Assembly: GCA_045606425.1 (NCBI GenBank)
Contig: JAZURV010000002.1
Location: forward strand, 22,706 to 86,705
DNA length: 64,000 nt
From: Candidatus Enterousia sp.
GTDB lineage: Bacteria > Pseudomonadota > Alphaproteobacteria > Rs-D84
Direction: 5' to 3'
Numbering within the stretch: the stretch's first letter is position 1; each line of letters opens with the position of its first letter. Position numbers and translations under genes: made by a program. A model generated the notes under the pieces. That model saw nothing but the letters and a program-made list of their open reading frames with translations. It searched no databases and was not told where the DNA came from. Shown here piece after piece: positions 1-64,000 of the stretch.

Positions 1-926
1 TCTTTTAAATTAGGAGGACACAAAACCAATTTTTTACCATCACCAAGTATTTGCAACAGCATAGCAGTAATGTACGTTTTACCAAGACCAACCACATCAG
101 CTAAAAACACACCGTTATATTTCTCTAAAATTCTTTTTGCGTTCTTAACAGCGTCTTTTTGATAAGCAAGATCCATAAATCCAGCAGGTAATGTTATGTC
201 TACCGGTGTCAAGTCATCATCAATTTCTTCTTTGAAATATTCATACAAGAATTTCAGATATAATTCATATGGGGTTATATCTTTGTTTACAGGGGTTTTA
301 TGCACGATAGTATCTATGTATTCTTGTGTTACATCTATCCCTTCGTCCCACAATTTCTCAAAATGCTCTAAAGCAAAATCAACATCTGGTTTGTCTTTTA
401 ATTCAACATTAAATTCTCGCTGTGAAACTAGACCATTATCAGAAAAATTACTAGATCCTGTTACTACACGTCCAAAATCCAAAGAATTTTGTGGGTGCCT
501 CATGATGTATACTTTTGCATGAATATCGTGTGTAGGATATGCTCTTATTTCTATTTTACCTGTTTTTAGATAATCTACGAATGTATTTATCCCGTCTTCT
601 ATTTGTTTTGTATCATCAGCACGAGTAACATCTGCAATCGTTTGTTCTGAAATCCATTTCCTTGTGTCTTCACTATTTTGCATTTCAGAAAAATCTCTGG
701 CTTTTTGGACAGCATCAGCAATAGGTTTGTCGACATTTAACCCAACCAATATCCTTGTATGTTCGATATCTTTAAAAGCTTCTTGTAATCTATGAAATCC
801 AGAAGATCTAAAATAACCAACCAACATATCAAAATACTGTGTATTAGATAATATCTTTTTAAATCTATCATATAAGGTGGCTTCTGGTTCATTTGTAAAA
901 AACTTAGAATCAGTAAAATCAGACAT
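1..926 (-). CDS. PLD(HKD)-nuclease/SNF2-type helicase fusion, N-terminal part (runs off window start)
   Basis: Own translation from ATG at 926 (not in ORF track): MSDFTDSKFFTNEPEATLYDRF...LVGYFRSSGF...IHAKVYI...TGSSNFS (PLD motifs)...GVFLADVVGLGKT (SF2 Walker A). Confidence 0.85.
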   Translation of the reverse strand, partial: MSDFTDSKFFTNEPEATLYDRFKKILSNTQYFDMLVGYFRSSGFHRLQEAFKDIEHTRILVGLNVDKPIADAVQKARDFSEMQNSEDTRKWISEQTIADVTRADDTKQIEDGINTFVDYLKTGKIEIRAYPTHDIHAKVYIMRHPQNSLDFGRVVTGSSNFSDNGLVSQREFNVELKDKPDVDFALEHFEKLWDEGIDVTQEYIDTIVHKTPVNKDITPYELYLKFLYEYFKEEIDDDLTPVDITLPAGFMDLAYQKDAVKNAKRILEKYNGVFLADVVGLGKTYITAMLLQILGDGKKLVLCPPNLK

Positions 927-1029
927 TTTATAATCCTTGTAAATCTTTAAACTTGTATGTTTTGACTATGTCAAAAAATAAGACTAAAATCAACTTGTTT
1001 TTAGTCTAAATCACTTTTGTACGGTATTT

Positions 1030-3549
1030 TTATTTGTCTGAGTCTTTTTTATTACTAAACATAAAAATTTGTTTATGATTATCATCACATGATGGGCACT
1101 TATTATGCTTAACTTCTGAATTGATAACCCTTTGCCATTCTGCCCCACATTTATCGCACTTCCACCATACTTTCTTGCCACTACCTGGCAGAAATTGGTT
1201 TGGTTTTAAATCATCGTTTTTCTCATAATTCCATTTTTTTGCTATTTCTGGCAATACAGTTTCAAGATCATTTACGCCTATTTTAGGGACTCTGCCACAG
1301 CAACACGGACAACCTATACCACGTTTCCGAAGATTTGGACTGGCTTTCCATTCGTGACCACATTTTGAACATTTCCACCATGCTGGTTTAAATCTACCGG
1401 AAGTTATGTCATATGGTGTTAAATCACCATTTTTGGTTGGATGCCATTCTTTAGCCAATTCTGGCATAGTCTCTGCCAAAGAGCCAACTCTTGCCACAAC
1501 ACCTTTGGTAAAACTTCGCCCTCTGTGTTTTAACGAACATATTGCACAACCAAATCTACCTTCTCTCGTCATGCTGTTGATATTACTTTGCCGCTCATGA
1601 CCACAATCTGGACATTTCCACCAAACCCGTTCATTGGAACTAACTGTAAACATATCTGGGGTTAAATCACCGTTTCTTTCATAATTCCATTTTGCAGCTA
1701 CATCTGGACGTAAATCCGATAAAGAATTTTCAATTTTAGAAAGATAATTTAATATTTCTAGTTTGTCCCTTTCTAAATTTACATCTATGCCATGATGAAA
1801 AAGCTTAAAAGGTTTATATTTAAACACACTGTCTGCACCTTGAGAAGAAGTCGAAATTTGCCAATCTTCTATAAGAAGATCTATTGATGCCGTTATTGAA
1901 TTTAATACATAATTTATAATTTTTTCTAATTCGGCCAAATTATTACGTTTAACTGGTTTTATATAATAAACTTCGTCATATGTATCAGCCCATTTTACAC
2001 CGTTTTTTTCCTTTATTCGTATCAGGTGTATCTGATGCTCTTTACAAAATTTATATTTTTTTATTTCTCTTTTATGTTCATCTTCTGTTTTATGCCAGTT
2101 ACCACCATCGTATTCTATAGCTACTTTTAATTCTGGAATATAAACATCGAATTCCATTGTATTCTTGAAAATCTCTTTGTATTTGTTTATCGCATCAGGA
2201 TAAAGCTTTTTTATATAATACAAGATTGCTTGTTCGGGAAAAGACGATGCTTTTCTTTTGTTACATATCGGACACCCAGTTTGACCAATGCCCCTATCAC
2301 GTATAACAGCCTTATATTCATGACCAACAGGGCATTTCCACCAAACACGTTTACCACTGCCATACGTTACATCCGATGGTTTTAAATCTCCATTTTTGGT
2401 TGGGTGCCATTCTTTGGCCAATTCTGGATATTTTGTTTCAAAATCATTAAGTCCTTGCCATGCTTTATGATTGGAACAATATGGACACCCTTGTTTCCTT
2501 GTTGTTCGTTTGTCTATAGCCTGCTCGTAATCATGTCCTTGTGAACAAAGCCACCATACTATCTGTTTGCTTTTAGACAACACATCAGCTGGTTTTAAAT
2601 CGCCATTTTTGGTCGGGTGCCATTCTTTTGCTATCTCTGGATATTTTGTTGCTAAGTCATTAAATTTTGCTAACACCCTGTGACTAGAGCAAATTGGACA
2701 GCCTGCTCCTCTCAAGGTTTTAGGGTTTACAGCTTGTTTATACTCGTGTCCTTTTGCACAAACCCACCACACTTTATCCTTGGATATATATTTTATATTT
2801 TCTGGTTTTAAATCACCATTTTTAGTTTGGTGCCATTCTTTTGCTATTTTTGGATATTTTGTTGCCAAATCGTTAATTCCACTAACAAGTTTTCTATTAG
2901 CACATGCAGGACAGCCATTATGATCTCGGGTTCCATCAGAAACTCTGGCTTGCCATTCGTGGTTACACTTTACGCACCTCCACCAAAATTTTTTATTGCT
3001 CCCCCAGGTTATATCAGTTGGAACAACATCACAATTTCTTGCATAATTCCATTCTTTCGCAACATCTGGATATCGTGATTCTAAATCATTAACACCTTGT
3101 ACAACACGCTGTCCTGAACAAATCGGGCAAGACAAAGGATGTAAAACTCTGGCAACAACAGATTGCTCGTATTCATGTCCTTTTGGACAAACCCACCACA
3201 CTTTAACTTTACTATGCGGCAATACAGAATCTGGACTAATGTCTCCGTTTTTGGTTGGGTGCCACTGATCCAACATTTCAGGTCTTTTAGTTGCTAAATC
3301 ATTATAGCCTTTTAAAACTTTTTGCCCCGCACAATATGGGCAACCTGTATGATCATGACCTGTTCTACCACAAATAGTTGTGTACCATTTTCCACCGCAC
3401 TTACTACATTTCCACCAAGCTTTCTTATTTGATCCTGGCGTTAATGTTTTTGGATCTAAATCAGCATTAGTATCCCGGTCCCATTCGGACATAAGTTCTT
3501 TATTATCAATGATGTAAGATTTTGGTTTCATATGTTGATTATACGGCAT
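1030..3549 (-). CDS. Zinc-ribbon repeat protein (DUF4379-like, 9 repeats) with central Vsr/DUF559-like nuclease domain
   Basis: Repeats NDLATKYPEIAKEWHPTKNG...WWxC..GH...GCPxC (6 before and 3 after a central domain). Central domain SFPEQ...FDVYIPELKVAIEYDGGNWH...LIRIKE. Confidence 0.8.
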   Translation of the reverse strand: MPYNQHMKPKSYIIDNKELMSEWDRDTNADLDPKTLTPGSNKKAWWKCSKCGGKWYTTICGRTGHDHTGCPYCAGQKVLKGYNDLATKRPEMLDQWHPTKNGDISPDSVLPHSKVKVWWVCPKGHEYEQSVVARVLHPLSCPICSGQRVVQGVNDLESRYPDVAKEWNYARNCDVVPTDITWGSNKKFWWRCVKCNHEWQARVSDGTRDHNGCPACANRKLVSGINDLATKYPKIAKEWHQTKNGDLKPENIKYISKDKVWWVCAKGHEYKQAVNPKTLRGAGCPICSSHRVLAKFNDLATKYPEIAKEWHPTKNGDLKPADVLSKSKQIVWWLCSQGHDYEQAIDKRTTRKQGCPYCSNHKAWQGLNDFETKYPELAKEWHPTKNGDLKPSDVTYGSGKRVWWKCPVGHEYKAVIRDRGIGQTGCPICNKRKASSFPEQAILYYIKKLYPDAINKYKEIFKNTMEFDVYIPELKVAIEYDGGNWHKTEDEHKREIKKYKFCKEHQIHLIRIKEKNGVKWADTYDEVYYIKPVKRNNLAELEKIINYVLNSITASIDLLIEDWQISTSSQGADSVFKYKPFKLFHHGIDVNLERDKLEILNYLSKIENSLSDLRPDVAAKWNYERNGDLTPDMFTVSSNERVWWKCPDCGHERQSNINSMTREGRFGCAICSLKHRGRSFTKGVVARVGSLAETMPELAKEWHPTKNGDLTPYDITSGRFKPAWWKCSKCGHEWKASPNLRKRGIGCPCCCGRVPKIGVNDLETVLPEIAKKWNYEKNDDLKPNQFLPGSGKKVWWKCDKCGAEWQRVINSEVKHNKCPSCDDNHKQIFMFSNKKDSDK

Positions 3550-3654
3550 TTATTGAAATAATCAATTAAAGACTATCTGTGATATAATTGTGTAAAAACC
3601 TTGAATATTGAGCGTTATTTAGTATTATATCCCTGATATAAAAGGACGAACATT

Positions 3655-4569
3655 ATGTTACTTGCACCAGAAATTTCAGATACAGCATGTGTAAATTTAA
3701 ACGATGCAATAGTATGGATTGCATTCGGAATCTTCCCCAGCAATTATTTTGAACCATTCGATAAGGGCACAGAAAAATGGCTGGATGTAATAGATTTTGA
3801 TAAATGGATCTTTAACAACAATATGTACGACAGGACCGTGTATACATCAGAAATATGTAAAAAATATAATCTGCCGAAAAACATCGTACTTGACCACATA
3901 GAAAAACACAAAGAAGAGCCGTATTTCCCAGAAGTTGTTCATTTTCAGTTAAAAAACGACAATATCGATAAAAAAGAACGCAAGAAGCTAAAAGCAGAAT
4001 TGACGGAATCTACAGAGTATTATAACCAAAAAGCCGAATTTGATAACGCGTTGAACGAACTATTTGAAGAGACATACCCAAAATTATACTCTGCCATAAA
4101 CGCTGGAAAGATACGTATTTATGGCATGAAATTTACAGAAGATACTGAGGACAAACACATTTCTCAAATTTCCCGTCAAGACTTACAATTTAAATTGTTT
4201 GACTTTAAAAATCTAACACTAAAAATCAAAAGCACAGGCGAAAACTACGGTTTTCTAATGGTTAACCTTAAAGATTTATTAACAGAATTTGAACCACAAG
4301 AAATAACAAGCGCAAAAGTTCTAAACATTGGAGGCGAATATGTGGTTTCAAAAGACAATCGTTTCTCATACAGTGGTCGCAATTCTAGTCTGGCGTCCGA
4401 ACAGATAGCATTATTGGGTATGTACGTATGCGAACTTCTCACAAAAGAACCCAAGAAACCAAACAAATATTATATTTTTTCATCTATTACATGGGCGGAA
4501 CAAAAATTTCACAAAAAAATTTCTGAAACCTCTATGCGATCGTACCTCAGGCTGTGCTTAAAAAAATAA
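3655..4569 (+). CDS. Hypothetical protein upstream of xis
   Basis: 304-aa ORF with AAGGA RBS; no recognised family. Confidence 0.6.
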   Translation: MLLAPEISDTACVNLNDAIVWIAFGIFPSNYFEPFDKGTEKWLDVIDFDKWIFNNNMYDRTVYTSEICKKYNLPKNIVLDHIEKHKEEPYFPEVVHFQLKNDNIDKKERKKLKAELTESTEYYNQKAEFDNALNELFEETYPKLYSAINAGKIRIYGMKFTEDTEDKHISQISRQDLQFKLFDFKNLTLKIKSTGENYGFLMVNLKDLLTEFEPQEITSAKVLNIGGEYVVSKDNRFSYSGRNSSLASEQIALLGMYVCELLTKEPKKPNKYYIFSSITWAEQKFHKKISETSMRSYLRLCLKK

Positions 4570-4674
4570 CGCGAAAAAACTTTTTATAAATTTTTATCGC
4601 GTTGTATTTTGTAGATAATTGTCTATAAATCAACAATATTAAATCCGAACAAAACTTAACCGAAAGGATTTAAT

Positions 4675-4872
4675 ATGTTTTCAAACACAAAAATTTTAAT
4701 GACACAAAAAGAAGCCGCAGAATATTTAGGAACGACTGTCGGTACCCTTAACACTTGGCGACATTATGGTAAAGACAAAATCCCTTTTGTGCGTTGGGGT
4801 AATCGTATTCGTTACCGGAAAGAAGATATTGACCAATGGATAGAAAATAATATCGGCACACCAAATACCTAA
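4675..4872 (+). CDS. Excisionase/AlpA-like HTH_17 DNA-binding protein
   Basis: LMTQKEAAEYLGTTVGTLNTWR...IPFVRWGNRIRYRKEDIDQWI. Confidence 0.85.
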   Translation: MFSNTKILMTQKEAAEYLGTTVGTLNTWRHYGKDKIPFVRWGNRIRYRKEDIDQWIENNIGTPNT

Positions 4873-4883
4873 GGTGACAAATA

Positions 4884-5288
4884 ATGCGAAAAACTGGTTG
4901 GCAAGCCCGTTATGGACGAGAAAGCAAAAAAGGCGGTTTCTGCATATTTAGACATGATTTTATAGATTCTCTCGCTTTTAAATCCATGTCTGCTAGTTCA
5001 CTTCAGGTTTACATCTTGCTAAAACGTTGTTTTAATGGCTCTAACAATGGAGAGATTCACTTATCCTGTCGAGAAATAAGTAAAAAAGCCAATATATCAA
5101 AAAATACCGCCGTAAAAGCTTTTCGCGAGCTACAAGCAAAAGGCATTATCACTCAGAAACGAGAAGGTAATTTCATTGATCATATGGCCGCAATATGGAA
5201 ACTGAACACAGATAAAAATAACGGAGAAAATCGTCCATCAGACGAATGGAAAAATTGGAAACCAGGTATGGATCTTACACAAACATAA
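4884..5288 (+). CDS. HTH replication-initiator-like protein
   Basis: LSCREISKKANISKNTAVKAFRELQAKGII HTH; followed directly by direct repeats. Confidence 0.6.
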   Translation: MRKTGWQARYGRESKKGGFCIFRHDFIDSLAFKSMSASSLQVYILLKRCFNGSNNGEIHLSCREISKKANISKNTAVKAFRELQAKGIITQKREGNFIDHMAAIWKLNTDKNNGENRPSDEWKNWKPGMDLTQT

Positions 5289-5418
5289 CGTACCAAAAGA
5301 GTGATACTACGTACCAAAAAATGCGACAAAGAGACACCAATTTAAATATATTACGTCACAAATATTGGTACCAAAGGCACAAAAAATTAAGAACACAACG
5401 TACCAAAAACAGGGACAC
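5288..5418. repeat. Iteron-like direct repeats (ACGTACCAAAA), putative origin
   Basis: ACGTACCAAAA at 5288, 5309 and 5398; degenerate copies at about 5353 and 5368. Confidence 0.55.
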
Positions 5419-5466
5419 ATATACATTATACCATATCATAGACACGCAAAAACAAAGGGGGTTAAA

Positions 5467-5871
5467 ATGGCAAATGAAGCTAATTTAAAACATATTCAAA
5501 GCACGAACGAAGCAAGAGCGCTTGGACGAATTGGAGGTATTGCAAGTGGCTATAGTCGTAGAGAAAAGAAGTTGTTAAAACAAGTTGCACTAGAAATTCT
5601 TCAAAAAAGACTTCCAAACGGAAGAACCGTTCAAGAAAACTTGTTAAACCAGTTAGTCACAATAAGTCTTGATCCAAAAGTCAAAACAACAGACTTAATT
5701 AAAACTATTGAGACACTACGAAAAATCTCTGGACAAGTAAACAAAGATGGCGAACCTTTAGAGCCTGTTGTAAAAACGGTTTTTGTAACTCCAGCAAAGA
5801 TAAAAGCTATAGATGATCATATCGCATCAGTAGTAGGCGAAGAATACGTAAAAAGATCTACATATTATTAA
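5467..5871 (+). CDS. Terminase small subunit-like protein (KGG-type N-terminus)
   Basis: MANEANLKHIQSTNEARALGRIGGIASGYSRREKK resembles the N-termini of phage TerS-like proteins. Start reassigned to ATG 5467 after an AAGGGG RBS. Confidence 0.55.
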   Translation: MANEANLKHIQSTNEARALGRIGGIASGYSRREKKLLKQVALEILQKRLPNGRTVQENLLNQLVTISLDPKVKTTDLIKTIETLRKISGQVNKDGEPLEPVVKTVFVTPAKIKAIDDHIASVVGEEYVKRSTYY

Positions 5872-6424
5872 CTTTCAATAAATTTTTAAATCCTTTTACA
5901 TATTCGGACGGTATTGTTATCATGGCTTCTCCACGTTTACCATATAACTTCATAGTAATACCAGATTCAATATGGGCGTTTATATACTGTTTATCCAGAC
6001 CTATTGAAATATATTCATAAGTACTGCAAGAATAACTAGAACATGCCCCAACATCAGAATCAACCTTTGTTACAGTAAATTCTTTACCTTTGTTATCCAA
6101 CACTTTATATGGATAGAACCAATCTAATGTGTTCACTCTACCATTCAATTCAATTGATGTTCTATTTGATGATTTATTATGAACGACATACAGATGCATT
6201 GATGTGCGCGGTGCCGGACAATTTGAAGATATAGAAATAGAAGATGTACAATTTCTACCAGTCTTGTCAGTACTTATATCCTTCATAGAACATTTAATTT
6301 GATTACTAAAAGTATCGGTTGTGCATGTTGCGCTCTCTTGCGCAACCGTAGCATCAAAATAATGTTTATTTCCAGCGCATCCGACCAATGTAATTCCAAT
6401 AAACACAATATAATACAGTTTCAT
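5858..6424 (-). CDS. Lipoprotein, hypothetical
   Basis: Start reassigned to MKLYYIVFIGITLVGC (lipobox); Cys-rich. Confidence 0.65.
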   Translation of the reverse strand: MKLYYIVFIGITLVGCAGNKHYFDATVAQESATCTTDTFSNQIKCSMKDISTDKTGRNCTSSISISSNCPAPRTSMHLYVVHNKSSNRTSIELNGRVNTLDWFYPYKVLDNKGKEFTVTKVDSDVGACSSYSCSTYEYISIGLDKQYINAHIESGITMKLYGKRGEAMITIPSEYVKGFKNLLKVNNM

Positions 6425-6443
6425 TTTAATCACCCCATACACA

Positions 6444-6625
6444 TTTAAAAACCGCCACAAAAATATGGCGGTCGGGGAGTTGGCGTCAGCAAACAAATGC
6501 TCCGTCCCTTGCGGTAAACGGCTCCCCAACCATAAGTTAGGGATGATAACGATGCAAAAAGCACCGAAAACATCAGATTACGATGCTTTCGCACCGTGTT
6601 TGCGGGCCACCACAGCCCCGAACCC
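6444..6625 (-). ncRNA. C4-antisense-like structured leader (copy C)
   Basis: Minus strand: TATGGTTGGGGAG...CCGCAAGG...TGTTTGC...GCCAACTCCCCGACCGCCATA stem; upstream GCAAACA is complementary to TGTTTGC. Confidence 0.5.
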
Positions 6626-6782
6626 ATATCCCTATGGATTCATAGCTAATATTATCATATAAATGCAAAAAAGCAAAGACGTTCATCAAAAAAATGTTGC
6701 TTTCAATAGCCACAGCGTAAAAAACAAAATATACTTTACAAAAAGATTATTACACTTGTATAATAATGGCATAAATTAGTGG

Positions 6783-8915
6783 GTGATATTAATGGAAGAT
6801 TTGAAAAACACATACGAAAGTTATTTGAAAGATGCTGGGGGTATATATTTTCCAGGAATCCTTGATGACGAAAGAAAATCAGATAATTTTTTAACCCCTA
6901 TTTTCGAAAATATTACTAATGCACTTGAGGCTATCAAATTAAAATATACCGACAGAAATTATCATCCTGATGATTCTGTGCAAATTTATTTATACTACAA
7001 ATCCATTGAAAATGATATCACATTAGATCATATAAAAATACAAGATAGTGGCATCGGTTTTAACAAAAAACAATTTTTCAGTTTCACTACCTATAAATAT
7101 AATCAAAAAGGATTTAACAATAAAGGGTGCGGGCGCTTTCAATCGTTGTTATTTTTTAAAAACTGTCTATACCAAAGCGTTTTCAAAGATGATGATACCA
7201 CATATTGCATAACCTTTGATTTTTCAAAGAAATACCCAGATACAAAAGGAATACAGATTCGTTCTTTAGAAATCACAGATTCTGTTTCAACAGGAACATC
7301 TGTCTCTTTGTTTCCAGAAGACAGTGATTTAGAGTATAATGCTCTCAACGCTAAAAATTTAAAAGAAGAAATTATCAAAAAATATGCTTTGGAATTTATG
7401 TTACATACAGAAGGCATACCGAAAATAGAAATTTTTTATTATAAAGATTCTGAGTTACAGGATACACAAACAATAGAAAAAGATGTAGATTTTCCAACAG
7501 AAATGCACAAAGACACCTTTGTTATACACTATAAGAAAATTGATGCTAATGGAGAAATAGCCGACACAGATGAAAGTGCCGAATTTCGTATAGATATTAT
7601 TCCGTTCCCAGCAGATCATATCAACTTTAATGAGATATACATTTGCTCCAAGAATGAAGCGGTCCAGTCAATTGAGTTTAACGCGTTTGCTAAAGATGAT
7701 TCTTTAGACGGCAAACGCTTTCTTTGTTTCGTTTCGAGTACTATTTTTGACCAAAGCTCAAATATAGACACAACAAGAAGAGAAATAAGAAACGTTTTAA
7801 AAACAGAAGAACAGCTTTTGAAAACAACCCCAAATAATCAGTTGTCTTTGTTTAATCATGGGGTTATCTTACAGGAAGACATTGAAAATGCTGTCGCTGA
7901 TATTTTTTACAGAAACTACCCATTAGCAAAAGAAAAAGAACTGACTAAACGGAAAAAAATCAACTTTTTAACTGATTTATTTGGGTTGGAAGATAATTCT
8001 AGATTAAGTATAAAAACTTCTGACTCAAGTAAGGATATATTAGAAAAATATTATCGTAGTGAAGCTTTAAAACAAGCTAATATAGATGCAGAATTTTCTG
8101 AAATTTATAGTAAAATTATCACTCTTGATACAAACAGCTCAAACTATAATGAGATGTTTTCAAATTTAAACGAGGAATTATCCTCTAAAATCCCTCTAAG
8201 AAACAAAAACGCCCTATCTAAGTACATGACCGGCAGAAAAATTGTATTGGATTTATTTGAATTAACTTTACAAAAACGGTTATCTACACAAACACAAGCG
8301 GGGCGCAAAGAAGAAGAAAAACGACTACATAATTTATTATTTGAACAACATTCTGACAATCCGTATTCTAGCAATCTATGGTTGCTGAATGAGGAATTTA
8401 TCTATTTTCGTGGATGTTCAGAATTTCAATTAAAACAAATCAAGGACGAAAATGGAAATCTGTTATTTGATTTTAGCAAGATGAGCGAAGCTGATAAAGC
8501 ATTATTGGACAGTAGAGATGAAAAACGCCCAGATATAATTTTATTTCCAAAAGAAGGAAAATGTATAATTATTGAATTAAAGGCTCCCGAAGTTCGTATA
8601 AATCAATATATTGATCAAGCAGAGGGTTACGCCAGGATCATCGCAAGTTGTGTTTCTCCAAACAATAAGATAGATATGTTTTATACTTATTTTATTGTGG
8701 ACAAGCAAAATCTTTTTGATATTCCGAGTGAATATGAAGAAATTTATAATATGAAAGATGCTTATTTTTTGCCTTCAAAAAAAATAAAAGCTGTTATAAA
8801 TGGAGAAAGAAAAGATGTTGCGTATATGTATAGTGAAATACTAAGTTATCAGGATATATACGATAGAGCAAAACTAAGAAACAAAATATTCGTAGATATT
8901 CTCTCCAAAAAGTAA
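6783..8915 (+). CDS. GHKL (HATPase/MORC-like) ATPase fused to C-terminal PD-(D/E)xK nuclease, putative defence protein
   Basis: ENITNALEA, IQDSGIGF and KGCGRF GHKL motifs; RPDIILF...IIELKAP nuclease motif. Confidence 0.75.
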   Translation: MILMEDLKNTYESYLKDAGGIYFPGILDDERKSDNFLTPIFENITNALEAIKLKYTDRNYHPDDSVQIYLYYKSIENDITLDHIKIQDSGIGFNKKQFFSFTTYKYNQKGFNNKGCGRFQSLLFFKNCLYQSVFKDDDTTYCITFDFSKKYPDTKGIQIRSLEITDSVSTGTSVSLFPEDSDLEYNALNAKNLKEEIIKKYALEFMLHTEGIPKIEIFYYKDSELQDTQTIEKDVDFPTEMHKDTFVIHYKKIDANGEIADTDESAEFRIDIIPFPADHINFNEIYICSKNEAVQSIEFNAFAKDDSLDGKRFLCFVSSTIFDQSSNIDTTRREIRNVLKTEEQLLKTTPNNQLSLFNHGVILQEDIENAVADIFYRNYPLAKEKELTKRKKINFLTDLFGLEDNSRLSIKTSDSSKDILEKYYRSEALKQANIDAEFSEIYSKIITLDTNSSNYNEMFSNLNEELSSKIPLRNKNALSKYMTGRKIVLDLFELTLQKRLSTQTQAGRKEEEKRLHNLLFEQHSDNPYSSNLWLLNEEFIYFRGCSEFQLKQIKDENGNLLFDFSKMSEADKALLDSRDEKRPDIILFPKEGKCIIIELKAPEVRINQYIDQAEGYARIIASCVSPNNKIDMFYTYFIVDKQNLFDIPSEYEEIYNMKDAYFLPSKKIKAVINGERKDVAYMYSEILSYQDIYDRAKLRNKIFVDILSKK

Positions 8916-8958
8916 TCATGCTCGGATCTTCTGATTTTAATAATCCATATCACTTTTA

Positions 8959-10152
8959 TTAATATCCTTCCACAAATTCCAACATTTTATCTGCGCCACG
9001 TTGGATAGAATCACGGATCGGATCCATGGTTAGACGAGAATGGACTTGGGTGGCAATACTTGTTTTATCACCAAGTGCTTTGCCAATTATATGCAAACTA
9101 GCGCCAGTTATTGCTTGATAACTACCAAATGTACGTCGCAGGTCATGCACTCTTAAATCTTCTATACCTGCCCGTTTTAATAATGCATACCATGGACGAT
9201 GCAAATCCTCTAGATGCCCACTTTTACTACCTTCACTCGGAAAAACCCAATCATTTATCGCATACTTTCGCATTTCTGTCAGTATGTCTTTTGCCTGAAT
9301 TATCAATGGTATTTTTTGCGGGTCGCCGTTTTTAGAATCTGGGAACAAAACATATCCAAGATCTAAATCCACATTTGACCAGCGCATCGACAACATATTT
9401 TGACGACGTTGACCAATATAAAGTGACAACAAAACATAGTTTTTAAATACTTCGTTTGGTTCTTCGTTAAGTGCTGCAAAGAAACGTTTAATTTCATCTG
9501 GCAACAAGAAACGTTCACGAGACCTTTCACGAAACATCTTGATTCCAACAGCTGGATTACCGTGCCGGGACGGGTATCCCCACTCTATTGCTTTGTTATA
9601 CATATGCTTTACCAGTGCAAGCGTACGATTAGCAGTATAAAGACTTATTCTATCACGCAAAGTTACATGCATACGTTCCAGATCAGCTCTGGTTATACTT
9701 ATCATTTTGCGATTATGAAATTCACCAAGGTAATTACGAAACATTGTATCGGCTTTTGCTTGGCTTTTTGGACGGGTATATACCTTAACATGCCGTGGGA
9801 AATATTGGGTGTTAAAGAATTGTTTTAATGTCATATCCCGCAACGCCTCATTACGTTCTTGCGCTGGGTCATTACCCTTATCTGCTTCCGTTCGCAATTC
9901 GCGCGCTTTCATTCTGGCTTCAACCAATTTAGTCACACCAACACGACCAATCTTTACACGTTTTGGCACACCCAATACCTTGGCATAGAAGTAATATGTT
10001 TTTGTTCCACCATATGTGGCAATCAAACACAAACCTGCCTGTCCAGTGTCATAATAAGTAACAGGACGTTTATCGGCAGGCGTTGGCAAATTCGCCAACC
10101 CTTTTTCTGTGAAATTTATGTGATTATTTAGCATGCTTTTACTCCTGTTCAT
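8959..10152 (-). CDS. Tyrosine integrase (P4-like, with arm-binding domain)
   Basis: N-terminal arm-binding-like YDTGQAGLCL...KIGR; catalytic GQRR, HDLRRT and LGD... Confidence 0.9.
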   Translation of the reverse strand: MNRSKSMLNNHINFTEKGLANLPTPADKRPVTYYDTGQAGLCLIATYGGTKTYYFYAKVLGVPKRVKIGRVGVTKLVEARMKARELRTEADKGNDPAQERNEALRDMTLKQFFNTQYFPRHVKVYTRPKSQAKADTMFRNYLGEFHNRKMISITRADLERMHVTLRDRISLYTANRTLALVKHMYNKAIEWGYPSRHGNPAVGIKMFRERSRERFLLPDEIKRFFAALNEEPNEVFKNYVLLSLYIGQRRQNMLSMRWSNVDLDLGYVLFPDSKNGDPQKIPLIIQAKDILTEMRKYAINDWVFPSEGSKSGHLEDLHRPWYALLKRAGIEDLRVHDLRRTFGSYQAITGASLHIIGKALGDKTSIATQVHSRLTMDPIRDSIQRGADKMLEFVEGY

Positions 10153-11113
10153 CGGGAATTACTTTTATGTATTGCGGAACTTTTACACTTGCGGGTGTTT
10201 GTTCTTGTTCTAATTCTGGATTTTGCGACACTTTTAACTTATTACTTGTTGGGATCAACACTGAATCAACTGTTTCTTTCCACATATCAATCCATGTATT
10301 TACCATACATAAATAATAATGAAATTCTGCATCATTATTCGCAACATCATGCATTTTTGCACTGTTATCACCTGATAAATCATTCAAACATTCCTTGTTT
10401 TTAATAGCATGTAACATACTGGTATTAACATTATCTCGAACTATTTTTGTCCAGTGTCTCATATATAAATATCGCATATCTTTATTTGGTTTGGAGACCC
10501 AGTGATTATCTATAAATTCAAAACTTTGGTTCATTAATCCCTTGTTTTTTACAGAATGTAAAAAAGATAAGAAACTATGCGAAAAAGAGTTTAAATCTTT
10601 GTATACCCATGGTATTTCATTTATAAAAAGTTCTTCCATTAACAAAAAATCAATGAATTTATACACTATTCTAAAATTATCAGCCAAAAAATTTTCTGGC
10701 GTCAATTGTGTAATAACAGGAGTGTATACAAAATCATTTGATGCATCTGGTTTAAAAAAATCAATTGATAAAAATCCTGGTCCCATAATATTTTGAAAAT
10801 TTCGTACACACATGATTAATTCTATAAAAGACGCCCTAAATTCTATGAATTTTTGTTGCTTATACTTCAAAAAAAATTCATCCGCCCATTGTTGTTTTTG
10901 AATATCAATTTGTTGTTGAATTTGTGTTGCATGTTTTTTATTGGCTCTAACGGCAGCCCATAACGAAAACATAGAAATTACAGCCATGGCAATAGTTGCC
11001 CAACCAGAAATATCTATCTTGCTTGGTTCGTATATCAATGGTAACTGCAAACTATTAGAAACATCCATAACATGTCTTATCAAATCAGTGCTACCTACAT
11101 TATAATCAAACAT
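10139..11113 (-). CDS. Hypothetical protein with one N-terminal TM helix
   Basis: 324-aa ORF with hydrophobic WATIAMAVISMFSLWAAV; overlaps the integrase start. Confidence 0.6.
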   Translation of the reverse strand: MFDYNVGSTDLIRHVMDVSNSLQLPLIYEPSKIDISGWATIAMAVISMFSLWAAVRANKKHATQIQQQIDIQKQQWADEFFLKYKQQKFIEFRASFIELIMCVRNFQNIMGPGFLSIDFFKPDASNDFVYTPVITQLTPENFLADNFRIVYKFIDFLLMEELFINEIPWVYKDLNSFSHSFLSFLHSVKNKGLMNQSFEFIDNHWVSKPNKDMRYLYMRHWTKIVRDNVNTSMLHAIKNKECLNDLSGDNSAKMHDVANNDAEFHYYLCMVNTWIDMWKETVDSVLIPTSNKLKVSQNPELEQEQTPASVKVPQYIKVIPDEQE

Positions 11114-11320
11114 TCTTTTCCTTTTTTGTTATTTATGCCATTGTAAAAGATGTTCTAACCCGTGACACATCCATACGTCATTTTGCTACCCATTTGCTAC
11201 CAACGGCATTTTTTGTTACCAATTTTTGTTATTCTTGATTAATCGATTTGTAGCACATAACCCGCAGAATATCAAGCAAAAATTAAAATTATTAAACTTT
11301 ATTAAAACCGTCAAAAAAGC

Positions 11321-11340
11321 ACTGTTAATCCGTATGTCGC
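11321..11340 (+). other. tRNA-Asn(GTT) fragment, probable att core
   Basis: ACTGTTAATCCGTATGTCGC matches the anticodon loop to variable region of a bacterial tRNA-Asn. TTTGCTACC/TTTGTTACC arm-like repeats at 11182-11221. Confidence 0.55.
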
Positions 11341-11887
11341 GTTGCCTGGTAAATTACACACAAAAACTGCGGATTTTTGGGAAAACCTGATAAAATATCG
11401 ATTGTTTATAAAAGCATAAAAACGCCTATTTTTACAAAAACATAACTAAACACACGGACCAGTCCGTGTACTACGACAAAACACACTCATAAAACTAGCA
11501 GAAAACTGGCGCTGTAGTTCGTATGTCTGCTAAAAATTTTCTCCATTTATGACTGAATACCAACATAAAAACAAAAATCTACATATTAGCTACACAAAGC
11601 ACATTACACAACATATACAATAAAAAACACGCTTCATAGGGCGTGTCATTCAAAAAAACGGACCAACGCTATATCACATCACCATTATTAAATCATCACT
11701 AGCATAGCCATTTATACTGATTTAAGCAAGGTATTTTGTTAAAATACGACACATTTGTTACACATATAAACATATTGATTTTTTTGTTGTTTTGTGATAC
11801 AATATTCTCAACTTTAAAGGCACATTTTGTGCCGTTTTTTATTGCTCGCTTCTTGCGGGCTTTTTTATTTAACAAAGGGGTTTTTAT

Positions 11888-12553
11888 ATGAGTGATATGT
11901 GGGAAGGTGCCACTTGGAATGAAAATGGTGCCGTAAAACCCGGTCATTGGACAGAAGTAAAAATAAATGAAGAATTAAAAAAGAAAATTATTATGAAAAA
12001 TGTACTTACTAAAAAATTTAAAGAAGACGTTTTGAAATTTGAAGGGATTAAACAACATTTTTATTTAGATTCTAAAAATATTCTTACAGTGGGCATTGGT
12101 CAAAATATTAGTGAATTAAATAAATTCAAAGAGTTAAACATATTAGACACACAAACAGGTAATGTGTTAGATGAGCATCAAAAAGAACAATTGTATTCTC
12201 AAATTATGCAAGAGATATCTGACAATACCTTTAAAGAAAAAAACTATTCTAATTTAGAGATATCAAAAAATGACATTTACAATCAATTTAATACAATGTT
12301 AGAAAAATCTTATAACGAACTAGAACAAAAAATAGAAAACTTTAACGATTTTCCTATATCAGTTAAGCAAGCTTTAGTTGATATGCAATTTAATATGGGA
12401 AACAAAAAATTTTCTGATAACAATTGGCCAAAGTTATTTCAAGCGATTGATAATCGCGATTGGCAAACTGCGGCAAAAGAAGCGAGCCAAAGAAAAGATG
12501 TCCAAAAATCAAGACGCGAATGGACTTATAAAATGTTTATAGATGCCAAATAG
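11888..12553 (+). CDS. T4-type lysozyme (GH24-like) domain protein
   Basis: FEGIKQHFYLDSKNILTVGIG (E-x8-D-x5-T), ALVDMQFNMG, AIDNRDWQTAAKE. Confidence 0.8.
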   Translation: MSDMWEGATWNENGAVKPGHWTEVKINEELKKKIIMKNVLTKKFKEDVLKFEGIKQHFYLDSKNILTVGIGQNISELNKFKELNILDTQTGNVLDEHQKEQLYSQIMQEISDNTFKEKNYSNLEISKNDIYNQFNTMLEKSYNELEQKIENFNDFPISVKQALVDMQFNMGNKKFSDNNWPKLFQAIDNRDWQTAAKEASQRKDVQKSRREWTYKMFIDAK

Positions 12554-12557
12554 AAAT

Positions 12558-13516
12558 TTACCTGATAAATATATCTTGCAAAATTATCATAGATGCTGTC
12601 ATACGGGCATAATTGGCAGCATCTTTGTTATTCATTTTCAAAGACGCTTCATAATATTGTTTAATGGAATCTATCATTTTGTTATACACCCATTCTAAAT
12701 CAGGATGCTTATAAATTTCTTTTTCCAATTCATACGCAAAAAATTTTGTTGTTTTGTCATTATCTATACCGGTTTGTTGAATATGCAATTCTTCAAATTT
12801 ATTTGTTTTAAAATAATGTGCGGGATATGTTAACATATATACAAAATCGTGATATCTTGTTCGCGTAAAACCAAATCGCATAGTACCTTCTGTTTCAGGT
12901 TCTTTATTTAAATTTTGTAAAAATATATAGTCTTTTAGATTAGCAATATCATCTATATTTACGATATCATATGGATTAAAATTATCGCATAATGTCGGTA
13001 TACTTGCATCTCTGGAACTGCCAAAATAGCCGTCTATGATGCCGATTGCTTTTTCATTTTCTTGTACCATATCTATATGAACACACGGTAATGTCATTTG
13101 ATAAATAATTGTTGCTTCTTCTAGATTATTTACAATAATCGGTATTTCATCCTGATAATATTGAAAATAACAAAAATTATCATAATGTCCATGATATTCG
13201 TCACAATCTTGCCATATTGCTTTTTTAGCGGCAATCAATAAATTATTTGCTTTGTTTATATCTTTATATTCACTATCTGTTAAATAAATATACGACAGAT
13301 ACAACATTGCATCTATTTGTTCGTATGTTAACGAAGCTGTTTCGAGAGAGACGACATTATCAAGAAGTTGTTCTCATAGTATTTAACAGCTTGCTTTTTA
13401 TCAGTCCATTTAAAACAACCTGTTTCGCGACATACAGGTTCTATTTCAACAGATTTATCTTGTGCTGAACATCCCAGTAACACAGAAAAAATTATGTACA
13501 AGCAATATTTTTTCAT
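12558..13516 (-). pseudogene. Frameshifted lipoprotein (13328..13516 plus 12558..13307)
   Basis: Lipobox VLLGC in the 5' ORF. The frame of the downstream ORF is open from about 13373 and overlaps the 5' ORF. Confidence 0.5.
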
Positions 13517-13592
13517 GTTCTGTATGATAATTTAATATGTACCCATAGTCAATTGTTTTATTTTTACAATAATAATATTTATACTGTGATGT

Positions 13593-13937
13593 GTGAACAA
13601 GATTTTGTTGTTTTTTGCGTTCTTAATCGGCTGTAGTTCTGCTAACAGTCAATCATGTGATTTATGTGGCAACTGGTCCTTTGATAGGTTCGAATATGCT
13701 GGATATATAACTACAGATTGCAAAAGTGCTGCTCAGTATTTTTATAAAAATGCGTATATTAAAATAGATGTTCGCAATTTTACTGTTGGCGAATATGATT
13801 TGGAAGAGAACGCTCAAGAACTTTTTGTAAAAACCAATGATGATTTAACAGAAAAATTTTATTTATCAAATCAAGATTCTATTTATATTTTATCAGACGG
13901 TTGTCGTTTCTATTTTAAAAAAATGGACATGATTTGA
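13593..13937 (+). CDS. Small lipoprotein, hypothetical
   Basis: MNKILLFFAFLIGC lipobox. Confidence 0.55.
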   Translation: MNKILLFFAFLIGCSSANSQSCDLCGNWSFDRFEYAGYITTDCKSAAQYFYKNAYIKIDVRNFTVGEYDLEENAQELFVKTNDDLTEKFYLSNQDSIYILSDGCRFYFKKMDMI

Positions 13938-13959
13938 TTATCAATGTAGAATATTAACC

Positions 13960-14301
13960 ATGAAACAAAAAATGTACCTTTTTATGTATATAATTGCCGG
14001 ATTTTTATTCGGCACTTTATATACTCTTTTGTGTGATTTAGCTTACTTTGGTAGAATCGCTAAATATGAAAGCATCTGGATAAACATATATCCCCGCATG
14101 AACGGAAATCAACAACAGGTTTGGATGGCAAATAATGATATTTTTTGCATATTTATAATTCTTGGATTGTTGACGTGGATTATTTATGTTCTTGCACCTA
14201 TTTATAGGGAAAAGGTATTTTTTATTCCTTTATTGGGCGTGCCAGTATTTTTTATAACACAATTTATGTTATGTTCGGTTTTAAGAATAATTTGTTTATA
14301 G
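13960..14301 (+). CDS. Small membrane protein (3 TM)
   Basis: Three hydrophobic segments. Confidence 0.5.
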   Translation: MKQKMYLFMYIIAGFLFGTLYTLLCDLAYFGRIAKYESIWINIYPRMNGNQQQVWMANNDIFCIFIILGLLTWIIYVLAPIYREKVFFIPLLGVPVFFITQFMLCSVLRIICL

Positions 14302-14403
14302 CACCACAATTCCTTGCTTTTACAACGGAAGTTATGTGGTTGTTACCTGTTTGCCATTGAACATTTTTTACACATAAGATAAATCATTGCTATTTAATGC
14401 TTA

Positions 14404-14850
14404 ATGGGCTATTTTTATACTGATATGACAAAGATATTCACGATTGGTTTTAGTGGCAAAAGTCCAGAAGCATTTCTGGACGTGTTGAACGCAGCGCGCA
14501 TAAGTTGTGTGTGGGATATTCGCCAATGGCGAACCAGTACATATGTTCCGTATTATAACGGTGATAATTTGGCGAATGTTTTGGGAAATCGCTATGAATA
14601 CCATCCGGAATTTGCACCAACCGCTGATATTTTGGCGGGATATAAAGATAAAAAAATTACATGGTCTGAATACGAAAAAAGGTATCGCGAATTATTGCAA
14701 AACCGCAATCCGTTGCAAAATTGCAATATATCTGAACTTGATAGAATATGTTTACTGTGCACAGAAAAGACCGCCATACAGTGCCATCGTCGATTAGCGG
14801 CAGAATACATTGCAGAAATATTACCAGATATTGAAATTACGCATTTATAA
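14404..14850 (+). CDS. DUF488 family protein
   Basis: IFTIGFSGKS...WDIR...CLLCTEK...CHRRLAAE. Confidence 0.8.
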   Translation: MGYFYTDMTKIFTIGFSGKSPEAFLDVLNAARISCVWDIRQWRTSTYVPYYNGDNLANVLGNRYEYHPEFAPTADILAGYKDKKITWSEYEKRYRELLQNRNPLQNCNISELDRICLLCTEKTAIQCHRRLAAEYIAEILPDIEITHL

Positions 14851-14949
14851 AAACACCAGAAAAAGGCAGAAATCTGCGGTTTTCTGTTTTTTTCAAAAAA
14901 AATCTGATTTGTGTTATAATCAACCTGAAAGAAAGAAGGCGGAAAAAAA

Positions 14950-15234
14950 ATGAAGAAGGTTTTTAGCATATCTGTTATTGCAGCTTTAGCAATTTTACCA
15001 ATGGTGGCAAACACTGAAACTGGCGACATTGTCGCAGGGGCACCTAAGACCGCAGCCAGTGAATCACAGGCAGAAAACACCGTTACTGCAGGCGAAGGTC
15101 CAAAGTATGCTTTGTCCGTGGAATCCGCCAAAGACAGCACACAAATCACGAAAAAAAATTTTAATACAAAGCATTTTTTAGTATATTTTTCTGACGAAAA
15201 AAGTCAAAACAAAAGTCTTGATTTGTTTTGCTGA
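14950..15234 (+). CDS. Short secreted protein, possibly a truncated gene fragment
   Basis: Signal peptide MKKVFSISVIAALAILPMVA; C-terminus degenerates into AT-rich sequence. Confidence 0.4.
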   Translation: MKKVFSISVIAALAILPMVANTETGDIVAGAPKTAASESQAENTVTAGEGPKYALSVESAKDSTQITKKNFNTKHFLVYFSDEKSQNKSLDLFC

Positions 15235-15253
15235 ATCATGCCATAATTTAATC

Positions 15254-17797
15254 ATGCAGAGAATGTTATTTCTTTTGTTTGCCCTGTTTTTGCCGGCAAA
15301 TGTGTTTGCCGCGGTGACATGCTCTAGCATAGGAACATATAAAAGCGGCCAGGATATAACACCTTTTCTAAAAAGCGGCCCTATACAATGTTCAAGCCAA
15401 TCATCTATAGTAATGAGTCCTTTTGAACTAGCGGTAGGGGGGTACAATTGTCCTGGAAATTATGCAGCGACCAAGGCTATGTTGCAGGAAAATCCTGATT
15501 TAGCAAAATCCATGAGTTATCATCATGAACACGACAGTACATATCAGTACTCACAACACGATGTGCCTATGATAGCCGTCGCTATCATGGCATGTTGCAA
15601 TAATAGGTGTGGCAGTAATAGACAAAGCGACATTGTAAAATTGCTGATAGATAACGGCGCCGATATAAATTATAAAATTGGCAACCCTTTTATAGCGACA
15701 AAAGGCACACTTTTAGACTATGTAAAATACTATCCCACACAATCCGGTTTTTGTGCAAAAGATTCCGATATCAGCGAATGCACAAAGATAGAACAACTGT
15801 TGCGGGAACACGGTGCAAAAACAGTGGCAGAATTGGACGCCGAACAAAACACAACAACTGCGAACGCCCCGGCACCCAACAATAACAATTCTGATACAGA
15901 CATAAAAACACTTACCCCAAGCGCCGCCGGCGATGGTGTCGGCTTTTCTGCGACACAATCCCCAGAAATTACCGCAACAGTTGCTGGGATTGCAACACCA
16001 GATGGGCTGAACATAGAACAGGCACCCACACAGAACAATAAAAACACAACCGATACTAATAACGAAAAAGATACAGACACATTATCCGATGACAGTGACG
16101 ATGATGATGACAACACACTGGCAGAAAAACAAAAGGCGTATGACGAAGCACACGAAAAAGAACAATCGTTTGCCAATCGGACACTGACTGCATTGACTAC
16201 TGCTGCAACTGGCATTGGCGGAATGGAATTGGCACGCGGACTGGCTGAACAATCCGCAGACAAAGACGCCGCGGCAGACATGGCGGCATATATTGCAACT
16301 ATGCATTGTGATTATGCCGATGGACAACAGGTCAAATATGGTCCAGACGAAATCGAATTGCCAGGTGGCAATAACCAGGAAATGATGAACCTGCGCTCAC
16401 AATATCTGGCGTTGGCTGCCGATTTGAAAGAACGAAAAACTGCACTGGGTATGAAACCAGGTATCGAAAGCGAAGAAATCGGTGACAAAACACAAACCGG
16501 ACTGTATGACGACGAAAGCATCGGTATAACCAGTGGCAATTATGCGTCGCTTTATCGTGCCCAGGTTTTGGGGTCTGAAAGTGACCAGGCGCAAATCGAC
16601 GATGCTGCGGCGGCATCTAAACGCCGTGTTATTGGTGGCGCAGTTGCCGCCGGCGCAGGTGTTGTTGGTGGATTTGTTGGAAATGCGCTGATAAATGGAA
16701 AATCAGAAAAAGAAAAACAACAAGATAATAACGATATAAAATCTGAACCAAAAGAAGCACTGAAAAAATTGCAACAAGTACTTAAAAACGGTGGCGCAAA
16801 AAACACAGATAAATTAAAATTTAATTATTTTGACCCCGGCATTTTACACCTGGGGGGCATCGATTCCAACGGCACAGAATGGAAAGAAAAGGTAAACGGC
16901 AAAGACGCAACACGTTTGTTTGTGGACACTGCGGATACATCTAAGATAAAGGAATCTTTGATTAAAAACTTTGGGCAGAATTTGACAGCAGTGTTATTAA
17001 ATGAAACACAAAATGACACCCCTGCCCCAACCGCAACACAGGCAAATTCAACAAATACTGTTGTGACATCTGCGGCTGAACCTGATACCCCCCGCCCCAA
17101 CAACGACCAAACGCAATTAAATTCTGATGATGAAGTAAAAACACTTACCCCAAGCGCCGCCGGCGATGGTGTCGGCTTTTCTGCGATACAATCCCCAGAA
17201 ATTACAGGAACAGTTGCAGGAATTGCGACACCGGCTGCTTTGACCATAGACGCCACCAAAAACCGGGATACCACGGCAACAACAAAAACCACCACAAACA
17301 ATACAAAACCTGCGCCAGCACAACAAGAACAACAAAAATCACAAACAAAAACACAGCCCACGACCAATACAAAAAAGAACACCGGAACAAAATCAAAAAC
17401 AGACATGAAGAATTTTAAAGAAGTTCAGGTTTCTTTGGACCAGGGCAAAAAACTGATAGAATTATGGGCTAAACAAAACGGCAAAAAAGACCTTAAGTAT
17501 GCATCCGCAGATACAAGCACTTTCGGTCAAGATTTTATAACATATCAAGACGCCGGCCACGAATATATATTTGAATTTGACGACCTTAGAGAAGCGGACC
17601 CCACAGTACAGGCAGAAGGCGTCGCACGCGCAGTGTGTTTGATTTACAAGGGGGTTTTTACATCGCACGGTGTGACTTTGGAATGCGCAACAAAACAAAG
17701 CTGTGAACAGTGGAAAAAAACGGTAAAAACTATGGCATCGCGGGCCCAGGATTCAACAGACAAAACAAATCAGTGTATTTTGAAAGTAAGATTATAA
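15254..17797 (+). CDS. Large secreted/surface protein with ankyrin-like segment, Thr-rich linkers and glycine-zipper-like helices
   Basis: Signal peptide MQRMLFLLFALFLPANVFA; IVKLLIDNGADIN ankyrin-like segment; GGAVAAGAGVVGG; internal duplication. Confidence 0.7.
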   Translation: MQRMLFLLFALFLPANVFAAVTCSSIGTYKSGQDITPFLKSGPIQCSSQSSIVMSPFELAVGGYNCPGNYAATKAMLQENPDLAKSMSYHHEHDSTYQYSQHDVPMIAVAIMACCNNRCGSNRQSDIVKLLIDNGADINYKIGNPFIATKGTLLDYVKYYPTQSGFCAKDSDISECTKIEQLLREHGAKTVAELDAEQNTTTANAPAPNNNNSDTDIKTLTPSAAGDGVGFSATQSPEITATVAGIATPDGLNIEQAPTQNNKNTTDTNNEKDTDTLSDDSDDDDDNTLAEKQKAYDEAHEKEQSFANRTLTALTTAATGIGGMELARGLAEQSADKDAAADMAAYIATMHCDYADGQQVKYGPDEIELPGGNNQEMMNLRSQYLALAADLKERKTALGMKPGIESEEIGDKTQTGLYDDESIGITSGNYASLYRAQVLGSESDQAQIDDAAAASKRRVIGGAVAAGAGVVGGFVGNALINGKSEKEKQQDNNDIKSEPKEALKKLQQVLKNGGAKNTDKLKFNYFDPGILHLGGIDSNGTEWKEKVNGKDATRLFVDTADTSKIKESLIKNFGQNLTAVLLNETQNDTPAPTATQANSTNTVVTSAAEPDTPRPNNDQTQLNSDDEVKTLTPSAAGDGVGFSAIQSPEITGTVAGIATPAALTIDATKNRDTTATTKTTTNNTKPAPAQQEQQKSQTKTQPTTNTKKNTGTKSKTDMKNFKEVQVSLDQGKKLIELWAKQNGKKDLKYASADTSTFGQDFITYQDAGHEYIFEFDDLREADPTVQAEGVARAVCLIYKGVFTSHGVTLECATKQSCEQWKKTVKTMASRAQDSTDKTNQCILKVRL
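15903..17232 (+). repeat. 97-bp intragenic direct repeat (15903-15999 / 17136-17232)
   Basis: Near-identical copies encoding KTLTPSAAGDGVGFSA(T/I)QSPEIT(A/G)TVAGIATP. Confidence 0.9.
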
Positions 17798-17808
17798 ATT
17801 CAACAAAC

Positions 17809-17838
17809 AAAAACACCGACAATCGTCGGTGTTTTTTT
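17809..17838. terminator. Bidirectional intrinsic terminator
   Basis: AAAACACCGAC-AATC-GTCGGTGTTTTTTT between convergent genes. Confidence 0.8.
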
Positions 17839-18760
17839 ATTTTATCAAAGACACTATATACACCGCATACAATCCCAAAAACAACAATCCATTTATTCGT
17901 GTCAATTTTCCATCGCGAACCACAAACAACCACAGCAACACCGTCGCCACAATCCCCCACACAGAATCAACCAAAAATGCACCATCAAACGGGATTGGTT
18001 TTATCAGACCTGTCACGCCCAACACAAACAAAATATTAAATATATTTGAACCAATGATGTTTCCAATCGCGATATCAGAACGCTTTTTTATTGCTGCGAC
18101 GATACAGGTCACTAATTCTGGCAAACTGGTACCGAACGCAATTATCGTCAGCCCTATAACGCGTTCAGAAACATTTAATGCGCGCGCAATATCAACCGCT
18201 GAATTGACTGTCAATTTTGCACCAACAACCAATGCGGCAATTCCGAACACAATATATGCCCCTATTTTTATCGCTGATGTTTTTTCAGGTTTGTCCTGGC
18301 GCTGTGTTTGCCGATTAGCAATAACGAACAAATACCCCAGAAAACACGCGAACAAACCACACAGAATCAGCGCACCCGCACGCGATACCATTCCGTATTG
18401 CCACCCCATAAACATCAACAAAACGGATATAAAAACAACAAAAGGGATTTCATATAAAATCGTATTTTTTTGGACAGACAAATTTGATATCAGGGCGCTG
18501 ACCCCCAAAATCAGCAAAATATTCGCGATATTTGACCCCAAAATATTACCGACCCCAACACCTGATGCGCCCTGAATCACAGACGATATAGACACTGCCG
18601 CTTCTGGTGCACTGGTTCCGCATGCAACAACCGTCAATCCGATGATGATTTCCGGTATTCTGAACCGCCGCGCCAGCGCACACGAACCGTCAACCAAAAC
18701 ATCTGCGCCCTTAGCCAGAAATAAAAAACCAATAATTAAAAGTATAAAATTTATGACCAT
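17837..18760 (-). CDS. Ca2+/Na+ antiporter (YrbG family)
   Basis: GTSAPE / GTSLPE alpha repeats; GNILGSNIANI. Confidence 0.9.
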   Translation of the reverse strand: MVINFILLIIGFLFLAKGADVLVDGSCALARRFRIPEIIIGLTVVACGTSAPEAAVSISSVIQGASGVGVGNILGSNIANILLILGVSALISNLSVQKNTILYEIPFVVFISVLLMFMGWQYGMVSRAGALILCGLFACFLGYLFVIANRQTQRQDKPEKTSAIKIGAYIVFGIAALVVGAKLTVNSAVDIARALNVSERVIGLTIIAFGTSLPELVTCIVAAIKKRSDIAIGNIIGSNIFNILFVLGVTGLIKPIPFDGAFLVDSVWGIVATVLLWLFVVRDGKLTRINGLLFLGLYAVYIVSLIK

Positions 18761-18963
18761 GTTTTCCCCCTTTCCGATTTTATAAAAAAACACAGAATTC
18801 AATCAAGCGTTTTTTAATTTCCCGAAAAACCTAGGCATTTATACAATTTGTGTTGGGGGCTGTTTTTTTTGCATAATTATCATGTGAATTTGGGTATTAA
18901 AAATAAACATTTTGTTTTCCAATTCAAACACCAAGTAAGAAAATATCCAAATTCACATTTAAC

Positions 18964-20430
18964 CTAGTTAAATGTCCAACCGGTAAAAATTTTCCCGTTG
19001 ATATGCTGTGCCCGTTTTGGCGTGCGAATGTCACCATCATAGGTGACTGAACCTGCATTATTCGCATCTATATCCGATTGGTCTGCATTGTCCCATGTTA
19101 TGTTTATTGTGTTTGCTGTGCATACCGACGCACCCGCCCCCGACGAATATCCCGTTGCACATGATTCAATCCCCTGATTTGCGGACGCATCGAACGAATA
19201 AATTCCGCCAGTACAATATTTCCCCGCCGGACATTCAACACAAGAATCGTAATATTGTGGTAAATATTCACCTGCCACACAGGTTTGCGGCGTCGGGTCA
19301 TAACACGAAACCCGTTCGTTCCAAAAATCTTCATACCCTGTTATGTATTGCGTTGTACCAGATGGACAGTTCTTATCTAAACCCGTACCATCAAAAACAT
19401 ACGACCATGCGGAACCCAAATTACCGCTTCCGTTTTCTATCAATCCCCGAAACATTGATGTCGGAACATACCCGGTTATTTTCAAACAAAACCGGAAAGT
19501 ACCAGCGAATATTCCAGATTCTGCCCGTGTTACACTGGCAAATAAATTCTCTGGCAAAGATGTCAAACCGTAACATTCTGTAAAAGTGGCATAAAACGCG
19601 TTTCCGTTGGTAGTTACGGATGTAGAATCTTTGATATGACTGAACAGTCCTGAAGGTATATTTTTTAAAGCTGTACAGTGTACAAAAGTGCCGTAAAATA
19701 TGCCATATGAAAGATACGGCACGCTTTTAAATAAATTCTCCGGAATGTTTTGTAAGCGAACGCAATTATGAAAAGTATAACTAAACGCCCCATTCGCTGG
19801 TTGCCCGGATAAATCTGAAAAAAGATTTTCTGGTATTTCGATTAAATTGCTGCAATCTTTAAATGCATACGAAAAACTGGCTGTATTTACACCAGAAAAC
19901 AAATCCGATGGCAAAGATGTCAAAGCATTGGCATTGGCAAACACCGCAAAAAAACTTGGGTATTTTGTGTCGTTTCTTCCATACGATTTAAAAATTTCAC
20001 CCAAACTGCCACTTATATTAGTTATTAAATCTGGTCGTAAAACAGAATTATTCGGTGTGTGTGTACCAAAAACAATACAGCCATCGTTTCCGGAAGAAGA
20101 ATACCCGGTTGCCAATCCTGCAAAACGAATTGTTTGTGCGGACGGCGAATCCCAATTGCATGTATATGTTGCCACGGTCGTGTTGGTGCGCGTAATTGTC
20201 TTGCCAGAAATATCATCGGAACTGCTGGTCAATGTTCCGCCATTTCCACAATCAACATAGAAAGTCCCCTGTGCCGTCATGGTAAATTTGAACACATCTG
20301 TTTCAGATGTTGTGACGCTGAATTTGCTTTCGACACAGTTTGACCCGATATCTATTTCATTTGTTTCGCATGCAATAACTGGCGCGACAAATACGAATAT
20401 CGCACACAAAACAGATATCAAATATTTCAT
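18964..20430 (-). CDS. Secreted BspA-like leucine-rich-repeat protein with Cys-rich stalk
   Basis: Signal peptide; LxxIPENLF..FxxTFxxC repeats; C-terminus shared with 31374..33170. Confidence 0.8.
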   Translation of the reverse strand: MKYLISVLCAIFVFVAPVIACETNEIDIGSNCVESKFSVTTSETDVFKFTMTAQGTFYVDCGNGGTLTSSSDDISGKTITRTNTTVATYTCNWDSPSAQTIRFAGLATGYSSSGNDGCIVFGTHTPNNSVLRPDLITNISGSLGEIFKSYGRNDTKYPSFFAVFANANALTSLPSDLFSGVNTASFSYAFKDCSNLIEIPENLFSDLSGQPANGAFSYTFHNCVRLQNIPENLFKSVPYLSYGIFYGTFVHCTALKNIPSGLFSHIKDSTSVTTNGNAFYATFTECYGLTSLPENLFASVTRAESGIFAGTFRFCLKITGYVPTSMFRGLIENGSGNLGSAWSYVFDGTGLDKNCPSGTTQYITGYEDFWNERVSCYDPTPQTCVAGEYLPQYYDSCVECPAGKYCTGGIYSFDASANQGIESCATGYSSGAGASVCTANTINITWDNADQSDIDANNAGSVTYDGDIRTPKRAQHINGKIFTGWTFN

Positions 20431-20477
20431 TATCCCCCCCCGTTTCGACAAATCAAAAAACCACCAGAAAAAAAAAT

Positions 20478-20636
20478 CAGGCGGTTGGAGGTTAGAAACA
20501 ATTTAAGTCGAAATTGCGCCGTTTATTCATTATATTCACAGCCCTCCAACCTGAATTTGTTGGAGTTTTAACGTCAACATGGACGCGACTTAAACGAGGT
20601 TTCTAAGCCCCATCAGAAAAACAATTCCTGACAAAC
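20478..20636 (-). ncRNA. C4-antisense-like structured leader (copy A)
   Basis: Homologous to 31087-31271; AGGTTGGAGG/CCTCCAACC stem and covarying seed pairs. Confidence 0.6.
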
Positions 20637-20773
20637 ACATATTATCAAAAAACACCCTGTGATACAAGATATTTTTATACATTCGTCTATAATAATCATA
20701 AAAAACATAATTTTTTCTTGATTTTTGTTTTTTTTATGTCAAAATATTCCCCGAACGCAAAAAAAGCAGTTCT

Positions 20774-20849
20774 GGAGGCATAGCTCAGTTGGTAGAGCAA
20801 ATGACTTTTAATCATTGGGTCCAGAGTTCGAGTCTCTGTGCCTCCACCA
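20774..20849 (+). tRNA. tRNA-Lys(TTT)
   Basis: Cloverleaf GGAGGCA...AATGA-CTTTTAA-TCATT...GTTCGAG...TGCCTCCACCA. Confidence 0.95.
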
Positions 20850-21263
20850 AAAAAATCAACGACCTTTTGGTCGTTTATTTTTTTGCACAGAGACGAAGAA
20901 CGACAGAGTTCGAAAATAAGTAGATTTTGCAAGTGCAACGCAGCAAAATCGTCACGTTTTGCGCGCAGCAACACATTGAAAATGTGTTAGCGAGCGACTA
21001 TGAGTTTGTGTTTGCAAACGAAGTACAGCGAACACAATACGAATGCGGCGCAGGCATCTATGCCAAGCCAGTCTCTGTGCCTCCACCACGAAAAATTGTT
21101 AGCCCACACAAAAAAGTGTGGGCTTAAAATTTTTCAGTGTCCTGCCGTAGCCCAGCAATTTTTCACAGCAAATTATACTTTCTGGGAACGGCGAAGGCGG
21201 ACATTAAAACGACCTTTTGGTCGTTTATTTTTTTTTGCACAGAGATGAAGAACGACAGAGTTC
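20831..21263 (+). repeat. tRNA-Lys-linked repeats
   Basis: The 3'-terminal 19 bp of the tRNA (20831-20849) is repeated at 21070-21088. A ~55-bp terminator-like segment at 20858-20911 is repeated at 21208-21263. Confidence 0.8.
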
Positions 21264-21341
21264 ATTTTATTAAAAAACACTTGACAAACGATATTTTTGT
21301 ATTATATTTGCATTGTATTAACCAACCAAAAGGCAAAAAAC

Positions 21342-21800
21342 ATGGTGCAGATGACACAGAAAAAACGCATGATTTTGAACGCAGCCAACAATTTGGATTA
21401 TATTGGACAAACAGTGGTTTTCAATGCAAGCGTTGACGACGAAGGTGAAACAACAATCGCAGTGCACGTATACCAAAAAGATGAAAGAACAGGTTTTTTC
21501 GCTGACAATGTTCTTGCAGGCAAAAGTTTGAAAAAAATTGGTTTCAAAAAAGTTTCTACACCTGCCCAATACGGTGACATTTTGGCTTATGCTGATATCG
21601 TTCTTGAATATGAAATTGGCAAAAAACCTTATACCATAACAAAGGCCGATGTTAAAGAATTAGGCGCCCTGAAAGCGATTATGGATTATACAAACCCAAG
21701 AATACACGTCTGTCACGATTTAACACTGGGACTGGAAGAAGTTCCCGCCAGAGAATTCAGACAAGCGATTGCTAATTATTTGAAACAACATCAAAAGTAA
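21342..21800 (+). CDS. Hypothetical protein
   Basis: ORF with an upstream TTGACA promoter-like site and a downstream terminator. Confidence 0.6.
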   Translation: MVQMTQKKRMILNAANNLDYIGQTVVFNASVDDEGETTIAVHVYQKDERTGFFADNVLAGKSLKKIGFKKVSTPAQYGDILAYADIVLEYEIGKKPYTITKADVKELGALKAIMDYTNPRIHVCHDLTLGLEEVPAREFRQAIANYLKQHQK

Positions 21801-21814
21801 GTTGCAAAACTGTT

Positions 21815-21843
21815 AAAAAACCGCCTGAACAGGCGGTTTTTTT
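21815..21843. terminator. Bidirectional intrinsic terminator
   Basis: AAAAAACCGCCTG-AA-CAGGCGGTTTTTT. Confidence 0.85.
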
Positions 21844-22462
21844 ATTTTTCCCTATGTGAATTTTTCTTACGCGCGGTATAACCGGTGGCATAGAACCAAT
21901 CGTCTATCATGGACAGTGTTGTTTCAATATATCGCGCGATTTCTTTGGGCGAATTATGATATTTGTATTCGTTCAAAATCTGGTTTAATTCCTGGGCTAT
22001 AAAAGATAAAACCTGGGTATGTTGCGGGTCCAAAACCTCTATTTTATCTGATTTGTAAAGTAAATCTTCCAGGTTGTCCAATTGCTTTTGAATGCTTCGA
22101 ATATATTTGGCGTCCAGATTCAGTTTCTTGTAATTCAGGTTGATATCCTGCATTGGAACTTCGATATGTTTCAGGCCAATTATGTTTTTCATCTCTGCCA
22201 GAATTTTTAATAAATACCCGTCCAAAACACTTATAACGGCAATGTGTTGGTGTTTGTGCATGCGCCGCGTTATAAGAAAATTAGAATAATCATAAAACAA
22301 AAACACCAACGGAATCGCCAACAACGATGCCGCCACATTGTTCATTAAATCTATCCAATTCGGGTCATGCAGATAATCTTTGGACAGGTCAAAAACAATC
22401 ACCCCGCCCGCAATAGACAAAACATAAGGTATAGATTTCAAAGCAAAATGTATCAAAGACAT
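21842..22462 (-). CDS. Hypothetical membrane protein (2 TM)
   Basis: Start reassigned to MSLIHF; two hydrophobic helices. Confidence 0.6.
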   Translation of the reverse strand: MSLIHFALKSIPYVLSIAGGVIVFDLSKDYLHDPNWIDLMNNVAASLLAIPLVFLFYDYSNFLITRRMHKHQHIAVISVLDGYLLKILAEMKNIIGLKHIEVPMQDINLNYKKLNLDAKYIRSIQKQLDNLEDLLYKSDKIEVLDPQHTQVLSFIAQELNQILNEYKYHNSPKEIARYIETTLSMIDDWFYATGYTARKKNSHREK

Positions 22463-22597
22463 AACGATTATTATAGATATTTTTTGCGTTTTTAATACAA
22501 GAACTAAATCCCAGAAAAATGCACCCTGCCCTTGAAAATTGGCATAAAAAGCGCTATAATTATCATGTTGGGTGGTATAAACCAAAGGGGTGTAGTT

Positions 22598-24727
22598 ATG
22601 GCTTTATCATTAAAACAAAAACTGTTTGATTATTTTGCACAGCGTCATTTTGATTTAATGACACCTGAACAACGCGCCCGCTTTGATGATTATGCCAAGA
22701 ACGAAGATTTCCTTGGGCACATGAAACATTGGAACGATAATTACAAAGGTGCCATGTTGCCAGATTTATTATCTGCAACGGTCGCTGGTGCGGCGAACGA
22801 CCACCAACTAAGTCCCGCCGAATGGGAAGAATTATATGATGCTTTCCAAGAAGCGTTTCAAGCGATGGATTCGGCAAAAACACCATCTGTTGGTTTTGAA
22901 GGTCCATATAAAAAAGCCACGAAAGATTTTATTGCAAAATATTTCGGCGATTCTTCTAAAACATTTACAACAACCAGTGCAACAACGGGTCCAGGAAGTG
23001 CCACAGATATTCTTACACAGTTAAAAGATTTCTTGGGCGACAGAACTGTTACACCGCCTGCGACCCAAAGTCCATATACTGCGTTGAAACCATTTTTAAC
23101 AAACGTATTAAAAGATGTGTTTTCTGATGGTCTTGACTATGATGGGTTTATTGCCGGATTAAACAGTCAGAAATATAATTCTGATTTAAAATTTAGATCA
23201 AAAGTCGAAACTGTCATATATTATATCCAAAGAAACGGTCCCAGAATAGGCGCTTCTGTACCATCTCAAGGAGAATGGCCACAAGGCATAGGTTATACAT
23301 TTTTTGGTGCTGGTATAATGGCACAGGTAGACACTGTTGTGCCAGTATTAGAAAATATATATTCTGCAGATACGGATACGTGGTACGAAATGACGAACAA
23401 AAGTCGCCATGTCAATCAATTTAAAAACGATTTTTCAGAAATTTTTGATACACTATTGACCAAATCCACTGTGCGTTCTGATTTTTTGGCTAAAGCGCCT
23501 GACAAAATTTCTGCGCCTTTGACCAAGGCAATCGAACTGACCGATTATGAAAACAAAGATTCCAAAGACTATTTGCCAGAAAAGTATCCTGACGAAAAAA
23601 ATTGGATGCAACAATTTGAAGACTGGAAAAACGATACCTATGAAGATTATCTGCGTAAATTCACAAACCCAAGTCGCGGAACACGCATATTTTTCAGTCC
23701 TTGGTCGCAAAATATAATAAAAGCTTTTGATAAAGTAAAAATTAAACCAACCGATGGTTTGGAAGGAATCCTGGCAAAAAAGACTGAAATTGCAGACAAA
23801 CTAAAATCCAGTAAGAATTCGTCAGACCATTTTGATTGGTTTGTTAAGACTGTCGAATTATTAAAATCTGCCGGTATGGGCAAAGCAGTTGAAGGAGCAC
23901 TGCGCAATGGCGCGCAAATGCGTCATTTGGTATCAGGCCTGATTGCAGAGGCTGTAAAACAAGGCAAAGAAAAAGAAGCAAAAACCGCATTGGAAATTTT
24001 ATCTGTTGCAAAATACGGACTTTCATCCAGCAGAACCATGGATGCCATCAACAAAACAGATATGACAATATTTTCTGATGGAAAATTGTCTTGGAATAAA
24101 AACGAAGGCATCAAAATGGTCACAGGTGCATTTGACCGAACAATAAAAGCCGGAATCCAGGGCATTGGTTATGCCGCAACAGGTACATACAATTTCATAC
24201 AACATCGTCGCACAAAAATCGGAAACGATATCAGAAGTAATTCTGTACTGAAAAAAGCACACGATGAATGGGAACAAGAAGACAATCTGGCACTGACAAA
24301 CAAACAAAACGAAAATCGCCGTATGAATGTAGACATGAAATTGGATACATTGGCGCATGGACATGGATTATCAGGGCGCGTGATTGCAAACGAAACAGAC
24401 CTGACAAATGCGGAAAATGCTTTGTCTGCCATGGCACCAGGGGCCGCGGGATACGATGATTTAAAGGCTGATATCGATTTGTATAAAGATTCCAAATCCA
24501 GAAAAGATGCCGTTACAAATTGGCGCGATGACCACAAAGATAAATTCCGTGAACTGATTGCATATTGGGACATGTTGGAATCTGTTGGAAAAAGCCACTC
24601 TTTCACATTAGGCAGTATGAGCGCGAAACGCAAAGCATATATAAAAGATTTTGCACGCGGAACCAGTCAGGCGCAAAACGATTTTAATGCATACCTTGCC
24701 CAATATGGGGGACTTCGAACGGCTTGA
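22598..24727 (+). CDS. Large hypothetical helical protein
   Basis: Long ORF; start reassigned to MALSLKQK after an AAGGGG RBS. Confidence 0.7.
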   Translation: MALSLKQKLFDYFAQRHFDLMTPEQRARFDDYAKNEDFLGHMKHWNDNYKGAMLPDLLSATVAGAANDHQLSPAEWEELYDAFQEAFQAMDSAKTPSVGFEGPYKKATKDFIAKYFGDSSKTFTTTSATTGPGSATDILTQLKDFLGDRTVTPPATQSPYTALKPFLTNVLKDVFSDGLDYDGFIAGLNSQKYNSDLKFRSKVETVIYYIQRNGPRIGASVPSQGEWPQGIGYTFFGAGIMAQVDTVVPVLENIYSADTDTWYEMTNKSRHVNQFKNDFSEIFDTLLTKSTVRSDFLAKAPDKISAPLTKAIELTDYENKDSKDYLPEKYPDEKNWMQQFEDWKNDTYEDYLRKFTNPSRGTRIFFSPWSQNIIKAFDKVKIKPTDGLEGILAKKTEIADKLKSSKNSSDHFDWFVKTVELLKSAGMGKAVEGALRNGAQMRHLVSGLIAEAVKQGKEKEAKTALEILSVAKYGLSSSRTMDAINKTDMTIFSDGKLSWNKNEGIKMVTGAFDRTIKAGIQGIGYAATGTYNFIQHRRTKIGNDIRSNSVLKKAHDEWEQEDNLALTNKQNENRRMNVDMKLDTLAHGHGLSGRVIANETDLTNAENALSAMAPGAAGYDDLKADIDLYKDSKSRKDAVTNWRDDHKDKFRELIAYWDMLESVGKSHSFTLGSMSAKRKAYIKDFARGTSQAQNDFNAYLAQYGGLRTA

Positions 24728-24822
24728 TTTTTATGTTGATTTGTGATATAATGTGACTAATTCGGACGGCGTGTTGCCGTCCGTTTTTATTTTCCAAACA
24801 TTTTAAACTAAAAGGATTTAAT

Positions 24823-25404
24823 ATGACACGAATTCTGCAGATTCGTCGCGGCAGTGCCGCACAAAACGATAATTTTACCGGGCTTTCTGGTGAAATAACT
24901 ATGGACACAACAAACAAAACAATTCGCATACATGATGGCGAAACGCTGGGCGGAATTGCACTGGCGCGCGACAACACTGTTGTTCACCAGGGCGAAATTG
25001 TTCCGTTTGATATAAACACTGTCAGTGCTGATTTTTGGCAAAATTTGTTTGCGACATACCAATCTGCACCATTTAAAACCCAGGCAGGCAATTTGATGAA
25101 TGTCGTCAATAACGCGGCTTTTTTCGATGATTCTTTTTCTGAATTGACCGATTTGCCGTTATTTGTACGGGCAAGCCTGGTTTGCCAGGACGACAACGCG
25201 GGCTATGTCACTGGCGATGAAACATACGCATTTGGCATTGGCGATTATGTCGCGCCACTGGTTTACAGTTATATCGATAATGGCATTGTGCATGCACGCC
25301 TGTTTTCTGGGGCGCAGACATTTTGGGTGCCACATAAAACGACCGGCATTCGGACAAATTTGACCGCCAGCAAATGGAAACTAAAAATGACAGTTTATTA
25401 TTGA
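24823..25404 (+). CDS. Phage fibre protein with Mtd_N-like N-terminal domain
   Basis: ILQIRRGSAAQNDNFTGLSGEITMDTTNKTIRIHDGETLGG matches the N-terminal domain pattern of BPP-1 Mtd-type fibres. Confidence 0.7.
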   Translation: MTRILQIRRGSAAQNDNFTGLSGEITMDTTNKTIRIHDGETLGGIALARDNTVVHQGEIVPFDINTVSADFWQNLFATYQSAPFKTQAGNLMNVVNNAAFFDDSFSELTDLPLFVRASLVCQDDNAGYVTGDETYAFGIGDYVAPLVYSYIDNGIVHARLFSGAQTFWVPHKTTGIRTNLTASKWKLKMTVYY

Positions 25405-25464
25405 AAACCCAAAAAAATATGCTATGGTTATGCGCGAAGAATGAATGTAAACAAAGGATAAATA

Positions 25465-26715
25465 ATGTACATACTTGCTTTAAATTGTGGTTCATCGTCC
25501 CTGAAATACCAGGTGTTTGACGCAGATACTAAAAATGTTGTTGTTGGCGGAAATGTTGAAAAAATCGGATTGCCAGATTCTTTTGTGACACAAAAATATC
25601 CAGATGGAACAAAAGAAAAGAAAGTCACAGAAATGAAAGACCACAAAGAAGCATTAAGTGTCGTTATACAAATGTTGCAGGCTGCATCTGTCGATATGAA
25701 TGAAATCGGTGGTGTTGGTCATCGTGTTGTTATGGGTGGCGACAAATTCGCATCGTCTGTGGAAGTGACCGACGAAGTCATCAAAACCCTGCGTGATTTG
25801 ACACCATTGGCACCTTTGCACAACCCAAGTGGCGTGTTGGGAATCGTGACTGCAAAACAATTGTTGCCAAATGCAAAGCAAGTTGCCGTATTTGATACTG
25901 CATTTCATCAGACGATGAAACCGGTATCTTTCCGTTATCCTGTGCCATCTGAATGGTACACAGAATTGGGCGTACGCAGATACGGGTTCCACGGAACATC
26001 GCATTTGTATGTTTCAAAACGCGCAGCGGCGATGTTGGGCAAACCTGCATCGATGTGCAATTTAATTACTGCACACATTGGTTCGGGTGCATCCATCACA
26101 GCCATTAAAAACGGCGTCAGCGTGGATACTTCCATGGGAATGACACCAACCGCAGGTTTAATGATGGGAACGCGTTGTGGTGATATTGACCCATCTATTC
26201 CGTCCTATGTCGCAGCCCGCAAAGGTTTGTCGATTGAAACAGTTCAAAACGAATTGAATAAAAAATCTGGTTTGATGGGCGTGACCAAATGTTTCAGCGA
26301 CGGTCGCGATGTCAAAGAAAACCAAGACACCAACGAAGACTGCAAATTGGCATTGGAAATGCAGACCCAGACAGTGAAAAAATACATCGGTTCGTATATA
26401 GCTGAATTGGGACATGTTGACGCGTTGGTGTTGACCGCCGGGGTTTGCGAAAACGACGATTATATGCGCGAAAAATTCTGTGAAGGCATGGAAGAATTGG
26501 GCATAAAAATGGACAAAGAAGCGAATAAAAAAGCCGGCAGAGATGTTGCAGAGGCGGTTTTAAGCGCACCTGATTCGCGCATCAAAATCTTTAAGATTGC
26601 GACAAACGAAGAATTGGTTATTGTCGAAGACACAATCGCAATCATGAATGGCACATACAACGCCGACCATTTGAAAATGGCATATTCGTTTGCCACCTCA
26701 CAAAAAGTAAGATAA
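25465..26715 (+). CDS. ackA: Acetate kinase
   Basis: ILALNCGSSSLK, GHRVV, APLHNP, VAVFDTAFH, RRYGFHGTSH, TNEE. Confidence 0.95.
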   Translation: MYILALNCGSSSLKYQVFDADTKNVVVGGNVEKIGLPDSFVTQKYPDGTKEKKVTEMKDHKEALSVVIQMLQAASVDMNEIGGVGHRVVMGGDKFASSVEVTDEVIKTLRDLTPLAPLHNPSGVLGIVTAKQLLPNAKQVAVFDTAFHQTMKPVSFRYPVPSEWYTELGVRRYGFHGTSHLYVSKRAAAMLGKPASMCNLITAHIGSGASITAIKNGVSVDTSMGMTPTAGLMMGTRCGDIDPSIPSYVAARKGLSIETVQNELNKKSGLMGVTKCFSDGRDVKENQDTNEDCKLALEMQTQTVKKYIGSYIAELGHVDALVLTAGVCENDDYMREKFCEGMEELGIKMDKEANKKAGRDVAEAVLSAPDSRIKIFKIATNEELVIVEDTIAIMNGTYNADHLKMAYSFATSQKVR

Positions 26716-26729
26716 TATTTGTTATCAAG

Positions 26730-26759
26730 AAAAAACACTGGCAGACGCCAGTGTTTTTT
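26730..26759. terminator. Bidirectional intrinsic terminator
   Basis: AAAAAACACTGGC-AGAC-GCCAGTGTTTTTT. Confidence 0.8.
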
Positions 26760-26778
26760 AAGAAAACGTCCGAATATT

Positions 26779-27486
26779 TTAACGAGAATGACCGGGGTAT
26801 ACATCACCATGCGCAACGTCTTTTTGTGCAAGTTTTTGCACAGAATCACGAGCAGCATAAAATTTACGCGCCCGCTGTTTTGCTTCTTTTTCTGCCACGT
26901 GTCGTGCATAATGAGTTTCATCAAAACTATCTGCCCATACCGCATACTTTTGATATTTGTTGTCTATCGTGATATCCGTCTCGTTATAAGGAATCTCATA
27001 AGCGTCCAGCATACTCAAGTACAGCTCCACAGCCAAATAAGGTCTTTCTTTTAAAACGTTAGCAAGATTTACTTCTGGACCGTCAATATGATACAAATAC
27101 TCTTTCAAAAGATTCTGCTTATCTAAATCTTTTCCTTTTAACACTTGGGATATTTTTTGTGTTACATATTCTTTTTCTTTATCCGTCAACTTATTCCATA
27201 CTGGTTCCAGATGTTCTTTTTCACCCAATAGCAGATGTTCTTTTATTAAATCGAAGTAAAATTTTTCTGCCACTTTTATGCTATCTTCGTAAGCAGCCGC
27301 TTTTGCCAAATAATCATTCAATTCTGTTTTGACTGCTTTCTGTTCTTTAGCATTTTGCACCCCCGTAAACTTAGATACACCGAAGCCCAACAACACAGCA
27401 CCAATAATTGCCGCCGCGGCATTCTTAGGATCGCGCAATTGTTGACGAGCAACATCCAGCACGTTTTGCAAACTGTTTTTTTTCAT
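26779..27486 (-). CDS. Hypothetical protein with N-terminal TM
   Basis: AGGAG RBS; 235-aa ORF. Confidence 0.6.
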   Translation of the reverse strand: MKKNSLQNVLDVARQQLRDPKNAAAAIIGAVLLGFGVSKFTGVQNAKEQKAVKTELNDYLAKAAAYEDSIKVAEKFYFDLIKEHLLLGEKEHLEPVWNKLTDKEKEYVTQKISQVLKGKDLDKQNLLKEYLYHIDGPEVNLANVLKERPYLAVELYLSMLDAYEIPYNETDITIDNKYQKYAVWADSFDETHYARHVAEKEAKQRARKFYAARDSVQKLAQKDVAHGDVYPGHSR

Positions 27487-27668
27487 ATCAACACTCCTTA
27501 ATTTTCATTATTTTCAATGATACCATAAACCAAGACTTAAATCAAGCCTTTTATACCATTATTCCCAAGAAATGCACAACACAGAGGTTTTGCTATTAAA
27601 AATGGCACACATTAGTCATCATAGTTTTTTATTGGCACAAAAATAAAAAATTTGCTAAATTTAATAAT

Positions 27669-29735
27669 ATGGATAATGAAATCTTTGATTTTTTTAATAC
27701 AGATTTACAATTTATACATGGCGTGGGACCTGTGCTGGCCGCGAAATTTGACGAAGTGTTGGGCGGGCGACGCGTTCTGGATTTCTTGTTGCATATTCCG
27801 TCCTATGTTCGTCCGCGCGAAATACTTGATTCTGTGGTTGGTGCACAAAATGGCGATACGATTACAATTTCATTACAGGTAAAATCTCACAAGAAAGGCG
27901 GTTTCTTTCGCGGTCGCCGCACCCCCAGTCAAATCGTCTGTGCAGATAAATTTGCCGCCCCCGTGACAATTCAATTTTTTAATACTAAATTTCTGGATTA
28001 TTGGATGGAAAAGATGCCAATCGGTCAATGGCGTATCGTCAGTGGCAAACTGGAATTTAACAACCGAAATGGCGCGATAATCAACCACCCTGATTTTATC
28101 GAAACGCCTGAAAACGCGTCAAAAATCCCGGCGCACCAGGCAATTTATCCGTCCGGCGCAGGATTGAGCCAGAAAACATTTTCCAATGTGCGCGACCAAA
28201 TTTTCAATATCATGCATGAACGAATTGCCGCGTATAAACTAAGCGAACGAATGCTGGAATTTTTGGACGCGTTGGAACATGTACACTATCCAGAAAACAA
28301 TGATGATTTGGCACCAAACAGTGATTATATTATAAAGTTAGCCTATTCTGAATTATTCGCACATCAAAGTGCGATTGCTATAAATCGTCGCGCACGATTG
28401 GCACAAAAAAATACGCGCCCAATTCGCCCAACTATCAAAAATCTGGTTGATAAATTCTATGAAATTTTGCCGTTTGAATTGACCGGCGCCCAACAACGAA
28501 CCATTGGTGAAATATACGCCGACATGGCACAGCCCATACCGATGATGCGCCTGGTTCAGGGCGATGTCGGTTCTGGCAAAACCATGGTTGCAATGGCGGC
28601 GGCGGTCAAAATGTCTGAAACAGGTGCACAAACAGTGTTATTGGCACCGACAGATACCCTGGCGCAACAACATTTCGCAAAAATAAAACCTATGTGCGAT
28701 GAAATTGGTCTGGTTTGCGATGTGTTGACCGGGCGCGACAAAGGCGCGGCGCGACGCGAAAAACTGATATCGCTGAAATCGGGGCGCACAAAAATCGCAA
28801 TTGGAACGCATGCCCTGTTTTCCGATGATGTAGAATACCGCGATTTGGGTTTGGTTATAATCGACGAACAGCATCGCTTTGGCGTGGACCAACGCACCGC
28901 CATGCGTGCCAAAGGAAAAAATCCAGATATGTTGGCACTGTCTGCGACGCCTATTCCGCGGACTTTATCTATGACTGTTTATGGTGATATGGATATTTCG
29001 ATTATAAATGAAAAGCCCGCAGGCCGCATGCCGATTAAAACATCTAAATTGCCGGTGGCGCGCGTGAATGCGCTGATTGAACGCATCGCGCCCCAGGTTG
29101 CAAACGGTGCAAAAATATTCTGGGTCTGTCCCCTGGTCGCAGAATCAGAGGTTTCAGACATGACCGCCGCAGAACAACGATGGGAAGAATTAAAAAAACA
29201 TTTCCCCGGCACTGGTCTTTGCCATGGTCAGATGGATAAAAAACAACGCGACAGTGTTATGGCTGAATTCGCAGACGAAAATTCAAAAATGCGCGTTCTG
29301 GTTTCGACCACTGTTATAGAGGTCGGAATCGATGTCCCGTCTGCCACGATTATGGTGATTGAAAACGCAGAACGATTTGGATTGGCTGCCCTGCACCAAT
29401 TACGCGGACGCGTCGGACGCGGGTCAAAACAATCATTCTGTGTTCTGTTATATGGATTAAATGTATCGCCAGATGGGATAAAACGATTAGATGTCCTTTG
29501 CGAAACAGACGACGGTTTCGTTATCGCAGAACAAGATTTAATGATGCGTGGCGTTGGTGAATTACTGGGCACGCGCCAAAGCGGTTGGATTCAATATCAT
29601 TTTGTAAACTATCGCGAACATCGGGATTTATTCAAATTGGCCCAGACCGCCGCCATGAATAATAATGACGAAGATATGTTGTGGGCAAAAACTTTGCGAA
29701 AAATATTTGATTGTTCAACTGTGGCGGGGGCATAA
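27669..29735 (+). CDS. recG: ATP-dependent DNA helicase RecG
   Basis: RLVQGDVGSGKT, IIDEQHRFGV, SATPIPRT, HQLRGRVGRG. Confidence 0.95.
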   Translation: MDNEIFDFFNTDLQFIHGVGPVLAAKFDEVLGGRRVLDFLLHIPSYVRPREILDSVVGAQNGDTITISLQVKSHKKGGFFRGRRTPSQIVCADKFAAPVTIQFFNTKFLDYWMEKMPIGQWRIVSGKLEFNNRNGAIINHPDFIETPENASKIPAHQAIYPSGAGLSQKTFSNVRDQIFNIMHERIAAYKLSERMLEFLDALEHVHYPENNDDLAPNSDYIIKLAYSELFAHQSAIAINRRARLAQKNTRPIRPTIKNLVDKFYEILPFELTGAQQRTIGEIYADMAQPIPMMRLVQGDVGSGKTMVAMAAAVKMSETGAQTVLLAPTDTLAQQHFAKIKPMCDEIGLVCDVLTGRDKGAARREKLISLKSGRTKIAIGTHALFSDDVEYRDLGLVIIDEQHRFGVDQRTAMRAKGKNPDMLALSATPIPRTLSMTVYGDMDISIINEKPAGRMPIKTSKLPVARVNALIERIAPQVANGAKIFWVCPLVAESEVSDMTAAEQRWEELKKHFPGTGLCHGQMDKKQRDSVMAEFADENSKMRVLVSTTVIEVGIDVPSATIMVIENAERFGLAALHQLRGRVGRGSKQSFCVLLYGLNVSPDGIKRLDVLCETDDGFVIAEQDLMMRGVGELLGTRQSGWIQYHFVNYREHRDLFKLAQTAAMNNNDEDMLWAKTLRKIFDCSTVAGA

Positions 29736-29737
29736 AG

Positions 29738-31033
29738 ATGAAACGCATATTTATGATTTTATTTTCTGTTTTTGTCGCACTGAATGCGAATGGCGCAACG
29801 ATTATAAACGATACAGAAATCGAAAAACAAATCACTGAAATTATAAAACCAATCGCGAACGCGGCAGATATTTCGACAAAAAGATTAAAAGTTTACATTG
29901 TAAACGACAACGATTTTAATGCCTTTGTCCGTGGTGGCGAAGATGTTTTTGTTTACACAGGTTTGTTAAAACAGATAAAAAACCCAAACGCCCTGCGCGC
30001 AGTTATTGCGCACGAATTGGGACATACTATCGGTGGACACATGGTTCAGATGTCGTCGCGCATACATGATGAAATGGTGCGCACAATGATTATCCAGGCA
30101 TTGGGGGTCGGGCTGATGGTGGCGGGCGGAAATCCAACCGCAGGCGTTGGTGTTATGGCGGGCGCGTCAGGCATCGCACAACAATCTATGCTGTCTTTTT
30201 CGCGTGACGAAGAACGCATGGCTGATGATATGGCGGTCGATTTGATGGTAAAGGCAAATCAGGACCCAAACGGACTGATAACTGTGTTCGAACAAATGCA
30301 CGATATGCACGGCGCGATTGAATCACGGATAAATCCAAATCGCATAAATCACCCCCTGACAGGCGAACGCATAAATAACGCAAAAACGAAAATATCAAAA
30401 CTGAAAAAATTGCCCAATATAGATGCGACAAATACCGCAACAGAAAATGCAAACTATGAAATATTGCGCGCGAAACTGATTGGGTATTTGGACAACGATA
30501 AAAATGTAGCGACAAAATACCCCTATTCCAACAAATCAGACGCGGCAATATACGCCCGTGCAATTGCTAATATGCGGGGCGGCGATTTAAAAACCGCAAA
30601 ATCAGGAACACAAACACTGATTAAACGGCACCCACGCAACCCATATTTTTACGAACTGATGGGCGATATAGAATTTCAATTTGGCGCATACGACGACAGT
30701 ATCGCCGCATATGAAAAAAGTTTATCTTTGACAAAAAATGCACCACAAATTGAAACCGCATTGGCATTGGTGCTTAGCGAACGAAACAAACCAGGCGACA
30801 CTGAACGCGCACGCGAATTATGCAAACGCGTTATATTGAACGAACCCGCGCCACTGGCATATTGGATATTGGCACGCGTGACGACGGGCGGTGAATCTGA
30901 TTGGGCAATGGCAGAATTCTATAACATGAACGGCGACAAAAAGAACGCGAAAAAATACGCGAAATTGGCCCAGAAAAAATCCAAAAAAGATTCGCCTGAA
31001 TACATAAAATCCGATGACATATTAAAAAAATAA
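29738..31033 (+). CDS. M48 metalloprotease with TPRs (BepA/YfgC-like)
   Basis: FNAF, VIAHELGH, FSRDEERMAD, HPLTGERI; signal peptide. Confidence 0.85.
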   Translation: MKRIFMILFSVFVALNANGATIINDTEIEKQITEIIKPIANAADISTKRLKVYIVNDNDFNAFVRGGEDVFVYTGLLKQIKNPNALRAVIAHELGHTIGGHMVQMSSRIHDEMVRTMIIQALGVGLMVAGGNPTAGVGVMAGASGIAQQSMLSFSRDEERMADDMAVDLMVKANQDPNGLITVFEQMHDMHGAIESRINPNRINHPLTGERINNAKTKISKLKKLPNIDATNTATENANYEILRAKLIGYLDNDKNVATKYPYSNKSDAAIYARAIANMRGGDLKTAKSGTQTLIKRHPRNPYFYELMGDIEFQFGAYDDSIAAYEKSLSLTKNAPQIETALALVLSERNKPGDTERARELCKRVILNEPAPLAYWILARVTTGGESDWAMAEFYNMNGDKKNAKKYAKLAQKKSKKDSPEYIKSDDILKK

Positions 31034-31086
31034 AAATCTTTATTAAAATTCACTTGCACAATCATACAGATTTTTTATAGAATGAA

Positions 31087-31271
31087 TTTGTCGAAAGGTG
31101 TTCTTTTGACGGGGTGTGAAGACCCGTAATAAAACAGCGTCCGAAAACAAAAAAATTTGGATGAAAAAATCTCCAGCCACATTAGGTTGGAGGGCGCGTG
31201 AATACTGTGTATTATTACACACAATAAACGGCACAATTTCTGTTTTAATTGTCTTCAACCTCCAACCGCCT
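31087..31271 (+). ncRNA. C4-antisense-like structured leader (copy B)
   Basis: Homologous to 20478-20636 (minus strand) with compensatory changes. Confidence 0.6.
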
Positions 31272-31373
31272 ATATTATAAGTGCGGTTTTTTTGTATTGC
31301 CATAAGAAGGATTTGACAATACGAATTCGCCACGGTTTGTACCCTGGCGAAAATCTGGGAAAGGAAAGGGATA

Positions 31374-33170
31374 ATGAAAAAAATTATATCTTTTTTATTT
31401 GCGGTATTTGTTTTTGTTGCGCCCGCAATCGCATGTGAAACAAATGAAATAGATGTATTGGGTGATGGCACACAGTGCGAAATCGCACATTTTACACTTA
31501 CCACAACATCAACAAACAGTTTTCAATTCACAATGTCTGCGGCGGGGACTTTTTATGTCGATTGTGGAAACGGCGGAACATTGAAACAAGGAAGCACGAC
31601 ACTTTCTAATAAGACAATTTCGCGCGGTTCTTCTACATCAAATACAACATACACATGTACGTGGAATGCCGCGGACACACAAACAATCCGATTCGGCGGT
31701 CGCGCAACAGAATACAGCACTGGCTTACAAACTGCAGTAATTGGTTTTTATGCCGACAGCGACACAAACGCGCAAAAGGTTTATTCGATTACCGGTGATT
31801 TGGGTAAAATATTCGGCGCCGTCCAAAGTAACAGGATACCAAGGTTTTTCCAAACTTTTTACAATTGCAGTAATTTAACCAGTATTCCAACGGGATTATT
31901 TGATTCCATTGATACATCCAATGCAACCAATACAAATCAAATGTTTTACCAAACATTTCGCGATTGCAGTAATTTAACCGCGATACCAACGGGATTATTT
32001 GATTCCATTGATACCTCCAATGCAACCGATACAAATGGTATGTTTTCCCAAACATTTAACGGTTGCAGTAATTTAACCGCAATACCAACGGGATTATTTA
32101 ATTCCATTGATACATCCAAATCGACCAATACAAGTTCTATGTTTTCCCGTACATTTTCCAACTGCAGTAATTTAACCGCGATACCAACGGGATTATTTAA
32201 TTCCATTGATACATCCAAATCGACCAATACAAGTTTTTTGTTTCGCGAAACATTTATCAATTGCGGGAATTTAACCGCAATACCATCTGGATTATTTAAT
32301 TCCATTGATACATCCAATGCAACCGGTACAAGTTCTATGTTTAACGGCACATTTTACGGTTGCAGTAATTTAACCGCAATACCATCTGGATTATTTGATT
32401 CCATTGATACATCCAATGCAACCGGTACAAGTTCTATGTTTAACGGCACATTTTACGGTTGCAGTAATTTAACCGCAATACCATCTGGATTATTTAATTC
32501 CATTGATACACCCAATGCTACCAATACAAGTTTTATGTTTCAAAAAACATTTTCCGCTTGCAGCAATTTAACCAGTATGCCGGCGTCTTTGTTCAATTCG
32601 AATATCAACATGGCAAAGGCAACCAGGCGTTCCGATATGTTTTCCCAAATGTTTCAAAATTGTGCCAACATGACCGGATATATTCCATCAACAACGTTCC
32701 CCGACGGAATAACGGCGGCGTTAAATGCATCAAGCGATGTTTTTGCTGGCACACAATTGGCAACCGTTTGTCCGGGCGGAACCCAATTGTATGCAACATA
32801 TACCCCAAATTCAAAGGTCGCATGTGAAATTTTGGGAACGGAATGTTCGGCGGGACAATATTTGCCCATGAATACCAGTGTTTGTGCAACATGTCCGACA
32901 AATGGCATCTGTCCTGGCGGAACATATACTTTTAACGATACGACCGTCCAGGGTATTACCGGTTGCGATGTGGGTTATACTCTATCCGTTGATGTTTGTG
33001 ATGCGAATGTAATCAGCGTCACATGGGACCATGCGACCCAATCTGATATTACGGAAAATGACGCAGGTTCCGTGACATACGGTGGCGACATTCGCACGCC
33101 AAAACGCGCGCAACATATAAACGGAAAAATCTTTACCGGTTGGGTATTTAACACGCCGTCTGGCAACTAA
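31374..33170 (+). CDS. Secreted BspA-like LRR protein with 33-aa tandem repeats
   Basis: Signal peptide; CSNLTAIPTGLFxSIDTS..TxTxxMFxxTFxx repeats; C-terminus shared with 18964..20430. Confidence 0.85.
   Translation: MKKIISFLFAVFVFVAPAIACETNEIDVLGDGTQCEIAHFTLTTTSTNSFQFTMSAAGTFYVDCGNGGTLKQGSTTLSNKTISRGSSTSNTTYTCTWNAADTQTIRFGGRATEYSTGLQTAVIGFYADSDTNAQKVYSITGDLGKIFGAVQSNRIPRFFQTFYNCSNLTSIPTGLFDSIDTSNATNTNQMFYQTFRDCSNLTAIPTGLFDSIDTSNATDTNGMFSQTFNGCSNLTAIPTGLFNSIDTSKSTNTSSMFSRTFSNCSNLTAIPTGLFNSIDTSKSTNTSFLFRETFINCGNLTAIPSGLFNSIDTSNATGTSSMFNGTFYGCSNLTAIPSGLFDSIDTSNATGTSSMFNGTFYGCSNLTAIPSGLFNSIDTPNATNTSFMFQKTFSACSNLTSMPASLFNSNINMAKATRRSDMFSQMFQNCANMTGYIPSTTFPDGITAALNASSDVFAGTQLATVCPGGTQLYATYTPNSKVACEILGTECSAGQYLPMNTSVCATCPTNGICPGGTYTFNDTTVQGITGCDVGYTLSVDVCDANVISVTWDHATQSDITENDAGSVTYGGDIRTPKRAQHINGKIFTGWVFNTPSGN
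31866..32600 (+). repeat. 99-bp tandem repeat array (about 7.5 units)
   Basis: Unit starts (TGCAGTAATTTAACC and variants) at 31866, 31965, 32064, 32163, 32262, 32361, 32460 and 32559. Confidence 0.95.
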
Positions 33171-33179
33171 AATCCCCCA

Positions 33180-33385
33180 GGGGCGGGCGACCAGATTGCT
33201 TCGCTGTCGCTACGCTCCCTTGGCTCGTTCGCGGGGCGGGTGACCCTTCCTCGATACACAATCTTCCAAGGGCGAACTTTGTATGCTCGATTTTTAATCC
33301 TTGCTGACGCTGCGGTAAAAATCGGCATCGGGCAAGGTCTCGGCGTAGCGTAGCGAAGACGGATGACCTTTTCTCGATACACAAT
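33180..33385. repeat. tRNA-His-linked repeats
   Basis: tRNA-His 3' fragments at 33180-33197 (17/18 match) and 33233-33245. Direct repeat TGACCyTTyCTCGATACACAAT at 33241 and 33364. Confidence 0.65.
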
Positions 33386-33617
33386 AATAAAAATCTATAA
33401 AAACTCGTATTTACAAACTCCGTTTTTATGATTTTTCTAATTGTGTATTCTCGGGGTCGCTCGGTCGGCTATGCCGACACTGCGCGGCATTCGTTAGCAC
33501 TCGAACTTCGCTATGCTCGTTCTCGCTTACTCATAGTCGAACTGGCTTCTGCCCGTTCGATATCTGGCACACGTCATGATAAAATTAAAACCCGCATTTT
33601 TGCGGGTTTGAATTTTA

Positions 33618-33695
33618 TGGGGCGGGTGACCAGATTCGAACTGGCGACATTCGGTACCACAAACCGACGCTCTAACCAACTGAGCTACACCCGCC
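33618..33695 (-). tRNA. tRNA-His(GTG)
   Basis: G-1 GCGGGTG...TCGGT-TTGTGGT-ACCGA...GTTCGAAT...CACCCGC C CCA. Confidence 0.95.
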
Positions 33696-33731
33696 ATAAC
33701 TTTTGTGTGGGATATCCCACTTGTCTTTACA

Positions 33732-33761
33732 TGGTGGAGCTGATCAGACTCGAACTGACGA
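33732..33761 (-). repeat. Duplicated 3' 30 bp of tRNA-Ala (att-like scar)
   Basis: Identical to 33836-33865. Confidence 0.85.
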
Positions 33762-33835
33762 GTGCGTTTGCATGTCATCAAGTGTCCCAACCTGTTCCAC
33801 TTTATCCAGACAAAACCTTTTTATCAGTTTTAATC

Positions 33836-33911
33836 TGGTGGAGCTGATCAGACTCGAACTGACGACCCCTTGCATGCCATGCAAGTGCTCTACCAACTGA
33901 GCTACAACCCC
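33836..33911 (-). tRNA. tRNA-Ala(GGC)
   Basis: GGGGTTG...CTTGCATGGCATGCAAG...GTTCGAG...CAGCTCCACCA. Confidence 0.95.
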
Positions 33912-33999
33912 ATGCGGAGACTTATTCTATATTTCTTCTTGCAAAAAGTCAAATCATTTTGCTAACATTTTCGTGAAGTATTATCTTAAGGAGTATTTT

Positions 34000-34560
34000 A
34001 TGGATTATTCATCACTTAAAACCGAAGTCGAACAAAAGACAGCCCAAACACTGGAAGTATTACAAAACGAATTCGCAGGATTGCGTACAGGTCGCGCATC
34101 TGTGCATTTATTGGACGGGGTCAAGGTCCCTGTTTATGGTGCAGAAATGCCACTGAACCAGGTCGCAACTGTGTCAACCCCAGATACCCAGACTTTATCT
34201 GTCACTGTTTGGGATGTATCCAATGCCCCGGCAGTAGAAAAAGCGATTCGTGATTCTGGGTTGGGATTAAACCCAATGACTGCGGGTGGTGTTATCCGTC
34301 TGAATTTGCCGCCATTGACCGAAGAACGCCGTCGCGAATTGACCAAAGTCGCCGGAAAATACGCCGAAGAAGCAAAAATTTCTATGCGCAACATTCGCCA
34401 AGACGCGATGAACAAAATCAAACGCGCGGTCACTGACAAAGAAATTTCCGAAGACGACCAGCGTAAATACGAAGAAGATATTCAAAAAGTCTTTGATGCA
34501 CGCGGTGTTGAGGTTGACGCCATGGCAAAACAGAAAGAAGCCGACATTATGTCTGTGTAG
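34000..34560 (+). CDS. frr: Ribosome recycling factor
   Basis: LRTGRAS, PPLTEERRREL, ISEDD. Confidence 0.95.
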   Translation: MDYSSLKTEVEQKTAQTLEVLQNEFAGLRTGRASVHLLDGVKVPVYGAEMPLNQVATVSTPDTQTLSVTVWDVSNAPAVEKAIRDSGLGLNPMTAGGVIRLNLPPLTEERRRELTKVAGKYAEEAKISMRNIRQDAMNKIKRAVTDKEISEDDQRKYEEDIQKVFDARGVEVDAMAKQKEADIMSV

Positions 34561-34586
34561 TGTCTGATGAAGGAAAGGATTTTGTA

Positions 34587-35342
34587 ATGTTCAATATCTT
34601 CAAGAAAAAATCTGTAAAACCAGACAACGCGATAAAAATACCACAACACATCGCATTTATTTGCGACGGCAATCGCAGGTGGGCTGAAATGCGTGGCCTG
34701 CCCCCATTGGCAGGACATCGCGCAGGCATTTCTAATTTTGAAAACCTGGTCGATTGGTTTATTGCACGCGGTGTTTCAACAATTACTTTCTATATCTTTT
34801 CAACTGAAAACTGGAACCGGTCAAAGGAAGAAGTCGATTTTTTGATGGATTTGTTTTATACAGAATTGAACAAGAATATGAAGCGTGCAATTGAAAAAAA
34901 TCTGCGTTATCGCATTATTGGTTCGCGTGACAGATTGCCGAAAAAATTGGCTGCCCTGTGCGATAAATTGGAAGAAGTTTCGGCTGAAAACACTGGCGGA
35001 ACAGTTGCGTTCGCGTTGAATTATGGCGGTCAGGACGAAATCATACGCGCCGTAAATGTGGCGATTGAAAATGGCAAACCTGTTGATAAAGATACTTTTG
35101 AAACATTCATGGACACTGGCGATTTGTTGCCGGTCGATTTAATGGTTCGCACCAGTAATGAAAATCGTATTTCTAATTTCTTGTTATGGAAATTGGCGTA
35201 TGCAGAATTGCTGTTCGTACCAGAACATTGGCCTGATTTGGTAAAATCTGAAAAATTGTGGCAACATGTTTTGGATGAATTCCAAAAACGCAATCGTCGT
35301 TTCGGTGGCGGAAAAAAGAAAAACTATTCGGGGAAAAAATAA
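34587..35342 (+). CDS. uppS: Undecaprenyl diphosphate synthase
   Basis: HIAFICDGNRRWA, FSTENWNR, RTSNENRISNFLLW. Confidence 0.95.
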   Translation: MFNIFKKKSVKPDNAIKIPQHIAFICDGNRRWAEMRGLPPLAGHRAGISNFENLVDWFIARGVSTITFYIFSTENWNRSKEEVDFLMDLFYTELNKNMKRAIEKNLRYRIIGSRDRLPKKLAALCDKLEEVSAENTGGTVAFALNYGGQDEIIRAVNVAIENGKPVDKDTFETFMDTGDLLPVDLMVRTSNENRISNFLLWKLAYAELLFVPEHWPDLVKSEKLWQHVLDEFQKRNRRFGGGKKKNYSGKK

Positions 35343-35343
35343 A

Positions 35344-36015
35344 ATGAAATTATCAGAATTATCTAACACGGGTCTAAGGATTTTATCAGCAATCGGAATG
35401 TTGGTTGCGTTGGGAATTGTGGTCGCGCTGGAACATTATTTCCCACAAATTCACGCAGTTCGCATCGCCGGGGTTTTGATTATGATTGGCGCGATTTACG
35501 AAACAATCAAAAATTACAGAAATGCAGATTCCGAAACATTTAATAAATCCGTTATTTCTTTCGTTGCGTTTTTTGCGTGGCTGATTTTGATGATGGTGTC
35601 CGTTTATTTTGTTGGCGCGCGTCCATGGATTATGCTGTGGTTGCTGATGATAGTTGTCGGCGCAGATGTTGGTGCGTGGCTTTTTGGTAAATTATTCGGT
35701 GGCGATAAAATGTGGGAACGATTGTCTGAACACAAAACTTGGTCTGGTCAAATCGGTGGTATATTGTGCGGCACAGCGATGTCGATATTGTTCTTTTTGT
35801 ATATCAAACCGTTTGGCAACGATATTGTGTTTGCGATACTGATGGGAATCAGTATGTCTTTGTTGTCACAATACGGTGATTTAACTGCCAGTTATATTAA
35901 ACGCAAACTTGGTATCAAAGATTTCGGCAATCTGATACCGGGGCACGGCGGAATTCTGGACCGTTTTGACGGCTGGATTTATATTTTACCACTGATGTGG
36001 TTTTTCATAGGATAA
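35344..36015 (+). CDS. cdsA: Phosphatidate cytidylyltransferase
   Basis: KTWSG, GDLTASYIKRKLGIKDFGNLIPGHGGILDRFD. Confidence 0.9.
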   Translation: MKLSELSNTGLRILSAIGMLVALGIVVALEHYFPQIHAVRIAGVLIMIGAIYETIKNYRNADSETFNKSVISFVAFFAWLILMMVSVYFVGARPWIMLWLLMIVVGADVGAWLFGKLFGGDKMWERLSEHKTWSGQIGGILCGTAMSILFFLYIKPFGNDIVFAILMGISMSLLSQYGDLTASYIKRKLGIKDFGNLIPGHGGILDRFDGWIYILPLMWFFIG

Positions 36016-36028
36016 GGGGATACGCATT

Positions 36029-37087
36029 ATGAATACTATTTTAACCATTGTTGCATTGTTGATTGTTTTGGGTGTTGTGGTTTTTGTGCACGAGGCAGGT
36101 CATTTCATGGCTGCGCGTTGGGCAGGTGTTCGTGTAGATGCGTTTTCTATTGGGTTTGGTCCGGCAATTTTAAAATGGCATGACAAACATAATACCGTGT
36201 GGAAATTGTGCTGTCTGCCGTTGGGCGGTTATGTTTCCATCTATGGCCAGGAAGATATGTTTAACCGCAAAAAATACAACGCTCTGCCAAAGGCTAAAAA
36301 GGTTGGGCATTATCTGTCCGTACCTGCGTGGAAACAGTTCATCATTATTGGCGCCGGCGTATTTATGAATTTTATGTTGGCGTGGTTTATATATTCTGCT
36401 GATTTCATGTTTCGACCGCGCAATATTCAATTGCCTGTTGTGGGTCAGGTTGTACGCGACAGTGTCGCATTCCAGGCAGGTATTAAACCCGGTGATGTTA
36501 TAATGAAAATTGACGGCGCAAATATTGAAAACTGGGGCGAACTGATTATCGCCAAAGAATTGGCAGACAAACACGAAGCAAATGTTTTGGTTGCGCGTCA
36601 TGACAAACTGATAAAGGTATCCCTGGCACCGGCAGACCGTTGGGGGCTGATTGCAGACGGCAGTAAAACAACATTCCGCAAGAAGGGCTTTTTTGGTGCG
36701 ATGTATTCTGGATTGCGCGAAACATACCACCAATCAAAAACTTTACTGGTTGTGTTAAAACAGATTGTGACGGGCGAACGTTCGTCTAAACAATTGGGGT
36801 CATTTATTACTATTGCCCAGGTATCCGGTCATGCTATGCAGGCAGGTTTTTTCATATTCCTGTCCATCATCGCACTGATTTCTGTGAATTTGGCTGTTGT
36901 GAATTTATTGCCACTGCCTGTATTGGATGGTGGATATTTGCTGATTTTGATAATAGAGGCGATTACGCGTCGTAAACTGGGCGGCAAAGCGATGGAATAC
37001 ACCATTGTTGTTGGTTGGATTTTAATCCTGTTGCTGTTCGCTTTCACTATGTGGAACGATATCGCACGCGTATTTGGGTTAAACTGA
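36029..37087 (+). CDS. rseP: Site-2 protease RseP
   Basis: HEAGH, PDZ domain, NLLPLPVLDGG. Confidence 0.9.
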   Translation: MNTILTIVALLIVLGVVVFVHEAGHFMAARWAGVRVDAFSIGFGPAILKWHDKHNTVWKLCCLPLGGYVSIYGQEDMFNRKKYNALPKAKKVGHYLSVPAWKQFIIIGAGVFMNFMLAWFIYSADFMFRPRNIQLPVVGQVVRDSVAFQAGIKPGDVIMKIDGANIENWGELIIAKELADKHEANVLVARHDKLIKVSLAPADRWGLIADGSKTTFRKKGFFGAMYSGLRETYHQSKTLLVVLKQIVTGERSSKQLGSFITIAQVSGHAMQAGFFIFLSIIALISVNLAVVNLLPLPVLDGGYLLILIIEAITRRKLGGKAMEYTIVVGWILILLLFAFTMWNDIARVFGLN

Positions 37088-37129
37088 TGGGTATGAATAT
37101 AATAAAATTCGAAACAAAAAGGATTCTGT

Positions 37130-37354
37130 ATGCAAACTCTTTTTTTCGTGGGGGGTAATCCACAAGCGGGAGTGTTGCTCGCAAAAAGAAAGGCACAAGA
37201 TATAAATGCCACAGTAAGATTAAGCCTGAACGGCGTCACCATGATGATAACCAAAGATACAGATATCCAAAAATCTTTGGTTGAATATCAACAGCAATTA
37301 AATTTAAGATATAAAAACGCCAGATTAAAAGTGATTAAACAAAATGAAAAATAA
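37130..37354 (+). CDS. Small hypothetical protein
   Basis: 74-aa ORF with AAGGA RBS between rseP and bamA. Confidence 0.45.
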   Translation: MQTLFFVGGNPQAGVLLAKRKAQDINATVRLSLNGVTMMITKDTDIQKSLVEYQQQLNLRYKNARLKVIKQNEK

Positions 37355-39617
37355 ATTATTAGTATTTTCGTCGTTATCATTGACCGCGATTTCTGGGGTT
37401 GCTGGCGCAACCGTATTGTCCCGCATAGATGTTATCGGCAATCAACGCATGGACGCAGAATCTGTACGCATTTTGGCAGATGTTAAACGCGGCGACAATG
37501 TCAATTCTGAAACCATAAACAATATTGCAAAGTCTTTACAATCCAGTGGCTATTTTGAACGGGTTGATGTTAAATTAAATGGCGATATTTTAAAAATAAA
37601 TGTCATCGAATCACCAACTGTCAATATGGTCACAGTCGAAGGAAACGATGAAATCGATACCGATGATTTGAAAAAAGAAATAAAAACCAAAGAACGCGCG
37701 TCATACGACAAATCAGTGATTGGCGGCGATGTGCAACGCATGTTGACCCTGTACCAGCGCAAGGGTTATTTTGGAACAAAAATAAATCCAAAGAAAATCG
37801 ATTTAGACAACAATCGCGTAAATGTGGTCTTTGAAATCAAAGAAGGACACCCAACATACATTCGCGACATAGATTTTGAAAACAACAAAAAATTCCGTTC
37901 CGGCACATTACGCAAAGAATTGTTGTCGCGCGAACATGCGTGGTGGCGTTTTATGACACAATTTGATGTCTATGACGAAGACCGCATTCAATACGACCAA
38001 CAATTATTACACCAATTTTATATGCGCAACGGATTTCTTGATTTCCGTATAACTGATGTAAAGGGCGAATTTACACCAGATCGTGAATATTATTCTGTGA
38101 AATATACTGTTGATGAAGGAAACCAATACAGAATCGGTGACATTACTGTCGACAACCCATTTCACGATGTCCCCGATAAAGAATTGAAAAAGGCATTGAC
38201 CATATCGAAAAAAGATATTTATAACATAGATGAAATAGACGCAACAATCAGTGCGCTGCGCGGTAAAGTGGCAGACCATGGATATGCGTTTATCAGCATT
38301 GAACCAATTCCAACCAAACACGACGATACACGCACTGTCGATTTGAATTTCAAAATACAAAAAACCAATCGTATTTATATAAATACTATAAATTTGCTTG
38401 GTAATGTTCGTACTTTTGACAGTGTAATCGAACACCACTTGCCCATGCGCGAAGGTGACCCTTTTTCCCTGCAAACCATTGAAACAGGTCGTCAGAATTT
38501 GATGCACACACGCTATTTCAAAGATGTGCAAATGATTCCAACGCGCCTGGCAGATGCAAATATGATGAATCTGGATGTCAAGGTCGAAGAACAACCAACT
38601 GGTGAATTATCTGGTGGTTTTGGTTGGTCCACAATCAACGGATTTATGGTTGATGCAGGTATCACAGAAAACAACTTTATGGGGCGTGGTCAAATTGTCC
38701 AGATAAAGGGTTCGATTGCACAATATCAACGTCAGGCTTTGTTCAGTTTCACCGAACCGTTCCTGTTTAATCGTGAATTATCCGGTGGGTTTGATGTATC
38801 ATATACCCAATACCAATATTCTAAATTGGGTGGTTATGGTTATGACCGTGATTCATTCAATGTTTCAGGCAGATTGGGTTGGCGGTTAACAGACCATTGG
38901 ACACAAACAATGCGTTTATCTGCAACATTTGACCAAAACTATGACTTAAACATGGGTGGCTGGCAAAAGGCGAACCTGTACACCCTGGGGACAAATTTGC
39001 GTTATTATAATCTGAATACGAATTTCCAACAAAATACCCATACTGGGGTTGTTGGAAACATCGGCGTGGCATATACCGGTTTCGGCAGCACTAATACATT
39101 TATGCGCTATTCTGCAGATATCACTGGACTGGTTAAATTCTTTGATGACAGATGGCAATTCCGCACAGGTTGGGAATTTGGATATTTGCAATCACTGGAC
39201 GCCAACGATTATATTCCACGCGTTTATCGTTATTTCCTGGGGGGCGAATCTTTGCGTGGATTCGATGTCGCCGGTGTTGGTTCGCGCAATTGGTATTATC
39301 GCACCTATTCTTTGGGCGGTTTGTGGAAAGCCAACGGTTCAACACAAATAAATTTCCCAATATTTATCCCGGACGAATACCAGGTAAAAGGATTCGTATT
39401 TGCCGATTATGGTATTTTGGGACGCCCACCAAAGCAAGAATATGAATTCGCAGGAAAACCAAATATTATTGACCAGGATTGGCGTACATCTGTTGGTTTT
39501 GGTATTTATTGGAATACCCCAATGGGACCAATGAACTTTTCATGGGGATGGCCGTTGCATCTTAACGAATATGATGACGAACGCCGTTTCTTGTTATCAT
39601 TTGCGACACAATTCTGA
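37344..39617 (+). CDS. bamA: Outer membrane assembly factor BamA
   Basis: POTRA repeats, LRGF motif, C-terminal Phe. Confidence 0.95.
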   Translation: MKNKLLVFSSLSLTAISGVAGATVLSRIDVIGNQRMDAESVRILADVKRGDNVNSETINNIAKSLQSSGYFERVDVKLNGDILKINVIESPTVNMVTVEGNDEIDTDDLKKEIKTKERASYDKSVIGGDVQRMLTLYQRKGYFGTKINPKKIDLDNNRVNVVFEIKEGHPTYIRDIDFENNKKFRSGTLRKELLSREHAWWRFMTQFDVYDEDRIQYDQQLLHQFYMRNGFLDFRITDVKGEFTPDREYYSVKYTVDEGNQYRIGDITVDNPFHDVPDKELKKALTISKKDIYNIDEIDATISALRGKVADHGYAFISIEPIPTKHDDTRTVDLNFKIQKTNRIYINTINLLGNVRTFDSVIEHHLPMREGDPFSLQTIETGRQNLMHTRYFKDVQMIPTRLADANMMNLDVKVEEQPTGELSGGFGWSTINGFMVDAGITENNFMGRGQIVQIKGSIAQYQRQALFSFTEPFLFNRELSGGFDVSYTQYQYSKLGGYGYDRDSFNVSGRLGWRLTDHWTQTMRLSATFDQNYDLNMGGWQKANLYTLGTNLRYYNLNTNFQQNTHTGVVGNIGVAYTGFGSTNTFMRYSADITGLVKFFDDRWQFRTGWEFGYLQSLDANDYIPRVYRYFLGGESLRGFDVAGVGSRNWYYRTYSLGGLWKANGSTQINFPIFIPDEYQVKGFVFADYGILGRPPKQEYEFAGKPNIIDQDWRTSVGFGIYWNTPMGPMNFSWGWPLHLNEYDDERRFLLSFATQF

Positions 39618-39681
39618 TATTGTTTTGTCTTGACGCGGGGGATAAATATTTCTTATACTTTTAGAAAAGAAAGGAGAAAGC

Positions 39682-39837
39682 ATGAAAAAACTTTTAGCAA
39701 TATTAGCATTGGTTATTATCGGTTTTTCCATCGCGGGCTGTGGTCAAATTTATGATGCAGAACCGGTCAGTATTGGATATGATAACAACGAATTAAAACT
39801 TAGCCCATGCGCATGCATATTGGTATATCGCGCATAA
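39682..39837 (+). CDS. Small lipoprotein, VirB7-like
   Basis: Own translation (51 aa): MKKLLAILALVIIGFSIAGC...LKLSPCAC. AGGAG RBS; precedes VirB8-like genes. Confidence 0.55.
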   Translation: MKKLLAILALVIIGFSIAGCGQIYDAEPVSIGYDNNELKLSPCACILVYRA

Positions 39838-39864
39838 ACATTTCTTTTGAATGGGAGGGTTTAA

Positions 39865-40557
39865 TTGGATTATCCAAATGATTTTAACATAAAATCATTT
39901 CCTGCGGGCAAAACAATCGCCCTGTCCCGCAGTGTTTCCATATGGATTTCAATAGTGTTCTTTCTGATTATTGCGATGTGCGGTTTTATACTTATGGTCC
40001 GACATTATCGTGTAAATTATCCGTTTTTGATATCTGTTGACCCATTTACAGAAGAATGGTCTGTTGTCACATATCCTGGGAAAGATGAAAACGAAAAACT
40101 GCACCAATATCAAATAGTCCAGGAAAAATTGGTTCGTGATTTTGTGACAAATTGGTTTACGATTTCCACAGACCCAACAATAAATGAAAAGCGTTGGCGC
40201 GATTGCGATGTGGCGGATTGTGATACCCCAGAACAATTTAGCCCGGACAATATAGATTGTGCAATATCGTGCAAATCAAATGAATCTGTATTTTCTGAAT
40301 TCGCAAACAATGTTTTTCCAGATTATCAAAATTATGCCACATCTGGCGGGAAATGGACGGTTGGTCCAATGTTGATTACACCGTTCACGGTCAATCAGAT
40401 ATCTGGCACATGGCAGGTTGTTGTATCTGTTCAACCGTCAATGGCACAATCTTTTGATGCGTTGGCTTTCATAACAATCGAACAAGATAAAAATAAATAT
40501 CCAGCCACACTGGGATACCACATAACAAACTTTAATTCATACAGAATCGAAAAATGA
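39865..40557 (+). CDS. VirB8-like T4SS protein
   Basis: One N-terminal TM, PFLISVD, EKLVRDFVTNW, LGYHITNF C-terminus. Confidence 0.55.
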   Translation: MDYPNDFNIKSFPAGKTIALSRSVSIWISIVFFLIIAMCGFILMVRHYRVNYPFLISVDPFTEEWSVVTYPGKDENEKLHQYQIVQEKLVRDFVTNWFTISTDPTINEKRWRDCDVADCDTPEQFSPDNIDCAISCKSNESVFSEFANNVFPDYQNYATSGGKWTVGPMLITPFTVNQISGTWQVVVSVQPSMAQSFDALAFITIEQDKNKYPATLGYHITNFNSYRIEK

Positions 40558-41240
40558 ACAAGATAGCGTCTTTTTTTACCGGCTGTTTATTGGTGGTAAT
40601 AACATTTGTTATTATCGTGTTGGGCGCGTTATTATTTCGCGCAAATGAACGCGCGTCAATAAAATCCTATATTTTTCAAATGAACAACCTTTCAAACCAA
40701 CGCGTCGGTGAACTGCAAAATATAAATGAAATTTCAGCAATAGATTTAAGAAACAAACTGATAAAAAAATATGTTTCAGAATATTTCAAGGTTATCCCCG
40801 GCGAAAAAGATGTCGAAAACCGTCCTGTATTGCGTATTATGAATACCGAACCAAACACATCAAAACTGACCCCTGCATACACTCAATGGCGCAACGGAGA
40901 AGCAAAAACAATCGCACAAATGTCCAACCAAAATATGTTACGAATTGTTCATGTTTATGACGATGGAATCGCGACATTGAATCGTCCGGCTGATTATGAT
41001 TATAATGACGAAAATGTAAAACGCGTTTATTATGCAGTACGATATTATACTGAAACATGGGACGCGCCAAACCAGATGGCAAAAATGCCAGAGAAAGGTC
41101 AAGGTATCATTTATATCGAAGCAATATTCCAGCCAGGTATTCGTAAAAATGTCAATATACAAAAATATTTACAAAGTGGCGAAAATCCAGTAGGATTATT
41201 TAAATTCACAGTTACCAATATCGGCAACAAGGAAATGTAA
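40554..41240 (+). CDS. Second VirB8-like protein
   Basis: N-terminal TM, LIKKYVSEY, ENPVGLFKFTVT (NPxGf.V motif). Confidence 0.5.
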   Translation: MNKIASFFTGCLLVVITFVIIVLGALLFRANERASIKSYIFQMNNLSNQRVGELQNINEISAIDLRNKLIKKYVSEYFKVIPGEKDVENRPVLRIMNTEPNTSKLTPAYTQWRNGEAKTIAQMSNQNMLRIVHVYDDGIATLNRPADYDYNDENVKRVYYAVRYYTETWDAPNQMAKMPEKGQGIIYIEAIFQPGIRKNVNIQKYLQSGENPVGLFKFTVTNIGNKEM

Positions 41241-41243
41241 AAA

Positions 41244-42020
41244 ATGAAAAAAATTATGATTTTAATATCTTTGTTTGGTTTTATGTTTTCGATGCCCGCT
41301 GTCATGGCTGACGATATGGATTTTGATTCATTTGCCATTGTAAACGACGCAGACGAAGATATGAACATGGAAAGCGTATCATTGAATGAAGGCGCCGGCG
41401 TGTTAAATGTTAAACAATTTGATATCGCCGGAATAATGTTGGGAATGAATTATGATGCGGTAAATGATTTATTTTTTGAAAACGGCGGATTGTATGCGCC
41501 GCGCCAACGGGACAGCGTTATTTACACGATAAATAAAGAATGGAAATATAATTTGGATTATGAATGTCGTCAAAACAATGTCTTTGTTCCAGACCAATTG
41601 GAAAAATGTATAAATTCTTTGGCGCGCAGTCGCGGGTTGCTGTATGTATCAGAAATCCATTTGGAACGCGCTTTTACTGGCGAAACAATCGATGTGTATT
41701 TTACCAGCAACGCCACAGACAATGTTGTGTGGAAAATTGTTTATAATAACGATGTGAATAAAATGGACGGCGACAGTGAAAAATTCGAAAATCAACGCGA
41801 AAAGAAAATTCTGGCGTTTTGGCAGGGCGTTGTTGATAAATACGGAATTCCTAATTCAGGCGAAGACAAATGGATTTCGTCTGAAAATGCCTATGACCCA
41901 ATGATGCAGGCATATTATGGTCAACTGGTTCTGATTGACAAAGGATTGGACGCAACAGATTCCGCAGAAAATATTCAACGGGCACGCGAAAATTTCCAGG
42001 CAAAACCATATGCTTTCTAA
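41244..42020 (+). CDS. Secreted hypothetical protein
   Basis: Signal peptide; FDIAGIMLGM. Confidence 0.6.
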   Translation: MKKIMILISLFGFMFSMPAVMADDMDFDSFAIVNDADEDMNMESVSLNEGAGVLNVKQFDIAGIMLGMNYDAVNDLFFENGGLYAPRQRDSVIYTINKEWKYNLDYECRQNNVFVPDQLEKCINSLARSRGLLYVSEIHLERAFTGETIDVYFTSNATDNVVWKIVYNNDVNKMDGDSEKFENQREKKILAFWQGVVDKYGIPNSGEDKWISSENAYDPMMQAYYGQLVLIDKGLDATDSAENIQRARENFQAKPYAF

Positions 42021-42363
42021 AAAAACAACTTATACAACTGGACTGTATTCTGAATTTGTGGCGCGCATGTATTTGCGTATGCACGGGTATCGCATTTTAA
42101 AAAATCGTTATGTCACTGGAAAACATACTGGGCGCGCAGAAATAGACATTATCGCACAAAAACAAAACACTATCGTTTTTGTAGAAGTAAAATACAGGAA
42201 AGACCTGGCCACGGCATGGGACGCAATAACACCCGCCCAAATGGTGCGTTTGCGCCGTGCCGCAGAAACATTCTTGATAAATAATCATTGGATGGGCGAT
42301 GCCCGTTTTGATGTGATTGCTGTGTGTGGTCACAAAATATATTGGGCGAAAAACGCGATTTAG
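42010..42363 (+). CDS. yraN: YraN family nuclease
   Basis: EIDIIA...IVFVEVKYR, ARFDVIAV. Confidence 0.85.
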   Translation: MLSKKTTYTTGLYSEFVARMYLRMHGYRILKNRYVTGKHTGRAEIDIIAQKQNTIVFVEVKYRKDLATAWDAITPAQMVRLRRAAETFLINNHWMGDARFDVIAVCGHKIYWAKNAI

Positions 42364-42620
42364 TTTTTTATAACCGCGCTTTTAATCATTGTGACATCTT
42401 CTTTTATCCCATCGATTTTCAATTGCAGTTGCCCTATTCCGGATTCCAAAATTGCTGTTCTATTTTCCAACGAAGTCAATCGCTGTTCCATATGTTCAAT
42501 TTCAGACAAAGATGAATCCTGACGCGCAACCCAATAAATCATACCTGCAATAAACGCTATCAGGAACCAACTGTCGCGCAAGATATCCAGCAGATTAAAT
42601 ATGTTTTGTTGTTTTGTCAT
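42360..42620 (-). CDS. Small TM plus coiled-coil protein (phage lysis-type?)
   Basis: One TM followed by heptad repeats; last gene of the phage-like operon. Confidence 0.45.
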   Translation of the reverse strand: MTKQQNIFNLLDILRDSWFLIAFIAGMIYWVARQDSSLSEIEHMEQRLTSLENRTAILESGIGQLQLKIDGIKEDVTMIKSAVIKN

Positions 42621-42652
42621 AATTGTTTTAATAATTTACCATAGTATTTGTA

Positions 42653-42853
42653 TTATGTTGGATTATTACCCCTTTTTATAAAATTTTCTATTTGGTGAAA
42701 CAATGCGTTTTGTGCCGCCCACCAACGCAATTCGTTATCGGACACATTTTGTCCGATAACGCGTTCGATGGTCAATGTACGCAAATGATTCAATACCTGT
42801 TTGCCAGATGGCGTATTAAAAACACGCGCATAATGTTTTTCTATTTCGTTCAT
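42653..42853 (-). CDS. Bbp19-like small phage protein
   Basis: YARVFNTPSGKQVLNHLR...LRWWAAQNALFHQI, directly after the portal gene. Confidence 0.65.
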   Translation of the reverse strand: MNEIEKHYARVFNTPSGKQVLNHLRTLTIERVIGQNVSDNELRWWAAQNALFHQIENFIKRGNNPT

Positions 42854-42867
42854 AAATACAACCTTTG

Positions 42868-44091
42868 TTATATTGACATTTCTTCGCGTGCCATTTGGGC
42901 AATTGGTGCAATATATTTCAATTCCGCGTCACTGTGCAGTGATATTTTATCTATTAAACCACGGCGCGACAAAATTTGTAATCCGCGTTCGCACAACGGT
43001 TTAATAAATTCGTTCAACAAACGCCCGTATGTCGCCCCCAGTATTCGAACCATATCAGAATTGCGCGCCAATATTTCTGTTGCGGTCATTTCTTTGTCTG
43101 ATAACAGCCCCAGTCTGTCCGCCAATAATGTGTGACGAATTCTGTCACGCAAATCGCGCAAGACTATTTGTGAAACATCAAAATCAGAACCGCTTTGCAG
43201 CGGTGTCAAACCTGACGAACCGACAGCCTTTGGTATAATTGCGCCAGGTGTCAAATTTATATTCGACAAATTTATAACACCATCATCATCGGCCTGCCAT
43301 ATGCCGCTGACCGCGATAGTTGCGTTTTTCAACACCAATTCGACAACTTTGTTCGCGGTTTTAATATCTGGCAACGCACGCAATACCGGACCGCGCCCGT
43401 ATAATTCGCCACTGACCATGGACCAACGGAATATAATGTATGGGGTCGTTTCAAATGTTCCGCGTGCAACAATGTTATTTTCAAAATCACCACCAACATC
43501 AACCCATGCAGTAAAGTCTTTACCAACCAGTGCCTGAACCAATCTGATTGGTGTTTGTGGGTCAGATTTTACTGTGTCGCGCATATTATTCGGGAACACA
43601 AAATCTGGATAACGTTCCATTAAATCACATGCTGGTAATGATGTAGTATGGAACACCATACCCGGTAATATCGCAATATCTTTCATTGGAATTGCAGTGA
43701 AAGAAAAAGCGGAATCTGAACCAATCGGATTTTCCGCCATAAACAAACAGGCAGTTCCCAGAACGACCAAATCGATATAGCACTGATGCACAGTTGTGTA
43801 AAAATTAGAATCATTCAAATGCGCACGCAACATCAGTGTTGCCGTTTCTGCATCTGGTGACAAATCACTTTCACGAACCAGATTTATCCACAACGATTCT
43901 GGCGGTGTCAATAATGAATACATAGACGCAGCCAAATTATCAACAGCATCAGACGCAGTCGCATCGAACAAAGTCGCAACATCTGTGTCATCTGTTGGTA
44001 TGGTATAGCGCATGGCGTCCCGCCAACGCGGCAACCAGATTTCCCGTTCATTTAATGCTCGTTTATATAATTGCATAAGGTTTTTTTGCAT
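42868..44091 (-). CDS. Portal / head-tail connector (T7/BPP-1 type), compact
   Basis: FDATA..AVDNLAASM, DLVVLGTA, RW....GELYGRGP...ALPDIKTAN, MTATEI. Confidence 0.85.
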   Translation of the reverse strand: MQKNLMQLYKRALNEREIWLPRWRDAMRYTIPTDDTDVATLFDATASDAVDNLAASMYSLLTPPESLWINLVRESDLSPDAETATLMLRAHLNDSNFYTTVHQCYIDLVVLGTACLFMAENPIGSDSAFSFTAIPMKDIAILPGMVFHTTSLPACDLMERYPDFVFPNNMRDTVKSDPQTPIRLVQALVGKDFTAWVDVGGDFENNIVARGTFETTPYIIFRWSMVSGELYGRGPVLRALPDIKTANKVVELVLKNATIAVSGIWQADDDGVINLSNINLTPGAIIPKAVGSSGLTPLQSGSDFDVSQIVLRDLRDRIRHTLLADRLGLLSDKEMTATEILARNSDMVRILGATYGRLLNEFIKPLCERGLQILSRRGLIDKISLHSDAELKYIAPIAQMAREEMSI

Positions 44092-44106
44092 TTTTTATTC
44101 CTTTGT

Positions 44107-44955
44107 TTATATGTTGAATTCAGTATTTGCACGAATAACAGTTTGGTTCTTTCCGAATGCACGCACAGGGTTCGGCATCATAGATATCGCCCCCGCAACC
44201 GCGTCCAGACCGTCATCGTGTTCCCTGGAACCAATCGGCGTCCACGCTAACATTTCAGACAACAACATCGTTTGTTTAACGCGGTCGTGCATGAAAAGGT
44301 GACCTGTGGACAACAATGGTTCCAAAGCATTCAAAATTCTTGTTTCTTTCTTTACATGATTTGAAATCTGCACAATATTTACCTGCATCTGATTTTTTGA
44401 TGCGATATCGCGCATAATTTCTGGCAACGCGTTGCCAATTCCGTTTGTTTCAATACCTATACGTGTTGTATGATGTTTTCGCATAAAATCCAGAACATCT
44501 GCACACTGGTTTGCCAACGGATGAATATCCGAATCATCAACATGCATATACATAATATCGTGAACAAAAACATTTCTGTTTTTATCGTCGCGATATATCA
44601 GGACACAAACACTGCCGTCATGATTATTGCGTCCTGTCGATGGGTCCCAATACAGTGCAGTTCCTGTGATATTATGTTCACCTATTTTCGCGGTATAAAT
44701 ATCAAAGTCATTTGAATAGAAATGCACTGCCCCTGGGTCCAATTGAACGCGTTCCATGGCGACATATTCCAACATCATTTGTGCAGAAAAATGTCGTGGG
44801 CCAACAATGTCTGCCAATTCGTGTATTTTTTCGATTGGGAACATATCGGGCCACGCCGGATTTCCAGCACTGTCCACGATGGGAATTTTCAATTGTCTGT
44901 ATCCCCGTAAAAAAGGTATTGAATTCTGAAAATTTTCGTTTAATCTTATGGACAT
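44107..44955 (-). CDS. Terminase large subunit, C-terminal nuclease half
   Basis: WPDMF...FSAQMML, YWDPS, IETNGIG, KETRI...LEP, HDDGLDAVA. ATG at 44955 with GGAG RBS inside dnaB. Confidence 0.8.
   Translation of the reverse strand: MSIRLNENFQNSIPFLRGYRQLKIPIVDSAGNPAWPDMFPIEKIHELADIVGPRHFSAQMMLEYVAMERVQLDPGAVHFYSNDFDIYTAKIGEHNITGTALYWDPSTGRNNHDGSVCVLIYRDDKNRNVFVHDIMYMHVDDSDIHPLANQCADVLDFMRKHHTTRIGIETNGIGNALPEIMRDIASKNQMQVNIVQISNHVKKETRILNALEPLLSTGHLFMHDRVKQTMLLSEMLAWTPIGSREHDDGLDAVAGAISMMPNPVRAFGKNQTVIRANTEFNI
44919..44946 (+). promoter_or_regulatory. Putative sigma70 promoter for leaderless dnaB, located inside terL-C
   Basis: TTGAAT-16bp-TAATCT; ATG at 44954 falls at the expected +1. Confidence 0.4.
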
Positions 44956-46501
44956 GGACTTCACTCCGAAAACTTTACCTACTAATTTAGAAGCCGAACA
45001 GGCCGTATTGGCGGCGGTACTGATGAACAACCGCGCATTGGAATCTGTGTCAGATTTCTTGATGCCAGAACACTTTTTCCACCCAGCGCACCAGGAAATA
45101 TATCGCCTGGCGATGCGCCAATTTGCCGTTGGTATTCCGTTTGATATAATCACTGCCAAAACATACCTGGAACAACAGGGAACTTTGGAAAGCGTTGGCG
45201 GTGTTGAATACCTGTCTAAATTGGCATCGGCGGGCTCTACGGTGGTAAATGTTGAACATTACGGACACATAGTTTTTGATAATGCGCGTCGCCGTGATTT
45301 GATTCAATTGGGGCAAAGCATTATCGACGATGCCTATACCGAAGATTTGGACAAAAGTGTGAACACCCAAATCGAATCGGCAGAACAAAAGTTATTTAAT
45401 CTGGCGTCCACAGGTCAAACAGAACACAGCGTTGTATCGTTGGCGGACGCGTTGAAAAGCGCACTGAAAGAAGCCGAAATCGCGTACAAAGCCGACGGCA
45501 AATTGTCTGGTCTGACCACAGGGTTGGACGATTTGGATAAATCTATCAGTGGTCTGCATCATTCTGATTTAATTATTATCGCCGGTCGTCCAGGTATGGG
45601 TAAAACAACACTGGCGATGAATATTGCTTTTAATGCAGCGAACGCGATATTAAATGGTCGTGCGAACACCCAATACAGGGGCGCGGTTGCATTCTTCAGT
45701 TTGGAAATGTCGTTTTCCCAATTGGCGGCGCGCGTGTTATCATCACAATCAAAGATACCTGCATCACACATGCGTGACGGTAATCTTAGCGACGAAGATT
45801 TTACAAAAATGACCCAATACAGCGAAGCCCTGTCAAAGGTTCCTGTGGTCATAGACGATACCGCAAACATGTCGGTTGCAGGAATCAAAACGCGCGCACG
45901 CCGTATTGCGCGTCAGTTTAATGGTCTGTCGCTGATTGTTATCGACTATTTACAGTTGATGACATCACCAGGTGGCAAACACAGCGACAATCGTGTTCAG
46001 GAATTGTCTGAAATCACCCGCGGTCTGAAAATCCTGGCCAAAGAAATGGATGTGCCTGTTATCGCCCTGTCCCAGTTGTCCCGCAGCGTCGAACAACGCG
46101 ACGATAAACGCCCTGTTCTGTCAGATTTGCGTGAATCCGGTTCTATTGAACAAGATGCGGATATCGTTATGTTTACATACCGCGAAGAATATTACCTGGA
46201 AGGTCGTTCCCCAGATAAAAAATTATCCGGAACTGCGTCCGAACAATCCATGCAGAATTGGCAAAAGCGTTTAGACAGCGTCCGCAACAAGGCAGATGTT
46301 ATCATCGCAAAAAACCGTCATGGTAAACCAGAAACAGTACATTTAAGTTTCATCGGCGAATACTATCTGTTTGATAACCTGAACCAGTTTGGACCACAGC
46401 AGAATTCTGACACAGGATTTGAAGTGCAATATGCTGCCCCGGCAGATTCAAATGTACAAACCGTTGCCGATGCAAATGATATTCCTGACGATTTCATTTA
46501 A
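44948..46501 (+). CDS. dnaB: Replicative DNA helicase DnaB
   Basis: EAEQAVL, AGRPGMGKT, FSLEMS, VIDYLQL, LSQLSR, DLRESGSIEQDAD, KNRHG. Confidence 0.95.
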   Translation: MDMDFTPKTLPTNLEAEQAVLAAVLMNNRALESVSDFLMPEHFFHPAHQEIYRLAMRQFAVGIPFDIITAKTYLEQQGTLESVGGVEYLSKLASAGSTVVNVEHYGHIVFDNARRRDLIQLGQSIIDDAYTEDLDKSVNTQIESAEQKLFNLASTGQTEHSVVSLADALKSALKEAEIAYKADGKLSGLTTGLDDLDKSISGLHHSDLIIIAGRPGMGKTTLAMNIAFNAANAILNGRANTQYRGAVAFFSLEMSFSQLAARVLSSQSKIPASHMRDGNLSDEDFTKMTQYSEALSKVPVVIDDTANMSVAGIKTRARRIARQFNGLSLIVIDYLQLMTSPGGKHSDNRVQELSEITRGLKILAKEMDVPVIALSQLSRSVEQRDDKRPVLSDLRESGSIEQDADIVMFTYREEYYLEGRSPDKKLSGTASEQSMQNWQKRLDSVRNKADVIIAKNRHGKPETVHLSFIGEYYLFDNLNQFGPQQNSDTGFEVQYAAPADSNVQTVADANDIPDDFI

Positions 46502-46567
46502 TTTTTATCTTGCCAAGGTCTTAAAAATTGACTAACATTTTGTCAACATATACAAAAAGGGCAAACC

Positions 46568-47575
46568 ATGGCACAAGAAGAAATCATTTTCCCAAATAAC
46601 ATTCGCAACATCCGCGCATCGCGTGGTATGAAGATGACTGAATTGGCGCGTCGTTCCAATTTATCACTGTCCGCAGTATCAAAAATTGAAAAAGGCGTCC
46701 GTCGTCTGAATCAGAAACAATTGCTGAATGTGTGCAATATATTGGGTTGTAAATTGTCCGATATATTTATTCACGAATCTGATTCTGTGGCACAAAATTG
46801 GCAAAATGAAATCAGACGCCGCCTGGTTGATAACGAAGACAGCGGATTGAAAATATTTGGTTCTGGCCTGCGTAAAATTCGCCAACGCAGCGAAAAAACT
46901 ATCGCCCAGGCTGCCAAGGCTGCGAATATGACACTGTCTGTGTATCATAAAATTGAGGTCGGTCAACGCGAAGTCTATGAAAACGAAATCGATGTACTGG
47001 CCCAGGCGTTTGGATACAAAGCGTCCGAATTATTCGATGAAATCGCAAAATTATACAAATCTGGCGAACTGACAAAACAAATCGACAAAGTCAAAGAACG
47101 CGTTAAATCTGTTTTGGAACCGGTCAACCCAGTGTCCGGATTGGATATTCACGGCGGACTTTATGGCGCACAGTTATACGATAACGCACGCAAAAAATTG
47201 GTTCCTGTTTTCGGTAAACCATCTGGCAAATCCATTCAGTTGAAAAAGTCTGATGAAACGATGATTGTTGCACCAACTGAATTAGAAGGCCACAATGGAA
47301 TCTATGCCGTCGTACCAAATTCGAAACGCCTGGGTGGATTTATCCCAGAATCTGCATATGTTTTTGTAGATGCAAATTCGACCCCGTCTGTCGGCGATTT
47401 GGCGGTAAGTATGGACGCTGATTTTGCGAAATTATCATCTGACGATGTTGCAAATGCCCAAATCGTCGTGGTCAAGAAAGATTCCCACGGCAAAATTTTT
47501 GGTCATGTATCTGGCCCAGAAGAAAAAGTTTACGGCAAAACTTTGCACAAAGTTGTTATGATTGTAATGCAATAA
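46568..47575 (+). CDS. Double-HTH XRE family regulator
   Basis: Two HTH_XRE domains (IRNIRASRGMKMTELARR...; LRKIRQRSEKTIAQAAK...) plus a beta-rich C-terminal domain. Confidence 0.8.
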   Translation: MAQEEIIFPNNIRNIRASRGMKMTELARRSNLSLSAVSKIEKGVRRLNQKQLLNVCNILGCKLSDIFIHESDSVAQNWQNEIRRRLVDNEDSGLKIFGSGLRKIRQRSEKTIAQAAKAANMTLSVYHKIEVGQREVYENEIDVLAQAFGYKASELFDEIAKLYKSGELTKQIDKVKERVKSVLEPVNPVSGLDIHGGLYGAQLYDNARKKLVPVFGKPSGKSIQLKKSDETMIVAPTELEGHNGIYAVVPNSKRLGGFIPESAYVFVDANSTPSVGDLAVSMDADFAKLSSDDVANAQIVVVKKDSHGKIFGHVSGPEEKVYGKTLHKVVMIVMQ

Positions 47576-47599
47576 CCTGTATAACCCAAGGAGAGAGAT

Positions 47600-48241
47600 A
47601 TGCAACAACAGGCACACACAATCGCCCAACGTTTGTTAAATCTTTATCGCCAGGCCCATGTCATAGATGGCGGTTGGGCTGCGGTGAACCAGGTTTTTAT
47701 TTCTGAATCAAATGACAATCAGGTTATTTCTGAATTGGAAACAATGCCAACTGGGAAAAAACTGATTGCACATATAAACAACCTGCGCGCAGGAAAAACA
47801 CCGATGGATTCTATCGACAAAGATTTATTGCCGTATGGTGGGCTGATGACTGGGCAACAAACAACTGTTTCTTTGTCTGATGATGAAATCAAACAATTAA
47901 AACAAATTCTGAATACATTCCAACCAAATCCAGAAAGTTTGGAAATCGTAAAGAATTTACCGTTTGTTCAAAAATTCGGTAATGATTGGGTTCAAGATGT
48001 AAAATCAGCAATCGCATTTGATAATGATTTATCCAACAAATGGCAAATTGTCGCGCAAACCGACCATGCCTATCGCACATGGGACAGCGCAAAACAATTA
48101 CTGTCTGAAACACTGACAGAACGCAATCGCGCCCAAATTCAGGCTGACATGCCAGAATTCGAAACATATCTGCCCATGTTCGGCGATGCCGGGAATGAAA
48201 TGTTGGCTAAATTGCGTACATTTATGTCGTCGTTGTCGTAA
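47600..48241 (+). CDS. Hypothetical protein
   Basis: 213-aa ORF with GGAG RBS. Confidence 0.65.
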   Translation: MQQQAHTIAQRLLNLYRQAHVIDGGWAAVNQVFISESNDNQVISELETMPTGKKLIAHINNLRAGKTPMDSIDKDLLPYGGLMTGQQTTVSLSDDEIKQLKQILNTFQPNPESLEIVKNLPFVQKFGNDWVQDVKSAIAFDNDLSNKWQIVAQTDHAYRTWDSAKQLLSETLTERNRAQIQADMPEFETYLPMFGDAGNEMLAKLRTFMSSLS

Positions 48242-48243
48242 AT

Positions 48244-48861
48244 TCATTCTGTTTTATAGATTGTATCATGCGTGTGCGGTGTACCGATATAAATCATCGT
48301 TCCGTTTGGCGATAAAATAAAATCCAGTTCACGCAATCTTTCACGCAGATTTTCCCTTTTCTGTTGCGTATTGCATGTATTTGGCACTTCTACATCGTCA
48401 CAGATAATCAAATCAGAACGCATTCCTGTTATGTTGCCTGCGATTCCTTGGCAAATAACAGATGGTTCGCGAATTCCGATTGGACGTTTTATAGTTATCT
48501 TGTGCGTGCCCCATTCTTTTTTTACATCAGGAACAATTCCATCGCACCACGGATGATTTTCAATAATGTTTTTTATATGCGCAACCATACGCGATGCCAA
48601 TCCAGATTCTGCGGACAATATCAAAATCCTGGTTTCTGGTTTGTGATATAAAACACACGCCGCAAACACACCGACAACTGTTGATTTTCCGGAATGCCTG
48701 AAAGCGTTTAATAATCCACGATGTGGTTTATTGTTAAATACATCGACCAAGAAACCTATTATTTTTTTATGATGTTCTGGCGTTTGCAATCCCAAAACTT
48801 TGTTCCACGCGTCCAGAAAATCAAATGCTTCCGTAATCGTCATTGTTATCGCCACTGGCAT
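48244..48861 (-). CDS. Terminase large subunit, N-terminal ATPase half
   Basis: AFRHSGKST (Walker A), ITGMRSDLIICDDVE (Walker B), YIGTPH coupling motif, then a stop codon. Confidence 0.85.
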   Translation of the reverse strand: MPVAITMTITEAFDFLDAWNKVLGLQTPEHHKKIIGFLVDVFNNKPHRGLLNAFRHSGKSTVVGVFAACVLYHKPETRILILSAESGLASRMVAHIKNIIENHPWCDGIVPDVKKEWGTHKITIKRPIGIREPSVICQGIAGNITGMRSDLIICDDVEVPNTCNTQQKRENLRERLRELDFILSPNGTMIYIGTPHTHDTIYKTE

Positions 48862-49369
48862 GTTCCGTCACAGACCCATAATCGTTTATCAGTTTTGGCA
48901 AAGCATCTTCCAATACCGATACCAAATTATAATACAGCCCCAAAACCGCACCGCCAGACATTTTATCTTCGATTGTCGCCATCACATAGTCTAATTTTTT
49001 CATTACTGTGTCATGAATATTTGCCCATTGTGATAAATCGATATTTATAGTTTGAATATCTTGTAATGCAGCAACGATAAAATCGAAATCAGAATTCAAA
49101 TCTTCTGGGTCTATTTTTTCCGTTGGCTGATAATCTATCACACGCGACAAATCAACCTGGCGAAAGATATCTATCTGTGTACCTGTTTCGGGTGCAACGG
49201 GGAACACAACCACGCCACCGCTGAAATCATCATTTGGATTTACATCATATTGTGTGTTATCCAAAACAGAATCGTTGATTGCGACCTTTATATCTGCATC
49301 TTGAAAGAATGGGAACACAAATGAAAATTCGGTATTTTCACCGTCCCCAACATAAGAGATTTTATACAT
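48821..49369 (-). CDS. Tail fibre protein, T7 gp17 N-terminal-like domain
   Basis: SYVGDGENTEFSFVFPFF..DIKV...IFR...DLNSDFD. Confidence 0.7.
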   Translation of the reverse strand: MYKISYVGDGENTEFSFVFPFFQDADIKVAINDSVLDNTQYDVNPNDDFSGGVVVFPVAPETGTQIDIFRQVDLSRVIDYQPTEKIDPEDLNSDFDFIVAALQDIQTINIDLSQWANIHDTVMKKLDYVMATIEDKMSGGAVLGLYYNLVSVLEDALPKLINDYGSVTEHASGDNNDDYGSI

Positions 49370-49378
49370 TTTGTCCCC

Positions 49379-49726
49379 CTATCCTGCGATTTTGTCGATA
49401 TTGCTTAACCAGTTTTTAATGATGTTAGGTTTTTTTACTTTCAGTTTTTTTATTTTATCGATATTTTCCTGACGCTTGGTTTCGTATGGTTCTGCGGTTT
49501 CATCGCGCAAACGTTTCAGCACCGCTTTTTCGGACAAACCGTTTCCGCCATTTCCACTGGCACCGTATTTAGCGCGTTGATTTGCCAATGCTTTTTTTAT
49601 TAAATTTGTTTTTGTCGCTTCGTCTGACGCCATTTGTGCCAGTATTTTCTGACGTTGATTTTCTGCTTCCTTTTTTGAATCTTTATAATCTAAAACTTTT
49701 GTCACATCTGATACCAGTTGTCCCAT
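49379..49726 (-). CDS. Putative internal virion protein
   Basis: Helical, with QRAKYGASG motif; located after tail tube B. Confidence 0.45.
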   Translation of the reverse strand: MGQLVSDVTKVLDYKDSKKEAENQRQKILAQMASDEATKTNLIKKALANQRAKYGASGNGGNGLSEKAVLKRLRDETAEPYETKRQENIDKIKKLKVKKPNIIKNWLSNIDKIAG

Positions 49727-49744
49727 TTGTTTCCTCCTGTTTTT

Positions 49745-51457
49745 TTATACTAAATACCAACCATCAACTGTCACAGACAATATGGTTGCGTTTAATTGTT
49801 CGTTGCTGGACAATGTCCACAACGGTTTCATTGTGTCGATTTGACCGCCCAACAAATTCAATGATAAATCACCGCTGTATCCAGGATTGTCTGCATCGTA
49901 AACACAATTTGGAATTTCTATGCGTTGATTATTTACAAACACAGTCTTTGTATCCAAAACGCGCAGCGATATTTTACGCGCCCGAATTTTCTTTGGGCTG
50001 TGATTATTCACTATCATTGGGAACGCAGATATTTTATAAGAAAAATTATAATTCGTGGCATCAGTCAAAGACGCTTCATCAAATTTTTCCAAATAAAAAT
50101 TATTATCGCGTTCAACAACAACATATGTTGCATTATTAAACACGCTTACATACTTGAATTTACCGTTTGTTGTATATCTTCCCCACGCATTTATATCTGT
50201 GTTCGGATGTTTATTCAACACAGCCATATACCCGTCATTCATCACAATGAAAAGGCGATGTGTCGCCTGATTGAATGCGATGCTGATTGGTTCTTGCATC
50301 AAATGTTTAGACAACGAACATAAATCGTTGGCATTGTAATGCTGACTTAAATCATCTAAATCCAGTTCGCGCACATCTTTGCCGGACTGCGAAATAAATA
50401 CAGTGGAACCTTCTATTTGTTGTGGTGGCAACCAGCGATTTGTTATAGAACCAACCGATGTATGCTGTTTAATATCTATATTTGCCGGCGTCAATGGGGC
50501 ATTCGAAATCGCCCATTCGCCCACAGATGTCAATATTTGCAAATTATCACTGCTGACTATTGTTGAAATCTGGTGATGTTGCGACGATAACAGGGCAGTA
50601 AAAATCGCATCATCATCTAAACCGTTGCCTGCATCAAAGTTATTGTAATCACCGACTTTCGACATCCACAAATTATTTGGTGCCGATTTTGTGCCACCGA
50701 AAACCAATCTGTTTTGATGGAACGAAACGGCGCGCGGCCAACCGCGTTTGTCACTGAATGCGGCAACATACCAATCATAGATAGCAGTACCAGGGAAAGA
50801 AAAATCTCCGTTTGTAAAAACAGTCGCGACACGCGCATTTTGCACAGATTGAACAATCCATTGTTTATTGTTGACCAACAACCTTTGCCAAACCCAATCA
50901 TCGGTCCATATATCTTTGTTGGTGGTAAATGTTGCATGGTTATTGTCGATTGTACTGCTGGAAATCGTTATAGCAACTCCGTCCATATCGTCGAATCGCA
51001 TAAACGGAATGTTTATTGACAAATCCGAATTGACATGGAAATAAAACTGTTTGATACTGAAACCAGATGCGTCTTTGGTAAATACCATTGGACTGAATTC
51101 TGGGTGCGCGAAAAAGATTGAATTAAATCTTTGTGCGTATTGTATTTGTTTTAAATCTATATTTTCCCACGGCGTGGTCACACTTTCAATTTGCACATCG
51201 TTTTCATACACATCTATTTTTTGGTTGTAAATAACCAATAAATATTTTTCCGATTCGCTTATCTGAAAAGGCACCAAAATCGCATTGTCTGGAATTTGCG
51301 CGATACTTTGCAGTCCTGCTCTGCGCTTTAATGCACCAGATTGCAAAACATCCATATTTTCCAGATGTGCCAACCCATTATTATTATTTATGGCATAAAA
51401 TTCTGGTGAAATTTCACCAAATGAAAATATATTTTGTGTTTTAAGAAAATTTCCCAT
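49745..51457 (-). CDS. Tail tubular protein B (gp12-like nozzle)
   Basis: FSFGEISP...NMDVLQSGALKRRAG, GWPRAVSFHQNRLVFGG, WMSKVGDYNNF. Confidence 0.75.
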   Translation of the reverse strand: MGNFLKTQNIFSFGEISPEFYAINNNNGLAHLENMDVLQSGALKRRAGLQSIAQIPDNAILVPFQISESEKYLLVIYNQKIDVYENDVQIESVTTPWENIDLKQIQYAQRFNSIFFAHPEFSPMVFTKDASGFSIKQFYFHVNSDLSINIPFMRFDDMDGVAITISSSTIDNNHATFTTNKDIWTDDWVWQRLLVNNKQWIVQSVQNARVATVFTNGDFSFPGTAIYDWYVAAFSDKRGWPRAVSFHQNRLVFGGTKSAPNNLWMSKVGDYNNFDAGNGLDDDAIFTALLSSQHHQISTIVSSDNLQILTSVGEWAISNAPLTPANIDIKQHTSVGSITNRWLPPQQIEGSTVFISQSGKDVRELDLDDLSQHYNANDLCSLSKHLMQEPISIAFNQATHRLFIVMNDGYMAVLNKHPNTDINAWGRYTTNGKFKYVSVFNNATYVVVERDNNFYLEKFDEASLTDATNYNFSYKISAFPMIVNNHSPKKIRARKISLRVLDTKTVFVNNQRIEIPNCVYDADNPGYSGDLSLNLLGGQIDTMKPLWTLSSNEQLNATILSVTVDGWYLV

Positions 51458-51475
51458 ATCTAAACTCCTTTATTG

Positions 51476-51994
51476 TTAAAACCTGGAATCTATCAAAGAA
51501 AAATTTCCGATATTTGGTTGATTTGAAGTTGTACTGTCTATAAATTTTGCAGATTGAAATTCTGATTCGTATAATGCCGTCATCATTCGAAATACAGACG
51601 CATCACCAATCAAGGGTATACAAAATTCTACTGCTAATTTGGTTGCCAATAATGTGGCAAAATAGCCAGGAAACGCATCTGGTTCTGTTTTTACAACCGC
51701 CAATATAGTTATTGTGTTTTCTGTGGATTTGATTTTATTCCCGATAATTTGCCCGTTGCATTTCAATATTCTTAAAACTTCGGTTGGTATTAAAAAATCA
51801 TCATCAGATGTTTTGTTTAAAACCAAAGTTTTGGTCGCAAAACGCCACGGGAAAGTTGATAATAATGTATCCAAAGTTGGTTCAAACAATGTTCGTGCCA
51901 ATTGCGCGCTGGCAGAATCTTCGCGCCACGATTGAATTGGTTTTTCGCCTAACTTTAACAATGCCATTGAACATATATCTATTTTTGTAAACAT
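51476..51994 (-). CDS. Tail tubular protein A (gp11-like adaptor)
   Basis: IDICSMALLKLGEKPIQS...PWRFA. Confidence 0.75.
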   Translation of the reverse strand: MFTKIDICSMALLKLGEKPIQSWREDSASAQLARTLFEPTLDTLLSTFPWRFATKTLVLNKTSDDDFLIPTEVLRILKCNGQIIGNKIKSTENTITILAVVKTEPDAFPGYFATLLATKLAVEFCIPLIGDASVFRMMTALYESEFQSAKFIDSTTSNQPNIGNFSLIDSRF

Positions 51995-52063
51995 ATTCGC
52001 ACCTTGTATTAAAAAATTGGGGGATAAAACATTCCCCCAATTTACAGTTCAAAGAAAAAATTA

Positions 52064-52294
52064 TTAAGATAAAGCACCGACTGTCACAACGCCTTCGGCA
52101 ACAGTGACAACCTTTATCGACGAACCGTTTGATCCGTTGATTAAAATGATGTCGCCTGTATTCATCAGATTTTTCAGGCTGGAAAAATATCCAGATGCTG
52201 TTATTGTTGCCAATGTCGCGTTTTCTTTATAGTGCCACAGTGTAAAGCCGTTTGCGTATGCAATTACAGATAAATTTTTATTTTGAAAAGCCAT
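52064..52294 (-). CDS. Small virion protein (capsid decoration?)
   Basis: LSVIAYANGFTLWHY...YF...GDIILIN; follows the capsid gene. Confidence 0.55.
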   Translation of the reverse strand: MAFQNKNLSVIAYANGFTLWHYKENATLATITASGYFSSLKNLMNTGDIILINGSNGSSIKVVTVAEGVVTVGALS

Positions 52295-52317
52295 TTTGTC
52301 TTCCTTTTTGTTATAAA

Positions 52318-53142
52318 TTATTCTGCATCGTCATCGCATTTGATACGAACGATACCTTCGCCGTCAATCAAAACTGCGCCCTGGGACATGCTGTTGCTGA
52401 TAAAGTGGGCTGCGCGTTCGCCGTGCCATGTGATATCTGTTTTGACTTCCTGACCACATGCGTGACCAATACTGGATGCATGATAGATAAAGCAATCACG
52501 GTCATCACTGCTAAGTGGCAAAGAATTACACAAAATCCAATTCACACCCAACCATTTACGCGATTCGCAACCATCAACCAATGGTGTTGCAGAACCAACA
52601 TAATCGGCAGAAACAAATTCATCCATTCCCAACAATTCGTTCCATTGGTGTACACCAACAACCGCAAATCTGCGACCATCATCTGGCACATCGTTCGCGT
52701 TCAATTTTTCCAACGCAGCCATAATCAAATCTTTGGTCAAACCAGTAGAATAATCGCCAACATATTGTGTCGCGCTGGTCATCGCGTTGATAATCAGTTC
52801 ATCTGTTTTGCGACCCAACGCATATGCACCGGCAGACGCAACCACACGACGTTCATCAACATTTGTTTTTAATTCATCCAACGAATCAACCCAATCACCG
52901 GCATAGTAATCTTGCAATACACATTCAACCGGGGTGTGATTCAAATTCATCACAGGAACAATCCCATGACGCGATTTTGTGCTGGCGATACCTTTGCCAA
53001 CTTTCTGGAAAGTAGTAGATGCCCCAACAACCCCAGATTTACTGCGAATTGTGGAACGTAATTTTGTGCCCATTTGCTGATAAGCCAAATGAACATCTGC
53101 TTCAAATTGTTTTACAAACACTTGATCTACAGACATAGACAT
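52318..53142 (-). CDS. Major capsid protein (podovirus type)
   Basis: FVKQFEADVHLAYQQMGTKLR, AYALGRKTDELII, DVPDDGRRF. Confidence 0.85.
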   Translation of the reverse strand: MSMSVDQVFVKQFEADVHLAYQQMGTKLRSTIRSKSGVVGASTTFQKVGKGIASTKSRHGIVPVMNLNHTPVECVLQDYYAGDWVDSLDELKTNVDERRVVASAGAYALGRKTDELIINAMTSATQYVGDYSTGLTKDLIMAALEKLNANDVPDDGRRFAVVGVHQWNELLGMDEFVSADYVGSATPLVDGCESRKWLGVNWILCNSLPLSSDDRDCFIYHASSIGHACGQEVKTDITWHGERAAHFISNSMSQGAVLIDGEGIVRIKCDDDAE

Positions 53143-53376
53143 AATAAATCCTTTTTGTTTAAATTAAATGACGCTTTCGCGCTATTTGAAAAAAATTTTG
53201 TTAGATGGTTATGCGAAATATTCGCGCCATAAAAACAAAAACACACAAAAAAGGGTCCAATAAATGGATTATCCAATAAAAAATTCAGTCAGACTTTTAT
53301 TCATCTGGCTGAAAAATTTATCATAAAAAAATCCCCAAAACAAGCGCCTTGGGGATTTTTAAAAACTTTGCAAAAA

Positions 53377-53634
53377 TTATTTTTTCTTAACTACTTTTTT
53401 AGCAGCTGGTTTTTTTGCAGGTGCTTTTTTTGCAACTGGTTTTTTAGCAGCTGGTTTTTTTGCAACTACTTTTTTTGCAACTGGTTTTTTAACTGCAACT
53501 TTTTTTGCAGGTGCTTTTTTTGCAGCTGGTTTTGCAGCTGGTTTTTTTGCTGCTACTTTTTTTGCAGGTGCTTTTTTTGCAGCTGGTTTAGCAGCTGGTT
53601 TTGCGCATGCACATTTTTTCTTTAAACCGAACAT
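53377..53634 (-). CDS. Histone H1-like Lys/Ala/Pro-rich basic protein
   Basis: AKKPA/AKKVA/AKKAP pentapeptide repeats; AGGAG RBS; hairpin at 53325-53360. Confidence 0.75.
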   Translation of the reverse strand: MFGLKKKCACAKPAAKPAAKKAPAKKVAAKKPAAKPAAKKAPAKKVAVKKPVAKKVVAKKPAAKKPVAKKAPAKKPAAKKVVKKK

Positions 53635-53731
53635 GTTTCTCTCCTTATTAAAGTTTTGGACAGAACAAAATTATTTTGTTCTTGTTTTATATTTTATATG
53701 AATTGAAATAAATAGTAAAGAACAAAATGAT

Positions 53732-54388
53732 TTATGAATACAATTTTTTAAAACCATTTTCAATTTTACGAACATATTCAGGATCATGATCACGCCAATA
53801 TTTTGGATCACGCATCATATTACGCAACATATCATCAGATAAATTTTCTGTGACATTTTTATCGGTTAAAACATTCGGTTCCAGTGATTGCATCATCTTG
53901 TACATGCCTTGAATTCCCTGGGGTGTGGCACACAGTTCTTCGAATGCAGATTGTGGTAAATACTTTTCACCAAACGCATTTATTTCGCGTAATGCTTCGT
54001 TCATTTTTTCTGTGGAACCAAAAAAATTTTTTAATTCATTTATTGCGTTTGATTGGTTTTGTAATTCAAATAAATTTTTTAATGTTGGTTGTAAAAATTC
54101 TTCTGCGATGGAATAAATTTGTTCAACCTGTTTTGATGTTAAACCAATTTCATGAAATTTATTGCGGACCGATTCGTCATCAAACAAATCATTTGTTGGA
54201 TATTCAGATGCACTGTCAGGTACACCTATGGCGTGATTAAATTTTTGTTTTGTATTTTCGTCACTTTCATCATTTGGCACTGATATCATATTGCCCATCT
54301 TTTTTTCCAGTTCACAATATGACTTTACCAATGCAGATGTATTTAATTCGCCGTTTTCATCAAGAAATTTTTCTGGAACTTTTTCCAT
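53732..54388 (-). CDS. Capsid scaffolding protein
   Basis: VPEKF...LVKSYCELEKKMG...MMRDPKYW...VRKI; upstream of the capsid gene. Confidence 0.7.
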   Translation of the reverse strand: MEKVPEKFLDENGELNTSALVKSYCELEKKMGNMISVPNDESDENTKQKFNHAIGVPDSASEYPTNDLFDDESVRNKFHEIGLTSKQVEQIYSIAEEFLQPTLKNLFELQNQSNAINELKNFFGSTEKMNEALREINAFGEKYLPQSAFEELCATPQGIQGMYKMMQSLEPNVLTDKNVTENLSDDMLRNMMRDPKYWRDHDPEYVRKIENGFKKLYS

Positions 54389-54578
54389 TGTTTTTTCCTT
54401 TGGTTGTTGATTCTTGTTTAAGAAAGTAAATACCTGATAAAGTGAATATTGTTTGCATCATGGTAAATATATCTTCGTCCCCAATAAGATATGCACCAAT
54501 TGCAGACACAATACCAACAGTGGACACGACATATGTTTTTTTATCTTGTAAATATCCACCTTTTATTATTTTATTCAT
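54360..54578 (-). CDS. Holin-like small membrane protein
   Basis: KKTYVV plus 2 TMs and a basic C-terminus; follows the cell-wall hydrolase. Confidence 0.5.
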   Translation of the reverse strand: MNKIIKGGYLQDKKTYVVSTVGIVSAIGAYLIGDEDIFTMMQTIFTLSGIYFLKQESTTKGKNNGKSSRKIS

Positions 54579-54594
54579 TATGAAAATCCTTTAG

Positions 54595-55005
54595 TTAAAG
54601 ATAGAACAAAATATCTTCGCATTCTGAAATATATCCACGCGACATCGCCCAATCTGGGATAACATTCGCGTGATGAAATTTTGTAGCCCCAAAAACAGAA
54701 TCATCCAAATTACCGCGCATCATGGTTTTTACGATTCGCAAACACATCTGAAATTTTTTATTGTTCGCGTCCACTTTCAGATTTTGATGACGCGGCGATT
54801 CTTTATTTAAACATTCAAATAAATTCACATCGTTTGAAATCGATTCAAATGATTTACCCAATTTGATGTGAATATTATAAATCATGGACGCCATCGCTTC
54901 GACCAGTTTTAAAGTTTCCGCATTTGTTTCTGCAAATATTATACGCGCCAATTTATATGATACGATTTGTGTATCATCGTTATTAGTTATCAGTGTTAGT
55001 TGCAT
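54595..55005 (-). CDS. Cell wall hydrolase (SleB/Hydrolase_2-like)
   Basis: LARIIFAE, FECLN, GATKFH...PDWA...FY. Confidence 0.7.
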   Translation of the reverse strand: MQLTLITNNDDTQIVSYKLARIIFAETNAETLKLVEAMASMIYNIHIKLGKSFESISNDVNLFECLNKESPRHQNLKVDANNKKFQMCLRIVKTMMRGNLDDSVFGATKFHHANVIPDWAMSRGYISECEDILFYL

Positions 55006-55156
55006 TTTGTGACCTGTTTTTTTGTTATAAAAAAAAGCCCACACATAAAATGTGTGGGTAAAAATTCAGAATAAAAAAACCGCACTTACTGCGGACATAA
55101 TTTCTATTCTTGATGTTCCATATAATATCACAAATTGACATAAAAGTCAAGCACAT

Positions 55157-55843
55157 TTAGATACTGATTTCGTCACCGTATGTTAAAATATATCGCGTAT
55201 CGCGACGCAGTACCAATGCACCATCTTCGTTTATCCCCAGTAATTCAGCGGGTTTGCCCTGGTATTTAACTGTTTTATTTATACACATCGCCAATTCCAT
55301 CCAGCGTTCACGAACTGCTGAAAAATCAGCATTACGCCATTTATCCAATTTTTTTATCAACACAGACAGGATTTGTTCAACACCCGCATCTGCATAATCA
55401 CAGACCCTGGTTGTTTTGTATTCTTTGACCGTCGGACAGGTTTTTACATTTATCCCAATTCCAATAATGACAAAGTTACGCGCATATTCAATTAAAACAC
55501 CAGATATCTTTTTATTGTCCACCAAAATATCATTGGGCCATTTTATCCGGGGATTTAAACCGAATGAAATCAAAGTTTCTGCAATCGCCACAGCCACAGC
55601 ATATGAAAGTCGCGGATTGCGTTCCAATGTTTTATAAATAAATGACGCATACAAATTTCCATGATGCGAAACCCATGTTCGACGATAACGGCCACGCCCT
55701 GCACTTTGCGCCATCGCAACAACCAATGTTTTGTTTGTTGCATTTCCATTTGCGATTAAATCGTGCGCATAATCTTGGGTAGATGGGATTTTATCAAAAG
55801 ACATCAGTTTATATGCGTCCAATCCTGTATCCCCCGTTTTCAT
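55157..55843 (-). CDS. birA: Biotin-protein ligase
   Basis: STQD, QSAGRGR, KWPND, KISGVLIE, GIGIN. Confidence 0.9.
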   Translation of the reverse strand: MKTGDTGLDAYKLMSFDKIPSTQDYAHDLIANGNATNKTLVVAMAQSAGRGRYRRTWVSHHGNLYASFIYKTLERNPRLSYAVAVAIAETLISFGLNPRIKWPNDILVDNKKISGVLIEYARNFVIIGIGINVKTCPTVKEYKTTRVCDYADAGVEQILSVLIKKLDKWRNADFSAVRERWMELAMCINKTVKYQGKPAELLGINEDGALVLRRDTRYILTYGDEISI

Positions 55844-56228
55844 TCAAAATAAAATTATGACCGAAAGTTTTTCGCAACTGATAGATAGCGTTTTCAACAC
55901 TGTGTGTTGTTGCATCTGGCGACAAACCAACGGCTGTTTTCAGATTGTGAATTTGTATATTTGGTTTTTTATAAAGCGCGACTATAATTTTTCTTTGCAA
56001 CAGTGGCAAATTCACATCACGACCAAAAATGTTTTGCAAAATATCGCTGTTATTGTATTGGTCCAAAATCAGTTGTTGCAAATCAGCAACCGATATGGGT
56101 GCATCTGGAGATATTTCGTCAAAAACAATATCTGCATTTTCTGGCGAATCGACCATACTGGCACCCAAATCTGTCAAAATGCGATTCCAGTATTTATCAG
56201 ATGCAAAAATCTTTATGTTTTCCATCAT
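55809..56228 (-). CDS. OmpR-type winged-helix protein with degenerate receiver domain
   Basis: THSVENAIYQLRK...GGYRI. Confidence 0.6.
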   Translation of the reverse strand: MMENIKIFASDKYWNRILTDLGASMVDSPENADIVFDEISPDAPISVADLQQLILDQYNNSDILQNIFGRDVNLPLLQRKIIVALYKKPNIQIHNLKTAVGLSPDATTHSVENAIYQLRKTFGHNFILNENGGYRIGRI

Positions 56229-56273
56229 GATGATACGATACCGAAATCCGTTGCCCCTTGCAAGATTTTATTA

Positions 56274-56519
56274 TCACAAAGTATGCGGTTCGTTTGACGG
56301 GATAAACTTTGTAAAATCTTCCAAGGACGCGCCTGTTGACGCTAATATTTTTGAAATACTGTTTGTTGATGGCCATCTGGGCTGGCCCTCTTTTGACCAT
56401 CTTTTGCTTCTGTTAAAGGTCGTCGGGTCCAGCCCGCTGCATTTTGCCAGGCCAGAACACGACATATTGTGTTCTGTTGCGAATTTTTCTATTGCGCGCC
56501 ATACATCTTCGTGTGTCAT
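56274..56519 (-). CDS. Alphaproteobacterial XRE/LexA-like repressor, HTH domain only
   Basis: HEDVWRAIE...SGLAKCSGLDPTTFNRSKR...PRWPSTNSISKIL; no S24 domain. Confidence 0.75.
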   Translation of the reverse strand: MTHEDVWRAIEKFATEHNMSCSGLAKCSGLDPTTFNRSKRWSKEGQPRWPSTNSISKILASTGASLEDFTKFIPSNEPHTL

Positions 56520-56689
56520 TGTTTTCCTCCTGTCATATATTTAGTTTCCCAATCCATTTTCTAATTATACTTGAACAGAAGAATAAATTCAACCCACAAA
56601 AACCTGCATATATTCCCAAACAAAAAATAATTTAAAAAAAATTTGACAAAATACTTGACAAATCGTTTTTTGTGTATTATATTCGATTC

Positions 56690-56865
56690 GTCAAAGGATA
56701 AATAATCGTTTGACTATATCGGGCCCAGGGTTTTCAGACTCCCTCCTACATTCTCTCTCCTCTGGACTTTGGGCCCAAACGACAGTTTAGGATGCCCGTT
56801 TCTTTTTCTCCTTTCCTTCCTTTCAGGGCATCCGGAAAAGCACCGCCCCACGGCGGTGTTTTTTT
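56690..56865 (+). ncRNA. Putative sRNA with CU-rich (anti-SD) loops, cuckoo-like
   Basis: TTGACA-17-TATATT promoter, three hairpins and an intrinsic terminator. Confidence 0.6.
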
Positions 56866-56878
56866 AGTATCTATAAAA

Positions 56879-57826
56879 TTATTTTTCAAAAACGCTGAAA
56901 ATTTCCCAATGTGCTGCACCAACAAACTGGTCCACAGGAATGGCGGTTATCATTTTATATCCGCCCTGTTCCAGAATCCGCGCATCCCGGATAAAAGTAT
57001 TCGGATTACACGAAACATAAACAATGCGCTTTACATTTGATTTCGCCAATTCGCGACTTTGTTTTTCTGCGCCGGCGCGTGGTGGGTCCATTATTACGAC
57101 ATCATATTGGTTCAAATTCGACACAGTCAAAGGTTTTTTGAATAAATCGCGCGTTATGCCATTACCAACAATGTCAAAACCTGTCGCATTTGTTGCAAAA
57201 GTAAAATTGCCCAGCCCACAAAATAAATCTGCTACTTTTTTTGCACCCCCAACATATTTCACGACCAAATCACGCAGAATTTGTTCTGTTTCAATGGTAG
57301 GTTGCAAAAACGCACCAATTGGGTATTTCACGATTTTATCATTAAACTTTATTTCGGGTTCGGCATATTTGCGCACAATCGAATCGTTCCACGCGAATCT
57401 GATTATTTGTGGTGGCAATTTAGCAACTGCATTTTTAAGTTCATTACCAAAATACGGAACATCACTTTTTACGCAAACATCTATCCCATTTTCGCATTTT
57501 GTAATCAAGACACCACCTGCCCCGCGCCACGGCAGTTTTGCGATATCTGGCAAAACGATATTTATTTCATGCGCAACATTTTGGCACATATTTATATCAA
57601 CAATATCTTTTGATTGCGATTTAAAAAAACCAAAATGTCCATCAACGAACGCGAAATCTGCGCGTCTGCGTTTTGGCGAATCGCCCCAGATTGCTTCGTG
57701 TGTATAATTCAATCGTGGCAGTTTTTTCAATTTTTCATTTCTGTAATTTTCAGACATAAAATCGAACTGACAACCGCCACAAATTCCAAAGAAAGGACAT
57801 TTTTTTGTATTCATGTTTGATATCAT
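56879..57826 (-). CDS. RNA m5U methyltransferase (RlmD/TrmA family)
   Basis: CPFFGICGGC, FLQ, DLFCGLG, MDPPRAG, YVSCNP, DQF...HWE. Confidence 0.85.
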   Translation of the reverse strand: MISNMNTKKCPFFGICGGCQFDFMSENYRNEKLKKLPRLNYTHEAIWGDSPKRRRADFAFVDGHFGFFKSQSKDIVDINMCQNVAHEINIVLPDIAKLPWRGAGGVLITKCENGIDVCVKSDVPYFGNELKNAVAKLPPQIIRFAWNDSIVRKYAEPEIKFNDKIVKYPIGAFLQPTIETEQILRDLVVKYVGGAKKVADLFCGLGNFTFATNATGFDIVGNGITRDLFKKPLTVSNLNQYDVVIMDPPRAGAEKQSRELAKSNVKRIVYVSCNPNTFIRDARILEQGGYKMITAIPVDQFVGAAHWEIFSVFEK

Positions 57827-57876
57827 AATATAAATTCTGCCTTGATTCCAGTACGATTTAACACTATCATTATGCT

Positions 57877-58695
57877 ATGATGAAAAAAGCAGATAAAAAA
57901 GTTGCACTTTTTGCCGGCGCATTATCATTACCGTTTTTGACGCGCGATGCGTTGAAAAAAAACGGGTGGGATGTGTATGTTGTGGGACTTAAAAACTTTT
58001 ATGACCCGGCATTGAACCCTGATTTAGTAATACGGTTGGGGAACGGTGGACGCGCAGCACGCGAATGCAAAAAACGCGGTATACACAAACTGGTTTTTGT
58101 GGGTGCGTTGGGTCACATAAATTTATCTGACATTCGGCCAGATTTATGGTCGATATCTGTGCTTTTAAGTGTATTAAAACATCAACGGGGGTATGATTCG
58201 ATGGCTGTTGCGTTTAACAAAGCGTTGGAAAAACGCGGATATGAAATTGTCGCTGCCCAGGATTTGGCGCCAGAATTGACTTTTGAAAAAACCGGCATTC
58301 AAACAAAAACCAAACCGTCTAAATCTGATGAATCCGACATCAAACGCGCGATTCAGGTTTCGCACACCATCGGTGTCGAAGACATTGGTGCGTCTGTGGT
58401 TGTGGATAAACAGGTCGTCGCAGTCGAAGCCGCCGAAGGCACCGCCCGCATGTTGGAACGTGTTGTTGAAATGCGCAAAAATCGTCGCAAAACTGGCGGT
58501 GTGTTTGCCAAGATGACAAAACCAGGTCAAGATTTACGAATAGATATACCTGCGATTGGCGTTGATACAGTGCGCGCAGTTGCCGCGGCAAAATTACACG
58601 GAATTATAGTAAACGCAAAAACATGTTTCGTTATCGACAAAGATGCAGTTATTGCCGCCGCGAATAAAGCAAAAATATTTATCAAAGCAATTTAA
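57877..58695 (+). CDS. lpxI: UDP-2,3-diacylglucosamine hydrolase LpxI
   Basis: AGALSLP, DIGASVVV, AVEAAEGT, KPGQDLRIDIPAIG. Confidence 0.85.
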   Translation: MMKKADKKVALFAGALSLPFLTRDALKKNGWDVYVVGLKNFYDPALNPDLVIRLGNGGRAARECKKRGIHKLVFVGALGHINLSDIRPDLWSISVLLSVLKHQRGYDSMAVAFNKALEKRGYEIVAAQDLAPELTFEKTGIQTKTKPSKSDESDIKRAIQVSHTIGVEDIGASVVVDKQVVAVEAAEGTARMLERVVEMRKNRRKTGGVFAKMTKPGQDLRIDIPAIGVDTVRAVAAAKLHGIIVNAKTCFVIDKDAVIAAANKAKIFIKAI

Positions 58696-58721
58696 AAAAA
58701 CCGCCGTTTGGCGGTTTTTTT
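58694..58721. terminator. Bidirectional intrinsic terminator
   Basis: AAAAAAACCGCC-GTTT-GGCGGTTTTTTT. Confidence 0.85.
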
Positions 58722-58737
58722 ATTTTATTAAATTCTG

Positions 58738-59049
58738 TTATTTAATATCTTTAATTGTCACTTTGAACACAACATCTTTGCCTGCCAATTCAGGAACATA
58801 TTGTTCAGGGAATGTTATATTGACATCGCGTGTTTCGCCAACTTTTGCACCAACCAATTGTTCTTCAAATCCTGGCACAAATTGACCACTGCCCAATTTC
58901 AGTGGATAATTTTCTGCGGTTCCGCCGGCGAATTGTTCTGTTCCCAAAAATCCAGCGAAATCGATAATGACAGTATCACCGTTTTTCGCAGTTTTTTCGC
59001 ACGCGCCCAGGCACGCACACATTGCCAAGATACCAACAAATTTTTTCAT
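58738..59049 (-). CDS. Lipoprotein with trigger-factor-type FKBP PPIase domain
   Basis: LGAC lipobox, then GDTVIIDFAG...LGSGQFVPGFEEQLVG...TFPEQY..LAGK. Confidence 0.8.
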   Translation of the reverse strand: MKKFVGILAMCACLGACEKTAKNGDTVIIDFAGFLGTEQFAGGTAENYPLKLGSGQFVPGFEEQLVGAKVGETRDVNITFPEQYVPELAGKDVVFKVTIKDIK

Positions 59050-59075
59050 ATTTTTTTCCTTTTGTTTATGGTTGA

Positions 59076-59615
59076 TTATTTGTTATAAACGCATCTGAAA
59101 CCGTATTCGCGCATAGTTTCGCCTTCGGCTTCGACCCTGTAATCAAAGAAAGATGTTGGACGCATGACTTCGAACGAAGGTTTATCATACACGATGACAA
59201 TGCTTTCTGCGTTACGGCCACAGACTTTCTTCATTTCATAATCTGCAACATTTGCCAAAACCGTACGCGCATCTGCGTCAATATCTGCACCATCGGCGTT
59301 TTGCATCAAACGCAGGCGCATTTCACGAACCGCACTGTTCCCCAACAAAATTTCTACACGAACCATTGTTCCCTTATATTCCTGCCATCTGGTTTCTTTG
59401 CGTGCAGTATTCCATCGCGCATCGGCGGCTTCGCGTTCTTTCATTGTACGGGGTTCATACGAATCGATTTGTGCGAATTCGTTTTTATCACTGATATACT
59501 GGGCAGTGCGTTCATCATAATATTCGCCGTCTGTCCCAGAATATATGCCATTGTCAGAATTACATGCAGCAACTGTCAGTGCCAGCCCCAGAACAAAAAA
59601 TATAGATTTTTTCAT
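59076..59615 (-). CDS. Lipoprotein, hypothetical
   Basis: VAAC lipobox. Confidence 0.65.
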   Translation of the reverse strand: MKKSIFFVLGLALTVAACNSDNGIYSGTDGEYYDERTAQYISDKNEFAQIDSYEPRTMKEREAADARWNTARKETRWQEYKGTMVRVEILLGNSAVREMRLRLMQNADGADIDADARTVLANVADYEMKKVCGRNAESIVIVYDKPSFEVMRPTSFFDYRVEAEGETMREYGFRCVYNK

Positions 59616-59696
59616 TTTTTCTCTCTTGGTTAGTTTTTTTTATTTTAACAAATAAACCATTTTGATTCAAGTGACGATTTATGATAAAATAGAATT

Positions 59697-60656
59697 ATGT
59701 CAAATGTAGTTTTAGAATCTTTGTTAAAACCGCTGGAAGAATTTTATCGTCCTGATTTTGTCGAAGAAATCGCGATAAATCATGCCGGCGAAGTATGGAT
59801 GCGCCTGAACGGGGGCCGCGTTCCATGGGTATCGTACAATGCCGATGTTTTATCAAAACAGTACCTGGTTGATTTAATTCATACGGTTGCAAACATATAC
59901 GAACGGCCATTTGACCCGGTGCATGGGATACCTGTTGTTTATGCGACATTACCGGGGAACCATCGTTTTTCTGCAATTGCGGGTCCAAATGTACAATACG
60001 ACGAACGCGATGTAACCGGGGGCGTTGCATTAAACATACGCGGCAGTGGCGTATCAGAAACCAGTTTTGAAAATTACCACCTTAAACGCGGACAAAAATT
60101 ATTGAAAGTAAAACCGCGCGAAAATGTTCGCCCAGACGACCCGTACGAACGGTTGATGTCTGCGATAAACGACGGCAGCCCGATTTTGATATCTGGGGCA
60201 ACATCAACGGGTAAGACAACATTCCTGAATCACATGTTGACACTGATTGACCAAAACAGTCGTGTTATCACTGTCGAAGATGCACGCGAAATCCGTGTTC
60301 CGCAAAAAAACCGGGTTCATTTTGTATTATCGCGTACCGAACAAACAAACGATTTTAACTATGCACGATTACTGGATTTGGTTGTGCGTATGACACCTGA
60401 TGTTATTATTGGTGGTGAAATATCCACAGATAACGCGGCGGTATTATGGGAAATGTTGGGCACAGGGCACGACCATTTTTATACAACGATTCACGCAGAA
60501 AGTGCCGAAGCAGCCTATGCCGCATTTGCAGACCGCATTTTACACACACAACCTGCATATAACAGAACAGATTTAATTGCTGAAATGAAAAAGAAAATTC
60601 GTGTCGTGCAATTGTCGCGCGACGGGACACTGCGCGCCGTGACAGAGGTTGTATAA
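59697..60656 (+). CDS. virB11: VirB11-type secretion ATPase
   Basis: Plus-strand ATG TCA AAT GTA at 59697 (the ORF track strand label is wrong). EIAIN, SGATSTGKTT, TVEDARE, RMTPDVIIGGE, TTIHA. Confidence 0.85.
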   Translation: MSNVVLESLLKPLEEFYRPDFVEEIAINHAGEVWMRLNGGRVPWVSYNADVLSKQYLVDLIHTVANIYERPFDPVHGIPVVYATLPGNHRFSAIAGPNVQYDERDVTGGVALNIRGSGVSETSFENYHLKRGQKLLKVKPRENVRPDDPYERLMSAINDGSPILISGATSTGKTTFLNHMLTLIDQNSRVITVEDAREIRVPQKNRVHFVLSRTEQTNDFNYARLLDLVVRMTPDVIIGGEISTDNAAVLWEMLGTGHDHFYTTIHAESAEAAYAAFADRILHTQPAYNRTDLIAEMKKKIRVVQLSRDGTLRAVTEVV

Positions 60657-60691
60657 TTTTTACAAAAACTAACTAACAAAAAGGGAAAAAC

Positions 60692-61096
60692 ATGTACACA
60701 AAAATAGAAGCAGAATTAAACGCAATCACTGATAATTTGGAATCAGAATTAAAGGCTGCCAACGCAATCGACAAAGAAGGTCGCGCGACAGACATAAAAA
60801 AATTCAATGAAATCATTGACGATAAAATCGCACAGTGTAATGCGGTATTGGCAACAACAGAACGCGACGGCGTCACAATCAACAGATACGGGGCAAACCT
60901 GGCGTTCAATCGAATTGCAATATTGGAAAAAGCGAAAAAGAACGGCACATTGAATGCAGACGCCATATGGTTTGAACATTCAGAAGAAAAAGCAATTACA
61001 GATGCAGACAAACCAAGTGCTTTCCGTGCAGGAATCAGAAGATTGTTTGAAAAAATTGGATTTAAAACAAAATCCGTACAAACAAAAAACAGATAA
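60692..61096 (+). CDS. Hypothetical protein
   Basis: 134-aa ORF with RBS and downstream terminator. Confidence 0.6.
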   Translation: MYTKIEAELNAITDNLESELKAANAIDKEGRATDIKKFNEIIDDKIAQCNAVLATTERDGVTINRYGANLAFNRIAILEKAKKNGTLNADAIWFEHSEEKAITDADKPSAFRAGIRRLFEKIGFKTKSVQTKNR

Positions 61097-61097
61097 T

Positions 61098-61129
61098 AAA
61101 AAACGCCGCCGAATGGCGGTGTTTTTTTT
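61098..61129. terminator. Bidirectional intrinsic terminator ending the RT gene
   Basis: AAAAAACGCCGCC-GAAT-GGCGGTGTTTTTTT. Confidence 0.8.
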
Positions 61130-62147
61130 ACAAATTTGTTTTCAAGAAAACAAACATCTTTGGCGTGGAATCTTTTGCGATACGAAAAAAATGATTCCGA
61201 TAATTAAATGTGCACGCCCATTTCAGCCACCCGTGTGCGGCGGCGATTTGACTGACTGCATGGTCACTGAAATCACGATGTAATATTATATTCATCAGTC
61301 TTTTTTTGATTTTCATGGCAGATTGTTTTCGTAATTTCAGATATTTTTTGAAATGTCGGTACCCAATAAAAGGAACACCACATTTTGTCTGGCGCAGAAT
61401 GGATTTAGACAACACCAGGTTCAGATTTTCTTTCACAAAGATTTCTATTTGCGTGGCTGCGTTTTTTAATTCGTCTTTGTTGTTGCCATACAGACAGAAA
61501 TCATCGCAATATCTTATATAATCGCGCCAATGCAAATGTTGTTTTACAAACATATCTAATTCGTTCAAAAACACATTGCCCAACCATTGTGATGTTAAAT
61601 TTCCAATTGGCAAATTTTTACCACCACCGACCGAAAAAATTATTTCGTGCAATATACGCAACATACGACGGTCGTGAATTTTTTTTGCGACGATGCGCAT
61701 TAAAATATCATGACTGATTGACGGGTAAAATTTACGGATATCGCATTGCAGGACATATTTGTTTCGTCGCACGAAATGCATAGTCCGACTGGACGCGGCA
61801 TGCAATCCGCGACCGGGAATACATGCGTATGAATCATAAATAAACAAACGTTGCCATATTGGCCCCAGGATATTTATAATTGCATGATGCAGAATATGGT
61901 CTGGGTACAATGGCAAATTATATATAACGCGCAGTTTTGGTTCACGAATGGTAAATGTTTTATATTGCGATGTTCGAAAACGTCCAGACATAACATCGTT
62001 GCGCAGTTTTTGTAATAATGCGTCGCGATTTTTCAAGAATTTTTGCACTGCCCGGCGGGATTTTTTACTGCGCACGGCTTTTTTTGCGGCCAAATCGAAA
62101 TTTTCCACAGATATAAATTCATCCCAAAGATTTTTATATGTTTTCAT
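61128..62147 (-). CDS. DGR reverse transcriptase
   Basis: CDIRKFYPSI, LPIGNLTSQ (DGR-type GxxxSQ), YIRYCDDF. About 340 aa with no endonuclease domain; start reassigned to MKTYKNLWD. Confidence 0.92.
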   Translation of the reverse strand: MKTYKNLWDEFISVENFDLAAKKAVRSKKSRRAVQKFLKNRDALLQKLRNDVMSGRFRTSQYKTFTIREPKLRVIYNLPLYPDHILHHAIINILGPIWQRLFIYDSYACIPGRGLHAASSRTMHFVRRNKYVLQCDIRKFYPSISHDILMRIVAKKIHDRRMLRILHEIIFSVGGGKNLPIGNLTSQWLGNVFLNELDMFVKQHLHWRDYIRYCDDFCLYGNNKDELKNAATQIEIFVKENLNLVLSKSILRQTKCGVPFIGYRHFKKYLKLRKQSAMKIKKRLMNIILHRDFSDHAVSQIAAAHGWLKWACTFNYRNHFFRIAKDSTPKMFVFLKTNL

Positions 62148-62160
62148 CAGTTTACAGTTT

Positions 62161-62472
62161 TCAAGCATTCAAATAATCAAACATATCGTCCCATTTTGGG
62201 TTTACGGATTCAATCAATTCTATTTTTCTTTTACGCGCCCATGATTTGATTTGCTTTTCACGCAATATCGCGTATTCTGGATTTTCGAAAATTTCCATAT
62301 ACACCAATTTATTTACATTATAGCGCGCGGTAAAACTGTCTTTGTTCATGTGGGTTTTATGTTCCACAGAACGGCGTGCAATATCGTTTGTAACACCGGT
62401 ATAAATCGTGCCATTTTTTCCAGATGCCATTATATAAACATAGTATTTATAAGGTTCATGGTAATATTTCAT
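62161..62472 (-). CDS. GIY-YIG nuclease
   Basis: YYVYIMASGKNGTIYTGVTNDIARR..EH...AILREKQIKSW.RK.KIELI...NPKW. Confidence 0.9.
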   Translation of the reverse strand: MKYYHEPYKYYVYIMASGKNGTIYTGVTNDIARRSVEHKTHMNKDSFTARYNVNKLVYMEIFENPEYAILREKQIKSWARKRKIELIESVNPKWDDMFDYLNA

Positions 62473-62520
62473 AAATGCAATGATAATGTTTGTTGGCAAA
62501 TAAGCAAGAATAAAAGCACA

Positions 62521-62730
62521 GTGTCATTGCGAGGAACAAAATTGGCAACCAAGCCTGCTGTTGTCAATTTTGTGACGTGGCAACCCAGGTTATCAGAGCC
62601 GTTGGCGCAGCCAACACTGATTGATAATAAAGTGTCGGCGTTGCCGACAACACTAATCATCTGGATTACCACGTCGGCGCACCAGGCTTTGCGTTGCACG
62701 CAAATTTGGCGCGCCTCCTCGTAATGACAC
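62521..62730. repeat. 210-bp palindromic element with 15-bp terminal inverted repeats
   Basis: GTGTCATTGCGAGGA (62521) / TCCTCGTAATGACAC (62716), 14/15 match; internal IR GACGTGGCAACCC / GGATTACCACGTC. Confidence 0.75.
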
Positions 62731-62748
62731 CAGCGGCGTCTGGTGGTC

Positions 62749-62882
62749 CCGCCCCAATGGGGCGGCACCAGCGGTGTCGACCACCACGGGGCGGGACACC
62801 CGCCCCATGGCCCCACCCGTACGGCCTGACGCGTTTGTTACGCGTCAGGCTGACACGGCGCGTGACACCGATGGTGTCACGC
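62749..62882. promoter_or_regulatory. GC-rich hairpin/cruciform cluster downstream of the VR (IMH-associated)
   Basis: Perfect stems at 62860-62882 (10 bp), 62824-62850 (11 bp), 62788-62806 (8 bp) and 62749-62765 (7 bp). Confidence 0.75.
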
Positions 62883-62887
62883 TGACA

Positions 62888-63340
62888 TCAATGGCGCACA
62901 GAGCCGAACAAGCCCCCCCGCAGGGCGGAGTAGTGCTGGGCGTAGTAGCCGCAGTAGAACGCACAATTCCCGGCACACTCGCCAGCCGAAGAGAACGAGC
63001 CGGCGAACACCCAAGGCGAAACCGCAGGATGTGTCATTTTACACCAACAATGTTGCCCATTTGTTTCGCCACCAACAACTGGTTCATTATTGTCATGCAA
63101 ATCCGCCACATATCCACCAATCGATTTGCCGTTCGCACTGCTTAAACACGCGCTGATTCCGCGAATCGTTCCATATGGGAATGTTGCCCACCATGTCGAA
63201 TTTGCCTGGTCGTACCCGTAATTTGTGCCATTTATCCCCGGGTCTAAAACAATTGTCGTTGCATCGTTTTTCGCGCACATCGTTGCACCAATCGATGCAG
63301 ATGTTATCATCGACATTATCAACATACTTAGTTTTTTCAT
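62888..63340 (-). CDS. DGR target: small secreted Cys-rich protein with C-terminal VR
   Basis: Signal peptide; CWCKMTHP..SPWVF...CAGNCAFYCG. 3' end is GC-rich with NNC codons and matches 63980-64000. Confidence 0.8.
   Translation of the reverse strand: MKKLSMLIMSMITSASIGATMCAKNDATTIVLDPGINGTNYGYDQANSTWWATFPYGTIRGISACLSSANGKSIGGYVADLHDNNEPVVGGETNGQHCWCKMTHPAVSPWVFAGSFSSAGECAGNCAFYCGYYAQHYSALRGGLFGSVRH
62896..63020 (-). repeat. Variable repeat (VR) with IMH
   Basis: 62896-62916 is identical to 63980-64000. The upstream boundary is estimated from the GC/NNC codon shift. Confidence 0.7.
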
Positions 63341-63393
63341 GTTTTTTCTCCTTTTTTTGTTTGTTTCTTTGCCCGCCCCACGGGGCGGAACCG

Positions 63394-63726
63394 TTATGAA
63401 AATGAAAAATATTTATCTATTTTCACAACGGTTGTATAAAACGGTATCTGTTTTTTTTCATTCGCCATCCGTATTTGGTCTATTAAAACGCTGCTGCCAG
63501 AAAACAGAATGCAAACTTCGCCATTCAATAAAAACTGCATCTGTAAACAGTCTGTTCCTTCGCGTCGTTTCGATTTTTTTACTTTGAAATCTATGACCAA
63601 TATTTCTTTGTTCAAAATTTCGTTTAAATGCTTCTTTTGCCCCGGCATCGGAATCTGGTCCTGGGCAAATATCGCGAATTTTGGACAATCTGTGCTGTTC
63701 AATGTTTTTATTTCATCCAATGTCAT
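63394..63726 (-). CDS. DGR accessory protein (beta-rich, not Avd-like)
   Basis: ILNKEILVIDFKV...LQMQF...ILFSGSSVLIDQI...PFYTTVVK; lies between the spacer RNA and the target. Confidence 0.6.
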   Translation of the reverse strand: MTLDEIKTLNSTDCPKFAIFAQDQIPMPGQKKHLNEILNKEILVIDFKVKKSKRREGTDCLQMQFLLNGEVCILFSGSSVLIDQIRMANEKKQIPFYTTVVKIDKYFSFS

Positions 63727-63747
63727 GTTTTTCCTTTTGTTTTAATT

Positions 63748-63979
63748 GAATGTCCGGGGGTTCGTCACGATACAGAACAAAACTACTGCCCCAGACATTC
63801 CCTGCGCTATTTATTTGTCATTGGCTTTCGCCGCCGAGTATCAGGTTGCACCGTCCCACCTTTGATGTAAAGGCATTCAAACAGATGCGTTTTTCGTCAC
63901 ATCTGAAAAGTGTTTAACACTTTGTCCCACAGGTTGGCCAAACTTGTTTTCTTTGACAAGTTGTACCTTTGCCAAAGGA
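63748..63979 (-). ncRNA. DGR spacer RNA (3' of TR)
   Basis: Non-coding. CCTTT-GGC-AAAGG hairpin, GGC-GAAA-GCC tetraloop, and long stem GAATGTCTGGGG..CAGTAG...CGAA..CCCCGGACATTC (63748-63800). Confidence 0.6.
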
Positions 63980-64000
63980 GCACAGAGCCGAACAAGCCCC
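63980..64000 (-). repeat. 3' end of probable template repeat (TR), continues beyond window
   Basis: 21/21 identity to the VR 3' end, diverging exactly before the target stop (IMH vs IMH*). Confidence 0.7.

Follow-up and report, generated by a model that had tools for sequence, protein, structure and literature searches.

A chromosomal DGR with an undescribed family of cysteine-rich target proteins in a gut alphaproteobacterium of reduced genome size

The window analysed here is a 64,000-nt stretch of DNA from Candidatus Enterousia sp., whose end holds the following parts of a DGR cassette, all of them encoded on one strand.

61104–61121, no strand assigned: GC hairpin resembling a terminator, which has T runs on both strands and lies immediately 3' of the RT gene (consensus scan only)
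61128–62147, minus strand: DGR reverse transcriptase (RT) with IGNLTSQ and YCDD (RVT_1; 8ub7_A; phrog_1423)
62161–62499, minus strand: GIY-YIG nuclease-family ORF, 112 aa (PF01541, 3.5e-15, 56.5 bits, cut-off 22.6)
62500–62735, minus strand: spacer with 15-nt inverted arms (62521–62535 and 62716–62730) carrying the palindromic GTCATTGCGAGG, unique in the genome
62780–62895, minus strand: three GC-rich hairpins (62862–62880, 62825–62849 and 62788–62806) and the conserved CCGTACGGGTGGGG (62811–62824), directly 3' of the VR
62888–63340, minus strand: DGR target gene, 150 aa, with a signal-peptide-like N-terminus and 7 conserved Cys, of a family without Pfam, NCBIfam, PHROG or PDB sequence match
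62896–63029, minus strand: variable repeat (VR), 134 nt, differing from the TR at 16 positions, each of them a TR adenine
63394–63726, minus strand: ORF110, a conserved accessory ORF of about 108 aa, present in 54 of 67 loci, without Avd match
63727–63979, minus strand: conserved structured RNA between TR and ORF110, with covarying helices between 63748 and 63933
63980–64000, minus strand: 3' end of the template repeat (TR), which continues past the window to 64113 (contig C2, 86685–86818)

The cassette is chromosomal, as a preliminary description of this DNA had held, and is adjoined by PriA, LpxI and a T2SSE-type ATPase. The same description had named the RT as one with a DGR signature, which our searches bear out, as the ORF carries the signature motif IGNLTSQ in its finger region together with YCDD, the YxDD motif. 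Its best relative of solved structure is 8ub7_A ('Reverse transcriptase', 1.1e-42), which we take to be the RT of a Bordetella phage, followed at a distance by group II intron RTs (3.3e-18). Further matches were obtained to RVT_1 in Pfam (5.9e-14) and to phrog_1423 in PHROGs (1.2e-91); in NCBIfam, where no DGR model exists, the best match was a group II model at 108.5 bits, under its cut-off of 300. The reading frame is open over 61128–62168 on the minus strand (346 aa), but its relatives begin at the Met at 62147, the consensus of 33 of them opening with MKTYKNLW. It is the single DGR-type RT found in the 0.93 Mb host genome, which is 95.2 % complete; bacteria of about 0.9 Mb without respiration have been described (PMC12306168).

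The VR ends 5 nt short of the stop codon of the target gene. Its last 21 bp (62896–62916) are identical to 63980–64000, exactly as noticed beforehand, and turned out to be the 3' end of a 134-nt repeat. Extension beyond position 64000, which had been proposed as a check, aligned the TR (63980–64113) to the VR (62896–63029) with 16 of the 25 TR adenines changed and 0 changes at the 109 other positions. Read in the target frame, the TR holds 14 adenine-containing codons, nine of them AAC, and stop codons are avoided. The TR itself lies in an ORF of 86 aa without a signal-peptide-like start, whose match to the domain model is confined to the C-terminal part of that model. A non-diversified paralogue of the target domain directly adjoins the TR.

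Across 51 relatives, 457 of 458 residues at the nine AAC-templated positions belong to the set encoded by NNC codons, whereas K, E, Q, M and W make up 12.4 % of the residues elsewhere; the entropy amounts to 2.78 bits at these positions versus 0.90 bits elsewhere. In contigs of four metagenome runs, 14 of the 15 listed variant places coincide with TR-adenine sites, although the TR and remote VR copies map there too and could be the source of these variants. With about 17 paralogues of the target domain in the genome and one of them next to the TR, it might be argued that no retroelement has acted at all, and that the repeat past 64000 is the end of a paralogous gene kept alike by ordinary gene conversion. 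The adenine-only mismatches are far beyond chance, however, and rule out the case of a missing TR and a paralogue that differs at bases other than adenine: all 16 differences fall on adenines of one copy, and this AAC-rich copy sits in its short ORF rather than at the end of a full-length target gene. Moreover, a DGR-type RT is encoded 1.8 kb from the TR, the same layout with adenine-biased repeat pairs recurs in 40 of the 67 related loci that form our comparison set, and the NNC-coded residues of the relatives follow the AAC templates. We consequently regard gene conversion without retroelement action as practically dismissed.

A genome search for remote VRs, also proposed beforehand, was productive, with at least four further VR-like gene ends for the same TR. 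They lie on other contigs, one in a short paralogue and three in proteins of about 310–335 aa. Counted over TR positions 11–110 (25 adenine sites and 75 others), the copies at C14 34318 and C1 70598 are changed at 15 of 25 adenine sites and at 0 of 75 others, despite flanks that differ at 14–15 non-adenine positions, which argues that homing postdates the divergence of these paralogues. The copy at C14 43787 carries 14 adenine and 4 other changes and that at C9 701 17 adenine and 7 non-adenine changes over the same positions, and contig C13 has a further copy, a fragment of a VR that lies in no target frame. Since the triple GC hairpin is absent from the remote VRs, and three show 7–8 non-adenine differences to the TR within the last 24 nt, their present competence as targets is uncertain.

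The related loci stem mostly from gut MAGs labelled Candidatus Enterousia or Alphaproteobacteria and have three parts in common, namely a non-Avd accessory ORF, a covarying RNA 3' of the TR and GC hairpins 3' of the VR. For the RNA, 20 of 37 pairs show compensatory changes, a number reached in 0 of 500 shuffles, and 95.9 % of the cells are paired compared to 34–48 % when the structure is slid. The resulting model, R1, matches 34 of the 49 loci left out of its building and has one copy in the genome; we take this RNA as the functional counterpart of the DGR RNA spacer region. The region 3' of the VR folds as DNA at −45.1 kcal/mol (z −7.66, 0 of 200 shuffles), and by eye the triple-hairpin layout was recognised in 6 of 18 related loci inspected (L004, L018, L026, L034, L040 and L055). 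The hairpins start 15 nt beyond the TR/VR homology. No difference between TR and VR occurs over the G-run and the 16 nt after it, beyond which they diverge, and three remote VRs depart from the TR within this IMH-like stretch. Together with CCGTACGGGTGGGG, the hairpins are a candidate target-recognition structure.

The third common part, ORF110, encodes 110 aa with a pI of 8.8 in the present genome. Among the 54 loci that have it, 45 place its end at −6 to +49 nt relative to the RT start, and as it is small, basic and encoded beside the RT in relatives, we propose that it works in Avd's place, without homology to Avd. A relationship to Avd or the 23S rRNA IVP four-helix bundle was considered and rejected at the level of sequence, as hhalign gave 0.7 % against 23 Avd-like sequences and ORF110 has no Pfam or PDB sequence relative; a search of the whole 95.2 % complete genome for Avd (PF05635) likewise gave 0 matches at E ≤ 1. 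According to Wu et al. 2018 (PMC5758913), Avd is present in 74 % of their curated DGR set and Avd-less lineages are known, so that its absence is compatible with DGR membership. Two viruses of archaea, ANMV-1 (KP703175) and Caudoviricetes sp. vir525 (BK063673), likewise encode an ORF110 homologue (41 % identity), which is directly beside their RT but downstream of it. The RT of vir525 is the closest RT relative in the phage collection (44.6 % identity). R1 found no match in the ANMV-1 locus. The ANMV-1 target AdtA has been modelled as an Mtd-like C-type lectin (CLec) in the account of Paul et al. 2015 (PMC4372165).

Lineage-wide, the cassette is ordered target(VR), hairpins, TR, structured RNA, ORF110 and RT, while the order here is TR, ORF110, target, GIY-YIG and RT, with the target gene, the palindromic spacer and the GIY-YIG ORF between ORF110 and RT. 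The same order (target 5' end, ORF110 and a TR-like stretch) was found on one contig from another study's run. The GIY-YIG ORF, which has the catalytic domain of this family, has a relative in one of the 67 related loci, there apart from the RT, and is single-copy in the genome; it is a lineage-specific insertion outside the conserved DGR parts. An element like the palindromic spacer occurs at the same ORF110–RT junction in L016 and L018, and the spacer probably arrived together with the GIY-YIG ORF. The placement of target, spacer and GIY-YIG ORF is regarded as a rearrangement outside the mechanism. A weak site at 62633–62649 is the sole terminator predicted between the parts of the cassette.

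This rearrangement raises the question of whether the cassette is a decaying relic, in which the rearrangement and the GIY-YIG insertion separated ORF110 from its RT, the TR/VR differences being traces of past rather than present activity. The 1,247 nt between ORF110 and RT are the largest gap among the 54 loci and break the usual tight coupling, the C13 fragment and the non-adenine changes of the C9 copy would fit decay, and the RT was detected in 10 of the 46 congeneric genomes searched compared to 36 for the target domain, so that loss appears common. Against this, RT, ORF110, TR and structured RNA are intact and full length in comparison with their relatives, four other loci tolerate inserts of 115–519 nt between ORF110 and RT, and no strong terminator is predicted between the parts, which share one strand. 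The complete lack of non-adenine differences, both between TR and VR and in the two remote VRs with diverged flanks, also speaks for recent activity, so that we consider a relic unlikely. With good confidence, we therefore propose that the locus represents a functional or very recently functional chromosomal DGR in a gut alphaproteobacterium of reduced genome, with one TR serving several targets. In such a system, the TR and its 3' structured RNA would be transcribed, and the RT, aided by ORF110 in Avd's place, would produce an adenine-mutagenised cDNA; where the G-run/IMH-like end and the GC hairpins mark a site, this cDNA would take the place of the VR. The 14 adenine-containing TR codons would allow about 1.4e14 protein variants.

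The target had been described as a small, Cys-rich protein with a signal peptide and with a fold that is apparently neither CLec nor Ig, and this agrees with our findings at the level of sequence: it has 150 aa, its N-terminus of MKK and a hydrophobic stretch was judged signal-peptide-like by eye, and no CLec or Ig family matches it. Searches with the target domain gave 0 matches in NCBIfam, PHROGs and PDB sequences and 0 Pfam families at E ≤ 1. When 150 family members were scanned, 17 Pfam families appeared at E ≤ 0.05, each with at most 4 members and none of them CLec. An assignment to the META domain (PF03724) was rejected (2 of 150 members at E ≤ 0.05; hhalign 3.9 % over 24 columns). In the congeneric genomes the domain reaches up to 34 matches per genome, and its presence in many more of these genomes than the RT implies that the DGR was recruited onto an existing expanded family. 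One protein of 4750 aa combines copies of the domain with 5 Listeria-Bacteroides repeat stretches and an Endonuclease I domain, a content from which we infer a putative extracellular role of the target domain. We conclude that this is a real DGR and that its target family is undescribed.

Every DGR variable protein of known structure adopts a C-type-lectin fold, and the large survey of Roux et al. (PMC8144416) expects that VR domains still uncharacterised will prove to be further variants of C-Lec, and CLec2 and CLec3 were recognised by fold prediction alone according to Wu et al. 2018 (PMC5758913). The target domain might accordingly be a variant of this fold beyond sequence detection, and its VR indeed occupies the usual C-terminal place, with about 45 aa, a conserved Trp at the start and a conserved hydrophobic motif at the end. 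With hhalign, the target gave 10 % against Lcl_C, over 19 columns outside the VR, and 0.12 % against FGE-sulfatase, values that would count against a CLec, but the control of Lcl_C versus FGE-sulfatase reached only 3.1 %; as this comparison cannot link two known CLec families, the missing sequence match is uninformative on the fold.

The pattern inside the VR is more telling. Its conservation follows a period of 4 residues, with the variable positions forming five doublets at strict period 4 from residues 120/121 to 136/137, and the entropy of residues 117–140 peaks at 90 degrees, where strands would give 160–180 degrees; residues 44–66 peak at 165 degrees. Three invariant Cys are found inside the VR at i, i+4 and i+8. 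Among 266 domain instances, six double Cys losses were seen, and five of them fit a pairing of 65–122, 98–126 and 100–130, the loss of 65 and 130 being the misfit. These joint losses suggest three disulfides that would staple a helix to the CWC strand, a picture drawn from the periodicity and from 11 Cys-loss cases in all. By eye, moreover, the first 100 residues seem to offer no helix-like stretch as the CLec fold needs. Periodicity and Cys losses thus appear to favour a helix over CLec strands, and we hold a hidden CLec variant to be somewhat improbable, though a serious contender. The CxxxCxxxC helix on a CWC scaffold put forward in the preliminary description thereby gains from the 90-degree period and from the joint losses 98/126 and 100/130, both of which bear on it indirectly. 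We lean towards the view that the diversified segment would be an alpha-helix, tied by disulfides of its Cys122, Cys126 and Cys130 to Cys65 and the Cys98-Trp-Cys100 strand, with five variable pairs on its free face. A non-CLec fold is plausible on these grounds, and the stapled helix would presumably be the display surface of an extracellular binding domain expanded in the genus, for which "antibody-like secreted binder", as coined earlier, may be an apt reading.

The predicted pairs 98–126 and 100–130 obey the rule of the CS-alpha-beta motif of defensins and scorpion toxins, in which a helix CX3C is bonded to a strand CXC, first to first and second to second, as outlined in PMC5234102. This likeness concerns the working principle, without sequence relationship, and in contrast to that motif the CXC precedes the CX3C here, the domain has about 115 aa and a third staple (65–122) would be present.

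The prototype DGR of Bordetella phage BPP-1 (mtd-avd-TR-brt) has an RT of the same clade. As portrayed by Wu et al. 2018 (PMC5758913), it also resembles the present one in that TR and VR differ by adenine changes only, the target carries its VR at the 3' end, the VR is followed on its 3' side by a G-rich end and GC inverted repeats, and the TR is followed on its 3' side by a structured RNA. Our system differs in its chromosomal rather than phage-borne location, several targets, its gene order, a target without detectable Mtd or CLec similarity and an unrelated 108-aa ORF in place of Avd. The DGRs of Treponema denticola (TvpA) and Legionella (LdtA), as covered in the same article, are likewise chromosomal, with exported or surface targets and VRs in more than one gene, but their targets are CLec proteins of FGE-sulfatase or DUF1566 type and they contain avd plus HRDC or MSL; the family described here matches neither CLec type by profile, in a comparison of low power, and lacks Avd.

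Taken as a whole, the locus may represent a third kind of DGR scaffold, neither CLec nor Ig: an all-beta extracellular domain whose triple-disulfide-stapled helix shows five hypervariable pairs, combined with an Avd-unrelated ORF110, a lineage-specific RNA and one TR that retargets several surface proteins in an organism of less than 1 Mb. We consider the case for this complete picture evenly balanced. If true, a helix scaffold with three disulfides would mean that massive adenine mutagenesis is tolerated by a different architecture, and the domain, of about 115 aa, would offer a natural scaffold for binders that is very small. Independently of the fold, the replacement of Avd by an unrelated ORF, which two archaeal viruses also encode next to their RT, makes the role of Avd for the RT testable by comparison. 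Finally, one TR for at least five surface-protein genes in a genome of about 0.9 Mb suggests that the trait under the fastest selection is attachment to a partner or host.

The genome comprises 933,348 bases in 15 contigs (completeness 95.2 %, contamination 0.42 %), with the window spanning positions 22706–86705 of contig C2. All parts of the diversity-generating retroelement (DGR) are encoded on the minus strand, adjoined by chromosomal genes for PriA, LpxI and a T2SSE-type ATPase, and read as follows.

Parts of the DGR locus in 5' to 3' order (window coordinates)
beyond the window, minus strand: non-diversified paralogue of the target
63980–64113, minus strand: template repeat (TR)
between TR and ORF110, minus strand: spacer of 253 nt
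63726..63394, minus strand: ORF110, accessory ORF
63340..62888, minus strand: target gene, 150 aa
63029..62896, minus strand: variable repeat (VR) within the target gene
between target gene and GIY-YIG ORF, minus strand: GC-rich spacer of 388 nt
62499..62161, minus strand: GIY-YIG ORF
62147..61128, minus strand: reverse transcriptase (RT)
after the RT: terminator-like hairpin

This gene order is supported by a contig of 2058 nt that was assembled in another study's run and covers 63257–63979 before continuing into a TR-like stretch; contigs of four runs, which do not resolve variation inside a population, were used for this metagenome check, and parts they left uncovered were kept out of the interpretation. 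The best-matching run (X1) may represent the source sample. The T2SSE/VirB11-like secretion ATPase gene lies on the opposite strand at 59697–60656, about 0.5 kb past the RT gene on its 3' side. The non-diversified paralogue immediately upstream of the TR (151 aa; L068:982–1437, minus strand, window about 64276–64731) keeps the CWC and CxxxCxxxC pattern without matching the TR, and at its position the syntenic locus L012 has both a paralogue and the target. Next to the 151-aa paralogue is a Cys-rich protein of 341 aa (L068:1468–2493, minus strand, window about 64762–65787) that contains three internal repeats and gave no match in a search of Pfam. A GC hairpin, CCGCCCC..GGGGCGG, is located at 63373–63388, after the upstream gene and before the target's ribosome-binding site. 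It recurs at the corresponding place ahead of the short target gene on contig C14 (L070), where it is translated as PPHGGEP in an extended ORF.

The 21-base identity noted in the preliminary description between the 3' end of the target gene and the window's edge proved to be the end of a 134-nt repeat. Its two copies differ at 16 positions, and as had been expected of a TR and its VR, all 16 fall on adenines of the TR, so that 16 of 25 adenines but none of the 109 other bases are changed. The anticipated richness in AAC was likewise borne out, with adenine present in 14 TR codons, nine of them AAC. In the target frame the TR translates to PWVFNNSNSSADECARNCANNCGNNAQNNSALRGGLFGSV and the VR to PWVFAGSFSSAGECAGNCAFYCGYYAQHYSALRGGLFGSV, and the standard code gives a potential diversity of approximately 1.4e14 protein variants by arithmetic. 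A paralogous gene with differences outside adenines and no TR, the alternative that had been raised against a DGR, is excluded by this placement of every difference. The RT carries the motifs IGNLTSQ and YCDD, and comparison with solved chains gave 1.1e-42 for 8ub7_A, which we take to be the Bordetella phage DGR RT, and 3.3e-18 for group II intron RTs. Four of the defining features place the locus in the DGR family, and its mechanism would be the known one. The GC-rich spacer was also considered as a second TR and rejected, since it occurs just once in the genome and corresponds to no VR.

The genome search for remote VRs that had been proposed beforehand, run by blastn with the TR, did return further VR-like stretches, each terminating an ORF from the target domain family on its 3' side.

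Remote VR-like stretches (changes counted over TR positions 11–110, comprising 25 adenine and 75 other sites)
C14 34318–34451: protein of 312–335 aa; 15/25 adenine sites and 0/75 other sites changed
C1 70598–70465: protein of 312–335 aa; 15/25 adenine sites and 0/75 other sites changed
C14 43787–43920: second short protein; 14/25 adenine sites and 4/75 other sites changed
C9 701–568: protein of 312–335 aa; 17/25 adenine sites and 7/75 other sites changed

Outside their centres, the C14 34318 and C1 70598 copies show 14–15 non-adenine differences from the TR in the flanks. Retrohoming produces this pattern, in which the middle is made uniform with the TR and the flanks stay divergent. Under purifying selection alone, synonymous sites would not be held identical. 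Over the last 24 nt the TR sequence is kept unchanged in the local VR and in the C14 43787 copy, which diverge only afterwards; the three long targets differ from it there, in a manner that looks like an IMH/IMH* difference. Compared with the remote VRs, only the local one has a triple GC hairpin. RT, ORF110, TR and TR-linked RNA are each present once in the genome, and neither a second TR nor a second DGR RNA for the long targets was found in the assembly. Contig C13 additionally contains a VR fragment outside any target reading frame (C13:40416–40549, L073). It shares 89 % identity with the TR over its 3' 83 nt and is left over from a former target.

Of the 458 residues that 51 relatives of the target have at the nine AAC-templated positions, 457 are NNC-coded, and seven of these nine positions have Tyr as their most frequent residue, while K, E, Q, M and W make up 12.4 % elsewhere. 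Close homologues share 73–92 % identity outside the 14 variable codons and are identical at just 1–6 of those 14. The family comprises 50 close relatives and 648 representative clusters, a Pfam domain being found in none, and includes giant proteins with 4–5 domain copies, one of which, of 4750 aa, additionally contains Listeria-Bacteroides repeats plus an Endonuclease I domain. About 17 paralogues with a common Cys and Trp pattern are encoded in the genome itself. Searches detected the domain in 36 of 46 congeneric genomes, in 38 of 51 from the family and in 1 of 29 from elsewhere in the order, reaching 34 matches in one congeneric genome of 0.9 Mb; the corresponding numbers for the RT are 10/46, 11/51 and 2/29. 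The 80 other genomes sampled from the order all measure 0.5–1.1 Mb. The target gave no tblastn match among phages and plasmids, two alignments of it (A1 and A3) nothing significant among PDB sequences, and the META domain was ruled out as its identity (hhalign 3.9 %). Roux et al. 2021 may include the family in their target clusters.

The preliminary description had proposed that the target displays its variable residues on a disulfide-stabilised helix instead of a CLec fold. Sequence profiles matched no CLec family, and hhalign against Lcl_C and FGE-sulfatase was negative, but these negatives cannot decide the fold, since the control comparison of Lcl_C with FGE-sulfatase itself reached only 3.1 % and the method is thus blind to fold-level kinship. 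The CLec targets described so far have a VR made up of a beta-hairpin with loops (PMC10743442). The variable codons of our target form five doublets with a period of 4, from residues 120/121 to 136/137, separated by the invariant Cys122, Cys126 and Cys130 and small residues, and conservation peaks at 90 degrees in residues 117–140 and at 165 degrees in residues 44–66. All six scaffold cysteines are kept in 255 of 266 distinct domain instances. Double losses (n=6) affect 100+130 and 65+122 twice each, and 98+126 and 65+130 once each; five of the six fit one perfect matching, with 65+130 as the misfit, and we roughly estimate the probability of such agreement by chance at about 0.02. In 8 of 145 sequences a seventh cysteine, C22, is the only one missing, and it is therefore unpaired with the six. 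Cysteine-stabilised alpha/beta peptides have, according to the relevant part of PMC5234102, a CX3C helix bonded to a CXC strand, and the pairs inferred for the target, 98–126 and 100–130, obey the same rule. The period-4 pattern and the paired losses favour the stapled helix, and on these sequence patterns we lean slightly towards such a non-CLec target.

The RT search yielded 67 related loci, most of them from ruminant, horse and human gut MAGs labelled Candidatus Enterousia or Alphaproteobacteria. A repeat pair with adenine bias was detected in 40, a target-family ORF in 49 and an ORF110 homologue in 54, which in 45 of the 54 ends −6 to +49 nt from the RT start. They are typically arranged as target (VR), spacer, TR, a stretch of about 250 nt, ORF110 and RT; the syntenic L012 reads paralogue, target, TR, ORF110, RT. 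The target of the window and its 3' hairpins have moved to between ORF110 and RT, and the inverted-arm spacer and the GIY-YIG ORF came along with the relocated target. This ORF is preceded by a spacer with 15-nt inverted arms carrying GTCATTGCGAGG (together 62161–62735), a motif found nowhere else in the genome. A similar palindromic element at the same junction in L016 and L018 suggests a small mobile unit aiming at the ORF110–RT junction. As a DGR accessory the GIY-YIG ORF was ruled out, a relative being present at a single one of the 67 loci, where it does not adjoin the RT. Two further loci (L007:4569–5000, L026:4483–5000) have a small Cys-rich ORF with a signal-peptide-like start between ORF110 and RT, judged by eye not to be of the target family. 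Given the inserts in L016, L018, L007 and L026, the junction tolerates insertions. The label Mtd-like, assigned by eye to the target of L052, was dropped without Pfam support.

Conservation of the 250-nt spacer between TR and ORF110 extends over 22 loci, and its fold comprises six helices, with compensatory changes in 20 of 37 pairs. Paired cells amount to 95.9 %, compared to 34–48 % with partners slid, and none of 500 shuffles reached the observed counts. A covariance model of its 3' half matches 34 of 49 loci outside the building set. Rfam returned only chance-level matches for 61000–64000 and the TR region, none of them in the spacer or the TR–ORF110 RNA. In the prototype DGR, spacer RNA primes cDNA synthesis, and by its position the TR–ORF110 RNA would correspond to it. 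A weak match to the covariance model R1 at 4183–4280 (20.4 bits, E 0.0029, GC 0.26) is most likely due to chance.

ORF110 encodes 110 aa with a pI of 8.8 and belongs to a family of 354 members, none of them named. It gave no significant match to Pfam, PHROG, NCBIfam or PDB sequences and, with 0.7 % in hhalign, no relation to Avd-like proteins; a search of the whole genome found no Avd gene. Homologues with 41 % identity are encoded directly downstream of the RT in the archaeal viruses ANMV-1 and vir525. Paul et al. 2015 (PMC4372165), in the part concerning these elements, draw an 'Avd' ORF in ANMV-1 and assess the 'Avd' ORFs of nanoarchaeal DGRs from their size and isoelectric point. Wu et al. 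2018 (PMC5758913) distinguish four classes of accessory (Avd, HRDC, MSL and CH1) and report Avd-less lineages; ORF110 could be found among their minor candidates (Table S1, Data 5; PAG1-4).

An unannotated DGR target is by itself not rare, domain annotation having been obtained for 1,286 of 2,370 targets in one survey, as stated in the section concerned (PMC11661182). The Rs-D84/Enterousia hosts are described as having genomes below 1 Mb without TCA cycle or respiration in a portion of PMC12306168 in which retroelements go unmentioned. Our literature search found no paper linking DGRs and Enterousia, and for DGRs with rumen and Alphaproteobacteria nothing related, judging by title. Compared to known DGRs, the locus differs in its accessory protein, its lineage-specific RNA, its target family and its host, and possibly also in the display fold. 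It is a real feature of this genome, a DGR with a differing accessory, RNA and target family.
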